From contig UQAB01000007.1 of assembly GCA_900538765.1 (NCBI GenBank), forward strand, positions 939 to 64,938: a stretch of DNA of 64,000 nucleotides. Reading direction: 5' to 3'. Each line of letters opens with the position of its first letter. Position 1 is the first letter of the stretch. Made by a program: the position numbers and the translations under genes. This document shows positions 1 through 64,000 of the stretch, one piece after another. The notes beneath the pieces are model-generated. The model had not been told where the DNA came from. It ran no database searches and saw only the letters and a program-made list of their open reading frames with translations. Source of the DNA: an uncultured Azospirillum sp. (lineage in GTDB: Bacteria > Pseudomonadota > Alphaproteobacteria > RF32 > CAG-239).

Positions 1-936
1 GCGGCTGATAGCCTCGCCGACTTTGAAAACCGGCGGGGAAGGCTGCCATTGGCTGTAAATCTCAAGTTTTTCCGCCGGAATCCACCATTGCGTATTAGCG
101 GCGGCCGGTCTGACAATGATATTTTGCTCTTGTGTTGTTAATACAACCGGGTTCCTTGTCGCCGACATATCCGAAATGCTCAGCCCGATATCGCCGAACT
201 GGCTGTCGATAAGCTGTTGCAACGGGTTAGAACGGCGCCGTCCGGTTAAGTAATAACCGTCAAACCGGGCTTGAGGAAGCTTTAGCGTGCCGCTTTTCTG
301 CGGAAACAAAGCATATTTGAATTTGATAACCCGGACGCTCTGGCCGTTAATGACTTTGCTTTCCAGCGTCGGTTCTCCCAATCCCAGAATGTTCCAGTCA
401 TTTTGCGCTTCCGAGTCAAAATAAGGCGCGCTCCCCTGCAAGCCTCCGGCGTCAAAAATAGAAACGGTCATATTGACTTCCTGCTGAACATAAGGGGAGG
501 TGTTATCAATTTCAGCCGAGATGGCATATTTGGGCATATTTTCTTCCCCGGCTTTAATCGCGGAAGCATCTCCCGCCGGAATAACATTAATTTCCAGCGC
601 CTGGCTGCGATTTCCGTCAAGGCTGACCGCCGGAATTAAAATTTTTCCCACCCCCTTAGGCATAAGGCCGATATTCCATTTTTGCAGCTGATATGTTTTG
701 CCGTTGTCGTAAATATTTTGGAATTCCTGTTCCATTGAAAAAATATTAAAATCTTTTTTCAAAACACTTAAATCCGGTGTCTTGTCTGTGTGTGCACCAA
801 GATATTCCAAGGTCAGGACGACAACTTCACCTTGGGGAATTTCCGGCCGGTTAACACTCGCTGTCAAAGTCCGGGCCATTGCTGAAGTGCTGTCCAGACA
901 GGCAATTATCATTAACAGGGCTAAAATTTTTTTCAT
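1..936 (-). CDS. batD: BatD-like oxygen-tolerance protein, N-terminal part (gene continues past the window start)
   Basis: Absent from the ORF track because there is no stop in the window. Manual reverse translation from ATG at 936 gives MKKILALLMIIACLDSTSAMARTLTASVNRPEIPQGEVVVLTLEYLGAHTDK..., a signal peptide followed by a BatD-style opening. Lies directly downstream of batA/batB-like genes on the same strand. Confidence 0.7.
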   Translation of the reverse strand, partial: MKKILALLMIIACLDSTSAMARTLTASVNRPEIPQGEVVVLTLEYLGAHTDKTPDLSVLKKDFNIFSMEQEFQNIYDNGKTYQLQKWNIGLMPKGVGKILIPAVSLDGNRSQALEINVIPAGDASAIKAGEENMPKYAISAEIDNTSPYVQQEVNMTVSIFDAGGLQGSAPYFDSEAQNDWNILGLGEPTLESKVINGQSVRVIKFKYALFPQKSGTLKLPQARFDGYYLTGRRRSNPLQQLIDSQFGDIGLSISDMSATRNPVVLTTQEQNIIVRPAAANTQWWIPAEKLEIYSQWQPSPPVFKVGEAISR

Positions 937-941
937 TTTTT

Positions 942-2705
942 TTAATCCTTATACCGGTTTTTCAAATATTCCTTGTAAATATATGCGCGAAGCAGGCCGC
1001 CTGGGTCTTCGGGAATGTCCCGATACTGTTGTTCCAGAGCTTGGGCGCGTTCGTCATACGTATTGCTGTCATCATCAGCCGCTTTGCCGGCTGTTGGAGC
1101 CTGCCTTTGTTGTTCAGGCAGTTTTTCTCTGGCTTCTTCACCGGAACGGAAAGATTCGTTTTGTTGTTTCTCTCCTTCGCTGCTTTGCTGTTCTGATGGC
1201 GATTCTACATTTTGTTTTTCGTTATTTTGTTTGCTGTTGCCGTCCTGCGGCTCTTGTTCCCGGCTGTCCTGACTGCCTTGTTGTTGGCTTGAAGACTGTT
1301 GGCCTTGTTGATTGTCCTGAGCGTTTTGTTCATTTTGCTCAGATTGGGAAGAGTCTTGTTGCGCATTGTTCTCTTGCCGTTCTTCATTATTTTCGCCGTT
1401 GCCGCCTGATTGTTGCTGATTTTGTTGTTGCTGCTGTTTTTTCAGATAATCCAGGTTGAATTTCGCATCTTCATGCTGAGGGTTTTGTTCCAGAACATTT
1501 TCATATTTTTTTATTGCCTCATTGATTTTTCCTGATTTTGCCAGGGCATTGCCCTGATTATATAAGGCTTCGACAGTATTTTCTTTGGAAAATTCACGGT
1601 AAGCGGCATCATAATTTCCGCTTTTGTATAAACTGGAAGCTTTCCAGCTGGGCTGCTGAAATTTTTGTGCCGCTGTCTGATAATCGCCCCGGTTAAAAGC
1701 CCGCTGTCCTTCCTGATTGTCAGTCAGAAAAAATCCGGCCTGGGCGTTATGCAATGTCAGCAGAATAAATCCGACAGCCAAAATGCCGCGCCTGAAAAAG
1801 TACAAACAGCAGAGCAGGGGAAGAACAACGAGATAAACGCCGTAATCCAGCCAGATTGTCCGCATATTTTCGGCCTCTTTAAATTCCTGGTTTTGCTCTT
1901 GCTCCATAAAACTGCTGATTTTCATAACATCTTGATCCCCAGATGAAATCTGGCTGTAAATACCTTTTCCCTTTTGAGCAATCAACTCAAGCTGCTCTGA
2001 TTTTTTCGAAGCTGTAGCCAAAACGGAAACTTTATAATCGTTTATTCCCGCTGTTTCCGCTGCTTTTAGCGCAGCGGCAAAATCGGTTCCGCCGTCGCCG
2101 CTGAATATCACAATGTTACCGTTTGCATAACCGGTGTTTTTCAGCTTTTCAGCCGCCAGAGAAATGGCCCTGTCCAGCCGTTCGCCGTTCAAAGGCATAA
2201 TTTCCGGTGTAATTTCCGGAAGCAGGTTGTCAATAAGGCGGGCATCATCGGTAATCGGCGTAATCAGAAAGGGTTCTTGCGTATAAATAATCAAACCGGC
2301 TTGTCTGCCTTTCAGCAGTTTTAACAAATCGCCGATTTTGTATTTGGCTCTGGCCAGACGGTTGGGTGACAAATCTTGCCGCGCCATTTCCGATGATACA
2401 TCAAGAACCAGCATAACCGGATTTTGCAGACTGAGATTCGGTACTTCGGTTTTCTGCCATGATGGCCCGGCGGCAGCTGAAATTGCGCTGATAAAACCGA
2501 TAAGAGCCGTCAGAGAGATAAATCTGGATTGGGCGGAACCGCTGCGGATGAGCAGAAAGTCCAGCAGCCTTTTGTCGCAGACTTTTTGCCAAGAGGATTT
2601 TACCGCTGTTTTTCCCGAAAATTTTGCATAGAAAAGCAATGGCAAAAGCATAGCCAATAGCCACCACGGGCGGATAAAATGAAAATTTTCAATAAACTCT
2701 TCCAT
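942..2705 (-). CDS. batB: BatB-like vWA-domain membrane protein fused to a TPR (BatC-like) region and a Q/N/E-rich tail
   Basis: 587 aa. N-terminal TM, vWA core (VMLVLDVSSEM, IVIFSGDGG), second TM, TPR-like YNQGNALAKSGKINEAIKKYENVL, then ~150 aa of low-complexity Q/N/E/S. Confidence 0.75.
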   Translation of the reverse strand: MEEFIENFHFIRPWWLLAMLLPLLFYAKFSGKTAVKSSWQKVCDKRLLDFLLIRSGSAQSRFISLTALIGFISAISAAAGPSWQKTEVPNLSLQNPVMLVLDVSSEMARQDLSPNRLARAKYKIGDLLKLLKGRQAGLIIYTQEPFLITPITDDARLIDNLLPEITPEIMPLNGERLDRAISLAAEKLKNTGYANGNIVIFSGDGGTDFAAALKAAETAGINDYKVSVLATASKKSEQLELIAQKGKGIYSQISSGDQDVMKISSFMEQEQNQEFKEAENMRTIWLDYGVYLVVLPLLCCLYFFRRGILAVGFILLTLHNAQAGFFLTDNQEGQRAFNRGDYQTAAQKFQQPSWKASSLYKSGNYDAAYREFSKENTVEALYNQGNALAKSGKINEAIKKYENVLEQNPQHEDAKFNLDYLKKQQQQQNQQQSGGNGENNEERQENNAQQDSSQSEQNEQNAQDNQQGQQSSSQQQGSQDSREQEPQDGNSKQNNEKQNVESPSEQQSSEGEKQQNESFRSGEEAREKLPEQQRQAPTAGKAADDDSNTYDERAQALEQQYRDIPEDPGGLLRAYIYKEYLKNRYKD

Positions 2706-3710
2706 CTATTTCCTCCGCCGATATAACAGCAACAGAAAGGCAACAGCCATTGCCGCCGCCAGCGGCCAGTAAAAACGTTCTACCGTTTCCCGAATGTACT
2801 GTTCGTCATTGTGGGAGGTTTCCATCCGGTCAATTTCTTCATAAATCCGTTCCAGAGATTTTGTGTCTTTGGCTCTGAAATAAGTGCCTTTGGTTTCCTC
2901 GGCGATTTCAGCCAGGCTTTCTTCATCAAGTCCTGAACTGCCGCCGATTTGAATGCCGAAAAGCGTCACCCCTGTCATGTTATCGGAGCCGACACCGATT
3001 GTGTAAATTTTAACGTTTTCCTGCTTGGCCAGACGAACGGCCTGCGCAATAGATAAGCTGCCGTCATTGTTTTCACCGTCAGTCATCAGGACAATAACTT
3101 TTTTGTCCTTGTTAGGAGAATTTCTGAGTGTTTTTAGTGCCAGTCCCAAAGCATCGCCGATAGCGGTTGAATTTCCGGCCATGCCAGCGTCCATGGACCA
3201 CAAAATTTCCTCAACAGATTTCTTATCATAGGTAATCGGCGCCTGTAAATAAGCTCTGGTCCCGAATAAAATAAGGCCGATACGGTCATCAACGCGCTTT
3301 CTGATAAAATCAGAAGCTGTTTTCTTTATTGCAGTCAATCGGTCAACGCGCCGCTGCCCGATAATAAAATCAGGTTCCATCATGGAAGTTGAAATATCGG
3401 CAACCAGCAGAATGTCGCGGCTTAAACCGGGCAAACGTATCGGTTCGCCAATCCACTGCGGGCGGGCTAATGCTGTCGTCAAAAGCGTCCAGACCAGATA
3501 TAAAAGAAAAAAGGAAAAAGAAAAGAAAGCGTTGCGGCCGCTTGTCGAACGCCAGCCTCTGCCGCTTTGTGCACTGATGATTTCAATGTCTTTCAAAAAC
3601 GGGATCTTCAGAGCGTCGCCGTGCATTCCTTTAGCGCGCGGCATAAACAGGCGGAAAAAGAAAGGCAGAACGAGCAGCCAGAACATTTCGGGATTGGCAA
3701 AATGGTTCAT
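2706..3710 (-). CDS. batA: BatA-like vWA-domain membrane protein
   Basis: 334 aa. TM segments plus vWA MIDAS motif (ILLVADISTSM, VIVLMTDGENN). Abuts batB with no gap. Confidence 0.8.
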   Translation of the reverse strand: MNHFANPEMFWLLVLPFFFRLFMPRAKGMHGDALKIPFLKDIEIISAQSGRGWRSTSGRNAFFSFSFFLLYLVWTLLTTALARPQWIGEPIRLPGLSRDILLVADISTSMMEPDFIIGQRRVDRLTAIKKTASDFIRKRVDDRIGLILFGTRAYLQAPITYDKKSVEEILWSMDAGMAGNSTAIGDALGLALKTLRNSPNKDKKVIVLMTDGENNDGSLSIAQAVRLAKQENVKIYTIGVGSDNMTGVTLFGIQIGGSSGLDEESLAEIAEETKGTYFRAKDTKSLERIYEEIDRMETSHNDEQYIRETVERFYWPLAAAMAVAFLLLLYRRRK

Positions 3711-4156
3711 AAGTTTTCTCCGATCCAGCTGATACAGAAATTCCTCAGTTCTCGAATTTCCCGCGGCTCATAAGTATGCGCATTTTTGTTAAGATACGGG
3801 GCGTTAATCAAAAGTTCCGCTGCTTTGCCTGAAAGTTTCTTCCGGCAGTGCCTGTTAAGAAAATCAATCCATTCGTTGCCGAAAAGCGCAGCAGCTTCTT
3901 TATACTTTATCAAACAGATTCTCCTGAGTATTTCTGACATTCCGGCTGCGGCGGCAACCGTGTCTGCACCATAAGCTTCCAACAGCGAAAGGGCATATTG
4001 CTTTTTACTCCGTTTCCGAGATTTTCTGAACAGAACATATAAAAACGCAAGAAAAATGATTCCCGCCAAAATCACCCACCAGCCGTAAGCCGGCGGAAAA
4101 GCCGGGATGCTTTCCGGTAGATGTATGTCGCGTAATTCCGGTAAATTGTCTTGCAT
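3707..4156 (-). CDS. DUF4381-like small membrane protein, first gene of the Bat operon as seen here
   Basis: 149 aa. Opens LPELRDIHLPESIPAFPPAYGWWVILAGIIFLAF, as DUF4381 proteins upstream of batA typically do. 4-nt overlap with batA. Confidence 0.6.
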   Translation of the reverse strand: MQDNLPELRDIHLPESIPAFPPAYGWWVILAGIIFLAFLYVLFRKSRKRSKKQYALSLLEAYGADTVAAAAGMSEILRRICLIKYKEAAALFGNEWIDFLNRHCRKKLSGKAAELLINAPYLNKNAHTYEPREIRELRNFCISWIGENL

Positions 4157-4290
4157 TTTTTTATCCTTGTTTCCTTTCTGTAAATTTAAGTCTTCCGCAG
4201 TGGGAAATCAATAGGAATAATAATCAAACATACTTTATAAGTCTTTAAAATAAAATACCCCCGCAGTTATAAAAACTTTGGGGGATGATA

Positions 4291-4431
4291 TCAGATTTTT
4301 GCATAATTCAGAGAACGCCGTTTGTTGTTTGTCGATACGGCGACTTTCTGTTGTACTTTGTAACGGTTGTTCTGAACGCGGACATTGGCTCTCCAGCCGT
4401 TAATAATTGTTGTAAATTCTCTTGTTTTCAT
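4291..4431 (-). CDS. Possible 46-aa basic small protein (below the ORF-track cutoff)
   Basis: Manual translation: MKTREFTTIINGWRANVRVQNNRYKVQQKVAVSTNNKRRSLNYAKI. Starts 20 nt after the stop of the 4452-5231 gene and is followed by an imperfect CCCCC..GGGGG hairpin plus T-rich tract. No Shine-Dalgarno. Confidence 0.25.
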   Translation of the reverse strand: MKTREFTTIINGWRANVRVQNNRYKVQQKVAVSTNNKRRSLNYAKI

Positions 4432-4451
4432 AAAAATTGTTTTTTGTTAAG

Positions 4452-5231
4452 TTAAACATAATTATTTTTTCTCAAAGACCAGTATTCTTCCATCATAAAA
4501 GGAGTAATCCTGAACTCAAACCATGGGGAATACAAGGTATAGAATTTAAATTTTTCAATATAATCTGAAAAATTGTCTTCATTAATGTCATCATTGGCAA
4601 TTGCCATATCAAAAAACAGCATATTATTGCCGTTTTTCAAAAAGTCCAAATACTCTTCAGGAAGTTTTTCCTTGCTGGAACAAAAATCGTTTTCAATAAG
4701 CCAGTTTCTGATTTCGGGAAGCAGCTGCACACCCGGTAACGTTGAAATTTTAACGATTTCACAGCAGAATTTCACTTCATTTTGCAGGCGAACGTAACTT
4801 TTATATGACAAATTCATCGTGTCGGCAAAATAATCCAAACGGGCACGGATAAAAATCGGCAAAGAAACATATTCCTGACGTAAAACGCCCATTTTTTCCG
4901 GCGCTTCTTTGGCAAATCTGGTTTCTCTCTGCCGGTTTTCTTCAATCCTTTTTTTCATGTCTTCGGGATAATCTTCCGGCTGTAAATGATACAGCGGCTT
5001 GCTGTCAACCAACACGCCGATAATTTCGTCGTCACATTTTTCCAAAGTCAGAAAATGTCTTTTGTTTTTCTGCCACGGCCAGTAAAATTTCAGGGGAATT
5101 TTTTTATTGAAAAAATTTTCGCTGATTTTAATTTGCCGTTCTTTGCTGTTCAAAGGATTGAGGCTTTTGTAATAAATAACATTGTTTTCGATACGGGATA
5201 TTTCCCATGTTTCACTTTTATACTTATACAT
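4452..5231 (-). CDS. Hypothetical cytoplasmic protein, no recognisable domain
   Basis: 259-aa ORF in an AT-rich accessory patch, divergent from the first member of the paralogue array. No signal peptide or TM. Confidence 0.6.
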   Translation of the reverse strand: MYKYKSETWEISRIENNVIYYKSLNPLNSKERQIKISENFFNKKIPLKFYWPWQKNKRHFLTLEKCDDEIIGVLVDSKPLYHLQPEDYPEDMKKRIEENRQRETRFAKEAPEKMGVLRQEYVSLPIFIRARLDYFADTMNLSYKSYVRLQNEVKFCCEIVKISTLPGVQLLPEIRNWLIENDFCSSKEKLPEEYLDFLKNGNNMLFFDMAIANDDINEDNFSDYIEKFKFYTLYSPWFEFRITPFMMEEYWSLRKNNYV

Positions 5232-5379
5232 AATATAGATAAATTAATAAATTTTACATGAAAATAACATATGAAACGTAAGGATGCAACAGAAAAAGTC
5301 AAAAATATTGACAAAAAAACAGGCTGTGTTATCATCTGCTCAACTAATTATTATTGTGTCATACTAAATATTTAAGATT

Positions 5380-6507
5380 ATGGAAAAATTATTTAATGAA
5401 CTTGAATGGCTTAAACGTCAGTTTTCTCAAGGAAAGTGGGATTTAATCAGCGGTTATGTCAAAAAAAACGGCTTGCGGGAAGAAAGTCTTGCCTTTCTTT
5501 ATGAACAGTATGAAAACGGTACCTCAAAAGATGATGTGCTTCAGTTGTTTTTATGGATTTTTAAGCATAAGATGGTGCCTGATTGTGTCTGGAAAGTGAT
5601 AAGCATTGAATTCCCTCAGCTTATCCTTGATGCCAAATACGGCTGTCCCGATGCAGAAACGGAGTATAATATTATTTTTTATGCGCTGAAAGAAAAAAAA
5701 TATGACAATGCAAAAGCTTACATTGTTTCAAGAGGTTTGTTTCCGGAAACGCAAAAAGCATTATGCTCGTTTTATTATTCTTTAGAAAAGCAGCACAAAA
5801 CGAATGATGCCGAGGAAATTATTTCCTTGTTGCGACATTTGTTCTGTTCAGAGAAAAATATAACAATTATTGAGGAAGTCGGACTGCTTATGCTCAAAAC
5901 GCATCAGGATTTGGTTTATTTCTCGGGGCGGAAATATTCCCTGCCGCTTGGTAGCGAACTGAAAATTTCGGATTATTACGCACCTGAAGAAGCGATAGAC
6001 TATTGTCGGTGCCGAAGCAGAGAGGAGAATGCACTGGCGTGGGTGAAATTTTTCAAAGACATGATTTTGAAAGATTATCAACATCTTGCTGCCGATATTT
6101 TGTATAGTGTCAGTGCGGAAGATGAAGCCGAACTTGTCAAAATCCATCCTGAAATGGTTTTGGCTAGAATGGCCAAAGGTGGCATTCATAATTCTTCCCT
6201 GATTGATTTTATATTCAGTCAGAATAAGGAATTTCAGGACAAAATCTGGCTGCTTCTTAATAAGGGTAAAGGCCGGATAAGAGGACAGGCATATGACTAT
6301 TTCTGCAAAATCCGCCCGGATAATGAAATCTTAAATCTCTTGGATGCTTGTATTTCCTACAATATTGGAGATATTGTTCTGAGCAAACAAGGAGAAAAAG
6401 ATTTTTTGGCGCGCAAGGATTGTCCGCTTTCTCAGAATTTATACCGCCAGCAATGTGGCCCCAAGGGATATTATTACGAAAAGCCATGGTGGAAATTTTG
6501 GGAGTAA
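5380..6507 (+). CDS. Unknown-function paralogue family, copy 1
   Basis: 375 aa. Shares blocks with copies 2 and 3 (LEWLKRQ..GKW, GLFPETQKAL, DYYAPEEAIDY, FIFSQNKEFQDKIW, RKDCPLS). TTGACA-N16-TATCAT at 5308-5335. No SD. Confidence 0.75.
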   Translation: MEKLFNELEWLKRQFSQGKWDLISGYVKKNGLREESLAFLYEQYENGTSKDDVLQLFLWIFKHKMVPDCVWKVISIEFPQLILDAKYGCPDAETEYNIIFYALKEKKYDNAKAYIVSRGLFPETQKALCSFYYSLEKQHKTNDAEEIISLLRHLFCSEKNITIIEEVGLLMLKTHQDLVYFSGRKYSLPLGSELKISDYYAPEEAIDYCRCRSREENALAWVKFFKDMILKDYQHLAADILYSVSAEDEAELVKIHPEMVLARMAKGGIHNSSLIDFIFSQNKEFQDKIWLLLNKGKGRIRGQAYDYFCKIRPDNEILNLLDACISYNIGDIVLSKQGEKDFLARKDCPLSQNLYRQQCGPKGYYYEKPWWKFWE

Positions 6508-6515
6508 AGCAAAAA

Positions 6516-6545
6516 AGCTCTGAGCATTAACTCAGAGCTTTTTTG
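6516..6545 (+). terminator. Rho-independent terminator after paralogue 1
   Basis: AGCTCTGAG-cattaa-CTCAGAGCT followed by a T-run. Confidence 0.8.
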
Positions 6546-6600
6546 TTGACTTATTTTTTTATGGGTTATATATCTGTAGACATAAAAGTATTTTTATGTC
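6546..6600 (+). promoter_or_regulatory. Promoter-like TTGACT, then a 22-bp palindrome 27 nt downstream, ahead of paralogue 2
   Basis: TTGACT at 6546-6551. GACATAAAA-gtat-TTTTATGTC at 6579-6600. Same spacing as the copy-3 arrangement. Confidence 0.5.
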
Positions 6601-6625
6601 AAATTTAATATTAAATATTTGTATT

Positions 6626-7954
6626 ATGAAAAATTTAAATGAAACCAAATGGATTCTTCGTCAGGTTAAAGCTGGTGAATGGGAAAACGTCTGCGATTAT
6701 GTCCGGACATCGGGATTATCGCAAACAAGTCAGAAATTTTTTCTGGACGGTTTGACTGCCGTGGGAACAGGATTGTGTTGTGACAGCCCGGAATATATTT
6801 TTCCGCCGAATACCAAAAATGCCAAAAATCATATCGAGAGTTGTTTTAAGATTTTGATTGAGGAATATTATGGAAAAACGCTTCCTGAGATATTGGCTTA
6901 CATGGTAAAGCAGGAAAATATCGTGCCTTGGCTGATTGAGGAAGCCGCAAAGAAACCGATTTTTACGGAAGAGTTGGAGCTGACGGCAATGAAGACAGTA
7001 ATCAACTGCTGCTACAGCCATGATTATAGAATAAGGTCATTTACCTTTAATTGTTATGCAGATTCCTTAAAGGATACAAAAGGGCATGATGGTTTATATC
7101 CGCAGACGCAGCAATTTCTTTGTCAGATATATAACCAGGAAAAACAGCTTGATAGAAACCAAAGAAATGATAGTGTTTACGACTTTTGTTGCGAAGTCCT
7201 AAACAATTTTCTAGAAAAACATTATGCCATTCCTGAGGCTTACATGATTTGGCTCAAGGAAAAAAAGCCTCTGGCTGAGCTTCACTGCAAAAAACTGCCG
7301 CGGGAAGTTGAGGGCAGCCTCGTGGACTATTATCCTTGGGAAGATATTGTCAGCTATTTTCAAAGATGTCGAAATATGGATTTTTATAAAGAAACCTTGG
7401 TTCTTTTTCTGAAATTCTTTTTTAGGTGTCCTCGCTGCTATGGACGCTTCCTTGGTTCAGTGGAGCAAATAATAAATAAAATGCTGCCATTGCTTAATGT
7501 TGAACAGGAAGCTGAGTTAGCTGCTGAAATTCCTGAGATATTGCTTCTGAAAATAAAACAAGACGATGGGCGGCTCCTTGGTAACTTGCGTTTTGTTTTT
7601 TCTCAAGATGAAGATTATCAAAAAAGATTTTGGGGATTTATAAAGCAAAATCTCCAAAAATTAGAACCTTCGGCATTGCATGAACTTTTTACGCAATGCA
7701 GTGATGAGAATATCCTTAAATACCTGGACATTTTTATCGCAGCAGCCGGAGAGAATGTAAAGTCCGTCGATTGGTGGAAAAAAACAGAAAAAAGCTTTTT
7801 GGAACGAACCGATTGCCCGCAGTCTTATGAACTTTATATAGATATCTTTGGCTCTTGGGGATTTTATAAAACGTTTCTGAATAAAGAAAAAACGGATAAT
7901 CGGGTAACGAAAAGCGGACTGTGGAGCCGTATTGTCCGCTGGCTTGGTTTCTGA
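6626..7954 (+). CDS. Unknown-function paralogue family, copy 2
   Basis: ORF track starts at 6596, but that ATG lies inside the palindrome. Alignment with copies 1 and 3 (MKNLNETKWILRQ vs MEKLFNELEWLKRQ / MKSFSQKWIERQ) favours ATG 6626. Blocks: GLYPQTQQFL, DYYPWEDIVSY, FVFSQDEDYQKRFW, RTDCPQS. Confidence 0.7.
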   Translation: MKNLNETKWILRQVKAGEWENVCDYVRTSGLSQTSQKFFLDGLTAVGTGLCCDSPEYIFPPNTKNAKNHIESCFKILIEEYYGKTLPEILAYMVKQENIVPWLIEEAAKKPIFTEELELTAMKTVINCCYSHDYRIRSFTFNCYADSLKDTKGHDGLYPQTQQFLCQIYNQEKQLDRNQRNDSVYDFCCEVLNNFLEKHYAIPEAYMIWLKEKKPLAELHCKKLPREVEGSLVDYYPWEDIVSYFQRCRNMDFYKETLVLFLKFFFRCPRCYGRFLGSVEQIINKMLPLLNVEQEAELAAEIPEILLLKIKQDDGRLLGNLRFVFSQDEDYQKRFWGFIKQNLQKLEPSALHELFTQCSDENILKYLDIFIAAAGENVKSVDWWKKTEKSFLERTDCPQSYELYIDIFGSWGFYKTFLNKEKTDNRVTKSGLWSRIVRWLGF

Positions 7955-7988
7955 TAAAAAACGCCTTCTTAAAAGAAGGCGTTTTTTA
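7955..7988 (+). terminator. Rho-independent terminator after paralogue 2
   Basis: AACGCCTTCTT/AAGAAGGCGTT stem plus T-run. Near-identical to the terminator at 9238-9271. Confidence 0.85.
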
Positions 7989-7989
7989 T

Positions 7990-8047
7990 TTGACATATCT
8001 TGTTCTTAATAGTAGGTTATTTGACATAAAAATATTTTTATGTCAAA
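7990..8047 (+). promoter_or_regulatory. Promoter-like TTGACA, then a perfect 28-bp palindrome, ahead of paralogue 3
   Basis: TTGACA at 7990-7995. TTTGACATAAAAAT|ATTTTTATGTCAAA at 8020-8047 is a perfect reverse-complement palindrome. Confidence 0.55.
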
Positions 8048-8065
8048 TAATTAACTTGTACCATT

Positions 8066-9211
8066 ATGAAAAGTTTTAGTCAAAAATGGATTGAACGTCA
8101 GATTGTGTCCCAAAATTGGGATATATTGATTAATTATTGCCTGAGTGTTAGGGTAATGTACGATGATCAGAATATTTTCGTTAAAAAATATGCTGAAAGT
8201 AACGAAGATATTCGGGAAAAAATTCTAAAATGCATTTCTGCTTTAGAGATAAATCCTGAAATAGGTTTGTCGCCAAATGTTTTGTTGCTGTTAGCTGAAA
8301 TTTATCCTGAAGAAGCTCTCTGCCTGAAACCAGGGGTGATGGATATTGAACTGGAAGCGGTAAAGCATATTCTGCCCGAGAAAATGAGTTTTGTTTACGA
8401 ATATGCTCAAACAAACGGCTTGTTTATGGAAACACAATCCTACTTAGTTGATTTGTACCAAAAAAGCGCTGCAGACGCAGCTTTAAGGCAGATGATTCTC
8501 CAGATATTGAAAGCTGTAATGAGTACTCCAAATTCTTGTGCGATAAAAGAAGAAGCAATAGAACTTTTATGCCGGAATAAAGTGGATTTGTCACTGGCTG
8601 AAATCAAGCATGATAAGCTGGTTGATATGTATGTCATCAAATATTATGCGCCTGAAAAAACAGTTCCTTATTTTAATTTTTATTTGCGGAACCTGGGAGC
8701 TATAAGCAGAGAAACAATCCCGCTTGTTATCGAAATGTATCGGAAATTTCTTGATGTTCCGGGAGATGAACGAAATGTTTTGAAAAAATATCTTTCCCAA
8801 ACAACGGAAGCGCAGCAGCTGCATATTGTTCAAACGGATTTTGAGTTGTTTCTGTTTATGCTGAAAGAGGGGGATATTTACAGTGCGGAGGCTGTTAAGT
8901 ATGTTTTTTCTCAGTCAGATGAAATACAAAAAAAGTTTTGGCAGGCTTACAATGAGGGCGCTCAAGACAAAAAGCGGTTTTATTGGCAGCCGACTTCCAC
9001 ACAGTTGCTAAATCTTCCTGACGACATTTTGTGCCAATTATTGATAGCTTGTTTTCAGTCAGACCAACACAAAGTGGAGCGGCTGCTTAAAATTCTGGAG
9101 CAGAGAAATGATTGTCCGAAATCTTTACGGCTGGTTTCCCAAATGAAAAAGCATACCGTCCGGAAGAGTATGATTAATCGGATAAAGTCAGTTTTTTGTA
9201 AAAAGTCCTGA
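8066..9211 (+). CDS. Unknown-function paralogue family, copy 3
   Basis: 381 aa. Blocks: GLFMETQSYL, KYYAPEKTVPY, YVFSQSDEIQKKFW, QRNDCPKS. Confidence 0.75.
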   Translation: MKSFSQKWIERQIVSQNWDILINYCLSVRVMYDDQNIFVKKYAESNEDIREKILKCISALEINPEIGLSPNVLLLLAEIYPEEALCLKPGVMDIELEAVKHILPEKMSFVYEYAQTNGLFMETQSYLVDLYQKSAADAALRQMILQILKAVMSTPNSCAIKEEAIELLCRNKVDLSLAEIKHDKLVDMYVIKYYAPEKTVPYFNFYLRNLGAISRETIPLVIEMYRKFLDVPGDERNVLKKYLSQTTEAQQLHIVQTDFELFLFMLKEGDIYSAEAVKYVFSQSDEIQKKFWQAYNEGAQDKKRFYWQPTSTQLLNLPDDILCQLLIACFQSDQHKVERLLKILEQRNDCPKSLRLVSQMKKHTVRKSMINRIKSVFCKKS

Positions 9212-9237
9212 TTAAAGGCTGAACGTTAATCTATTAT

Positions 9238-9271
9238 AAAAAAACGCCTTCTTTTAAGAAGGCGTTTTTTT
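9238..9271. terminator. Bidirectional terminator between paralogue 3 (+) and tyrS (-)
   Basis: AAAACGCCTTCTT-ttaag?-AAGAAGGCGTTTT stem flanked by an A-run and a T-run. Confidence 0.8.
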
Positions 9272-17078: not shown

Positions 17079-18070
17079 ATGAATAACATTAAATTTTTAC
17101 TCTTAGGGACTTCTTTGTCCTTTATCCCTCAAACCGTAAATGCTCAGTGTGTTGCTACCCAGGATTGCGCTACTCTTGGATACACCCAAAGTAGCTGCGA
17201 TGGAGGTAAAGGGGTGAAGTGTCCCTTTGGTAACACTTGGGCTTGTTTCCCAAGCGAAGAAGATATTTGTAAAGACAATGGTTTATTGAAACTTGCTCTG
17301 GCGAAGGACAAGTTGGAATAGGCCATCCCTGTGGCAAACTATACTCTTCATGCTCTTGCTCCCCAAATTACCAATACACTTGCTCTGGTACCGGATACAA
17401 AAGCGGCTCGGGGCAAGCTTGTGACGGCAAATACGCCTCCTGTGCCTGTGCCAGCGGTTATGATTGGAAAGATGGCGCTTGTAAACAAAAAGATCGGGAT
17501 TATTCTGCTTGTAAAATTGGAACACTGTTTTATAGTGACAACACTTGTTCAGATAAGATGGAAACAAACAAGAAGTTGCTCGGTGTGGTAATTTACGAAA
17601 AAACATCCGGTGAAAACGGCTGGGTAATGACTGTAAAGAATATAGATCAAAATACCGCATGGTCAACTGAATATATTGAAACTAGTGTTAGAGATAATGC
17701 TGCTAGCGCAAGCTGCAGTAATACGGCAAAATTGGTAGCGCTGGGAGGCAATAAATATCCGGCAGCCCAGTTGGCTGATAAGTACATAGCTGGAGGAAAA
17801 AAATGGTGTTTGCCTGCACATGACATTTTAAATAATATCGCTAATCAGACGAATTTTACCAAAGTTAACAATGGCATCCAAACTGCAGGGGGAACAATTT
17901 TGGGAAACGTGTATAATCGCTATGAAATGGTCTGGTCGTCATCAGAGGTTGATAAAGACAATGCAAGAGGCTTACGAGCTGATGTGCATGGTCATTTGGA
18001 GATGCGTATCAATGGTAAGAATGATCGAGGTGTAGGCGGCAACTCAGTTCGTCCGGTATTTGCTTTTTAA
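17079..18070 (+). pseudogene. Secreted Cys-rich / DUF1566-like protein interrupted by a -1 frameshift (or sequencing error)
   Basis: Frame 0 (17079-17321) encodes a signal peptide plus QCVATQDCATLGYTQSSCDGGKGVKCPFGNTWAC. The frame of the 17558 ORF is open from 17273 and reads FIETCSGEGQVGIGHPCGKLYSSCSC...CACASGYDWKDGAC...LLGVVIYE. One extra T at the T3 run 17282-17284 would join them into ~330 aa. The C-terminus (WCLPA...VWSSSE...VRPVFAF) parallels 54272-55081. Confidence 0.7.
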
Positions 18071-18090
18071 CTTTTTATCCTCCCCTCCCT

Positions 18091-18116
18091 AAAGGCTCGT
18101 TGTTAACGAGCCTTTT
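18091..18116 (+). terminator. Terminator after the DUF1566-like gene
   Basis: AAAGGCTCGT-tgtta-ACGAGCCTTT, then T-rich sequence. Confidence 0.75.
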
Positions 18117-18337
18117 ACTTTTCTGTCTTTCTCCGATAGCGTTATCATGTGTAGACAGTACTTCCTTAGCCGCTAATCAGCCGATAGTTGACTTACCATA
18201 ACAAGCAGAGCTTACCCAAAACATTCATTAATAAAATATTATGAAAATTTTGTTACAATTAAAAATAAAAATAGACAAAATACAAAAATAATGCTATATT
18301 GTCTAATATAGAATAAAAGTTGCCTATGGAGACGGGT

Positions 18338-19918
18338 ATGGAATACGAATTTAAAGAGTTTATGGAAAACGTTTACGGTGATGGTTCTTACGAAAAGCAC
18401 TATGTAAAAGGTCCTGCCGAAGAAAAAGAGCGTTTTGAACGTCAGTATCAGGCTCTGAGAGAAAAGAAAATTAAAGACTTTATGGAAAAGAGCTATGGCG
18501 AAGGTTCGTATGACAAGCATTATGTAAATGGCCCGCAAGAAGAAAAGGACCGTTTCACAATGCAATATGATGCCCTGCAGGATAAAGCTTTTAAAGAATT
18601 TATGGAACAAACCTATGGTGCTGGCGCTTATGAACGGCACTATGTAAACGGTCCGGCAGAGGAAAAAGAGCGTTTTGAACGTCAGTTTTTTGCACTGCAG
18701 AAAAAAGCAGAAAATGAGCAAAACAACGAGAATAATGAAAACAATGAGAATAATGACGTTCATGAGTCGGAAAATGGTGCTCAGGTTCCTGAAGAAAAGC
18801 AGACAGAAACGACGATAAACCAGTCAGAAGAAATTGAAACGCCAGAAGCGGTTAATACGGATAATTCTCATGCCGATGAGCCGGAATGGAAAAAAATGCG
18901 CCGTGAGGCTTGGGAGAAATATGCCGCGGATAATCAACAGGAATTCAAACTCTTATCAGAAGACAAAGCGCCTGATTTGTCCATGTCGGTCGGTGATACG
19001 CCGATTAAATATGCCGATGAACATAATGTTACCATGGGCAATGGCGAATATGCAAAATTCCTGAAAGCCGTTGAGATTGAAAAAAATGCCAAAACCGATG
19101 TCATTAACTTCGGTAAGATTGAAAGCGAGGAATACAAGGCAAAATTAGCGGCAGCCTGTATTCAAATGGGTATGAGAATGAAGAACGGCCCGAAATCCAT
19201 TGACTTATCGCTTGAATGCTTCAAAGATTTGGATGATGCCACAAAGGCTAAAATTGAAGAATATAACAAAAAGCAGGCCGAAAAAGAAAATAATGCCGAA
19301 AAACCAAAAGAAGAAAACAGAGAAGAAAAACCGGCGGAAGAGAATAAATATAAAAAGCTTTTTGATGATAAGGTAAAAGAGTTTTCGGATAAAAAGGAAA
19401 AAGCTAAACAGAAAGCTGAAAAAGAAGGTAAACAGGAAATAGAGGTAAGTTTGGATTTCAGCCAAATTAAAGATCCTGTCGAACGGGTCATTGCTTATGC
19501 TGCTGCTAAAGAGAGCAAGCTGAAAATCGAAAATTTAAGCAATTATGAAAAGTTGGTAGATAGTAAACTTGATGATAAAGCCAAAGCCGAAGTTGCCGCC
19601 GCCCGTGCCGCTTTGCCTGAAAATAGTCAAAATCATCTGAAAGCCCGTGAAACTTGGGAACAGAAGCTGGTAGAGATTAAAGGACGCCTGAAAAATAAAG
19701 AGCAAAAACGCGGACAGTATCATGATAAAGACGGAAATCTTGTCGATTCAAAATTGAGTGTTCATGACCAAGACGGAAAACTGCTGCAAAATGTCGAGCG
19801 CAACAAAGTTGTATACACAACGGAAAAGTTAGAAAATGGTAATATAAAGAAAACATATAAATACGATGATGACAAATTATTTAAACTCCGTCAGCAACAA
19901 GGTCGTGACGGCAAATAA
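18338..19918 (+). CDS. K/E-rich protein with three tandem 40-aa repeats; unknown function
   Basis: Start at ATG 18338 is preferred (GGAG 6 nt upstream; the track starts at TTG 18320). Repeats F/IK(E/D)FME..YG.G.Y(E/D)(K/R)HYV.GP.EEK(E/D)RF..Q..AL span 18350-18709. These are followed by an NENNENNENN tract and a long charged region. No signal peptide or TM. Confidence 0.7.
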   Translation: MEYEFKEFMENVYGDGSYEKHYVKGPAEEKERFERQYQALREKKIKDFMEKSYGEGSYDKHYVNGPQEEKDRFTMQYDALQDKAFKEFMEQTYGAGAYERHYVNGPAEEKERFERQFFALQKKAENEQNNENNENNENNDVHESENGAQVPEEKQTETTINQSEEIETPEAVNTDNSHADEPEWKKMRREAWEKYAADNQQEFKLLSEDKAPDLSMSVGDTPIKYADEHNVTMGNGEYAKFLKAVEIEKNAKTDVINFGKIESEEYKAKLAAACIQMGMRMKNGPKSIDLSLECFKDLDDATKAKIEEYNKKQAEKENNAEKPKEENREEKPAEENKYKKLFDDKVKEFSDKKEKAKQKAEKEGKQEIEVSLDFSQIKDPVERVIAYAAAKESKLKIENLSNYEKLVDSKLDDKAKAEVAAARAALPENSQNHLKARETWEQKLVEIKGRLKNKEQKRGQYHDKDGNLVDSKLSVHDQDGKLLQNVERNKVVYTTEKLENGNIKKTYKYDDDKLFKLRQQQGRDGK

Positions 19919-19930
19919 TTTCCACATTTT

Positions 19931-19955
19931 AAGCCCGGTTTTCCGGGCTTTTTTA
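19931..19955 (+). terminator. Rho-independent terminator
   Basis: AAGCCCGG-ttttc-CCGGGCTT plus T-run. Confidence 0.8.
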
Positions 19956-20059
19956 TAATATTACAGATTTGTTAAATAATATGTTTTATACTCTCTATAT
20001 CTTGAAAATATTGACAAAATAAGGTAAAATAAAGAAAAAGAATAAAGGGAGTTCGGATT

Positions 20060-22351
20060 ATGGCGGAAGAAAATCAAATAGACCTTGAAAATCTGAGCAT
20101 TACAGAGTTGGCACAATTAAGCCAGCACGTTAATTCCGGAAATTTTCCGACATCGCAGCGGCAGAAAGTAGAAGCTTTAGTCTGGCGCAAAATTAAATCC
20201 GTCGCCGACCGTGCCTCAAAACTCGATCCTCAGAACAAAGATGAACTCCAGGCTTTTCAATCAATGTTAGACGGGCTGCCGTTGGCTTACCGTATGGAAA
20301 CGGGTGGTTTGCTGCCAACGGTTAAAAGTGCGGAAACCCGTCTTTATAATGCCAAAAACGGTATCGACGACCGCTCCATGACCGAAAAGGCTAAAGATAA
20401 TCTTAATGAGTTCGGCAATAACCTGCACCAAAAATACAGTGATATGTATGACCGCATGGATGATAAAGTCAATGCCTGGGTCAATACGGCTGGAGAAAAA
20501 ATTGAAGCTTTTGAAAACGGCGTGAAAAACGCTCCGAAAAAAGCCGTGGCAAAATTAAAACACAATGCACAGGTCGGACACCGTTTTATGCGTTTAGCCG
20601 CTAATAAAACGAAAAACCAGAGCAAAAACTGGCTTAAAGCCAAACATCAGGGATACAGCGAATGGTACGACCGTACAGATGACAAGCTCAATGCTTGGGT
20701 TGACAAGGCCGGGCAGAAAATTGAGGCTTTTGAAAACGGTGTGCGCGCAGTTCCGGGAATGATAAAAGACCGTATTGTCGAAGGGTATGAACGAGGTAAG
20801 GAAGCTTATCTCAAAGCTCAGGAAGCGCAGCGTAAACGTGATGAATTAAGACGTCAGCGCCGCAGGGAACAAGTGGCCAAATTAAAGCATAATGCCAAAT
20901 TGGGTTATCGTTTTATGCGTTTAGCCGCTAATAAAACGAAAAACCAGAGTAAAAACTGGATTAAGAACAAAAAGCAAGGTTATGACCGGTGGGCTGACCG
21001 TATGGATGATAAGCTCAATGCCTGGGTCGATAAAGCCGGAAAGAAAATAGAGGCTTTTGAAAAAGGTCTGGATAAAGGGATTGATAACGCTGCGGCAGGG
21101 ATGTCAAAAGCAGTCAAAACCGTAGGAAAAGGGGTTGTCGCTGCCGGAGCTTACGGATTTAAGCAAATGAAACGCGGCTGGCAGAAAATGGGAAATGTCA
21201 TTAACGGTATAAAATTGCCGAGCGTTAAAGGGCGTGCCGGAGAAAAAGGTTCGGCACTTGATTTGGCAAATGGCGATTTGTCAAAATTAAAACCGGAACA
21301 GATTAAAAATGTATATAACGAATTGAAACAACATCGGGATAAACCGCGTGGCGATAAATATGGCGATGCTTATTATAAAATTTCAGCCTATTCAACAGAG
21401 CTGTTGAATGAAATTAAAGCCAAAGGAGCCGGAGCCATTACCGATGATAATGCCGGAAAAGTTGCCGCTTGGTTGGAGGTTAACAAGAATATTCAACAGG
21501 AAGTCAATAAAAATCGCGCTAAGGAAAATGAAGACCGTAATGCCGAAATTGAAGGCTTCCTGAAAAATCGCAAACCCAAAGAAAAAGATGAGAAAAAACA
21601 GGAAAACAAACAAGAACGGACAGAACAGAAACATACCGGACTTGCCGCCGAATATGAAGATTTTGCCAATTCCATGGGCAAAAAGGTTGATGCCGCATTC
21701 CTGCGGGACTGCTGGGAAGGAAAGTATAAAAATGATTTTGAACAGTTTGTTACTGCGCAGCGTGAAAAATACGGTCCTAAAAAACAGCAGGAATCTGCCG
21801 CAAATACCCAGATGCCGGAGCCTCGGACGGCCGAAACGCGAACAGCTGAGGCTGCTGCCAAACCTAAAGATATGTATGAGGGCTTAAACCTCTCGGATGC
21901 CCAGAAAAAGACTATTGACGGCGAGTTCAATCAGCTGAAAGATGTCTATGATAATCCGGACAAATGGAATTTGGCAGATAGCAAAAATAAGGATATTGTC
22001 CTGAATACCTACAAGGAAAGCCTCAAGCAGCAGGGGCTGGACGACAATCAGGTGCGTGAACTTATGTCGCGCCAGCGTGAAAGCGTAAAGGATAATCCGC
22101 AATATCAAGATATGTTCCGCGCTGACAGTGCCAAACGCGATGCTGCGAAAGAAAGGGTCGGTTTGAATGATGCCGAAAATAATACCGGTGTAGATCGCCT
22201 GGCGGAAAAAGCAAGAACCATACAGGAAAAACGCGGTGTTGTTGAACCTAAAAAATCAAAGGTTATTCACATGGATACCAGTCGTCAGCAGCAGGATACA
22301 TCCAAAAAAGACACAAAAATTATTGAGATGTATGGCCGGGAAAGAGCTTAA
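20060..22351 (+). CDS. K/E/N-rich protein with long internal repeats; unknown function
   Basis: 763 aa, SD AAGGGAG. Repeat units begin YSDMYDRMDDKVNAWV (about 20435), YSEWYDRTDDKLNAWV (20654) and YDRWADRMDDKLNAWV (20981). A 51-nt near-identical DNA repeat occurs at 20582-20632 and 20909-20959 (RFMRLAANKTKNQSKNW). Confidence 0.7.
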   Translation: MAEENQIDLENLSITELAQLSQHVNSGNFPTSQRQKVEALVWRKIKSVADRASKLDPQNKDELQAFQSMLDGLPLAYRMETGGLLPTVKSAETRLYNAKNGIDDRSMTEKAKDNLNEFGNNLHQKYSDMYDRMDDKVNAWVNTAGEKIEAFENGVKNAPKKAVAKLKHNAQVGHRFMRLAANKTKNQSKNWLKAKHQGYSEWYDRTDDKLNAWVDKAGQKIEAFENGVRAVPGMIKDRIVEGYERGKEAYLKAQEAQRKRDELRRQRRREQVAKLKHNAKLGYRFMRLAANKTKNQSKNWIKNKKQGYDRWADRMDDKLNAWVDKAGKKIEAFEKGLDKGIDNAAAGMSKAVKTVGKGVVAAGAYGFKQMKRGWQKMGNVINGIKLPSVKGRAGEKGSALDLANGDLSKLKPEQIKNVYNELKQHRDKPRGDKYGDAYYKISAYSTELLNEIKAKGAGAITDDNAGKVAAWLEVNKNIQQEVNKNRAKENEDRNAEIEGFLKNRKPKEKDEKKQENKQERTEQKHTGLAAEYEDFANSMGKKVDAAFLRDCWEGKYKNDFEQFVTAQREKYGPKKQQESAANTQMPEPRTAETRTAEAAAKPKDMYEGLNLSDAQKKTIDGEFNQLKDVYDNPDKWNLADSKNKDIVLNTYKESLKQQGLDDNQVRELMSRQRESVKDNPQYQDMFRADSAKRDAAKERVGLNDAENNTGVDRLAEKARTIQEKRGVVEPKKSKVIHMDTSRQQQDTSKKDTKIIEMYGRERA

Positions 22352-23436
22352 GCCAATTCTTTGCGGATATAGCGCTGTGTCAGGCCAATTCTTGATAAGA
22401 TTTCATAGCTGATTGTTCCGGCATCTCTGGCCATGTCATCCAACGTATAAAAATCAGCCGCCATATATGCCATCGTTCCGTAATCTACATTAGGAATGTC
22501 GGTAACATCGCAAATGATGTTATCCATTGATATCCGACCGATAATTCGCGCTTCGTAAAGTTTTTCGCCTTGAGGAAAGAAAACCTTGCCGACATTGGAC
22601 AGAGAACGGGGAATGCCATCACCATATCCAATTGAAACAATGGCGATTCGCCTGTTGCTGTTTGCCCGGTATGTTGCCGAGTAGCCGACAAAATCTCCTT
22701 TGGGAAGATGAGCTGTCTGCAAAACCGGCGCTTTTACCGTCACAACATTTTTCATCTGGTTTTCCCTATATGGCGCCGTGTTTATTCCATAAAGCGCCGC
22801 GCCAAGGCGAACCATGTCAAACTGAAAATCCTTGCCGAGAAAAGTGCCGTCAGAGGCGGATAAAGAAGCCGGCAGATGAGGAAAATAAACGCTTTTCAGA
22901 CGATTGAAATTATTAAGCTGATGCTCGTTCATAAAATGGTCTTTTTCGTCGCCGCAAGCCAAATGCGACATGACCCAGGAAAACTCGCCTTTGTCGGCGT
23001 CGGAAAGCTGTTGCAGCTCTTCTTCTCTGAAGCCGAGACGATTCAGCCCCGTTTCAATATTAATCATCGGGTGAATGCCGTCAGTGCGGTTTTCCTGCCA
23101 TAAACGCAACATTTTTAAGGAACTTATAACCGGAATGAGATTGGCTTTTTTGAAACTGTCCAAGCCGTCTTCACCGATTCCCTGCAGAACAAAAATATTT
23201 GCCTCCGCAGCCTGCGGGCGGATTTTTTCTCCCTCAATGGCATGAGCGACAAAAAAATTACGACACCCTGCTTCTTGATAAAGCTTTTTGACCACATTTT
23301 CCGCGCCCAGACTGTAGGCCTCGTCTTTAACGACCGCCGCGGCAAGCGCCTGCGGGGCGATTTTATGCAGGGTGTTATAGTTGTCCAGTAAATTATTCCA
23401 GTTAATTTCTAAAACAGGTCTTGTCAAAATGCTCAT
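22348..23436 (-). CDS. alr: Alanine racemase
   Basis: 362 aa. PLP-lysine context AAVVKDEAYSLG and typical length. 4-nt convergent overlap with the 20060 gene. Confidence 0.85.
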   Translation of the reverse strand: MSILTRPVLEINWNNLLDNYNTLHKIAPQALAAAVVKDEAYSLGAENVVKKLYQEAGCRNFFVAHAIEGEKIRPQAAEANIFVLQGIGEDGLDSFKKANLIPVISSLKMLRLWQENRTDGIHPMINIETGLNRLGFREEELQQLSDADKGEFSWVMSHLACGDEKDHFMNEHQLNNFNRLKSVYFPHLPASLSASDGTFLGKDFQFDMVRLGAALYGINTAPYRENQMKNVVTVKAPVLQTAHLPKGDFVGYSATYRANSNRRIAIVSIGYGDGIPRSLSNVGKVFFPQGEKLYEARIIGRISMDNIICDVTDIPNVDYGTMAYMAADFYTLDDMARDAGTISYEILSRIGLTQRYIRKELA

Positions 23437-23481
23437 AACTGCCTAAACTCTTTCAACGAACTACTCAGGGATTTTATTAGC

Positions 23482-24234
23482 ATGAAGTTTATCGACACCC
23501 ACATTCATTTGCAAGACTATAACATAAAATATACAACGGATATTATTGAAACGGCGCAGGCGAAAGGCGTTGAAAAGTTTATCTGCGTCGGAACGTCCCC
23601 GGAGGACTGGGAAAAGGTGGCGGCACAGGCGGAGCGCCGGCCGGAAAAGGTTATCCCTGCCTTTGGGCTGCATCCGTGGCATACAGCCAAAGCGCCGGAA
23701 AACTGGGCTGAAATTCTTGAAGCTTATCTGCAAAAATATCCCGGAGCGCTTGTCGGCGAATGCGGTTTGGACGGTTATAAAAATCAGTCACCGGAACCGC
23801 AGAACGCCATCTTTCAAAAACAGCTGAACTTGGCGGCACAGTATAACCGCCCGGTCTTGATACATGCCGTCAAATGTCAGGATGATTTGGAAAAATATTG
23901 GAAAAAGCTTCCCCCGCGGTGCGTCTTTCATTCTTACAACGGCAAAAGGGAAGTTCTGAAAAAGATATTGGCGTCCGGCGCTTATGTTTCTTTTTCTTTT
24001 TCCGTTTTACAAAACCGGGATTGTGAAGAACTGGTGAAAATGGTGCCGGATGACAAAATTCTCATCGAAACCGACGGACCGTATCAGTCTCCCGTCCCGC
24101 ACACGGAAACCCTGCCGGAACAACTGCCCGAACTGGCATTGATTCTTGCCGGCCTGCGGGAAGAAAGCGAATGCCGGTTTGCCGAACAGACTTACCGTAA
24201 TTCCGAAAGGCTGATAAATGGCCGCGACAGATAG
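23482..24234 (+). CDS. TatD-family metal-dependent hydrolase
   Basis: 250 aa. MKFIDTHIHL opening and ECGLD motif. Confidence 0.85.
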   Translation: MKFIDTHIHLQDYNIKYTTDIIETAQAKGVEKFICVGTSPEDWEKVAAQAERRPEKVIPAFGLHPWHTAKAPENWAEILEAYLQKYPGALVGECGLDGYKNQSPEPQNAIFQKQLNLAAQYNRPVLIHAVKCQDDLEKYWKKLPPRCVFHSYNGKREVLKKILASGAYVSFSFSVLQNRDCEELVKMVPDDKILIETDGPYQSPVPHTETLPEQLPELALILAGLREESECRFAEQTYRNSERLINGRDR

Positions 24235-24976
24235 GTTTATGCGTACCCGGGCTTTACTGGGAGAGGAAAAAATGTCCCGCCTGCAGCAGGCTTCGGTCAT
24301 GATAATCGGTTTGGGCGCGGTTGGCGGCTATGCCCTTGAGGCGCTTGCCCGGGCAGGAATAGGGCATTTGACCTTGGTTGATTTTGATGTCTTTGACGAA
24401 ACCAACATCAATCGTCAGATTTTGGCATTGGATTCGACTGTCGGCCGTCAAAAAACCGCCGTTGCCGCAGAAAGGGTAAAAGACATTAATCCTGATTGCC
24501 GCGTAACGCTCAAAAATATGTTTGTCAACGGCGATACGCTGCCGCAGTTGTTCTGTGAACCGGTTGATTTTGTCGTCGATGCAATAGATGCCCTCAATCC
24601 GAAATGCAATCTGATGGAATATTTGTATACTCGCCGGATTCCGTTCATTTCATCAATGGGTGCGGCCTTAAAGTCTGATACGTCAAAAATATTTTATGGC
24701 AGCCTTAGCCAAACTAAAAACTGCGCTTTGGCCAAGTTTGTCCGTAAACGTTTGAAGCGCCGGAATGTTGATATTTCAAAAATTAACTGCGTTTCGTCAA
24801 CCGAAGTGCCGGACATTCCCGAAACAGCCCTGTTTGAAACGGAAGATGCCGTGACGGAAAATGGACGCATCCGCAAAACTATGGGGTCTTTGCCAACTAT
24901 TACTGCAATTTTTGGGTTAATGATTGCGAATGAGGTCATAAAATTCCTGGCAGAGAAGAAAAACGGAGATGAATAA
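24218..24976 (+). CDS. tcdA: ThiF/MoeB-family enzyme, tRNA threonylcarbamoyladenosine dehydratase-like
   Basis: 252 aa. GLGAVGGYALEALARAGIGHLTLVDFDVFDETNINRQ Rossmann motif. Confidence 0.75.
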   Translation: MAATDRFMRTRALLGEEKMSRLQQASVMIIGLGAVGGYALEALARAGIGHLTLVDFDVFDETNINRQILALDSTVGRQKTAVAAERVKDINPDCRVTLKNMFVNGDTLPQLFCEPVDFVVDAIDALNPKCNLMEYLYTRRIPFISSMGAALKSDTSKIFYGSLSQTKNCALAKFVRKRLKRRNVDISKINCVSSTEVPDIPETALFETEDAVTENGRIRKTMGSLPTITAIFGLMIANEVIKFLAEKKNGDE

Positions 24977-26159
24977 TATGGAAACAGTTCAAAAAACGCT
25001 GCGGTTGCATTTGGCGATTTTCGGCAGAGTCAATGCCGGAAAATCAAGTTTTCTGAATTTGGTTGCCGGCCAGAATATCGCTATAACTTCGGATGTTGCC
25101 GGCACAACTACGGATATTGTCGAAAAAAGTCAGGAACTGATTCCTTTGGGGCCGGTTGTCTGGATGGATACGGCAGGTTTGGGTGATGAAACGCCGCTCG
25201 GCCGGCAGCGGATGGAAAAAAGCCTCAAAGCCTTGGATAAGGCAGATGTTGTCGTGCTCGTCTGCGCCGGAAATAATATCGGAGCGGAAGAACAGGAAAT
25301 TATCGCCATCTGTAAACAACGCCGGCTGCCGATGATTAAAATATTCAACAAAGCGGACATTCTGCCCCATGACGGCGACGGCATTCCGGTCAATTCTCTG
25401 GACCAGGAGAGCCGCGACAAAGTTTTGAATCTTTTTAAGGAAGAACTGTTAAAAAAAACGCCGCCGGGATTTTTTGATACGCCGCCGTTGATAAGTGATT
25501 TAGTGTCACCTCATTCAACGGTAATTCTGGTTATCCCGATTGATGAACAGGCACCAAAGGCAAGACTGCTGCCGTTACAGGTTCATGTTATCCGCGATTG
25601 TCTGGATCATGCCTGTACGGTTCTGTCCGTCAAAGACAGCGAATATGCTGAAGCTTTGGCGGCGTTGAAACAAAAGCCCGGTCTGGTTATTACCGATTCC
25701 AGCGTTGTGGATATGGTTACGGCTCTGACGCCGGAAGATATTCCCTGCACGACTTTTTCAATCCTTTTTGCGCGGATGAAAGGAGATTTGCCTAGGTTTG
25801 CCCAAGGGGCGAAAGCCATCCGCAGCCTACAGGATGGCGATAAGGTGCTTATGGCGGAATCCTGCACGCATCATGCCGCTAAAAATGATATCGGCACAGT
25901 TAAAATTCCCCGGTTGCTGCAAAAGGTTACCGGAAAAAATTTGAATATTTCTCATGTTGCAGGTTGTGATTTTCCCAATGATTTGGCTTCATATCGCTTA
26001 GTAATTCAGTGCGGCGGCTGTATGACAACCCGGCGGGAAATGTTGTCCCGTATCCGAAAATGTGAAAAAGTCGGAGTGGCAATAACCAATTACGGCGTTT
26101 GCATTTCCGAATTGCAGGGCGTGTTAAGCCGCGTTATAAAACCTTTCGGGATTAATTAG
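24969..26159 (+). CDS. hydF: [FeFe]-hydrogenase maturation GTPase HydF
   Basis: 396 aa. P-loop GRVNAGKSS, DTAG, NKAD, and C-terminal cluster ligands ESCTHH...QCGGC. Confidence 0.85.
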   Translation: MNNMETVQKTLRLHLAIFGRVNAGKSSFLNLVAGQNIAITSDVAGTTTDIVEKSQELIPLGPVVWMDTAGLGDETPLGRQRMEKSLKALDKADVVVLVCAGNNIGAEEQEIIAICKQRRLPMIKIFNKADILPHDGDGIPVNSLDQESRDKVLNLFKEELLKKTPPGFFDTPPLISDLVSPHSTVILVIPIDEQAPKARLLPLQVHVIRDCLDHACTVLSVKDSEYAEALAALKQKPGLVITDSSVVDMVTALTPEDIPCTTFSILFARMKGDLPRFAQGAKAIRSLQDGDKVLMAESCTHHAAKNDIGTVKIPRLLQKVTGKNLNISHVAGCDFPNDLASYRLVIQCGGCMTTRREMLSRIRKCEKVGVAITNYGVCISELQGVLSRVIKPFGIN

Positions 26160-26235
26160 ATATTGACTTTTTCCCGGCGAGGAATAAAGTACGTTTTGTC
26201 AAAATATTACTATAACCCTATAATTTTTTTGTATT

Positions 26236-27657
26236 ATGAAACTTTTTAAAGAAATGAATGTGGACGGTTTGAAATCATTCATTCCCGAAGCAGAGATTAT
26301 GACACTTTTGTCAACGCGGATTAATGATAAAATCATGGTTCGCGACATCCTCGACAAATCTTTATCACTGCAACGTCTTGAGCCAAAGGAAATGGCGGTG
26401 CTGTTGAATGCGGATGATCCGGAAATCATTGCGGAAATCAAAGAAAGTGCGCATCGTTTGAAACAGGATGTCTACGGCAAACGTATTGTCTTGTTTGCGC
26501 CGCTTTATGTCGGCAATATGTGTATCAACAACTGTGCTTACTGTGGTTTGCGCTGTTCCAACCGGGATATTATGCGGACAACATTGAGCCGGGACGCTTT
26601 GGTGCAGGAAGTTTGCCGTCTGGAAGACAAAGGGCATAAGCGCCTGATTTTGGTTTATGGTGAACATCCTGCCTATAACGAAGATTTCATCGCCGAGTCT
26701 GTACGGACAGTTTATGGCGTTAAAAATGGCAAAGGCGCGATACGCCGGGTCAATATTAATGCTGCGCCGCTTGATGTTGATGGCTATAAAACGGTTAAGG
26801 CAGCCGGTATCGGTACTTATCAGATTTTTCAGGAAACCTATCATGAAGCAACCTATGCCAAAGTGCATCCGAGTGGACCAAAGTCAAATTATCTGTGGCG
26901 CCTGTACGGTTTGGACCGGGCAATGGAAGCCGGGATAGATGATGTCGGTATCGGCGCTTTGTTTGGGTTGTATCATCATAAGTTTGAGGCAATGGCGCTG
27001 CTGTATCATGCGATTCATCTGGAAGAACGTTTTAATGTTGGGCCGCATACCATATCCTTTCCGCGGATTAAAGAGGCTTTGAATACGGATTTGCAACAGG
27101 TTGCGGAATTTTCGCCGAATGATGAAGATTTTATGCATACGATTGCTGTTCTGCGTTTAGCTGTTCCTTATACGGGAATGATATTGACCGCACGTGAAGA
27201 TGTTAAATTTCGTCATGAAGCGATTAATTACGGTGTCAGCCAGATAGACGCGGGATCGGATGTCGGTGTTGGTGCTTATTCGCATGAAGGCGCAGCCGAA
27301 AACAGCAAAAAACGCCAGTTTGAACTGAGTGACAATCGCAGTTTGGATACGATTATTGGCGAACTCTGCAATGATGGCTTTATTCCGTCTTCCTGTACGG
27401 CCTGTTACCGTTCGGGACGCACCGGCGAACATTTTATGCAAATGGCCAAGCCGGGGTATATCAAAAAGTTCTGCACGGCGAACGCATTGCTGACTTTAAG
27501 TGAATATGCCGAAAATTATGCTTCTCCTGAAACCAGGGACAAATGTCAGAAACTGATTGAACGGGAACTGCAAGATTATCCGGACGGAAAAATGAAGGAG
27601 ATTTTGCGGGACAAACTGGCAAAAGTCCGGCAGGGCAAACAGGATTTGTACTTCTGA
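26236..27657 (+). CDS. hydG: [FeFe]-hydrogenase maturase HydG (radical SAM tyrosine lyase)
   Basis: 473 aa. Radical-SAM CINNCAYC plus the C-terminal CTACYRSGRTGEHFM cluster motif that separates HydG from the shorter ThiH. Confidence 0.85.
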   Translation: MKLFKEMNVDGLKSFIPEAEIMTLLSTRINDKIMVRDILDKSLSLQRLEPKEMAVLLNADDPEIIAEIKESAHRLKQDVYGKRIVLFAPLYVGNMCINNCAYCGLRCSNRDIMRTTLSRDALVQEVCRLEDKGHKRLILVYGEHPAYNEDFIAESVRTVYGVKNGKGAIRRVNINAAPLDVDGYKTVKAAGIGTYQIFQETYHEATYAKVHPSGPKSNYLWRLYGLDRAMEAGIDDVGIGALFGLYHHKFEAMALLYHAIHLEERFNVGPHTISFPRIKEALNTDLQQVAEFSPNDEDFMHTIAVLRLAVPYTGMILTAREDVKFRHEAINYGVSQIDAGSDVGVGAYSHEGAAENSKKRQFELSDNRSLDTIIGELCNDGFIPSSCTACYRSGRTGEHFMQMAKPGYIKKFCTANALLTLSEYAENYASPETRDKCQKLIERELQDYPDGKMKEILRDKLAKVRQGKQDLYF

Positions 27658-27663
27658 TAAAAA

Positions 27664-27746
27664 TACCGGCAGTGTAAAAAAAACTGTCGGTATTTTTTTA
27701 TAAAGGTTATCCCGGCATCTTGGTTGCCGGGATAACCCGTTTTTTT
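27664..27746 (+). terminator. Two tandem rho-independent terminators after hydG
   Basis: TACCGGCAGT..ACTGTCGGTA+T7 (27664-27699) and GGTTATCCCGGCA..TGCCGGGATAACC+T-run (27705-27746). Confidence 0.85.
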
Positions 27747-28044
27747 GTTGCGGTGTTTAAACCGCAGCTCTAGACTAAATTATAATAAGACTTTCAAAAG
27801 AAAGAATTATTATTTGTAGTAATTATTCTTAAACAGTCCAATCTTAAGAAGCAAAAGAATAATTACACTACTCATGCTATGAGAATAAACTTAAATTTCA
27901 ATTAAAAAAATTAAGTTAGTAACAAATAAAGTGTATGAAAATAGAATTTTAGTTATAAATAGTTGTACCTTAGGTTGTCGCATTTTAATGATTTTTAAGT
28001 AAATCAATGCTATAACGAAGATAAATTAAATTTTATCGAGATTC

Positions 28045-28917
28045 GTGATGAAAATGATAAGACCTATTGTAAACATCGGAAAAATTATAGAACCTTATGA
28101 GGCTGTTATTGTCGGCTTCAATGGTGTTTTGACTGATGGAAACGGTATTGCGGCTGATGCGGTCAATGCTTTGGTTGAAATGAAAAAAAGAGGAAAACAT
28201 ATTGTCCTCTGTTCCAATACCTGCATGCGGGTTGCTGCATTGTGCGATTTTCTGATTGCTGATAAGGTGCCGCTGAAGCTGTTTGACGCAGTTATAACAG
28301 CGGGAGAAATCCTCCATTATAAATTAAAAAGCCGTAGCCAGGAATGTGCTTCTTTGGGAACAGCCTATTACAAATTGGGCAGCTGTCGGGACATGGGGAT
28401 TTTTTCCGGACTTGATTATCAGCCGGTTGACGATATTTCCCTGGCTGATTTTGTTTATATGGATAGTGCGGCGTCGGCAGATGACATTATAGATAAATAC
28501 CTGCCGGAATTGGAACATGCTGCCGGTTTGGGATTACCGTTTGTCTGTGCCGGCAATGACACCTCCAGCTACAAGGACGGAAAGATAAGTCTGGCGCCGG
28601 GAGCTCTGGCGGAACAGTATGCTGTTCTGGGCGGAAAGATAATCACCGTCGGCAAGCCGGATCCCGTTGTTATGGCTTATTGCCTGGAAGCCTTGCCGCA
28701 GGGAATTGCCAAGGAGAAAATTTTAGTCATTGGCGATAATCTTGCCACGGACATCAAAGGCGCCAACCTTGCCGGTTTTGACAGTGTGCTGATTTCCAAA
28801 GGCGTGCACGTAAACTTCTTGGGAGAGGGATATATCTCGGATGTTACCAAAACCCGCGAACTGTCGATGAGTATTGATGCTTATCCTGATTATGTCATTT
28901 CCGGCTTGCGCTGGTAA
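28045..28917 (+). CDS. HAD-superfamily class IIA-like protein with a non-canonical motif I
   Basis: 290 aa. GKPDP and GDNLATDIKGA (motifs III/IV) are present. Motif I reads VGFNGVL instead of DxDG(V/T)L. Start uncertain (GTG 28045, ATG 28048 or ATG 28054). Confidence 0.65.
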   Translation: MMKMIRPIVNIGKIIEPYEAVIVGFNGVLTDGNGIAADAVNALVEMKKRGKHIVLCSNTCMRVAALCDFLIADKVPLKLFDAVITAGEILHYKLKSRSQECASLGTAYYKLGSCRDMGIFSGLDYQPVDDISLADFVYMDSAASADDIIDKYLPELEHAAGLGLPFVCAGNDTSSYKDGKISLAPGALAEQYAVLGGKIITVGKPDPVVMAYCLEALPQGIAKEKILVIGDNLATDIKGANLAGFDSVLISKGVHVNFLGEGYISDVTKTRELSMSIDAYPDYVISGLRW

Positions 28918-30735
28918 TCAGGCATTTTGTTCCAGTTCTTCCTTAATCATCTGAATTTCAAGCCACTGGTTTTCCGCATTTTCCAGTTCCTGTTTTTTGG
29001 TACTCAGTTCTTCGGTCAGGCGGTCAAAAGCTTCTCTGTCGGCGTTGTATAAATCGCCACAGCCGAGCTTTTCTTCAATCTGCCGGATATTTTCTTCAAG
29101 TTCTGAAACTTTCTGCGGCAAAACTTCCAGCAGGCGCTGCTGGTTGTAGCTGAGCTTTGTTGTTTTCTTTGGGGCGGAAACGTCTTTGCGTTCTTTGGGC
29201 TTTTCTTTTTTCTCCGGTGTTTTGGCCGGTCTGGATTTTTCCGCCAGTTTTTGCTCCAGTTCGCTGTAACTTCCCGGATATTCGGTAATGGAACCGTCCC
29301 CCGGCATATAAATAATAGATGTTGCCACCCGGTCAAGAAAATCCCGATCATGGCTGACGATTAAAGCCGTTCCCTCATAATCGCCGAGAACTTCCTGCAA
29401 CAGGTCGATTGTATCCATGTCCAAATCGTTGGTCGGCTCGTCCAAAACCAGAAAATTCGACGTCTTTGCCAGAGCAACCGCCAGCATCAGACGGTTCTTC
29501 TCGCCGCCGGAAAGGGCGGAAACCGGACATTGTGCCTGTTCCGGCTTAAACAGAAAATCTTTCAAATAAGCCACGACATGGCGGTATTGTCCGCGGACAT
29601 GTATATGGTCGCCTTCGTTGCAAAGTGTTTTCCACAATGTCTTTTTCGGGTCAAGGGAAATACGATTCTGATCAAAATAAGCCTCTTCCAGATTTTTCCC
29701 GATTCGCACAAAACCGGAGTCGGGTTCCAGACGTTTGGTCAGAAGCTTGATAAGCGTCGTTTTTCCGGCACCGTTCGGTCCGACAATGCCAATCTTGTTG
29801 GCGCGCATGATTTTTATGGAAAAATCTTTCACCAGTTGGCGTTCGCCGTATGTTTTGTTGATGTGCTTGGCTTCGATAACCAGTTTTGACCGGGCGTCGC
29901 CTTCTTCAATTTCCATGCTGACGGAGCCAGTCTGTTTAATTTGGTTTTTGCGTTCTTCGCGCAGTTGTTGTAACCGCCGCAACCTTCCCATGTTTCTCTT
30001 TCTTCGGGCGGTCACGCCTTTGTGCAGCCACTCTGTTTCCGCTTCTATCTTCTTGTTCAGGTATTTCTGCTCGATGATTTCCTGATTAATGACCTGTTCC
30101 TGCCATTCCTCAAAATATTTGAAACCTTTGTTGTTCCGGCGCATAATGCCCCGGTCAAGCCAAAATGTCACGTCAGATACATCGGTCAAAAAACGCCGGT
30201 CATGGCTGATGGTGATAACCGCGCCGGAAAAGGCGCTGATAATTTCTTCCAGTTTCTGAATTGTCGGCATATCAAGATGGTTGGTCGGTTCGTCCAAAAG
30301 CAGAATATCGGGTTCTCCGATGAGCGTCTTGGCCAGAAATGCTTTCCTTTGTTCGCCGCCGGAAGCTTTTTCCGGATTTTGCTGCGGTAGGATTCCCAGT
30401 TGTTCAATAAGAATGTCCGCCCGGTATTCCTGATCGCGTTCTTCGGGCGGAAGCCCTGATAATACCACTTCTTTCAGGGTTTTGTAGCCCTGAATATTGG
30501 GATCTTGCGGCATATAGGCAATTTTTGTTCCCGGCTGCACAAACATTTCTCCGCTGTCCGGTTCAATAATTCCGGCAATGACTTTAAGCAGAGTCGATTT
30601 TCCCGAACCGTTTCGCCCGACCAGAGAAATCTTGTCGCCGCGGTTGATATAAAGTTCCACGTCAGAAAACAACTCGTGCGGGCCGAAACTCAGCTTCACC
30701 CCTTTAATTGTCATAATAGGCGGTTCAAACATCAC
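28918..30735 (-). CDS. ABC-F family ATPase (Uup/EttA-like)
   Basis: 605 aa. Two ABC cassettes (GRNGSGKST, GPNGAGKTT, two LSGGE signatures) and a C-terminal coiled coil. Confidence 0.9.
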   Translation of the reverse strand: MMFEPPIMTIKGVKLSFGPHELFSDVELYINRGDKISLVGRNGSGKSTLLKVIAGIIEPDSGEMFVQPGTKIAYMPQDPNIQGYKTLKEVVLSGLPPEERDQEYRADILIEQLGILPQQNPEKASGGEQRKAFLAKTLIGEPDILLLDEPTNHLDMPTIQKLEEIISAFSGAVITISHDRRFLTDVSDVTFWLDRGIMRRNNKGFKYFEEWQEQVINQEIIEQKYLNKKIEAETEWLHKGVTARRKRNMGRLRRLQQLREERKNQIKQTGSVSMEIEEGDARSKLVIEAKHINKTYGERQLVKDFSIKIMRANKIGIVGPNGAGKTTLIKLLTKRLEPDSGFVRIGKNLEEAYFDQNRISLDPKKTLWKTLCNEGDHIHVRGQYRHVVAYLKDFLFKPEQAQCPVSALSGGEKNRLMLAVALAKTSNFLVLDEPTNDLDMDTIDLLQEVLGDYEGTALIVSHDRDFLDRVATSIIYMPGDGSITEYPGSYSELEQKLAEKSRPAKTPEKKEKPKERKDVSAPKKTTKLSYNQQRLLEVLPQKVSELEENIRQIEEKLGCGDLYNADREAFDRLTEELSTKKQELENAENQWLEIQMIKEELEQNA

Positions 30736-30753
30736 GGTATCCTGCGCAGCCTG

Positions 30754-31182
30754 TTATAAATCGCCTTCGATAAGCTGGATTCCTTCAATTTCCCATTCCA
30801 GCCCTTTGGCGGCCCAGAGGAAGAAATCGTTGATTTTTTCTTCTTTGATGCCGACATGGCGTCCGATGTTATAAATCGAAGCGACTTCCCCGTCGGACAA
30901 TTCGTGGTTTGAAATCGCAACGAGAATCATTTCTCTGAGAATATAGCGTCTGGTGCGAATATTCTTGACTTCCGCGAGAAGCTTGTACATTTCTTCTTCA
31001 CCTTTGGCCCGTTTGATTTTTTTCAGAACCGATTCGTCCAGCCCCAAATCATTAATTCTGCTCAGGACATAATCCATATTGCGTGCGGACGAGTCGTTCA
31101 GATCCAGAATATACAGCAGGCTGGTGATATAAACATTGCGTTCTTTTTCGGTCAATTCATTCAAAACATTTGGCACGGTCAT
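30754..31182 (-). CDS. Small helical protein, possibly TerB-like
   Basis: 142 aa. The pattern HELSDGEVASIYNIGRHVGI resembles TerB-type repeats. Weak call. Confidence 0.35.
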   Translation of the reverse strand: MTVPNVLNELTEKERNVYITSLLYILDLNDSSARNMDYVLSRINDLGLDESVLKKIKRAKGEEEMYKLLAEVKNIRTRRYILREMILVAISNHELSDGEVASIYNIGRHVGIKEEKINDFFLWAAKGLEWEIEGIQLIEGDL

Positions 31183-31299
31183 AATTCTCTCAGTTGTTAA
31201 AACAAATTACCTTATACATTAAAAATAAAGATTTGCAAAACAAAATATTAAATATATAATGCCGCCAAAAGTTAACCAAATTCAACAAGGAAATGTCAA

Positions 31300-31692
31300 A
31301 TGCCTTTAAAAATAGAGCTGAAACCGCATGAAAGCATTATTATCGGAGAAGCTTTGATTACCAATGACAACGAGCGTACCAGATTTTATATTGAAGGAAA
31401 TGTGCCGATTCTCCGTGAAAAGTTCATTTTGCGTGAAAAAGACGCCAATACGCCGAGTAAGCGGGTTTATTTTATTGTCCAGCAGATGTATCTGGCGCGC
31501 GGCGTAACCGAACTGCAGACGATGTACATTGATTTTGTGCGTGATTTGCAAAAGGCGGCGCCGAGTCTCATTCCTTATACCGCAGCCGTAACCGATGACA
31601 TTCTGAAAGGCGATTATTACAGCGCAATCAAGAGTGCCAGTCGTTTGGTGGCCAAAGAAACCGAATTGTTCGGTGAGACTCTGAAAATTTAA
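31300..31692 (+). CDS. flbT: Flagellin synthesis repressor FlbT
   Basis: 130 aa. MPLKIELKPHESIIIGEALITN...RFYIEG is the FlbT signature opening. Sits directly upstream of the flagellin genes. Confidence 0.85.
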   Translation: MPLKIELKPHESIIIGEALITNDNERTRFYIEGNVPILREKFILREKDANTPSKRVYFIVQQMYLARGVTELQTMYIDFVRDLQKAAPSLIPYTAAVTDDILKGDYYSAIKSASRLVAKETELFGETLKI

Positions 31693-31838
31693 GAATAAAA
31701 AAAATAGTTTTATGTTAACTTATTGATTTCGCTTAATTATTAGATTAAGTGTTGCTTAGCCTTTAAAAATGTGTTAATCTGATAATGTAGTTGTCAGAAA
31801 GACAATGAATATTAACCACAGGAATTGGGAGAAAAGCG

Positions 31839-32933
31839 ATGTCAAATATATCTTTAACCGCTAGTATGCGTACAAACCTTTTGTCTTTGCAGAACACTCA
31901 GAGTTTGATGGATACAACTCAGGAGCGGTTGTCTACTGGTAAAAAAGTAAACTCGGCGATTGATAACCCGTCATCCTACTATACAGCTCAGAATCTGACC
32001 AACCGCGCCAGCGACTTGGAAACTTTGCTTGATAGTATGGGGCAGGGTATTCAGACCATTAAAGCTGCCAACGAAGGTATCGAGGCGATTACCTCTTTCG
32101 TCCAGCAGGCGAAGGCTGTGGCAAATACTGCCCGTGATACGGCTGCTAAAAGCGAAATTGAATCCAGCGGAACTTACGTTGCCGAAGACGGTAAAATGAC
32201 CATCAAAGTTGGCGATGAAACCTTGGAAGTCAATGTTACACAGGCTGGTCAGGGTGATATCGGCAAATTGGTAACGGCTATTCAGGGGGCGACTGATTAC
32301 GCTAAAAAAAGCTTTACTGTTGAAGCTAACGATGACAGTACCGGCTTGGTCATTAAAGCCAAAGACGGTGCCGAGATCAACGGAGCAGTCAGTATCGAAA
32401 ACGGTATGGGCTTGTCTGTTAATGGTAAAATCGATACCGTTTCCCGTCAGACTTCAATGAAACAATTCAATGATATCCTCTCTCAGATTGACCAGTTGGC
32501 TGCTGATGCTTCTTATAAAGGCGTCAACTTGCTGAAGGGTGATGACTTGAAGGTAATTTTCAACGAAGACCGCAGTTCTTCAATCGAAATTAAGGGTGAC
32601 GACGCAAGTGCCGCCGGCTTAGGCTTGGAAGCCGTTGCCGACTGGTCAACCAACGAACTGATTGATGCGACGATTGCTAAAGTCGATGCTGCTATTACGG
32701 AACTTCGCAATATGGCTTCCGAGTTTGGTAACAACTACTCTATCGTTCAGACGCGTCAGGACTTCACTGAAAACCTGATGAACGTATTGACGGAAGGTGC
32801 AGATAACTTGACCTTGGCTGACATGAATGAAGAGTCTGCAAATATGCTGGCTCTGCAGACCAGACAGCAGCTCGGCGTCAATGCCTTGAGCCTGGCTTCC
32901 CAGTCTGCTCAGTCTGTCTTGAGCTTGTTCTAA
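31839..32933 (+). CDS. fliC: Flagellin paralogue A (364 aa)
   Basis: Conserved N-terminus (SLTASMRTNLLSLQNTQSLMDTTQERLSTGKKVNSAIDNP) and C-terminus (NMLALQTRQQLGVNALSLASQ). Terminator GGAGCGG..CCGCTCC at 32964-32991. Confidence 0.9.
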   Translation: MSNISLTASMRTNLLSLQNTQSLMDTTQERLSTGKKVNSAIDNPSSYYTAQNLTNRASDLETLLDSMGQGIQTIKAANEGIEAITSFVQQAKAVANTARDTAAKSEIESSGTYVAEDGKMTIKVGDETLEVNVTQAGQGDIGKLVTAIQGATDYAKKSFTVEANDDSTGLVIKAKDGAEINGAVSIENGMGLSVNGKIDTVSRQTSMKQFNDILSQIDQLAADASYKGVNLLKGDDLKVIFNEDRSSSIEIKGDDASAAGLGLEAVADWSTNELIDATIAKVDAAITELRNMASEFGNNYSIVQTRQDFTENLMNVLTEGADNLTLADMNEESANMLALQTRQQLGVNALSLASQSAQSVLSLF

Positions 32934-33222
32934 ATCAGGACTCTTTAATTGATAACAGGAGAGGGAGCGGAGAAATCCGCTCCTTATTTTTATGTCTGCA
33001 AGATTTTGGCATGAAAAATGCATTGAAATAGTCGGGTGAACTGAAACGTGCGATGTGAAAGTTATCCCCAGACAATTTTTTAATTATTGTCAATGGTTAA
33101 AAAAATGTTAATGTAAAATACAAAGAAATAGAAATTTTTTTAAGAGATAACTCAAGGCATTGAAGTCAGAATGACAATGACAAACAGCCTTTATCCTTGC
33201 CAAGGGTCTTAGGAGAATAAAT

Positions 33223-34389
33223 ATGGCAGATATTTCATTAACCGCAAGTATGCGAACAACATTATTGTCTTTGCAAAATACGCAAAGTCTTATGGATATG
33301 ACACAGGAAAGATTGTCAACAGGAAAGAAAGTTAACTCTGCTATTGATAATCCTATGTCTTACTACACGGCGCAAGGCTTGACTAACCGTGCCAGCGACT
33401 TGGAAGCTTTGCTGGACAGTATGGGGCAGGGTATTCAAACCCTGAAAGCCGCCAACGAAGGCATTGAAGCAATTACCTCTTTCGTTCAGCAGGCAAAGGC
33501 TGTTGCCAACACCGCCCGTGATACTGTTTCCAAATCCTCTCTCACGTCAAGCGGTACTTTCAAAAATAGTATTCCTGAAGCCCCGACAGGCGGTCCTGCC
33601 AATACGTCAAAAATTACGATTAATATTGGTGATGATAGCATTTCCTATGATGTTAAAGGAGCTATAAATGGTGGTGCCGCTGCTGATGATATAGATGCTG
33701 TTATTACCGGTTTAAATGCAGATCCAAACGATGATGTCTTGACAAAGTATAATCTTGAACTTGTCAAAAGTGCTGATGGTAAATCTATTGAACTCAAAAT
33801 CAAAGATCCCAATGTAGATGTTTCTTCTTTGAAAGTATCCATGACAACAGAAGGGGCTAGTATCGGTTTGAGCATTGGCGGCATTATTGATAATACTGCT
33901 CGTGACAATTCCATGAAACAATTTAATGAAATCTTGAATCAGATTGACCAGTTGGCTAACGATGCGACTTACAAGGGTGTAAATCTGTTGAAAGAAGACG
34001 ATTTGAGAGTCGTCTTTAATGAAGACCGCACATCGTTTTTGGATGTTAAGGGAGATAATGCTTCCACGGCCGGATTGGGGTTGAGCGTCGTTTCTGATTG
34101 GTCTACGACGGATTTGATTGATACGACGATTACTGAAGTCGAAAACGCTATTAATAAATTGCGTGATATGGCTTCTGTTTTTGGTAATAACTATTCCATT
34201 GTTCAGAATCGTGAAGATTTTACAGACAGTTTGGTTAATGTTTTGACCGAAGGTTCTGATAAGCTTGTTTTGGCTGACATGAACGAAGAGTCTGCCAACA
34301 TGCTGGCTCTGCAAACCAGACAGCAGCTCGGCGTCAATGCGTTAAGTTTGGCTTCTCAGGCAGCGCAGTCAGTCTTGAAGCTGTTCTAA
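33223..34389 (+). CDS. fliC: Flagellin paralogue B (388 aa, most divergent)
   Basis: Same N/C-terminal domains with a longer, distinct central region. Terminator at 34411-34435. Confidence 0.9.
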   Translation: MADISLTASMRTTLLSLQNTQSLMDMTQERLSTGKKVNSAIDNPMSYYTAQGLTNRASDLEALLDSMGQGIQTLKAANEGIEAITSFVQQAKAVANTARDTVSKSSLTSSGTFKNSIPEAPTGGPANTSKITINIGDDSISYDVKGAINGGAAADDIDAVITGLNADPNDDVLTKYNLELVKSADGKSIELKIKDPNVDVSSLKVSMTTEGASIGLSIGGIIDNTARDNSMKQFNEILNQIDQLANDATYKGVNLLKEDDLRVVFNEDRTSFLDVKGDNASTAGLGLSVVSDWSTTDLIDTTITEVENAINKLRDMASVFGNNYSIVQNREDFTDSLVNVLTEGSDKLVLADMNEESANMLALQTRQQLGVNALSLASQAAQSVLKLF

Positions 34390-34496
34390 AACAGAAAATG
34401 AAAATCAGAAAAGGGCGGAAAATTCCGCCCTTTTGTTCTTGAGTTTTTGCATGAAGCTGATAATATTATTTTATAAGAACAAAAGGGGTAATTTTC

Positions 34497-35771
34497 ATGC
34501 GCAGAACGTTTTTCGCAATTTTAATGTCTGGCGTGTTTTTCACGCTTCCGTTATATGCTCAGCCGACAATAGACATTGGTCAAAATGATTCGGAAGCTCA
34601 GCCGCTTGCTGCTGCTCAGGAGCAACCGGCGGAAAAAGTATCGCAATCACAGGCGGCGGTTGTCGAAAATTCAGCGGCCGTTGAAGAAAATCTCGCCGAT
34701 AAAGAGAAAAAAGGCCTGTTTTCTTTTCTTAATTTTTCTTTTATGAACAAAAAAGACCCTGAAATTGTTAAAGAGGCAGAAGAACATCGGGAAACTTTTT
34801 TACAAACTATGACGCGTAAGGCTGAAGAAGGCAATGTTGATGCCCAGTTGTCTTTGGGATATATGTATTTGTACGGAGATGCGGACGCTGGTGTAACTTC
34901 AGATTATGAACAGGCTTTTAAATATTATTCCATGGCGGCGGCTCAAGGTGATAATATTGCGATAAACAACCTGGGCAGCTTATATTACAGTGGCGTCGGT
35001 ACCAAACGAAATCCTTACAAAGCGGCGATTCTCTTTGCCAAGGCCGCCGATCAGGGCAATGTGGAAGCTGCCGTAAATCTGGCTTTTTTGTATTTAAGCG
35101 GCAGCGGCATCCAGCAAGACAGTACAAAAGCAATGAATTATTTTGCCAAAGCTTCCTCTCAGGGAAATCTGACGGCACAGTTTGTTATGGGATATGCATA
35201 TTATAAAGGCTTTGTTATCGGACAGGATTATAAAAAGGCTTTTGAACTGATGCGGGAACCGGCCAAAGCGGGGTTCGACGAAGCGCAGTATAATATGGCA
35301 TTAATGTATTTAAACGGCGAAGGTATTACCAAAAACTACGGTAATGCCGTCAAATATCTGGGCAACTCTTTTATGCAGGGGAATGTTCAGGCGATGATAA
35401 AACTGGCAGATATTTTAGCCGCCGGAGAAGTTTATCCGAAAAATATTTATCAGGCGCATATTCTTTATAATATTGCATCCGTTCGCGGGGCACCCCAGGC
35501 TGCGGAAAAGCGGGATATTTTGGAGCAGCATCTTAAGATAAATGAAGTTTTGCAGGCGCAGACGGAAGCTGAGAATTTTAAAGATCAGCCCAAAGAATTG
35601 ACTAATTATATTCGTAAAACTTTTGGTGCAAATATTGCTTCCTATATTGATGAACAAATGCCGTCTAAACAGACTGCTCCAAAAGTTATGCCGGAACCGT
35701 CTTACGCACCGCCGGCGGCGCCTGTGACAATCAATAATCCGCCGGTTCAGGGAAGCCGTCCTTTACTCTGA
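34497..35771 (+). CDS. Secreted Sel1-like repeat (SLR/TPR) protein
   Basis: 424 aa. Signal peptide MRRTFFAILMSGVFFTLPLYAQP and repeated A..G...AQ..LG.MY..G modules. Confidence 0.8.
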   Translation: MRRTFFAILMSGVFFTLPLYAQPTIDIGQNDSEAQPLAAAQEQPAEKVSQSQAAVVENSAAVEENLADKEKKGLFSFLNFSFMNKKDPEIVKEAEEHRETFLQTMTRKAEEGNVDAQLSLGYMYLYGDADAGVTSDYEQAFKYYSMAAAQGDNIAINNLGSLYYSGVGTKRNPYKAAILFAKAADQGNVEAAVNLAFLYLSGSGIQQDSTKAMNYFAKASSQGNLTAQFVMGYAYYKGFVIGQDYKKAFELMREPAKAGFDEAQYNMALMYLNGEGITKNYGNAVKYLGNSFMQGNVQAMIKLADILAAGEVYPKNIYQAHILYNIASVRGAPQAAEKRDILEQHLKINEVLQAQTEAENFKDQPKELTNYIRKTFGANIASYIDEQMPSKQTAPKVMPEPSYAPPAAPVTINNPPVQGSRPLL

Positions 35772-35920
35772 GTGTTGCGTTTGAAAGCTGTTAACTAAAA
35801 ATTTAGTAAATTTGTGTACACTGCCGTCAATTAATTATATTAAATATATACTTAAGAGAATGGCTTCTGAGTTGTCGCAAAGGCAGCCGGGAATTAACCA
35901 CAGTAATTTGGAGAAAGAAA

Positions 35921-37015
35921 ATGTCAGACATTTCATTAACAGCAAGTATGCGCACTAACCTCTTGTCTTTGCAGAATACGCAAAGTTTGATGGATACGAC
36001 ACAGGAGAGATTATCTACCGGTAAAAAAGTAAACTCGGCGATTGATAACCCGTCATCTTACTATACGGCCCAGAACCTGACCAACCGCGCCAGCGACTTG
36101 GAAGGTCTGCTGGACAGCATGGGACAGGGTATTCAGACCATTAAAGCCGCCAACGAGGGTATTGAGGCAATTACCTCTTTCGTTCAGCAGGCAAAGGCTG
36201 TTGCTAACACCGCCCGTGATACGGCTGCTAAAAGCGAAATTGAAAGTACGGGAACTTACGTTGCCGAAGATGGTAAAATGACCATTAAAGTTGGCGATGA
36301 AACCTTGGATGTAACAGTTGCCAAAGCGACCCAGACGGATATTACAAAGTTGGTAACAGCGATTCAGGGAGCCTCCGATTATGCAAATAAGAGCTTTACT
36401 GTTGAAGCTAACGATGACAGTACCGGCTTGGTTGTCAAGGCTAAAGACGGTAAAGAAATCAACGGTGCCGTTACTATCGAAAACGGCATGGGCTTGTCGA
36501 TTAACGGAAAAATTGATACGGTTTCCCGTAAAACGTCTATTGAACAGTACAATGCCATTCTTTCTCAGATTGACCAGCTGGCATCTGATTCTTCCTACAA
36601 AGGTGTCAACCTGCTGAAAAATGATGACCTGAAAGTTGTTTTCAATGAAGACCGCAGCTCCTTCCTGAACGTTGAAGGCGATGATGCCAGCTCTGCCGGC
36701 TTAGGCTTGGAAGCCGTTGCCGACTGGTCAACCAACGAACTGATTGATGAAACGATTGCCAGCGTTGACGCCGCTATTACGGAACTTCGCAACATGGCTT
36801 CCGAGTTTGGTAACAACTACTCTATCGTTCAGACACGTCAGGACTTCACTGAAAACCTGATGAATGTCTTGACCGAAGGTGCAGACAACCTGACCTTGGC
36901 AGACATGAATGAAGAGTCTGCCAATATGCTGGCTCTGCAGACCAGACAACAGCTCGGTGTCAATGCCTTGAGCCTGGCTTCTCAGTCTGCTCAGTCTGTC
37001 TTGAAATTGTTCTAA
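35921..37015 (+). CDS. fliC: Flagellin paralogue C (364 aa)
   Basis: Near-identical to A in length and central region. N and C termini identical to D. Terminator at 37033-37060. Confidence 0.9.
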   Translation: MSDISLTASMRTNLLSLQNTQSLMDTTQERLSTGKKVNSAIDNPSSYYTAQNLTNRASDLEGLLDSMGQGIQTIKAANEGIEAITSFVQQAKAVANTARDTAAKSEIESTGTYVAEDGKMTIKVGDETLDVTVAKATQTDITKLVTAIQGASDYANKSFTVEANDDSTGLVVKAKDGKEINGAVTIENGMGLSINGKIDTVSRKTSIEQYNAILSQIDQLASDSSYKGVNLLKNDDLKVVFNEDRSSFLNVEGDDASSAGLGLEAVADWSTNELIDETIASVDAAITELRNMASEFGNNYSIVQTRQDFTENLMNVLTEGADNLTLADMNEESANMLALQTRQQLGVNALSLASQSAQSVLKLF

Positions 37016-37183
37016 TTTCAATATGGGGAACAAAAGAGCGGGAAAATCCCGCTCTTTTTTGTCATATAATTTTTAACGAAATATTAAATAAAAAGATAGA
37101 TTCTTAACAAGAATTATGCTAACCTAAATATATCATTAACAGAATGATAATGAATATTAACCACAGTAATTTGGAGAAAGAAA

Positions 37184-38332
37184 ATGTCAGACATTTCATT
37201 AACGGCAAGTATGCGTACAAACCTCTTGTCTTTGCAGAATACGCAAAGTTTGATGGATACAACTCAGGAAAGATTATCTACCGGTAAAAAAGTAAACTCG
37301 GCGATTGATAACCCGTCATCTTACTATACGGCCCAGAACCTGACGAACCGCGCCAGCGACTTGGAAGGTTTGCTGGACAGCATGGGACAGGGTATTCAGA
37401 CCATTAAGGCCGCTAACGAAGGTATTGAGGCAATTACCTCTTTCGTCCAGCAGGCAAAGGCTGTTGCCAATACTGCCCGTGATACGGCTGCTAAAAGCCA
37501 AATTGAATCTACCGGCGCTTTTGTTAACTCGGTTGAAGGTGTTCCGACTGGTACAGCTGCTAAAACAGAAAAAATGACGATTAAAGTCGGTGATGTTACC
37601 TTAAGTTATGATGTCAAAGGCGCAGTCAATAATGCAGGTGCCGATGGTATTGACGAAATTATTGCCGGCTTGACAACAGGAACTAATAAAACGGCTTATG
37701 ATGCAGCTGGTTTTACAATCACGAAAAATACTGCGGGAAATGGTCTTGTCATTAAAGCCAAAGACGGTGCAGAAATCAACGGTGCTGTAACTATTGAAAA
37801 CGGCATGGGAATGTCAATCAATGGCAAAATTGATACGGTTTCCCGTAAAACGTCTATGGAACAGTACAATGCCATTCTTTCTCAGATTGACCAGTTGGCA
37901 TCCGATTCTTCCTACAAAGGTGTCAACCTGCTGAAAAATGATGACCTGAAAGTTGTCTTCAATGAAGACCGCAGCTCCTTCCTGAACGTTGAAGGCGATG
38001 ATGCCAGTTCCGCCGGCTTGGGCCTGACCGCCGTTGCCGACTGGTCAACCAATGAACTAATTGATGAAACGATTGCCAGCGTTGACGCCGCTATTACGGA
38101 ACTTCGCAATATGGCTTCCGAGTTTGGTAACAACTACTCTATCGTTCAGACTCGTCAGGACTTTACTGAAAACCTGATGAACGTATTGACGGAAGGTGCA
38201 GACAACCTGACCTTGGCAGACATGAATGAAGAATCTGCCAATATGCTGGCTCTGCAGACCAGACAGCAGCTCGGCGTCAATGCCTTGAGCCTGGCTTCGC
38301 AGTCTGCTCAGTCTGTCTTGAAATTGTTCTAA
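37184..38332 (+). CDS. fliC: Flagellin paralogue D (382 aa)
   Basis: Termini identical to C, with a central cassette resembling B (VPTG..K.TI.(V/I)GD...SYDVKGA(V/I)N). Terminator at 38352-38377. Confidence 0.9.
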   Translation: MSDISLTASMRTNLLSLQNTQSLMDTTQERLSTGKKVNSAIDNPSSYYTAQNLTNRASDLEGLLDSMGQGIQTIKAANEGIEAITSFVQQAKAVANTARDTAAKSQIESTGAFVNSVEGVPTGTAAKTEKMTIKVGDVTLSYDVKGAVNNAGADGIDEIIAGLTTGTNKTAYDAAGFTITKNTAGNGLVIKAKDGAEINGAVTIENGMGMSINGKIDTVSRKTSMEQYNAILSQIDQLASDSSYKGVNLLKNDDLKVVFNEDRSSFLNVEGDDASSAGLGLTAVADWSTNELIDETIASVDAAITELRNMASEFGNNYSIVQTRQDFTENLMNVLTEGADNLTLADMNEESANMLALQTRQQLGVNALSLASQSAQSVLKLF

Positions 38333-38394
38333 TTTCAATATTAAAGAATGAAAAGAGCGGGATTTTCCCGCTCTTTTGCTGTAATTTAAGTATG

Positions 38395-39180
38395 TCAGGG
38401 TTTAATGATTAGTTGCTCGATATTAAAAGCACGCCCCGTATCGTCAATGTCGACAATAATGCCGTACAGAGTCCCTTTTCCTTTGGAAACCGTCAAACGC
38501 CCGCCGGAATATTTCCGTGCCAGCCGGTTAATCGGTTCATCAATCTCAAATCCCAGAACGGAATCATAATCACCGCACATACCGACATCTGTGATGTAAG
38601 CTGTTCCCTGCCGGAGCAGGCGGTAATCGGCAGTCGGAACGTGCGTATGTGTTCCGGCGACAACGGAAACTTTACCGTCAAGATAATAGCCCATAGCCAG
38701 TTTTTCTGAAGTTGCCTCAGCATGAATGTCAACAAAAATGGCGTCAATATTTTTTCCCAGCGTATAGCTTTTCAACAGCTTGTCGACCGCTTGAATCGGG
38801 CAGTCGACGGCCTCCATAAACAGTCTTCCGAGCAGTTGGACAATCAGAATCTTTTTGCCGTTAGCCAGTATTATTTCTAAAGCGCCGCGTCCCGGCAGCA
38901 TTTCCGGATAGTTAAGCGGCCGGATGATTTGCTTGCAGTCATTGAGAAAGGGAATAAGCTCCCGCTGCTGCCAAACATGATTTCCCGTCACCAGGGCATC
39001 AGCGCCTTTTTCCAAAAATTCCCGGCATATTCCTGGTGTAACGCCAAAACCATGCGCGGCATTTTCAACATTTACGATAAAAACGTCCGGCGCGTATTTT
39101 TTCCTGATATCTGCTATATTGTTCAGAACGGCTTCCCTTCCGGCTCTGCCGACAACATCTCCGCAATATATAAGTCGCAA
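38395..39180 (-). CDS. ymdB: YmdB-like metallophosphoesterase (TIGR00282 family)
   Basis: 261 aa. MRLIYCGDVVGRAGR opening and GNH/GTHTHV metal-ligand motifs. Confidence 0.85.
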   Translation of the reverse strand: MRLIYCGDVVGRAGREAVLNNIADIRKKYAPDVFIVNVENAAHGFGVTPGICREFLEKGADALVTGNHVWQQRELIPFLNDCKQIIRPLNYPEMLPGRGALEIILANGKKILIVQLLGRLFMEAVDCPIQAVDKLLKSYTLGKNIDAIFVDIHAEATSEKLAMGYYLDGKVSVVAGTHTHVPTADYRLLRQGTAYITDVGMCGDYDSVLGFEIDEPINRLARKYSGGRLTVSKGKGTLYGIIVDIDDTGRAFNIEQLIIKP

Positions 39181-39235
39181 ATTTTTTATCCCGTAAAAAA
39201 TAAAATCCCAAACGGGATTTTGTAAAAAAAATTAT

Positions 39236-39408
39236 TAAAAAGCGAGGAGGGCCATCATAGCCGTATAAGTGTATTCAAACACGAACCGCTGTCACTAGGT
39301 GGGCACCATATAAACAAACCACGATTTGCTCAGAGACAGTTCCCTTAATTACAATGTTGGCTCGGCAGACCTACGGAAGCTACGTACAAGACAGCTCCCC
39401 TCTATGCT
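39236..39408 (-). ncRNA. ssrS: Candidate 6S RNA
   Basis: ~170-nt ORF-free stretch immediately downstream of zapA (the position of ssrS in E. coli). The 5' AGC-ata-GAGGGGAGC pairs with the 3' GCCCTCCTCGCT. Further nested stems (CGTAGC/GCTATG, CCGTA/TACGG, GGAACTGTC/GACAG..TTC) flank a large central unpaired region. Ends in a T-run. Confidence 0.55.
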
Positions 39409-39415
39409 TATGATG

Positions 39416-39757
39416 TTACAATGATTCGATTTTATTTGCAACAGATTTTATTTGTTCGGCCAGAAGATTTAGGCGAGAGGCCAGAAAATCGTCGGTTTTG
39501 GCGATTTCTGATTTATCCACAGCGTCCGGATTGCTCACCACAAGCGGATTCCCTTTTTTTAGTTCCGTCAGTTCATCGGCAACCAGCAGCCCGACCATGG
39601 CCAAGAGCATATTCTCGTTAATCTGTCCGCTGGCTTGCGTTAAAAGTTTGGCTTTGTCATCCAAAACCTTGGCTAAATCCAAAATATGCATTTCCTGCCC
39701 GTCTTCGCAGGCGACGGCGTATTCGCGGGAATTAATCGTTATTGTTACCTGGCTCAT
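39416..39757 (-). CDS. zapA: Cell division protein ZapA
   Basis: 113 aa. MSQVTITINSREYAVACEDGQE... is a typical ZapA opening. Confidence 0.85.
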   Translation of the reverse strand: MSQVTITINSREYAVACEDGQEMHILDLAKVLDDKAKLLTQASGQINENMLLAMVGLLVADELTELKKGNPLVVSNPDAVDKSEIAKTDDFLASRLNLLAEQIKSVANKIESL

Positions 39758-40001
39758 CTTTCCTCAACACGTTATTGATTTTGCTGATAATTTCTTCCAT
39801 TTTGCCTAAAGCCTTTGCGGAAGAAGACTTGAGAAGCTCCAGCTCCTTTTGTTTTTGAGCCAGAGAACTGTCTTTGGCCGCCAGCTGTTTTTCAAAGTTT
39901 TTGCTTTGAACCTCAAACGCCGATTCTAATCCGGCAAGCGCATTGTTTATTGCCGTAATCGCGTCATAAGTCTTTGGTAAATATATTTTTTTATCTTCCA
40001 T
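39732..40001 (-). CDS. Small coiled-coil protein (DUF4164-like) upstream of zapA
   Basis: Start moved to ATG 40001 (AAGGAAG SD upstream; track start 40058). Alphaproteobacterial zapA is typically preceded by such a coiled-coil gene. Confidence 0.55.
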   Translation of the reverse strand: MEDKKIYLPKTYDAITAINNALAGLESAFEVQSKNFEKQLAAKDSSLAQKQKELELLKSSSAKALGKMEEIISKINNVLRKDEPGNNND

Positions 40002-40090
40002 ACGGATTTTGCTTCCTTTTAGAGGATTAATGACATATATTAATGCATAATACGACATTAACTTTAATTTTCAAGTTGCAAACCCTGATT

Positions 40091-40636
40091 ATGCCAAAAT
40101 TTATTTTATATATAAACGCCGTATCGCCTTTGTCCCTTGCCGACAGTGATGTCGAGTGCTTTTTGCTGGAAACTTCCCTGCCGGAAGAATTCATAACACA
40201 ATTTGCCGCCCGTGCCGCCGGACAGAATAAAATCGTCTTGCTCAACGGCGAAAAGTCAGCGGCGTTGTCAGCCAGGCTAAAACTTGACGGTGCTGTTATA
40301 GACGTCAGCAGTTCGGAAAATCCAGTCAGGGATTTTGAACATCAGAGAAAATTATGCGCTAAAGGCGCAGTTGTCGGAGCCATAAGCCGCAACCGCCGTC
40401 ATGAAGCCATGCTCCTGAGCGAATGTGAGCCGGATTTTGTTATTTTCAAAATCTGGTCGGCGGGAGAAGAGGGAACACGCCGGCTTGTCAAATGGTATAA
40501 TGACCTTTTTCTTATCCAGTCGGCGGTGTTTTGTCAGGAAGATTCGGTGAATGTCGAGGGATATGAAACGGATATTGTAATATTAAATGAAAATTTATAT
40601 AAAATTTTTGTTGCCAAAAAAGCAAGATTAGATTAA
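40091..40636 (+). CDS. ThiE/TenI-superfamily (thiamine phosphate synthase-like) protein
   Basis: Start probably MPKFILYI (40091). The pattern LDGAVIDV...VVGAISRNRRHEAMLLSECEPDFVIF resembles the TMP-synthase TIM-barrel core. Weak call. Confidence 0.45.
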   Translation: MPKFILYINAVSPLSLADSDVECFLLETSLPEEFITQFAARAAGQNKIVLLNGEKSAALSARLKLDGAVIDVSSSENPVRDFEHQRKLCAKGAVVGAISRNRRHEAMLLSECEPDFVIFKIWSAGEEGTRRLVKWYNDLFLIQSAVFCQEDSVNVEGYETDIVILNENLYKIFVAKKARLD

Positions 40637-40682
40637 TTTGTCAAAAAAATCACAATTAACATCGTAAATATGGAGATTTAAT

Positions 40683-41246
40683 ATGAAACAGTTAGCAGGA
40701 TCAATCAGAATTGGCTGGGTAATTGAATATAAGGGAAAACCCTGGACCATTGTTAAAGCTCAGCATATCAAACCGGGTAAAGGCGGCGCTTTTATGCAGG
40801 TTGAAATGAAAGCCGTTGAAGAAGGGACAAAAACCAACGAACGTTTCAGAACGGAAGATACTGTTGAAAAATTAATGGTTGAGGAAAGAGATTGCCAGTT
40901 CCTGTTTGAAGATGGTACCGGCCTGACTTTCATGGACAGCGAAACTTTTGACCAGTTTACACTCCCTGCTGACGTTTTGGGTGATTCCCGTCCGTTTATG
41001 ACTGACGGCATGGCTGTTTTGATCAGCTTTATTGATGGTAAGCCGATTTCTGTTGAATTGCCGCTGCAGGTAACCTGCACCGTTTCCGAAACGGAACCTG
41101 TCGTTAAAGGGCAGACGGCTGCATCTTCCTATAAACCGGCGATTTTGGACAATGGCGTCCGCGTTATGGTTCCGCCGTTTATTGGTGTCGGCGATAAAAT
41201 TGTTGTCGGTACGGCAGAAGCCAATTATGTCGAAAGAGCAAAATAA
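40683..41246 (+). CDS. efp: Elongation factor P
   Basis: 187 aa. KPGKGGAFMQVEMK loop and typical length. Confidence 0.95.
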   Translation: MKQLAGSIRIGWVIEYKGKPWTIVKAQHIKPGKGGAFMQVEMKAVEEGTKTNERFRTEDTVEKLMVEERDCQFLFEDGTGLTFMDSETFDQFTLPADVLGDSRPFMTDGMAVLISFIDGKPISVELPLQVTCTVSETEPVVKGQTAASSYKPAILDNGVRVMVPPFIGVGDKIVVGTAEANYVERAK

Positions 41247-42052
41247 TGTCATATCTTTCCCCAAATTTAACTAATCTGATTGCTGCCGTTAAAAAGGCTG
41301 CAGCTTCGCTTGACCGCGATTTTGGCGAGATTGAAAAGCTGCAGTCTTCGGTCAGGGATTATAAAAACTTTGTCATGAACGGGTATAACAAGGCCGAACG
41401 GACATTGAAAACGGAGCTTTCCAAAATCCGTCCGACTTACGTTTTTGCCGAAGATGGCAAACCGCGCCCGCAGGGGGGGTATTTTGTAATTTCTCCGGTC
41501 AGCGGCATGACCAATTTCATTCACGGCATTCCGTATTTTTCAATGACTGTCGCCATGTGCGAAAATGACGCGGTATTGGCCGCCGTCGTTTACAATCCGG
41601 CGCGTGACGAAATGTTTTTTGCCGAAAAAGGGATGGGAGCCTATAAAGAAGGATATCGCAGCCATGAGCGTTTGCGCGTTTCTGCCCGTAAGGAGCTGAG
41701 CGAAGCGGTAATTGCGTCTGAAGTGTCTTATCATGGCGAAAATTTTGCTGAATATTCCGTCATGCACAATAAGCTTGCCGCAGTAACAAACGGTTTCCGT
41801 TCTTTAGGTGATCCTGCTTTGGAATTAGCCTGGGTGGCAGCCGGAAAATTAGATGCGTTTGTGTCTTATGCCGGGCAGCCGTCGGATATTACCGCCGGAA
41901 TGCTGCTGGTTAAAGAAGCCGGCGGATATATCTTTGATATTAACCAGAAAGATATCCGTACGGAAGATTTGCCCGCTGTAATTTCTTCCGGAGATATCAT
42001 GGCTGTTAATGCAAATTTAAGCAACAGGCTGTATGATTTGTTAAATAAGTAA
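41246..42052 (+). CDS. suhB: Inositol monophosphatase family protein (SuhB-like)
   Basis: 268 aa. ISPVSGMTNFIHGIPYF (DP(I/L)DGT-type region, degenerate) and WDxAAG-like DITAGMLLVKEAGG. Confidence 0.8.
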   Translation: MSYLSPNLTNLIAAVKKAAASLDRDFGEIEKLQSSVRDYKNFVMNGYNKAERTLKTELSKIRPTYVFAEDGKPRPQGGYFVISPVSGMTNFIHGIPYFSMTVAMCENDAVLAAVVYNPARDEMFFAEKGMGAYKEGYRSHERLRVSARKELSEAVIASEVSYHGENFAEYSVMHNKLAAVTNGFRSLGDPALELAWVAAGKLDAFVSYAGQPSDITAGMLLVKEAGGYIFDINQKDIRTEDLPAVISSGDIMAVNANLSNRLYDLLNK

Positions 42053-42078
42053 TCATTTAACATATTGAGGAAAAAGAG

Positions 42079-42993
42079 ATGAAGTTCAGATTGTTGTTGT
42101 CTTTGTCAGTATTGGGGATGGTCGGAGCCGGTATGGTCGGTTCAGCCTGTGCCGAAGATGATGTGTATGTTGACCTCTCTGTTTTAAACAGCCTGCAGGC
42201 CGCAGCACCGGCAGCTGTTGTTCAGCCTCTTTTTCCCGATGTTAAAAATGCGCCTGCACCAAAGAAGCCCCGGGCGGTAAAACGCAAAAAAGCAGAAAAG
42301 CGGCAAGAGGTAAAGCTCCAGAAAGTTAAGGCAGAAGCAAAGAAGGCTGAAGACAAAGTTGAGGTGAAAGCCGAAGCTGCGCCGCAGCCGGATAAAACGG
42401 AAACGCCTGTAACAGAAACAGTGCCTGCCGCTGATGGTGCCAAAAATAATCTGGATACCCTGCGTCAGGCAATTGCCGAAAATTCCATTCGCAAAGAACC
42501 TGGTGCTACGGAAACATCTGCAGTTAAAACGGCTGTTTCGGCAGAAATGCCGGCTGACGCATCTCTTCCGGTCGGAACAGCGGTTGTTCCGGTGGAAAAT
42601 ACGGCTGTTGTCGTCGATGATAAAAGCGGGGAAAGCTTGTCCGAGGTTTTGAATAATAATGTGCCGGAAGAAACGCCGCCGGAACCTGAAAAAGTAAGTA
42701 ATGCCATTAAGTTTGACGCGGAATCCGCAGAACTGACCGAGGCGGACAAGCAGCAGATTGATGCCATTATGGCCGGTTTTGAAGATGCCGTAAATCACAA
42801 GGTTGCCATTACCGCTTATAACCTGGATGACGGCAAGGAAGTTTTTTACCGCAAAAAACAGAGTTTGGATCGGGCAATTGCCATACGTTCATATCTTTTG
42901 AGTAAAGGGTATAAAAATTACAGCATTAAAGTGATTAACATTCCGGCCGGCGATGAACGGGTCAATACGGTTGATGTTGTCGAATTGCGTTGA
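42079..42993 (+). CDS. Secreted OmpA-C-like domain protein with a charged, Ala/Lys/Glu-rich linker
   Basis: 304 aa. Signal peptide, and a C-terminal ~100 aa resembling an OmpA/MotB peptidoglycan-binding fold (SLDRAIAIRSYLLSKG). Confidence 0.6.
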   Translation: MKFRLLLSLSVLGMVGAGMVGSACAEDDVYVDLSVLNSLQAAAPAAVVQPLFPDVKNAPAPKKPRAVKRKKAEKRQEVKLQKVKAEAKKAEDKVEVKAEAAPQPDKTETPVTETVPAADGAKNNLDTLRQAIAENSIRKEPGATETSAVKTAVSAEMPADASLPVGTAVVPVENTAVVVDDKSGESLSEVLNNNVPEETPPEPEKVSNAIKFDAESAELTEADKQQIDAIMAGFEDAVNHKVAITAYNLDDGKEVFYRKKQSLDRAIAIRSYLLSKGYKNYSIKVINIPAGDERVNTVDVVELR

Positions 42994-43107
42994 TTTTTGT
43001 AAAAAAAATTAAAAAAATGTAAATTAATGCTTGCGTTATTCAAATGTCTAATGTATAAAAGCACTAAATTTGTATGTAAGTTTGTAAAAGTTTTGGAGAA
43101 ATAAAAG

Positions 43108-43341
43108 ATGAAAAACGGTATTCATCCTGATTATCATGAAATTACTTATGTAATGACAGATGGTACAGAAGTTAAAACAAAGTCTACCTGGGGCAAAGCC
43201 GGAGACAGAATGAACCTTGAAATTGATCCGAAGTCTCATCCGGCTTGGACAGGTGTTCATCGTATGGTTGATACGGGCGGACAGGTTTCCAAATTTAACA
43301 ATAAATTTGGTGCATTTGTTAAAAAGTCTGGTGCCAACTAG
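43108..43341 (+). CDS. rpmE: 50S ribosomal protein L31
   Basis: 77 aa. [21 protein letters not shown]. Confidence 0.95.
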
Positions 43342-43385
43342 TTTTGCATTAATAATTTATGCTTTTTTAACCCGGGTTTGTTATT

Positions 43386-45056
43386 ATGAACCCGGGTTTA
43401 TTTTATTCTGACGAGATGAAAATGGTAGATATTACGCACTATGAAGTTTATACGGATCGGGGGGATGGCTGGAAACTGGAAGAACGTTTTCCGGTAGAAC
43501 AGCGTATGAATGCAATTAAATATGCCCGTGAGAAAGAGAGCGAAAATATCTCGGTTAAACTGATTTGTGAAAAGTTTGACGTGCTGGATAACAGCTATCA
43601 GGAAAGTACGGAATTTGTCAGTCTGGCACAAAAGAAGAAAAGCGGTAATGTAAACCGGGGAAAAGGAGATTTTTTTGCAGCGGAAGAAGCTGCTTCCGGT
43701 GGAAAAAATACGGTTTATGATGCTGTCAGCGAAGCGGATAATTCTATCGGCGCTGTTGTCAAAGCCTTATTGAAATTATGTCTGATTGTCGTGTTCAGCT
43801 TGCTGTTTGCGCATTTTGTCGTTAATTTGAGTATTCCGCTTCTGGAGGAATATCTGCCGGAAGAGTCTTCCAAAACATTATTGTTTCTGTTCTTTTTCAG
43901 TCTTTTCTTATTGACGGCCACGCCGTTGATTTTGAAAAAAATTCCGTTGGATGTCTTTGGTTTTCGCCGTAGCCGCAAAATCAAGCCTATACCGGAACGA
44001 AAGTTTATCCGTAAGGCGCAGAATATCTTCCGCCTCTACAATATTAATGAAAACCTTGATCCCGGCGTCATCCCGACTTATCCCGAGGCCGACTTGGAGG
44101 ATAAGCATTATATTGTTGATTTTTTGAGCAACGTCATTGCCAATTTAGACAGCAATACATCTTTGAACGATGATTTTAACCGCTTTGGCGTAAAGTTGGT
44201 AATATTCGGCGGTTGTATGGAACTGGCCCGTTTTCGGCGGTTGAATATTGCGCAAGCCAACTCACTGTTGAATGAGGCATTTAGCATTCTTGATGGCAAA
44301 AATTATGAAGTTGCCGAATTTTATGAGGCAAAACGCAGCTATCAGGATAACCGTGTCGCTGTTTTTCTGACCGGGGTCGGCGCCTATCTGATGTATCAGC
44401 TGATTCGCGGTGAGAATTTAGATAAAAATATTTTGCGCCTGACTTTTTATAAATGGCGTCAGCAAAATATTCTACAGCGTCCGGATCCTGTTGCCGTTAT
44501 TGAAAAAACAACGCCGGAAGCAGATAAAACGGACAAAGCGGCCGTTAAAGAGCGCCCGGTTTATAAAGGCTGCCTTGTCAATATATATACCAGAATATTG
44601 TTTAACGATTCTGCGCCGGGAGATTTTCGGCAAAAGGAAGACGAAGTCAGAAATTCTGTTCGTAATATTATTTTTAATCTTCTGGGTAAATTTAATGGTT
44701 CCGAGCCGTCAGATAACGGAAGTTTTGAAAGTATTCAGTTTTCCAACATCAAACAGGCTCTGCGCTTTGCCGTTGAATTTTTGAACGATTCGGAAACTTA
44801 TGTTGACGAATTGAATGATGAGAATCTGATTGTTGCCCATAAACTTAATATAATCACCGGGCATATGGATGACGTTGAAGAAAAATCGGATTATATTCTT
44901 GATTTGTTCGACAATACCTATGACGGTGAAATCTTGGTCGACGATGAATTTTACCGTGCGGTGGGTGAAAGTCATTACAAATTTGATTTCTTGGGGGATA
45001 AAACGATGCAGAGAAGCGGAAAGTCCATGCCTATTTACAAACTTATGAGCAATTAA
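43386..45056 (+). CDS. Hypothetical membrane protein (two central TM helices)
   Basis: 556-aa ORF. Start may be the MKMVDITHYEVY Met. No recognisable domain. Confidence 0.6.
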   Translation: MNPGLFYSDEMKMVDITHYEVYTDRGDGWKLEERFPVEQRMNAIKYAREKESENISVKLICEKFDVLDNSYQESTEFVSLAQKKKSGNVNRGKGDFFAAEEAASGGKNTVYDAVSEADNSIGAVVKALLKLCLIVVFSLLFAHFVVNLSIPLLEEYLPEESSKTLLFLFFFSLFLLTATPLILKKIPLDVFGFRRSRKIKPIPERKFIRKAQNIFRLYNINENLDPGVIPTYPEADLEDKHYIVDFLSNVIANLDSNTSLNDDFNRFGVKLVIFGGCMELARFRRLNIAQANSLLNEAFSILDGKNYEVAEFYEAKRSYQDNRVAVFLTGVGAYLMYQLIRGENLDKNILRLTFYKWRQQNILQRPDPVAVIEKTTPEADKTDKAAVKERPVYKGCLVNIYTRILFNDSAPGDFRQKEDEVRNSVRNIIFNLLGKFNGSEPSDNGSFESIQFSNIKQALRFAVEFLNDSETYVDELNDENLIVAHKLNIITGHMDDVEEKSDYILDLFDNTYDGEILVDDEFYRAVGESHYKFDFLGDKTMQRSGKSMPIYKLMSN

Positions 45057-45129
45057 ACAAGTTTTCTTGCACATTTCTGCAAATTATGATAAACTAAAAA
45101 AGTACTTAAAGTTTAATGAGGGCACAAAT

Positions 45130-45960
45130 ATGGTAAGCAGTATTTCAGGGTCGACCAACGTTGACGACAAGGGAATTAATCACTGGGAAAAGACTGTCAC
45201 CGATGTTAATGATGTCGATGAAAAATTTTCCAACGCCCGCGATTTGGGATATATGCGCTTAAACTATGCCCGTGTCAGCGCTATCGGCAATTTGGCAAAA
45301 TATGATACGCAGGATATTTATAAAATTCAGGTGCAATCTAATGGAAAACTGACAATCGGGCTGCGCAGCGGTTCAGAAAGTGATGACGAGTCCGTACTTG
45401 ATTTGTCCGAATATCAGCAGAAACTGGATGAACTGAAAAAACAGACGGATCCGGAAGGGTACGCCAAGGAACAGGCCGAGAAAAAGAAGAAAGAAGAAGC
45501 TTACGGCTTGTTGGGAGCCAATGGCGAAGGGCTGCAGATGCAGGTCTATATGAAGAAAAACGGCAGAGAAGTCCTTATCGGTGATACCACTGCAGACAAG
45601 GACAGCAAAGAATATGCCAATATGGAAAAAATCCTCAACGGCGAATACCGTGCCAAACAGGGGGATTATTACATCAAAATCAGCCGTTCGGATGAAGTTG
45701 ATTCTCGTGAGGAAGTTCCTTATCTGTTGCAGGTTAAACAAGGCGACAGCTACAAGCATGACTATATGACGACGGAGCAGGTTTCCGAAGATACCAAGAA
45801 CAAAAAGAAATCAACCGTTCCGATGACTAACGTCGGCGGAACCTTGTCCGCGGTTAATGCCTTGCAGATTCAGGCACAACGCTATCAGACTGCGGCGCAG
45901 ATGTTGCAGGTCGGATATATGAATATGGCTGATATTTACAATAATAACAGTAAATTTTAA
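45130..45960 (+). CDS. Hypothetical protein
   Basis: Start moved to MVSSISG (GAGGG SD upstream; track start 45067). Acidic/Lys-rich centre. No signal peptide. Confidence 0.55.
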   Translation: MVSSISGSTNVDDKGINHWEKTVTDVNDVDEKFSNARDLGYMRLNYARVSAIGNLAKYDTQDIYKIQVQSNGKLTIGLRSGSESDDESVLDLSEYQQKLDELKKQTDPEGYAKEQAEKKKKEEAYGLLGANGEGLQMQVYMKKNGREVLIGDTTADKDSKEYANMEKILNGEYRAKQGDYYIKISRSDEVDSREEVPYLLQVKQGDSYKHDYMTTEQVSEDTKNKKKSTVPMTNVGGTLSAVNALQIQAQRYQTAAQMLQVGYMNMADIYNNNSKF

Positions 45961-46066
45961 CGAAAAATATAAAAAAACTACTTGTATAATAATCAAACAT
46001 TCTCTATTCTTAGCCCAAGAAGAGAATGTTTTTTTTTGAAAGAATGTAAAAGAAAGGATAATAAAA

Positions 46067-46612
46067 ATGACAGCTCCTTTAATGCCGAAAGCTACGGCTG
46101 TATGGCTGGTCGAAAATACGACTTTGACTTTTAAGCAAATTGCTGATTTTTGCGAATTGCACGAATTGGAAATTCAGGCGATTGCCGATGGCGATGTGGC
46201 TTTTAATATCATGGGCATCAGTCCGATTGATACCAATCAGCTGACATGGGATGAAATTCGCCGCTGTGAAGCCAGTGAAAGCGCAGTTTTAAAAGCAAAT
46301 GAAATGGAGCTGAATGTTCGCGAGAGAAATGCCAAAGCCAAAAAAGTGTTGTCTCCGTCTCAGCGCAGTGATAAACCCAATGCCGTTGCTTGGATTTTGA
46401 AGAATTGTCCTGAAATTACGGATGCGCAGATTTGTAAGCTGGTCGGAACAACCAAGCCGACCATCCAGTCTATTCGCGATGGCAGCCACCGTGATATGAT
46501 GAATATTCGTCCTAAAAATCCGGTTGCTATCGGCTTATGTACGGAAAAAGATTTGGAAAAAGCTATTGCCGTTTCCAAAGCGCCGACAAAACGTCGTGTT
46601 AAAATTGCATAA
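46067..46612 (+). CDS. DUF1013-family protein (conserved in Alphaproteobacteria)
   Basis: 181 aa. MPKATAVWLVENTTLTFKQIADFCELHELEIQAIADG matches my recollection of the DUF1013 N-terminus. Confidence 0.6.
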   Translation: MTAPLMPKATAVWLVENTTLTFKQIADFCELHELEIQAIADGDVAFNIMGISPIDTNQLTWDEIRRCEASESAVLKANEMELNVRERNAKAKKVLSPSQRSDKPNAVAWILKNCPEITDAQICKLVGTTKPTIQSIRDGSHRDMMNIRPKNPVAIGLCTEKDLEKAIAVSKAPTKRRVKIA

Positions 46613-46648
46613 ATTTCAAAGCCGCAGATTTAATTTTCTGCGGCTTTT

Positions 46649-47032
46649 TTATTGAATGCCAATCGGCTGATTGGAGTTCATTTTTGATAAGTCATTTTCC
46701 AAATCAGAGTCCTGATATGCTTGTCCGGTTTTAGCGATGTCTTTTATGCTGTTAAGATAGGCGTTGTATTTTTCTTTATATGCCGGCGTATTGGATAATC
46801 CTTTAAATTCGATTTTTGTTGTTTCCTGCCGGGAAATTGACTTTTGTTCGACAGCATTCTGCGGTTCGGAAGAATGAATCGGAGGAAGCTTTTCCTGTCG
46901 CTGCAGCGTGCCTTGAGGTATAAAAAAGTCAGGATTCTGTGTTTTGCGTTGATATGTCAGGGACGATTGAGCCGCGGCCTGAGCGGAATTTAATAAAAAG
47001 GAAAATATAAAAAGGAGAGCCTGTCTTTTCAT
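46649..47032 (-). CDS. Small secreted protein
   Basis: 127 aa. Signal peptide MKRQALLFIFSFLLNSAQAAAQ. Confidence 0.55.
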   Translation of the reverse strand: MKRQALLFIFSFLLNSAQAAAQSSLTYQRKTQNPDFFIPQGTLQRQEKLPPIHSSEPQNAVEQKSISRQETTKIEFKGLSNTPAYKEKYNAYLNSIKDIAKTGQAYQDSDLENDLSKMNSNQPIGIQ

Positions 47033-47075
47033 TGCCGTAACCCAAAATTAACAAATCTGTTTTACATTAAAATAC

Positions 47076-47762
47076 ATGAAAAAACTTTTTTTTGTATTAA
47101 CGGTTTGCATTTGGAACATTGCGGCTTCTTTACCGGCAAGAGGGGCAGATTGCCGCCAATACAAAGTTATGCCTGAAATAAAATTTTCCACCTCTTACGG
47201 CAAGCTGGTCTATGATGTGACAAATGACCGCCAGCGATTGACCGCCTTGGGCGAAAAGCTTGGAATTGTGGAGCATGGTTTGTTTGCCTCAGGCCTGGCG
47301 ACAATCAGTGTCAATTATCAGGTATCGGTTAATGCGGCCAGCCGCCGGGAGCCGGATGGCACAATATGTGTCATTCCGACGGAAGTGGAAGTGTTTATCG
47401 GCTATCAAAATCCGATAATCTACATCTCCAATGATTTGCAGCCGGGATCTTGTGAATATAACCTGGTGCTCCGTCACGAACAGACACACCAGCAGATTAA
47501 CGTAACAGCGCTTGAATATTTTATTCCCAAACTGCAGCAGGCTTCAAAAGTAATAATCAACAATGTCAACCCGTTGGCCGTAGCTGAACAAGAGCAGGTT
47601 GAGCCGGCTATCCAGGAATTAATAGAAACCTATGCCAAAAAATTAGAGCCCTTGATTGACTTTTTCAAAAAAGAACTGCTTCGGGAACAAAGCAAATTGG
47701 ATAACCCGGGAAATTATCAAATGGAAGGAAATTTATGCCGTTACTATAATGCGCATCATTAA
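47076..47762 (+). CDS. Secreted putative zinc metallopeptidase (HExxH), DUF922-like
   Basis: 228 aa. Signal peptide and HEQTH motif (LRHEQTHQQ). Confidence 0.5.
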   Translation: MKKLFFVLTVCIWNIAASLPARGADCRQYKVMPEIKFSTSYGKLVYDVTNDRQRLTALGEKLGIVEHGLFASGLATISVNYQVSVNAASRREPDGTICVIPTEVEVFIGYQNPIIYISNDLQPGSCEYNLVLRHEQTHQQINVTALEYFIPKLQQASKVIINNVNPLAVAEQEQVEPAIQELIETYAKKLEPLIDFFKKELLREQSKLDNPGNYQMEGNLCRYYNAHH

Positions 47763-48442
47763 AAATCGCATTGTTTGAGCTGATTGGGAAAATCATCCAA
47801 AAAGCTCTGTATCCCTTTATAGGCGGCATCAATATAATCTTTGTCCTTCGCCGAGTTCTGATTATAATAAATTCTGACCGTTGTCATGCCGATTTCTTTG
47901 GCAAATTCCAAATTTGAATAGCTGTCGTCTACAAAAATGCAGTCATGGGGAGAAACCTTAATTCTCTCGCAAAGCTTAAGATAAACATCAGCATTTTCAT
48001 TCTTTTTGTAAGTATCAAAATCCTCAACGGAATAAAACCGACCTTTGAAAAAGTCATATAACCCGATATGTTTTAGAATTTTTTCACAAACGTCTCTTGT
48101 ACTTGTCGAAAAAATAAACTGCTCGCACGGAAGTTTCTCTAACTGCTCAAGCATATTGTCGTAAGGAACAATCGGTTCAATGGGTTTGCGTTTGTGGTAG
48201 GCAAAAAACATATCTTTGGGCGAAACGCCATACTCTCTGACGAAAATTTCTCCGCCGTCACGAAATGTCATGTAAGATTCCTTAACTTTGGCCTTTGCTT
48301 CTTCAAAACTGAGGTTAACGCCCAAATCCTCAATTGCGGCAACGGCAGTCGCTTCATCCAGCATATCTGCAAACTCGGGAGTAATACGATATAACGTGTT
48401 ATCCAAATCCCAAATAATATTTTTTTTGCAAAAATCAGCCAA
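47759..48442 (-). CDS. HAD-superfamily hydrolase (pyrimidine 5'-nucleotidase-like)
   Basis: 227 aa. Canonical motif I IWDLDNTLY and motif IV FVDDS. Confidence 0.8.
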   Translation of the reverse strand: MADFCKKNIIWDLDNTLYRITPEFADMLDEATAVAAIEDLGVNLSFEEAKAKVKESYMTFRDGGEIFVREYGVSPKDMFFAYHKRKPIEPIVPYDNMLEQLEKLPCEQFIFSTSTRDVCEKILKHIGLYDFFKGRFYSVEDFDTYKKNENADVYLKLCERIKVSPHDCIFVDDSYSNLEFAKEIGMTTVRIYYNQNSAKDKDYIDAAYKGIQSFLDDFPNQLKQCDF

Positions 48443-48566
48443 AGTTCATCTCCATATTAAAATCTTATATAATTTTTACCCAAATAGTGTAATCGATATA
48501 ACGGCTTTGTCAATAATTTTCATAACAAGGCTCCCCTGTACAAAACAAAGGAGCCTGTGGCAAAAT

Positions 48567-49061
48567 TTAGTTGCTTTCAAGCGCGTAAATGTCCGTGACC
48601 TGCCAGGCGTTGTCGCGCTGCGCCATAACGTAAATGATATTGCCCTGACACAGGCCGAACCATTTTCCGTTGCATGTCCCTTTTGTGTAAACCTCAACCT
48701 GTCCGTTGGCAAGGGGCTTTATCTTTGTAATTTGATAACTCTGTTCGGTCGGGCGTCCCAGACTCTCGTCCTCCATAAAAATGAACCCCGGCATATTGCC
48801 TTTGTTTTGCAGGCATTCGCTGGTCTTAGGATTAATCGTGCAGCGGATAACCTGATTAATGGCGCAAGCCATTTGACTATTCTCTGTACAAGAAGTTTCC
48901 GTGTCCGCGGCGGAAAAGCTGAAAACTTTTTTTTCAAAATCGGCAGAAACGCCGGCAGAACCGTTTTCAGAAGCCTTTTCCTCAGTAGTGCTGTTTTCGG
49001 CCGGGTCGGAACAGGCGCCGAGCAACAGCAATATTCCTGACAGTAAGGTAAGTGCTTTCAT
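48567..49061 (-). CDS. Lipoprotein, unknown function
   Basis: 164 aa. Lipobox LLLGAC after a hydrophobic signal. Confidence 0.65.
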   Translation of the reverse strand: MKALTLLSGILLLLGACSDPAENSTTEEKASENGSAGVSADFEKKVFSFSAADTETSCTENSQMACAINQVIRCTINPKTSECLQNKGNMPGFIFMEDESLGRPTEQSYQITKIKPLANGQVEVYTKGTCNGKWFGLCQGNIIYVMAQRDNAWQVTDIYALESN

Positions 49062-49074
49062 GCTGTTTCTCCGT

Positions 49075-49635
49075 TTAGAAATTATATCTGATACCGGCGG
49101 AATATTCCATCATGTGGTCATAATCTTCAATCTGATCCAGACCGACATATCTGGCAACGGCCCTGACTGACCAGTGGTCGTCAACGGTATACAAAATACC
49201 GGCGCCGGCGCGATAGCCGTAACCATGGTCGTGCCCGCCTTTAAGCGCCGGATTGCCAAGCGAGGTTTTGAAATCATACATACCGATACCGGCAGTACCG
49301 ATTAAAGCCAAATCACGGTAGCAGGTCAGCGGCAGATAGCCGTACAAATCAAGGCCGGCAGCCTGGAAGGAAGTTTTGACGCGGTCAGAATTGTGCCCTT
49401 TTGATGATTTGTCTGAATACTGATAAAATACTTCCGTGCTGAAAAAACGGTTATAATCCGTACCGACATTGACAGAGCCTGAATTATAATTGGGACGCAT
49501 ATGCTTGGCAACGCCGTTGGTATAGGCATAATCAAAGCCGATATAAGGTTTGTAGTCATAAGCCTCTTCGGCCTGTACGACGGGAACCGCGGCAACAACG
49601 GCGGCAGCAGTTAAAATAAGCAAAGTCTTGTTCAT
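49075..49635 (-). CDS. Outer-membrane beta-barrel protein (OmpW/Opa-like small porin family)
   Basis: 186 aa. Signal peptide, alternating aromatic strands and a C-terminal ...GIRYNF. Confidence 0.75.
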   Translation of the reverse strand: MNKTLLILTAAAVVAAVPVVQAEEAYDYKPYIGFDYAYTNGVAKHMRPNYNSGSVNVGTDYNRFFSTEVFYQYSDKSSKGHNSDRVKTSFQAAGLDLYGYLPLTCYRDLALIGTAGIGMYDFKTSLGNPALKGGHDHGYGYRAGAGILYTVDDHWSVRAVARYVGLDQIEDYDHMMEYSAGIRYNF

Positions 49636-49783
49636 AATTTTTCCTCATATAATCAGGTTAAAAACTTACCTTACATAATATATACGATATTAATTAAAAT
49701 TAAAGCAAATTTTATTATATTTGTCATTGAGTAAAACGGTAAAAAATGCTATAACTAAAAGATATAAATAAATTCGAAGGTGT

Positions 49784-50332
49784 TTGGGGATGATAAAACG
49801 GGATGAACGCGGTTATACAATGATTGAGGTTATCAGCGTGCTGGCCATTATCGGCGTACTTGCTGCCAGCGCAGCTCGTCTGGTTGCCAATATGTTTGAC
49901 CGTTATAAGTCAAGCCGGGTGGCAGACCAGATTGTTGATATGCAGAAAATTATTAACCGCCGTTATGTTGCTGACGGAAACTACAGTAACCTGTCGGCGG
50001 AAACCCTGATTAATGAAAAGCTTGTCGGCGGAGATATGCGCTCGGGCGATAATCTGGTTCACGCTTTCGGGGATGTCAGCGTCAGCGGTAAGGCAAATAC
50101 TTTTGACGTAACGTTCTCGGATTTGCCGTATAACGTCTGTGTTACGTTGGCTAATCTGAATTGGATTATTCAGGATAGTTCGGATTTGGTTTCCCTTGAT
50201 ATTAACGGCACAAAATATAATTGGCCGGAGGCGGCTAAAGATGCAGCGCACCAGCTTCCGATGGATATTAACCGTGCCATGACATCCTGTACCCGCGATA
50301 AGGAAAGCGCCATAACCTGGGAATTTCAATAA
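49784..50332 (+). CDS. Prepilin-type N-terminal methylation-domain protein (type IV pilin / pseudopilin-like)
   Basis: 182 aa. RG|YTMIEVISVLAIIGVLAA motif with Glu at +5. Confidence 0.75.
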   Translation: MGMIKRDERGYTMIEVISVLAIIGVLAASAARLVANMFDRYKSSRVADQIVDMQKIINRRYVADGNYSNLSAETLINEKLVGGDMRSGDNLVHAFGDVSVSGKANTFDVTFSDLPYNVCVTLANLNWIIQDSSDLVSLDINGTKYNWPEAAKDAAHQLPMDINRAMTSCTRDKESAITWEFQ

Positions 50333-50346
50333 GCAAGGAGTGAGCT

Positions 50347-50772
50347 TTGATTAATGTCGGAAATGTAAATAAAAGCAGTAATGACGTCACGGCCTCAAAA
50401 ACCAAAAAAACAACCGGCGGTGCCAGTTTTTCTTCTTATCTTCAGGAAACCATGTCCAAAGAAGACAAGGCATCTTTGACGGCGGCATCTGGCGTATCTT
50501 CGTCTGACGCGCTGCTGGCAATCCAGATGGCCGGTGATGACGAAGAGCAGGAAATAAGAAAAAAATTGCTGAAACGTGGCAAGAACCTGATTGAAAAACT
50601 TGAAGAAATCAGGGACGGATTGCTGTTGGGAAGCATTTCCCGCGAAAGCCTGATTAACATTTCCCGTATGGTCAAAGAACGCCGGTATGAAAGCGCAGAT
50701 CCCCGCTTGAAGGAGATAATGGATGAAATTGAGCTCAGGGTTGAAGTCGAACTGGCTAAATTGATGAAATAA
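50347..50772 (+). CDS. fliX: Flagellar assembly regulator FliX
   Basis: 141 aa, TTG start with AGGAG 6 nt upstream. The C-terminal LEEIRDGLLLGSISRESLINISRMVKERR...DPRLKEIMDEIELRVEVELAKL matches Caulobacter FliX as I recall it. Confidence 0.75.
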   Translation: MINVGNVNKSSNDVTASKTKKTTGGASFSSYLQETMSKEDKASLTAASGVSSSDALLAIQMAGDDEEQEIRKKLLKRGKNLIEKLEEIRDGLLLGSISRESLINISRMVKERRYESADPRLKEIMDEIELRVEVELAKLMK

Positions 50773-50869
50773 GGGTGATAATTAAGCTTTTTTTATTGAT
50801 AAAGGCGAATGAAACTATATTATTATACAAAATAAAATTTAATCAATTCTGTTTTAAGGAGTAAATAAA

Positions 50870-51298
50870 ATGGAACCAGCTGTAATCCTTCCGCCTGATT
50901 ATAAGCCGTCGGAAAATGAAGAGTACATGAATGAAAATCAGGTGGAATATTTCCGCCAGAAATTGGAAAACTGGAAGAAAGAGCTTATCGGTCAGTCCAA
51001 AGACACTTTGGATGATTTGCGCCAGGGTGGTCTGAACCAGCCTGATGATATTGACCGCGCTTCCATGGAAACGGACAAAGCGATTGATCTGCGTACCAAA
51101 GACCGTATCCGCAAGCTTATCGGTAAGATTAACGAGGCTCTGCAAAGGATTGAGGACGGTGTCTACGGATATTGTGAAGAAACCGGCGAACCTATCGGTA
51201 TAGGCCGTCTGGAAGCCCGTCCGATTGCGACATTGTCGGTAGAGGCTCAGGAACGCCATGAGCGCATGGAAAAAACTTATGACGACGATGCTGTCTAA
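50870..51298 (+). CDS. dksA: RNA polymerase-binding factor DksA (zinc-finger cysteines mostly lost)
   Basis: 142 aa. DxxDxA coiled-coil tip (DDIDRASMETD). YGYCEETGEPIGIGRLEARPIATLSVEAQ retains only 1 of the 4 canonical Cys. Confidence 0.9.
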   Translation: MEPAVILPPDYKPSENEEYMNENQVEYFRQKLENWKKELIGQSKDTLDDLRQGGLNQPDDIDRASMETDKAIDLRTKDRIRKLIGKINEALQRIEDGVYGYCEETGEPIGIGRLEARPIATLSVEAQERHERMEKTYDDDAV

Positions 51299-51310
51299 AC
51301 TGTAAAAAAT

Positions 51311-51883
51311 ATGTCTGTAAAAAATTTCATACTGGCTTCTTCTTCTCCTCAGCGCCGGAAGCTGCTGGCGCAAATCGGCTTTGAACCAAAGGAAATCGTT
51401 TCGGCGGATATTGACGAGAGCGAGCGCAAATATGAACGTCCGGCAGCTTATGTCAAACGTATGGCCAAAGAAAAAGCGCTGAAGGTCGCGGCGGAGCGTC
51501 CCGGCGAAATCGTCTTGGGAGCAGATACGATTGTCGCAGTCGGCACGCGCCTGATGCATAAAGCAACGAATGATGAAGAACAGCTTAAGGTTATGAAATT
51601 GTTGTCGGGAAGGGCACATCACGTTTTAAGTGCGGTTTGCGTTGTTGATAAAACCGGAAAAGCTGTGGTGAGGCTGGTCTCAACACGGATTATCATGAAA
51701 AAAATGTCTGATGAGGAAATTGTTGCTTATGTTACCGGACATGAATGGACAGGCTGCTCCGGCTATAAGATAGAAGGCAGTATGGAAGCTTATGTTTCCC
51801 GGATTATCGGCTCTTACAGCGGCATTGTCGGACTTCCGTTGTGTGAAACAAAAAATTTGTTAAATGGTGTAGGAATAAAATGA
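51311..51883 (+). CDS. maf: Maf-like nucleoside triphosphate pyrophosphatase
   Basis: 190 aa. LASSSPQRRKLL opening and GADTIV. Confidence 0.9.
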   Translation: MSVKNFILASSSPQRRKLLAQIGFEPKEIVSADIDESERKYERPAAYVKRMAKEKALKVAAERPGEIVLGADTIVAVGTRLMHKATNDEEQLKVMKLLSGRAHHVLSAVCVVDKTGKAVVRLVSTRIIMKKMSDEEIVAYVTGHEWTGCSGYKIEGSMEAYVSRIIGSYSGIVGLPLCETKNLLNGVGIK

Positions 51884-53049
51884 CAGTTGATACAATCATA
51901 TATGAAAAAAACGGTTCGTTAACCAGTATTGCGCTGATGAATAAAGGCGATTTGCTGGAAGTTGACATCTTTGACGGCAGCAAAGCAGCGGAGGGAAATG
52001 TATATCTTGGAAAAATCACTCACAAAATAGATATTGCCAACGGCCGTGTCGGATATATGATTGACATAAATGATGGTCGCGATGCGTTTTTAAATGCTGA
52101 TGAAATCGGTCTGAAAGATGCGGAATATACCAACGGGCAGAGTATTATCGTTCAGGTATCTCAGGAACAGCGGGCGGAAAAAGGTGCGAAGGTCATGCGT
52201 GGCTTGCAGTTTGTCGGCACTTATCTGGTTTATTGTCCGTATCGTATGAATGTTGAAGCATCCGCGCGTATTGCCCAGCCGGAAAGGTTGCGGGAATTGC
52301 GTCACTTGGTTATTGAAAATACGGTGGGGCAGGAAGGGTGGATTATCCGTACTGCGGCGGCTGACGCCGAGCCTGATGAAATTACGGATGAAATGCTTGA
52401 ACTGCGCAAAATGTATGACGCCGTCCGGGCCAAGGCGCGAATTGAGGCAGCGCCGTGCCTGTTGTATGCCAAAGCCAATCCTCTTTTTGAATATATGGCG
52501 GCAAATTCAATGACGCTGGATAAAATCATCGTCAATACCCGCAATGTCGAAGCAGAGATAAAAGAGGAGTTTGACGGTGATTTTGAAGTCGAAGTCATGA
52601 ATGAACCGTTTAAACATTTTGGCGTTGACGAAGCAATTTTTGCCGCGCTTGAAAAAGAAGTCCGTTTAAAAGGCGGCGGCCGAATTTTCATAGAAGAAAC
52701 CAAGGCTTTTGTCGCTGTTGATGTCGACACGGGCGATGACCGCGGCAACGGTTCCATTTCCCGGCTGAATGAAGAAGCCGCCATTGAGATTGCCAGACAG
52801 ATTCGTTTGCGGAACTTGTCAGGTAAAATTATTATTGATTTCGCCGGTTCATCCGAATACCGTTATATGAAACCGGTATTGGAAGTTCTGGAGCGTGAAG
52901 TGGCTAAAGACCCGATTCGCACTCATGTCGTCGGTTTAAGCCGGGCGGGAAATGTTGAAATCATTCGCATCCGCCGCCGTCCGTCCTTGAGTGATGTTAT
53001 GAGTGTTGAATGCCCGACCTGCAAAGGCACCGGCAGAGTTGAGAAATAG
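51880..53049 (+). CDS. rng: RNase E/G-family ribonuclease (short RNase G-like)
   Basis: 389 aa. S1-like GNVYLGKI, AVDVDTGDD, IIIDFAG. Confidence 0.8.
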   Translation: MTVDTIIYEKNGSLTSIALMNKGDLLEVDIFDGSKAAEGNVYLGKITHKIDIANGRVGYMIDINDGRDAFLNADEIGLKDAEYTNGQSIIVQVSQEQRAEKGAKVMRGLQFVGTYLVYCPYRMNVEASARIAQPERLRELRHLVIENTVGQEGWIIRTAAADAEPDEITDEMLELRKMYDAVRAKARIEAAPCLLYAKANPLFEYMAANSMTLDKIIVNTRNVEAEIKEEFDGDFEVEVMNEPFKHFGVDEAIFAALEKEVRLKGGGRIFIEETKAFVAVDVDTGDDRGNGSISRLNEEAAIEIARQIRLRNLSGKIIIDFAGSSEYRYMKPVLEVLEREVAKDPIRTHVVGLSRAGNVEIIRIRRRPSLSDVMSVECPTCKGTGRVEK

Positions 53050-53050
53050 C

Positions 53051-53260
53051 ATGACAGATGTAATAAAAACCTATCGTTGCCCGATTTGCAAGAAGCTGGT
53101 TACGGCAGATAACAAATATCGCCCGTTTTGTTCTAAACATTGCGCCGATGTTGATTTGGGAAACTGGTTTAATGAAGCTTATACGGTCCCTGTCGTTGAA
53201 TTAGATGAGCAGGAACTGGAAGAACTCGAAAAAACACTGGATGAGCAATTGGATAAGTAG
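53051..53260 (+). CDS. yacG: DNA gyrase inhibitor YacG (zinc ribbon)
   Basis: Start at MTDVIKTYRCPICKK (track start 53003 overlaps rng). CPIC...CSKHC. Confidence 0.8.
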   Translation: MTDVIKTYRCPICKKLVTADNKYRPFCSKHCADVDLGNWFNEAYTVPVVELDEQELEELEKTLDEQLDK

Positions 53261-53300
53261 AAAAAAGTCCCCCGAAAGATATTCTTTCGGGGGATTAATT

Positions 53301-53888
53301 TTACCATAAAAATTTTTTTCCAAAATAAACCAATGCCGCAATCACTAAAATAGCTGCGGAAAATTTCAATAATGAAAGACAGTGTTGGAGAAAATTTTTC
53401 CATTGCTGCAATCTGTCTTTTGGGTTTTTGCGGAAGAATTTTATCAAAGGACGAACAACAGCGGCATAACATAACGCCAAGAATAAAGTTTCAGCAACGC
53501 CGACAAACAACATGGCTATATAATCATGCTTAATGCCGATATCAAAGATAAAACAGGTTGCAATACCAAATCCCCACATAATTGCCGTTGTTCTTAAAAG
53601 AATAGAAAGGATTGAAGAATCATCAAACGTCATGGATTCCATTGAGAATATACTAATAGCTATTAAGCCGACAAGAGCATAAAAAGGAGCCCAAATCTCT
53701 CCTGCATCAGCTTTTTCCCAAAGCCAGACGGTAACAAGACCGTGTAAGGCAAAAGCGACAATGATTTGTAAAATTTTACCAAACTTTCTTAACTTCTGCA
53801 TCTGGGAAAAATTTACGCCAAGGATGATAAAGTCTAAAACTTTTTCATACATTCTGGAAAGTCCAGAAACAACAAAATTCTTTTCCAT
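53301..53888 (-). CDS. Hypothetical multi-pass membrane protein
   Basis: 195 aa with 4-5 hydrophobic helices. Confidence 0.55.
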   Translation of the reverse strand: MEKNFVVSGLSRMYEKVLDFIILGVNFSQMQKLRKFGKILQIIVAFALHGLVTVWLWEKADAGEIWAPFYALVGLIAISIFSMESMTFDDSSILSILLRTTAIMWGFGIATCFIFDIGIKHDYIAMLFVGVAETLFLALCYAAVVRPLIKFFRKNPKDRLQQWKNFLQHCLSLLKFSAAILVIAALVYFGKKFLW

Positions 53889-53965
53889 AATTATATCTGT
53901 TTAATATTTATACTGGCTTCAAAATATCATACCGGGCATTTTTGTCAATAATTAAAAAAATAAAC

Positions 53966-54271
53966 GTGTTGGCAAGGCTTTGTGATAAAAACCCCTTGCC
54001 AACAACCTCCCCTTATGCTACCCTTAACCTTAAGCGGCAGAGTTTGCCGCTGAGGGCGTAGCAACCCTTTGTAAAGATAGTCGTTAAGCATATTTACGAC
54101 TTTAAATAAGGTTATGCTGATATCTGTCTGCAACAGTGCTAGGGACGGATGTCAGCGTTATAAGGCTTTGCTCGAAAGCGCTGAGCCGTTTATCTTTACA
54201 CGGTTGCTAACATCCGCCCGCCTTTATAGAGCGGGTTTTGTTTTAACTTACAAAACAAAGGATGTTTCAAC
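53966..54271 (+). promoter_or_regulatory. Conserved structured 5' leader RNA, copy 2
   Basis: Collinear with 16791-17078. TTGCCA-N17-TACCCT (53996-54024). Helices 54059-54066:54202-54209 and 54071-54079:54191-54199. Terminator-like CCCGC..GCGGG+T4 (54217-54239). An extra hairpin GTTGGCAAGG..CCTTGCCAAC (53968-54003) overlaps the -35. Confidence 0.65.
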
Positions 54272-55081
54272 ATGAATATTAACTTTAATTTTTTATTGAT
54301 AGGGACAAGCCTGTCCTTAATTCCAAACTTAACCCGAGCTCAATGCGCGGTTACCGATTGTCAGCAACTGGGTTACACTTCTCTTCAAAAATGCGACAAT
54401 GGCTTAAAATGCCCGTTCGGCGAATATTGGGCTTGTCCAAAAGTTGAAGAAAAAGCTGTTTTAGGTGAATGTACCGGCTATGCCAAAAACTGTAAAATCG
54501 GTGATATCCTTAACAGCGATGGTACTTGTTCCTCAGATAAAATCAGTGGTAAGACACCGATAGGTGTTGTGGTTTATATTGGCGGAGATAACTGCGGTCA
54601 GGCTTTATCGTTGAAAGATTTGGGGGGTATGTATTGGTCAACAGAATATATTGATATTTCGGGGCTACCAAATTATACAAGTGTTTCAGCATTAGAGCAA
54701 GATTTTAACAGTTGCGACAATACACAGAAGATTATTAAACAGGGAACTTCTGGTATTTATCAAGCTGCTTGGGCCACAGTCAATTATGTGCCGAATTCGG
54801 CACCCGTAACAAAGAGTAAATGGTGCCTTCCAGCAGTGGGTGTTGCTCGGTCAATGATGAATAATTATGATAAAATTAATTCCGGATTGTCAAAAGCCGG
54901 AGGCGAATTATTGCCGGAACCGATTGTTCATAACTATTGGTATTGGTCGTCGTCCGAGTATAGTAACAACTACGCGTGGGTCTTCTGTACGAATAATGGC
55001 GCTGATTGGGGCGGCGTGAACGACTACAGTAAGGACTACAACAGTACCAGCAACGTCGTTCGCCCGGTGCTGGCTTTTTAG
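54272..55081 (+). CDS. Secreted Cys-rich / DUF1566-like (Lcl C-terminal-like) protein, intact paralogue
   Basis: 269 aa. Signal peptide, QCAVTDCQQLGYTSLQKCDNGLKCPFGEYWAC module, and a C-terminal WCLPA...YWSSSE...VRPVLAF pattern typical of DUF1566. Confidence 0.75.
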   Translation: MNINFNFLLIGTSLSLIPNLTRAQCAVTDCQQLGYTSLQKCDNGLKCPFGEYWACPKVEEKAVLGECTGYAKNCKIGDILNSDGTCSSDKISGKTPIGVVVYIGGDNCGQALSLKDLGGMYWSTEYIDISGLPNYTSVSALEQDFNSCDNTQKIIKQGTSGIYQAAWATVNYVPNSAPVTKSKWCLPAVGVARSMMNNYDKINSGLSKAGGELLPEPIVHNYWYWSSSEYSNNYAWVFCTNNGADWGGVNDYSKDYNSTSNVVRPVLAF

Positions 55082-55204
55082 TTTTTACCCCAACGGCGTA
55101 CAAGGTGCACGCTGTGCTTTTCCTTACACATGGAACGCTCTACGACGAAGTTTCCACAACACCCCATGAGGCAGTACTAGCTTTTAATATTATCCCCTAT
55201 ACCC

Positions 55205-55232
55205 AAAGAGAGCTTTTCAGCTCTCTTTTTTT
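55205..55232. terminator. Bidirectional terminator between the DUF1566-like gene (+) and ftsI (-)
   Basis: AAAGAGAGC-ttttca-GCTCTCTTT plus T-run. Confidence 0.8.
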
Positions 55233-55233
55233 A

Positions 55234-56976
55234 CTATCTTTCGTAACAGGCCTCAATAATGCGGTTGCGGCGCATTTCGTCAAGGTCGTAATTAGCCTTG
55301 ATATTAAGCTGCGGCGCAATGGTTGCGATAATTTTTCCCGCGGTGGGCACTGTATTCCAGCCGGAAGTAACAAAACCCCATGTTTCTTTCAAGGCTTTAG
55401 GCTCATCCATCATCAGCATTAATGTATATTGCGGGTTTGAGGCCGGAAAAGTGCCGATAAACGTTGTCATGACTTTTTTATCAATATAACGGCCGTTAAC
55501 CAGCTTATTGGCGGTTCCTGTCTTTCCGGCGACTTCATAGCCGAGAACATTAGCCCTTTTGCCGGAACCTTCAACAACCACGCCGCGCAGCAACTGGCGC
55601 ATTTCCTTTGAGGTTTTTAGGGACATGACCCTGCGCCCCTCAACCGGTGAGTCATGCAACAGAACGCTGGGTGTATGATAAACGCCGCCGTTAACAACCG
55701 CGGAAAAGGCTGTTGCCAGATGCAGGGGCGTAACGGAAATGCCGTAACCATAGGCTACGGTTGCCGTCGTTTCTTCTCCCCAGCGGCGCGGCAACATGGG
55801 AGCGGCTTTTTCGGCGACTTCAAAATCGTCAATCGGAGAAAGCAACCCTAATCCCTTCAGAAAATTCTGCTGCTTTTCTTTGCCGACTTTCAGGGCAATC
55901 TGTGCAGAACCGATATTAGAAGAATAAATCAGAATTTCCTGCAAATCCAGCCAACGGTTTTCTCCGCGATAATCCTTAATGACGTTATAACGCAGTTTAA
56001 GCGGTTTGGTTGCGTCAAAACGGTCGCTAAGTTTAATATGCCCCTTTTCCAACCCCAATGCGGCATTGAAAACTTTAAGAACGGATCCTGGTTCATACAA
56101 GCCTTTGGTTGCAAAATTAAATGTAGCCCGGTCAGAAACTTTGATTTTCCGGTTGGGGTCAAAATCCGGCAGCGAAACCATGGCAATAACTTCTGATGTT
56201 TTGGCGTCCATCAAAATAGCGGTGCCGCCGAGCGCATTAAACTTATCAATACCGGCTTGAAGCTCTTGGCGTATGGAATCCTGAATTCCGACATCAATAG
56301 ACAGTCTAACCGGAATGTCCGATTCTCTTAACCGTTCATCTAACTGTTTTTCAATACCTGAAATACCGACGTTATCAATATTTGTAGAACCGATAAGATG
56401 GGCAAAAAGATTTTTATGCGGATAGATTCTTTTTTCACTGTCTTCAAATTCCAGCCCCGGAATGCCAAGCGCATTAATTTGATACTGCTGTGACGGCGAG
56501 AGATTACGTTTAATATATACAAAAGAACCGCGTTTATTGAGTTTTGTCAGAATATCTTCATATCGGATGTCAGGTAAAATTCTGGCGAGTTGAACGGCTG
56601 CTTTTTGCGGGTTCAGGATTTTTTTCGGGTTGGCAAACAAATGAACCGTCGGCAGGGAAGTTGCGATAATCGTGCCGTTTCGGTCGATAATGTCGGCTCT
56701 TTTAATCGGGCTGGCAGGGAGGGCATAAAAACTGTCGGCATCGGCGACGGTAACTGCCGGACGGTCAAAACTGATACAAATGTTAAACAGGCGGACGGCT
56801 AAAACGCCAAAAACAAGCATAAACATGAGAATGGCAAATGTTACTCTGTTTTTGCATGTGGAAAGGGGATCTTTCTCACATGTATAATTCATAAAAGAGA
56901 AACTTTTGCCGATTTTTATTTCTTCACCCGGAAGATAAAAACTTTCTTCTTTTCTGGAAAAATATTTCCCCAACAT
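55234..56976 (-). CDS. ftsI: Peptidoglycan D,D-transpeptidase FtsI (PBP3)
   Basis: 580 aa. N-terminal TM, SVLK (SxxK), SSN and KTGT motifs. Follows ftsL. Confidence 0.9.
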   Translation of the reverse strand: MLGKYFSRKEESFYLPGEEIKIGKSFSFMNYTCEKDPLSTCKNRVTFAILMFMLVFGVLAVRLFNICISFDRPAVTVADADSFYALPASPIKRADIIDRNGTIIATSLPTVHLFANPKKILNPQKAAVQLARILPDIRYEDILTKLNKRGSFVYIKRNLSPSQQYQINALGIPGLEFEDSEKRIYPHKNLFAHLIGSTNIDNVGISGIEKQLDERLRESDIPVRLSIDVGIQDSIRQELQAGIDKFNALGGTAILMDAKTSEVIAMVSLPDFDPNRKIKVSDRATFNFATKGLYEPGSVLKVFNAALGLEKGHIKLSDRFDATKPLKLRYNVIKDYRGENRWLDLQEILIYSSNIGSAQIALKVGKEKQQNFLKGLGLLSPIDDFEVAEKAAPMLPRRWGEETTATVAYGYGISVTPLHLATAFSAVVNGGVYHTPSVLLHDSPVEGRRVMSLKTSKEMRQLLRGVVVEGSGKRANVLGYEVAGKTGTANKLVNGRYIDKKVMTTFIGTFPASNPQYTLMLMMDEPKALKETWGFVTSGWNTVPTAGKIIATIAPQLNIKANYDLDEMRRNRIIEACYER

Positions 56977-56997
56977 ATTCCGCTTCTGCCCTGCATA

Positions 56998-57381
56998 TTA
57001 ATGCTGAGCGCGGACCATCTTCTTTAGTCTGTTCTGCTCAGCCTGAGTGTTGATATTCTTCTGGGCGATTAATCTTCTGTTAGATTCGTCCGCCTCATAG
57101 TCAAATGGTAACGCAGAATAGTTAATAATTTGTTCAGCTTGAACCGGATTTAAAGAAATATGTTTTGAGGCCAGTTTTCTCAGGCGGGACGGGGAGTTGA
57201 GGTGGCTCCACTCTGCGTTGAGGACATGAATTGTCTTCACGTCATCCTGGATATTTCTGTTGATTTGCGCTAATTCTTTTTCCAGGGTTTGTACTTTGTT
57301 TTTCATAACAAACATACCGCACCCGACCAGGCAGGTTAAGGTAATCCATAAACTCAAAGTAGCTGTTTTCGTGCTGTTCAT
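56998..57381 (-). CDS. ftsL: Cell division protein FtsL (alphaproteobacterial type)
   Basis: 127 aa. Single TM plus coiled coil, positioned between rsmH and ftsI. Confidence 0.75.
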   Translation of the reverse strand: MNSTKTATLSLWITLTCLVGCGMFVMKNKVQTLEKELAQINRNIQDDVKTIHVLNAEWSHLNSPSRLRKLASKHISLNPVQAEQIINYSALPFDYEADESNRRLIAQKNINTQAEQNRLKKMVRAQH

Positions 57382-57399
57382 CGACTTTATCCTTTCTGG

Positions 57400-58317
57400 T
57401 TAACGCTTCACCGCCACACGGAGCTTTGCTGACCGTGAACGGGGATTGCGGATGATTTCTTCTTCTGTTGGTGCAATGGCTTTGGAACACTCCGCCAGCA
57501 GAGCGTCGCTGTTTTGGGGAAGTTCCGGCATATATCTGGAAACGGCACGCTTTTTTCCCGAATTTTCGTTGAAAAAGGTTTTGACAATCCGGTCTTCCAG
57601 AGAATGAAATGTAACAACAATCAGACGTCCGCCGCTTTTGAGTTTTTCCGCTGCGCCGGACAAACCGCTTTCCAGCTCGCCGAGCTCGTTGTTCACGGCA
57701 ATGCGCAGTGCCTGAAATGTCCGTGTTGCCGGATCAATGCTGTTTGGCGTTTTGTGGATAACAGTATAAATAATTTCGGCCAGTTCCTTGGTCGTTTCAA
57801 TCGGTTTACTTTTTCGGTATTCGGCAATTCTGGCGGCAATTTGCCGGGATTTTCTTTCTTCGCCGTATTTGTAAATCAGGTCGGCAAGTTCTCTTTCCGG
57901 TAGGGTGTTAACCAAATCGGCGGCAGTTTTTCCGGTACAGGACATCCGCATATCCAGCGGAGCGTCTTTGGAAAAAGAGAAGCCGCGTTCGCTTTGGTCA
58001 AGCTGCATGGAAGAAACGCCGATATCAAAAACGGCACCGTCGACGACTTCCGGAATAAGGTCGGCAAAATCGCCGAACTGTCCGGCTCTGAATTCAAACC
58101 TGTTGCCGTAAAGCGCTTGCAGTTCTTCCGCTCTGGCTTTGACGTTAGGATCTCTGTCGATGGCAATCACACGGCAGCTGGCGGCTTTCAAAATAGCTTC
58201 GCTGTATCCGCCGTTGCCGAAAGTGGCGTCTACATATAAACCACCGTCCCGGGGAGCCAGATTCTCCAGTACTTCTTTTAACATGACTGGAATATGTTTT
58301 TGCTTAACATCAGTCAT
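57400..58317 (-). CDS. rsmH: 16S rRNA (cytosine1402-N4)-methyltransferase RsmH
   Basis: 305 aa. HIPVMLKEVLENL, DATFGNGGYS, DLGVSS-like DIGVSS. Confidence 0.95.
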   Translation of the reverse strand: MTDVKQKHIPVMLKEVLENLAPRDGGLYVDATFGNGGYSEAILKAASCRVIAIDRDPNVKARAEELQALYGNRFEFRAGQFGDFADLIPEVVDGAVFDIGVSSMQLDQSERGFSFSKDAPLDMRMSCTGKTAADLVNTLPERELADLIYKYGEERKSRQIAARIAEYRKSKPIETTKELAEIIYTVIHKTPNSIDPATRTFQALRIAVNNELGELESGLSGAAEKLKSGGRLIVVTFHSLEDRIVKTFFNENSGKKRAVSRYMPELPQNSDALLAECSKAIAPTEEEIIRNPRSRSAKLRVAVKR

Positions 58318-58808
58318 TGTCCGGCCTCCGCAGTCTTATTCAATGTCGGCCGCTTTTTCATAACTTCCGCACGAATGCGGGCTTCTTCTTTTTCCCAGTT
58401 CTCGGGATTCCAAATTTGAAATTTACGGCCTTTGCCGACAAAAACGGCAGTATCGGTAATGCCGGCGTGCTTCATCAGCTTTTCCGACAGATTGATTCTG
58501 CCTGTGGAATCAAAGGGAAAACGCTTGGCGTCGCCAAAGATAAGATTGGTCAAATCGTCTTGTTCCTGAGAGAAAAAATCCATGGAGTTTTCCATGTCGG
58601 CGGCCAGCTTGTCAAGCAGGTCTTCCGTGCAACCTTCAATGCAGGGAGCTGTCAAACTGCGGTAACAAACGATTTCGGTTGATAATTCTTTAAGAATTGC
58701 GCGGTAATCTGAAGGAAGGGAAACGCGTCCTTTAGCGTCTACCTTGTTGATGATGGTGTCGATAAAGAGAAAATTTTTTCTCAAATCCATACTTCCTTCA
58801 TAAATCAT
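58314..58808 (-). CDS. mraZ: Transcriptional regulator MraZ
   Basis: Two DAKGR(V/I)-type SpoVT/AbrB repeats (VDAKGRVSLP, DSTGRINLS). True start may be the MDLRK Met at 58790. Confidence 0.9.
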   Translation of the reverse strand: MIYEGSMDLRKNFLFIDTIINKVDAKGRVSLPSDYRAILKELSTEIVCYRSLTAPCIEGCTEDLLDKLAADMENSMDFFSQEQDDLTNLIFGDAKRFPFDSTGRINLSEKLMKHAGITDTAVFVGKGRKFQIWNPENWEKEEARIRAEVMKKRPTLNKTAEAGQ

Positions 58809-58822
58809 TAACCTTATGTCTA

Positions 58823-58857
58823 TGGTATAACATGGGATTTTATGGGAATCAATGGGA
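58823..58857. promoter_or_regulatory. MraZ-box array: TGG(G/T)A repeats at exact 10-bp spacing upstream of mraZ
   Basis: TGGTA at 58823 and TGGGA at 58833, 58843 and 58853 (plus-strand reading), 15-50 nt upstream of mraZ. E. coli MraZ binds TGGGN direct repeats with 10-bp periodicity. Confidence 0.6.
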
Positions 58858-59125
58858 AATTTTAGGATTTTATTAACTGTTCAAGGTTTGTTCTGTGCTC
58901 GTGTTCGGCGATTCTCTCAAAGCCTGCGCTGACTCTTGCTTGGCGAAAAATAAAAAACTGAGGATAAAAATGTAGTTTTTTTAACAGCTTTTTAAAAACT
59001 TCATGATACCAGCCCCGCTCTGCCGCGACTCGGGAAAATATTCCCGTTTGCTTTGCGTTATAAATAATCCTCCGGGAAGATGAAACCTCTTGCAAAAATA
59101 AAGCGATGCGTATAAACTCATTCAA

Positions 59126-59523
59126 CAGGTGGCCGGATAGCTGCGCCGCGGAAAGGAAAATCCGTTGGTGAGGAAAGTCCGGGCTTCAAGGGAACAAGAC
59201 ACCAGATAACGTCTGGCTGGAGAAATCCAAGGGAAAGTGCCGCAGAAAATTACCGCCGGAATGTTTTCCGGTAAGGTTGAAAAGGTGAGGTAAGAGCTTA
59301 CCGCGCAGGCAGCAATGTCTGTGGTCAAGGTAAACCCTGTCTGAAGCAAGACCAAGTTAGGAGAGCTTCTTTTTTTAGAAGTTATAGGGAGAGTTCCTAA
59401 TCCGCTCCAGAGGTAGGTCGCGTTGAGCTGCTTAGCGATAATCAGCCTAGATGAATAGCTATCGCTTCTGCTTTTGCTTTGGCAAAACTACTGAAGCACA
59501 GAACCCGGCTTATAGGCCGCCTG
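59126..59523 (+). ncRNA. rnpB: RNase P RNA, bacterial type A
   Basis: Universal blocks GAGGAAAGTCCGGGCT (about 59162) and ACAGAACCCGGCTTA (about 59498). P1 pairing CAGGTGGCC (59126-59134) with GGCCGCCTG (59515-59523). The minus-strand ORFs over it are artefacts. Confidence 0.92.
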
Positions 59524-59547
59524 AAGTTTTTTTAGAGGATATGTACA

Positions 59548-60396
59548 ATGCAGAAAACACTGAAAAATCCCGTTGAATTAAAAGGTATCGGCCTGCATTC
59601 CGGATGTGATGTCACGTTGACAATCCGGCCTGCGCCGGAAAACAGCGGTATTGTCTTCAAGCGTGTCGATTTGCCGGAAAAGCCGGAAGTCCGGGCGCTG
59701 TACACAAATGTTAAGGATACGCAGAACTGTACCTGCATTGCGGCGGAAAACGGCGCCGTCGTTTCGACCATTGAACATATCATGGCTGCTCTTTCTGCTT
59801 GCGGCATAACCAATGCGCTGATAGAGGTCAACAATCAGGAAACGCCGATTATGGACGGCAGCGGCAAAGTTTTCTACGATGCGCTGAAAAATGCTGAAAT
59901 CGTGGAACAGCAAGCGCCGGAAAAAATCTTAAAGGTAATGAAGGAAGTTTCCTTTGTTGACGGCAAAGGCAATAAAGTGACATTGTCGCCGGCAGATGAT
60001 TTCTATATTGATTTTGAAATTGATTTCCCTTCAAAAATCGTCGGACATCAGACATTCAGCAACAAAATAACGCCTGATATTTTTGAAAATGAAATTGCCC
60101 CCTGCCGCACTTTCTGCGAGAAGTACCAAGTGGACTATCTGCAGTCAATCGGGTTGATAAAAGGCGGCAGCCTTGACAATGCTGTTGTCCTTGACGGTGA
60201 AACGATTCTCAATCCCGGCGGTTTTCGCGTTGAAAATGAATGCGTCAATCACAAAGTTCTTGATGCCGTCGGTGATTTATATACTTCAGGATACCGTATG
60301 CAGGGGCACTTAAATGCCGTTAAAACCGGTCACTATCACAACAATGAACTGTTGAAAATTTTGTTCTCTGATAAATCTAATTATAAATTGATATAG
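59548..60396 (+). CDS. lpxC: UDP-3-O-acyl-GlcNAc deacetylase
   Basis: 282 aa. MQKTLKNPVELKGIGLHSG, TIEHIMAAL, HKVLDAVGDL. Confidence 0.95.
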   Translation: MQKTLKNPVELKGIGLHSGCDVTLTIRPAPENSGIVFKRVDLPEKPEVRALYTNVKDTQNCTCIAAENGAVVSTIEHIMAALSACGITNALIEVNNQETPIMDGSGKVFYDALKNAEIVEQQAPEKILKVMKEVSFVDGKGNKVTLSPADDFYIDFEIDFPSKIVGHQTFSNKITPDIFENEIAPCRTFCEKYQVDYLQSIGLIKGGSLDNAVVLDGETILNPGGFRVENECVNHKVLDAVGDLYTSGYRMQGHLNAVKTGHYHNNELLKILFSDKSNYKLI

Positions 60397-60397
60397 G

Positions 60398-61153
60398 TTG
60401 AAAATAATGAAAAAAACATCACTTGTTTTAGGTATGTTTGTCGCGCTGGGATTATTGTCCGGCTGCTCGTCGACAAAAGAAACCATTGAAAATCCGACTG
60501 CCGAACAGGTTTATAATCAGGCTTATGAACTGCTGGAGCGCACCTCATATAAAAAAGCGGCCGAAACATTTGAAAAAGTCGAAATGGAGCACCCTTATTC
60601 CAAGTGGGCGACACAGGCAAAAATCATGAGTGCTTACGCTTATTACAAAGACAAGGATTATGACAGCGCCATTATCAATATTGACCGGTTCATTAAATTT
60701 CACCCCGGCAATAAAGATATCGCTTATGCCTACTATTTGAAAGCTCTGTGTTATTATGACCAAATTGCGCCGGTTGAAAAGGATCAAAGCAACAGCGAAC
60801 GCGCGCTGGAAGCTTTCCGCCAGGTTGTCATCCGTTTCCCGAATACCGAATATGCCAAAGATGCCGAGTTCAAAATGGCGTTGGCCAGCGACCATCTGGC
60901 CGGGCATGAAATGGAAATCGGCCGTTATTACCTGTCGCAGGAAAACTACCTTTCTGCATTGAACCGTTTTTCCGGTGTCGTGAATAATTATCAGACCACA
61001 ACCCATATTGAAGAAGCCCTGTATCGCCAGACCGAAATTTATACCATCATCGGCTTGCCGGACGAAGCACAGCTTTCGGCAAAAGTCTTACAGCATAACT
61101 ATCCCAAGAGCAAATGGTCCGCGCGTGCTCAAAGGCTGGTAAAGGAAAAATAG
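60398..61153 (+). CDS. bamD: Outer membrane protein assembly factor BamD
   Basis: 251 aa. Lipobox LLSGC, TPR-like repeats, and synteny after lpxC. Confidence 0.9.
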   Translation: MKIMKKTSLVLGMFVALGLLSGCSSTKETIENPTAEQVYNQAYELLERTSYKKAAETFEKVEMEHPYSKWATQAKIMSAYAYYKDKDYDSAIINIDRFIKFHPGNKDIAYAYYLKALCYYDQIAPVEKDQSNSERALEAFRQVVIRFPNTEYAKDAEFKMALASDHLAGHEMEIGRYYLSQENYLSALNRFSGVVNNYQTTTHIEEALYRQTEIYTIIGLPDEAQLSAKVLQHNYPKSKWSARAQRLVKEK

Positions 61154-61160
61154 GCAAAAG

Positions 61161-62825
61161 ATGCTCACGGCGCTGTCAATAAATAATGTTGTATTGATTG
61201 ATAAACTGGACTTGGAATTCAAGTCCGGTTTAAGCGTCCTGACCGGCGAAACCGGCGCAGGAAAGTCCATCCTGCTCGATTCTCTCGGCTTGGTCTTGGG
61301 GAACCGGGCGGAAGCGTCAATGATACGGCAGGGGGCTGATAAACTCAGCGTTTCGGCAGTTTTTGAGCTCTCTGCGGAAAATAAGGAATTAGCTGTACTG
61401 CTTGACGAATATGAAATCGAAACATCGGACGAACTGCTGATTAAAAGGACGCTGAACCGTGATGGCAAAGGCAAAATTTTCATTAACGACCAGCCGGTCG
61501 GTGCCAGGCTTCTGAAAGAAATCGGCAGATATCTGGTGGAAATTCACGGGCAGTTTGACAATCAGGGCTTGCTCAATCCGGCCAACCACCGGGATGTTCT
61601 TGATGCGTTCGGCAATTATAAAACGACGGCGGAAGAAGTCAAAAAATGCTGGCAAGCCTATAAACAGGCGGAAAAAGCCAGAAAAGAAGCCGAAGAAAAT
61701 ATCGCCCGCGCCAAAAGCGATGAAGAAGACCTCCGCCACTGGATTGGCGAGCTGGAAAAATTGAATACCTTTGCCGGGGAAGAAGAAGCCCTGTCACAAA
61801 AACGCCTGGAATTGATGAATGCTGAAAAATTGTTAGACAGTCTTAATTATGCTTATGCATCATTGAATGGAAATTTTGATATTATTGCCGCCGTTCGTCA
61901 GGCACAGGCGGCAATGGACAAGGCCAATCAGGTTGTTGACGGCAAGTATGACGATATTATCAATATGCTGGAACAAACGCTGATAAATGCCGAGGAGGCG
62001 GTAAACGAAATTGAAGCCGCCAGCCGGAACATCAGCTTGAATCAAAATGAGCTTGATAGTGTGGAAGAGCGTATTTTTACCCTGCGCTCCGTTGCACGCA
62101 AACATCAGGTAAATGTGGATGAATTGCCTGAAGTTCTGGAAAAATTCCGGCAGCAGTTAAACGCAATAGAACTGGGCGAAGACGGTATCCGCCAACTGCG
62201 CCAGGCCGAGGAACGCGCCAAACTTTCGTATGTCGAAGCCGCTAATGAACTGAGCGGCAAACGCAAAGCCGCGGCACTGATTCTAGACAGTCGGGTTATG
62301 GCTGAACTGACGCCGCTCAAAATGGAAAAAGCCCGTTTTGTAACGCAGGTTGAAAAGCTTGAGGCAGACGGTTGGTCCGAACATGGCATTGACAGCATTT
62401 CTTTTACGGTATCAACCAACCCCAACTCACCGCAAGGGCCGCTGAACAAAATTGCTTCCGGCGGAGAGCTGGCACGTTTTATGTTGGCGTTAAAAGTTAA
62501 TTTGGCGCAAAGTTCAAGCGTTTCGGCGATGATATTTGACGAGGTAGATGCCGGTGTCGGCGGCGCGACGGCTAAAGCTGTCGGCGAACGTCTGGCGCGT
62601 CTGGCGAAAGATGTCCAGGTTCTGGTTGTTACGCACTCTCCGCAGGTAGCCGCCAGCGGCAATCATCATTATAAAGTCGAGAAGACGACATCTGATAATG
62701 TAACGACAACCTTCGTCCGCGAGTTGAACGGCAATGAACGTCAGGAAGAAATCGCCCGGATGCTTGCCGGCGAAACCATTACCGATGAAGCCCGCGCTGC
62801 TGCCAAAGTCCTCCTGACTGCTTGA
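61161..62825 (+). CDS. recN: DNA repair protein RecN
   Basis: 554 aa. Walker A GETGAGKS, long coiled coil, ASGGELARFMLALK signature. Confidence 0.95.
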   Translation: MLTALSINNVVLIDKLDLEFKSGLSVLTGETGAGKSILLDSLGLVLGNRAEASMIRQGADKLSVSAVFELSAENKELAVLLDEYEIETSDELLIKRTLNRDGKGKIFINDQPVGARLLKEIGRYLVEIHGQFDNQGLLNPANHRDVLDAFGNYKTTAEEVKKCWQAYKQAEKARKEAEENIARAKSDEEDLRHWIGELEKLNTFAGEEEALSQKRLELMNAEKLLDSLNYAYASLNGNFDIIAAVRQAQAAMDKANQVVDGKYDDIINMLEQTLINAEEAVNEIEAASRNISLNQNELDSVEERIFTLRSVARKHQVNVDELPEVLEKFRQQLNAIELGEDGIRQLRQAEERAKLSYVEAANELSGKRKAAALILDSRVMAELTPLKMEKARFVTQVEKLEADGWSEHGIDSISFTVSTNPNSPQGPLNKIASGGELARFMLALKVNLAQSSSVSAMIFDEVDAGVGGATAKAVGERLARLAKDVQVLVVTHSPQVAASGNHHYKVEKTTSDNVTTTFVRELNGNERQEEIARMLAGETITDEARAAAKVLLTA

Positions 62826-62945
62826 TTTTGCCTTGCAAGTTTAGATTTTTCCGGCAGATAACTCTCAAAAAACCTCTTGTTAAAAACAAAAAATACAGCT
62901 ATTCTCATCCCAGATTTCAAATTGTATGTTAAAGGATTGAAAACA

Positions 62946-64000
62946 TGACTGTAAGAACCAGATTTGCGCCGAGCCCGACCGGTTATATGCACATCGGCAA
63001 CCTGCGCACGGCATTGTATGAATACCTGATTGCCAAGGCAGATGCTGACGGAACGTTTATTCTGCGTATTGAAGACACGGATCAGAAACGTTATGTTGAA
63101 GGGGCGACGGATATTATTTATGCCACATTGAAGCGCGTCGGCATGAATTGGGATGAAGGTCCCGATATCGGCGGCGCTTATGGGCCGTATGTACAGTCTG
63201 AGCGCAAACCTTTATATGCGGAATACGCTCACAAGTTGGTTGAACTTGGCGGCGCGCATTATTGCTTTTGTTCCAAACAGGATGTGGATGAAGAAAAAGA
63301 CGAAGAGCAGAACATCAAATTTGAAGACCCTTGCAAACGCCTTTCTTTGGATGAAGCTAAAAAGCGCGTTGCCGCCGGTGAACCTTATGTTATTCGCCAG
63401 ACAATCAGTAAAAAGGGCAAATCAAAATATCATGACGAGGTTTATGGCGATATTGAAATTGATTATGATGAACTGGATGAAGGTGTTTTGCTGAAATCAG
63501 ACGGTTTTCCGACTTATAACTTTGCCAATGTCGTTGATGACCATCTGATGAACATTACCCATGTTGTCCGCGGCAATGAATATATTTCATCCACGCCGAA
63601 ATATAACTTGATTTATGAATCTTTCGGCTGGACGCCGCCGCATTATGTTCATGTGCCGCCGGTTATGAAAGACGCGCAGCACAAGCTGAGCAAGCGCAAC
63701 GGTGACGCCTCTTTTCAGGACTTGGTCGCCAAAGGCTATCTGCCGGAAGCGATTATCAATTATATTGCGCTGCTGGGCTGGAACCCGGGGAATGATGAAG
63801 AAATCTTTACCCTGGACGAACTGAAAAAAATCTTTACGGTTGAACGCCTGAACCGTTCTCCGGCCATTTTTGACATTGTCAAGCTGACTTGGATGAACGG
63901 CCAGTATATCCGCAAACTCAGTGACGAAGAATTTGCCGCTTTGGCAATGCCTTATATTGAAAAAGTACTGAGCCGCAAGGTCGATGTTGCTACGCTTTGT
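62946..64000 (+). CDS. gltX: Glutamyl-tRNA synthetase, N-terminal ~351 codons (runs off the window end)
   Basis: Not in the track because there is no stop. Manual translation gives [28 protein letters not shown]... (HIGH-type HIGN); a KLSKR motif follows later. Confidence 0.9.

Follow-up and report, generated by a model that had tools for sequence, protein, structure and literature searches.

A structured leader ahead of a secreted protein gene

Why should the DNA in front of a gene for a secreted protein be at least as well conserved as the gene, and what would its RNA do there? The question is raised by positions 53966 to 54271 of the window (the whole stretch of 64,000 nucleotides that was analyzed), where the initial annotation had seen the second of two copies of a structured leader. 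The leader is a folded RNA of ~240 bases, located ahead of a secreted adhesin-like gene of an uncultured human-gut bacterium. Comparison within the window delimited a block of homology at ~53987-54324 for copy 2 and 16793-17128 for copy 1, and no further leader copies beyond these two were found in the window. Identity between them is 79% over the leader RNA, 67% over the signal-peptide codons, and 55% over the following coding sequence, so the impression that the leader is at least as conserved as the coding sequence was correct. Both copies share the same folded architecture, with minimum free energies of -101.4 kcal/mol (z = -8.4) for copy 2 and -92.3 kcal/mol (z = -7.5) for copy 1, values that none of 200 shuffles reached in either case. 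No frame on either strand is open in all copies; the leader is noncoding. Copy 1, which scores 254 bits with the leader model (R1), stands before a disrupted paralog. The promoter boxes, the AAGGA, and the start codon of copy 2 were all found where the initial annotation had placed them (Table 1).

The protein encoded after copy 2 gave 19.7 bits (E = 0.001; cut-off, 34.9) with Pfam PF07603 (Lcl_C). Its AF2 model has a pLDDT of 87, and with this model Foldseek retrieved 4eps (E = 8e-6) and 8q4e, an Lcl C-terminal domain (E = 4e-5, probability 1.00). Active DGR diversification of the hypervariable C terminus was considered and seems unlikely, given that the C-terminal sequences are stable between strains.

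Table 1. Coordinates of the leader elements, of the genes and leaders related to them, and of the neighboring repeat (window positions, except for the second leader class)
Feature	Position	Strand	Description
Copy 1 leader	16802..17081	+	-35 at 16802-07, -10 at 16825-30, P0 at 16840-56, ATG at 17079
Inverted repeat	53967..54004	.	TGTTGGCAAGG / CCTTGCCAACA, arms 53967-77 / 53994-54004, 11 bp perfect, 16-nt spacer, spans the -35
Promoter	53987..54024	+	A-tract 53987-91, -35 TTGCCA 53996-54001, extended -10 TG 54016-17, -10 TACCCT 54019-54024
P0	54034..54050	+	5' hairpin GCGGCA-GAGUU-UGCCGC; 99.7% paired, 3/6 pairs changed on both sides (GCAGUC/GACUGC in L044)
Y0	54052..54059	+	Invariant GAGGGCGU; possible extension of P1 with ACAUCC 54210-15 (RNAalifold consensus)
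P1	54060-66 (5' strand), 54202-08 (3' strand)	+	3 covarying pairs
P2	54070-78 (5' strand), 54192-54200 (3' strand)	+	8/9 pairs covarying
P3	54079..54101	+	Hairpin AGUCGU...ACGACU with conserved loop AAGCAUA; 100% paired, 2 pairs changed on both sides
P4	54114..54158	+	Hairpin; X1 GAUAUCUGUCU at 54119-29, Y1 GGGACGGAUGUC at 54142-53; 98.8% paired
P5	54164..54187	+	Hairpin GGCUU...GAGCC; lower stem invariant; 3' part re-used in H5' and H6
H5'	54153-57 with 54179-83	+	Local helix of the alternative fold
H6	CCGU 54186-89 with ACGG 54200-03	+	Local helix of the alternative fold (block 54153..54203); 3' strand of P2 in its loop
X2	54209..54219	+	AACAUCCGCCC; three possible partners: Y0 (closed fold), Y1 (antiterminator), and SD
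Intrinsic terminator	54217..54244	+	CCCGC(C)...GCGGG, then UUUUGUUUU
SD and start	54258..54274	+	SD AAGGAUGUU (= Y2; AAGGA at 54258-62), complementary to AACAUCC of X2; start codon 54272
Gene after copy 2	54272..55081	+	269-aa secreted Cys-rich protein, Lcl C-terminal/DUF1566-like domain, hypervariable C-terminal loop
Second leader class	L108 9686-10003, L109 9692-10002		Before autotransporter genes of related gut Alphaproteobacteria

Promoter, copies, and genomic distribution

Across 53 distinct upstream regions, the consensus AAAAA-N4-TTGCYA ... TGnTAnCCT was recovered, with the TG of the extended -10 conserved. It corresponds to a sigma-70-type promoter (TTGCYA-N17-TAnnnT) with hexamers 16 to 18 nt apart; the boxes are fixed in position while their letters vary (e.g., TACCCT, TATAAT, TAGAAT, TAAAAT, and TATGCT at the -10). 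It is this conservation of position rather than of sequence that argues for a real, transcribed leader. A promoter scanner made no call at the window copy because its -10 matches at only 3/6 positions. Transcription would start near 54031-54033, i.e., ~2 nt before 54034, the first base of P0.

An inverted repeat spanning the -35 had been described as a hairpin of copy 2 that sequesters this box. The repeat is real and specific to this locus: none of the 52 other distinct promoter regions has it. The window contains 21 repeat loci of this kind (shuffles give ~2), and the mirrored arm of this one forms a -35-like TTGCCA on the minus strand, in what is a divergent promoter region. However, such a hairpin cannot act in the leader RNA, since it lies upstream of the predicted start and thus outside the transcript; it is a locus-specific DNA repeat, outside the RNA family.

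The two copies are not an isolated paralog pair, as had been thought, but part of a family of ~20 copies per genome. A MAG from the same species contains 18, and human-gut metagenomes yielded 65 distinct versions, 63 of them intact. All 63 have the same orientation and lie immediately before the SD and start codon of a gene whose product is the same secreted Lcl-C/DUF1566-like protein, with no promoter between, which led us to reject the idea that the leader is a MITE or other interspersed repeat. A genuine MITE with 33-bp terminal repeats, which is unlike the leader itself, interrupts some of the leaders. The signal-peptide codons are included in the conserved stretch. A search of 185,579 genome representatives matched one species only, and the leader had no match in plasmids and viral contigs; the single “phage” match was discarded as an unverified gut contig that carries a divergent leader of the chromosomal type. 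All leader sequences thus come from one narrow clade. Genes that have lost the 3' two-thirds of the leader, apparently natural bypass variants, possess their own promoter (TTGATT-N17-TATAAT) beside the SD, which fits a leader that is repressive by default.

A divergent member (L106/L107) precedes an autotransporter gene in related gut Alphaproteobacteria. The claim of a transcribed, structured leader that has its own promoter, terminator, and SD and moves with its gene held up, but a strict bond to one gene family did not; the leader is modular.

The closed fold

The helices initially drawn at 54059-66:54202-09 and 54071-79:54191-99 correspond to P1 and P2 and were borne out by massive compensatory change among the 65 distinct leaders. 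Together with P0, P3 to P5, and the terminator, they make up the predicted closed fold (fold A), which is strongly supported by covariation. Over the alignment, 96.2% of the cells are paired (35 to 47% in slid controls) and 278 show a double change (27 to 67 in the controls); 19 pairs have changed on both sides, and 0 of 500 shuffles reached the observed values, as would be expected of a structured riboswitch-like domain. The 5' strands of P1 and P2 (54060..54078) are separated by a CUUU internal loop. P2 itself is nearly random in sequence: 43 distinct arm pairs were found among 63 leaders, with complementarity kept, and identity is ~0.5, versus 0.83 to 0.95 in the rest of the leader. P4 has an apical loop with an invariant GUGCUAG, and its helix keeps conserved G-U wobbles; in L106/L107, a U:A pair of this helix has become C:G.

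It should be noted that covariation is no test of P4, P5, Y0:X2, and X2:SD, which hardly vary within the family; the pairs of Y0 with ACAUCC, part of Y0:X2, are the same in all leaders. By eye, in one alignment, the P3 loop (AGCAUA) is complementary to the base of P4 (UAUGCU), an H-type pseudoknot pairing that is essentially invariant.

The alternative fold, the terminator, and the Shine-Dalgarno sequence

The 3' strand of P4 can also pair with ACAUCCGCCC, an arrangement that is mutually exclusive with the closed fold. Neither this alternative antiterminator fold (fold B) nor the anti-SD element figured in the initial annotation. Its two local helices are found in alternative versions. In H6, pair 161:174 is GC in 40 leaders, AU in 24, and unpaired in 1 (a copy disrupted by the MITE), with no intermediates; H5' has CG in 51 leaders and UA in 7 at pair 129:153. 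An upper pair of P5 is broken in eight sequences, all of which keep the competing pair of H5'. At least 10 to 11 changes of state in H5'/H6 are needed on the NJ tree, a count of compensatory events that is uncertain, as paralogs may recombine (the leaders look mosaic on the tree) and the partners in H6, only 13 nt apart, could be co-inherited.

The duplex between Y1 and X2 is predicted to be more stable than X1:Y1 in all variants (-14 to -21 versus -9 to -16 kcal/mol), and Y1 and X2 are complementary in 23/23 sequence combinations. Their changes are coordinated (C119:G189 versus A118:U189), a rearrangement that requires at least five events on the tree. X2 and the SD are paired in 96% of the cells.

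The proposed terminator, CCCGC..GCGGG-TTTTGTTTT at 54217-54244, proved to be present in 63/63 leaders, with hairpin energies of -7.6 to -12.5 kcal/mol and UUUU[G/U]UUUU after the hairpin, and its upper stem varies with complementarity kept. A simple scanner had missed it because the loop exceeds 8 nt. The leader thus contains the mutually exclusive terminator/antiterminator and SD/anti-SD pairings typical of an expression platform, and compensatory change supports both predicted folds. By MFE folding, fold A is preferred at all transcript lengths, and its advantage over fold B is ~20 kcal/mol.

A proposed OFF-by-default switch

We interpret the region as a cis-acting, bistable 5' leader RNA that would control the adhesin-like gene by transcription attenuation backed by masking of the SD, a reading to which we assign a probability of roughly 0.7. 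The RNA would start ~2 nt before 54034, and its terminated form would have ~210 nt. In fold A, the minimum-free-energy state, P0 would form, P1 and P2 would close a junction bearing P3, P4, and P5, and, within P4, X1 would hold Y1 by means of the helix with the conserved G-U wobbles. X2 would then be free for Y0 or the SD, and the CCCGC/GCGGG terminator with its U-tract would form, leaving the gene OFF. In fold B, Y1 would pair with X2, all Watson-Crick, consuming the CCC in the 5' half of the terminator and releasing the SD, with the gene ON and the local hairpins H5' and H6 in place of P5, P2, and P1. From the pairings, the leader would be a terminator/antiterminator and anti-SD switch, OFF by default. 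Since fold A is more stable at all lengths, fold B would need outside help or a kinetic window; both the assignment of fold B to the ON state and the putative effector, be it a small molecule, a protein, or a kinetic factor, are inferred. As one leader unit is used ~20 times per genome, a single signal would act on the entire adhesin-like family. The closing helices total 17 to 22 bp, unusually long for a ligand-gated P1.

A more speculative view, rather unlikely in our judgment, is that the near-random P2, which H6 presents in its loop when the fold is open, acts as a gene-specific “address” or tuning element, and that the leader is a new class of RNA sensor by which one signal governs ~20 variable adhesins and the autotransporters of the relatives. 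If so, individual paralogs could respond at different thresholds or to matching trans-acting RNAs, an RNA-based choice of which surface variant gets expressed. In 170 kb of the same species, too little sequence to decide, a search for a trans partner of the P2 arms retrieved only self matches.

Alternative explanations

Several other readings compete with the attenuation switch. The leader might be a true riboswitch for a metabolite or second messenger, whose aptamer would be either the fold A junction or the three-way junction that fold B forms, the ligand deciding between terminator and antiterminator. The unpaired junction strands are highly conserved (J3/4 UUAAAAUAAG, J4/5 UAUAA, and the P4 loop GUGCUAG), with an identity of 0.84 to 0.92 while the neighboring helices covary, the expression platform is of a classical type, and the leader has no linked protein-coding partner. 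However, no Rfam aptamer was matched even at E <= 10, the regulated genes hint at no ligand, closing helices of this length make fold A stable when free of ligand, and one of the junction strands of fold B is the variable 3' strand of P1, all of which leaves this explanation tentative. We consider just as tentative that an RNA-binding antitermination or translation-control protein recognizes the invariant loop or the GGA-containing strands and frees Y1 or the SD. The CsrA SELEX consensus is RUACARGGAUGU, and both the SD region (AAACAAGGAUGUU) and the CGGAUGU of Y1 can be likened to it and resemble GGA-type protein-binding sites; besides, fold A needs active opening, and a single factor could serve ~20 identical leaders. 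On the other hand, the complementarity between the X and Y strands is enough to account for the GGAUGU strings, and none of the loci is linked to a candidate regulator. A crude motif scan found no CsrA-like ORF in ~0.8 Mb of fetched sequence, weak evidence given that it covers part of the genome.

The remaining explanations fare worse. That the terminated leader of ~210 nt is itself the product, one of a family of trans-acting small RNAs with the downstream gene expressed by read-through, would suit the strong promoter, the stable fold, the efficient-looking terminator, the persistence of remnant 5' modules before genes with their own promoter, and the weak resemblance of fold B to sRNA-Xcc1. 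Yet each of the intact copies abuts the SD of a gene, X2 is complementary to that same SD, a conserved antiterminator makes sense only in cis, and 170 kb of sequence from the species contained no second copy of a P2 arm (>=11 nt), so we regard it as decidedly unlikely. Attenuation by a ribosome, in which translation of an upstream ORF from AUG 54114 (MLISV...) over X1 would free Y1, is highly improbable. P4 has this AUG right at its base, in each of the two window copies a 53-codon ORF ends in AUGA at the main start, and the helices follow the 1:2 / 2:3 / 3:4 logic of trp-type attenuators, but in 15 copies of one genome the ORF ranges from 5 to 53 codons and may lie in any of the three frames with respect to the main ATG, a conserved SD at a workable distance is lacking, and L106/L107 has GUGCCGG for AUGCUGA, without the AUG; a conserved leader peptide is thereby largely refuted. 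Equally improbable is the absence of any RNA function, with the leader a DNA-level repeat, either a mobile element or a 5' region homogenized by gene conversion within a multigene family, as for the conserved 5' regions in the surface-lipoprotein genes of mycoplasmas. The many copies per genome, the conservation into the signal-peptide codons, and the mosaic leaders would agree with it. Homogenization, though, cannot yield near-random P2 arms that stay complementary 120 nt apart, and the complementarity of the P1/P2 arms is well above that of the slid controls; in addition, there are no terminal repeats or target duplications, the orientation and the distance to the ATG are fixed, and real MITE insertions look quite different.

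Known RNA families and comparable systems

The leader matches no described RNA family in Rfam 15. At gathering thresholds, the window contains only RNase P and 6S RNA, and a search at E <= 10 with the region and nine other leader loci gave nothing above threshold. A full-text literature search on DUF1566 and riboswitches, the conserved strings, and autotransporter leader RNAs returned nothing relevant. An ops/RfaH-like element in P0 was dismissed, there being 3 mismatches by eye in the 10 specified positions of GGCGGTAGnnTG. The only recurrent match was to sRNA-Xcc1 (RF02221; Xanthomonas, integron-associated), below the gathering score of 53 bits in four copies (29.2, 31.3, 29.8, and 28.5 bits). 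In several copies, this 87-nt model can be aligned over its full length with the three-way junction that fold B forms from an outer helix and two hairpins (GCCGU...ACGGU). However, just the 3' third of the leader is covered, organism and context differ, and the function of sRNA-Xcc1 suggests no mechanism.

In its architecture, the leader resembles terminating riboswitches and attenuators of the SAM-I and purine/pbuE types: it has its own promoter, a long-range helix closing a multi-helix junction, exclusive terminator and antiterminator sharing a strand, covarying helices, and conserved junction strands. It differs from them by the lack of a known aptamer match, the 17- to 22-bp closing helices, the extra anti-SD element, and the ~20 copies per genome, located before adhesin-like rather than metabolic or transport genes. 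The four-strand logic is that of the trp/his/leu attenuators (X1:Y1 as 1:2, Y1:X2 as 2:3, and the terminator as 3:4), but here there is no conserved peptide, and the 1:2 hairpin is set within a large closing helix and junction. RNA leaders that gate adhesins, pili, or autotransporters, partly by premature termination, are represented by the c-di-GMP riboswitches (GEMM-I/II) and the E. coli agn43 leader. Our leader matches no GEMM model of Rfam 15, and presumably it bears no sequence relation to either of these systems.

The second leader class detected in related gut Alphaproteobacteria (Table 1) is built like the first. It has a hairpin at the 5' end and a long closing helix whose distal segment varies, and the variable strand sits in a hairpin like H6. 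Its Y1:X2 pairing (-20.8), which overlaps the terminator, is stronger than its X1:Y1 (-14.9), and X2:SD is present as well. In contrast, it has no core sequence similarity (model R1 gave no match), and the junction helices and the downstream gene family are different. This class is an independent recurrence of the same logic, unrelated in sequence.

Implications

The leader is a riboswitch-like orphan candidate for which both folds have unusually complete support from sequence comparison. Its mutational predictions are clear, since each of X1, Y1, X2, and H6 can be disrupted and then restored. The leader also provides a natural experiment in helix evolution, in which strands with a single partner are near-random and those with two or three partners are frozen. 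If the model holds, the whole set of secreted lectin/adhesin-like proteins of this uncultured gut proteobacterium would be under the control of one RNA switch, and the autotransporters of its relatives would be controlled likewise. The identity of the effector would then tell which host or gut cue governs the display of surface proteins in this lineage.

Organization of the leader in the window

The leader at 53966-54271 (copy 2) contains every element that the initial annotation had listed for it (see the table), and the block is homologous to the one at 16793-17128 (copy 1). As had been proposed from their matching architecture, both copies adopt the same fold, and both fold far better than dinucleotide shuffles (z = -8.4 and -7.5). 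The impression that the leader is at least as conserved as the gene behind it was correct, since the two copies are 79% identical over the leader RNA versus 67% over the signal-peptide codons and 55% over the next 170 nt of coding sequence. No leader copies beyond these two were found in the window. The gene behind copy 1 is broken (17079-18070), with an 80-aa N-terminal ORF at 17079-17321, then a frame change, and a Lcl_C-like C-terminal part within 17558-18070. Two other structured RNAs are encoded in the window, a 6S RNA (61 bits, 39245-39400, minus strand) and a bacterial RNase P class A RNA (271 bits, 59125-59528, plus strand).

Positions of leader elements, in window coordinates for copy 2, in leader numbering (window coordinate minus 54027) for the helices of the two folds, and in locus coordinates for the insertions
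Feature	Position	Context
-35 box TTGCCA	53996-54001	copy 2 promoter
-10 box TACCCT	54019-54024	copy 2 promoter
First helix	54059-66 with 54202-09	copy 2 leader
Second helix	54071-79 with 54191-99	copy 2 leader
Terminator, CCCGC...GCGGG hairpin, then TTTTGTTTT	54217-54244	copy 2 leader
AAGGA	54258	copy 2 translation signal
ATG start	54272	copy 2 regulated gene
P0	7-12 with 18-23	fold A
P1	33-39 with 175-181	fold A
P2	43-51 with 165-173	fold A
P3	52-57 with 69-74	fold A
P4	87-102 with 116-131	fold A
P5	137-141 with 156-160	fold A
Terminator	190-194 with 204-208	fold A
H6, CCGU with ACGG	159-162 with 173-176	fold B local hairpin
H5'	126-130 with 152-156	fold B local hairpin
MITE insertion	about 7225-7490	locus L056
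MITE insertion	from about 1655	locus L018
MITE insertion	about 1800-1900	loci L004/L015

Comparative evidence suggests that an extended -10 promoter precedes the leader. In 53 distinct upstream regions the flanks are unrelated, yet an A-tract, TTGCYA, TG and TAnnnT occur at fixed positions, with TACCCT, TATAAT, TAGAAT, TAAAAT and TATGCT as variants of the -10 hexamer. Transcription would start about 2 bases before the first hairpin. The inverted repeat of copy 2 lies upstream of this start and thus outside the leader RNA. The repeat itself is real (11 bp perfect, one of 21 in the window versus about 2 expected by chance) and absent from all other promoter regions; the accompanying claim that it sequesters the -35 box found no support. 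The left arm offers the divergently oriented membrane-protein gene a -35-like TTGCCA, and the repeat as a whole could serve as an operator or be a promoter element in mirror image. Two promoter-like sites for that gene are present at 53921-53975 (minus strand), TTGACA-16-TATTTT with TG and TTGCCA-16-AATTAT, the latter using the left arm.

Two mutually exclusive folds

Removal of duplicates left 65 distinct leaders, 63 of them intact and 2 disrupted. The closed state in which the terminator forms (fold A) was laid out by RNAalifold on 15 copies and by explicit pair counting over the 65 leaders. In these, 96.2% of the fold A cells are paired; sliding the partners by 1-3 columns lowers this to 35-47%. 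Both sides have changed in 278 cells versus 27-67 in these controls, and 500 shuffles never reached the observed values. P2 is the extreme case, with 43 different arm pairs among 63 leaders and a pairwise identity of about 0.5. Identity is 0.83-0.95 in most other segments and lower (0.69-0.79) in P1, J5/2, the terminator hairpin and the spacer from U-tract to Shine-Dalgarno site (SD). Compensatory pairs also occur in P0 and P3. P4 and P5 are near-invariant, and the pairings P5, Y0:X2 and X2:SD never vary across the family.

The open state (fold B) is built on the 3' strand of P4 (Y1, GGGACGGAUGU), which is complementary to X2 (ACAUCCGCCC), whose last three bases are the 5' half of the terminator stem. 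The Y1:X2 duplex (-14 to -21 kcal/mol) is stronger than the X1:Y1 part of P4 (-9 to -16) in 23/23 combinations; X1 amounts to a version of X2 that has U in place of C, and so forms G-U wobbles where X2 forms G-C pairs. Leaders with U for C at 119 in Y1 have U for G at 189 in X2, which then pairs with A118, the neighbour of 119. The two changes go together in both P5 subtypes and require five or more events on a tree made from the other columns, such counts being lower bounds from an unreliable tree of paralogues that probably recombine. The local hairpins vary in the same manner. At 161:174 in H6, 40 leaders have G:C and 24 have A:U, a MITE-disrupted copy being the only one unpaired, and no G-U or A-C intermediates occur among the 65. 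At 129:153 in H5', 51 leaders have C:G, and seven, all with the competing P5 pair broken, have U:A. H6 is incompatible with a 10-bp P2, so the RNA can adopt fold A or fold B but cannot combine them. X2 has a further complementary strand in the SD (AACAUCC against GGAUGUU); 96% of the cells of this duplex are paired, and it does not vary across the family.

Taken together, the leader would be a terminator/antiterminator attenuator with a four-strand logic plus an anti-SD. X1:Y1 would sequester Y1, and Y1:X2 would be the antiterminator; otherwise X2 would leave the terminator free to form and could cover the SD. Since fold A is the minimum free energy state at each transcript length tested, and in the full leader lies about 20 kcal/mol below the best fold B structure, the default is probably termination with the gene off, and read-through would need some factor that prevents closure of P1/P2 or P4 during transcription. 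H6, which encloses the 3' strand of P2 in its loop and takes two bases of P1 and two of P5 into its stem, may provide the kinetic window. Some paralogues (L004-L007, 1728-2003; L009-L011, 1828-2003) retain P0 to P3, the 5' third of the leader, and nothing beyond it; a T-run comes next, and a near-consensus promoter of their own (TTGATT/TTGAAT-N17-TATAAT) lies beside the SD. They look like natural bypasses of the attenuator. Other leaders are interrupted at different positions by a MITE that is about 265 bp long and bounded by 33-bp terminal inverted repeats (GGACCTAAAATATCCCTTTACAG ... CACATTCAG). Both kinds of variant fit a leader that is repressive by default.

Distribution and regulated genes

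A search of 185,579 genome representatives for the conserved string of the 5' hairpin gave one species only, with 18 matches in the human-gut MAG "Pseudomonadota bacterium S36M_St_32"; about eight other matches, in unrelated GC-rich genomes, were discarded as chance. One contig of this MAG matches the window exactly around copy 2, which places the two in the same species. A core pattern search added 68 true loci, every one from human-gut metagenomes, about 21 from one assembly and about 12 from another.

In 63/63 intact copies the leader directly adjoins the SD and ATG of a gene from a single protein family. Its members share the signal peptide MNINFKFLLLGTSLSLIP..AQC, their N-terminal module is rich in Cys, and the C-terminal domain closes with VRPV[IL][AE]F. 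The AlphaFold model is confident (pLDDT 87) and matches a Bacteroides fimbrial protein and the C-terminal adhesin domain of Legionella Lcl, so that the products are predicted to be secreted adhesin- or lectin-like proteins. Paralogues are hypervariable in the ca. 25 residues that precede the conserved end (window 54990-55081; ends of 60 paralogues). This stretch is often rich in Asn, Gly and Tyr, yet stable between strains, and resembles the variable binding loop of lectin-type proteins; nothing pointed to active DGR mutagenesis.

Comparison with known systems

No Rfam 15 family matched the window leader at threshold. The sole recurrent weak match, sRNA-Xcc1, scored 28-31 bits versus the gathering score of 53, so membership failed; it covers the fold B three-way junction end to end (54143-54227 in the window, and the corresponding segment of L014, L080 and L105), and the resemblance could be chance or remote kinship. 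A mobile DNA repeat and a leader-peptide attenuator were both rejected as identities for the leader. The 53-codon upstream ORF of the two window copies was also rejected as a conserved feature: among 15 copies of one genome its length varies between 5 and 53 codons, and it occurs in each of the three frames with respect to the main start. No frame is open throughout the leader family on either strand. On comparative and thermodynamic grounds, as throughout this analysis of a narrow clade and an uncultured organism, the leader would act in the manner of a transcription-terminating riboswitch or attenuator, and its covarying domain and mutually exclusive expression platform are structurally those of a riboswitch candidate. 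Literature searches found no earlier description of the leader. It is unusual in its ca. 20 copies per genome, its adhesin-like targets and its near-random closing helix.

Relatives of the leader

A blastn search of phage records detected a clearly homologous but divergent leader in one unverified human-faecal contig, MT836653.1 (L106, 556-783; 117 bits with the leader model R1), and the same leader is carried by a 353-kb metagenome contig (L107, 9775-10001; 114 bits). Filed under "Bacteriophage sp.", MT836653.1 resembles a bacterial island that carries recombinase genes. In both contigs the leader precedes an autotransporter gene (885-890 aa) whose closest named homologues are in "Alphaproteobacteria bacterium" MAGs. 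The fold is the same and the upstream AUG is missing; P4 remains paired, one U:A having become C:G. In related gut bacteria, more distant homologues of the autotransporter (L108, 9686-10003; L109, 9692-10002) have a different leader of about 315 nt, unrelated in sequence, not detected by R1 and without a match in Rfam. Its design is the same, with the 5' hairpin and a long closing helix, in the distal part of which the two loci differ by four compensatory pairs, and with an H6-like hairpin around the variable strand. X1:Y1 (-14.9 kcal/mol) is weaker than Y1:X2 (-20.8 kcal/mol), which overlaps the leader's own terminator, and X2 is complementary to its own, different SD. As an unrelated leader has the same design, these gut bacteria appear to use this switch logic repeatedly for their surface-protein genes.
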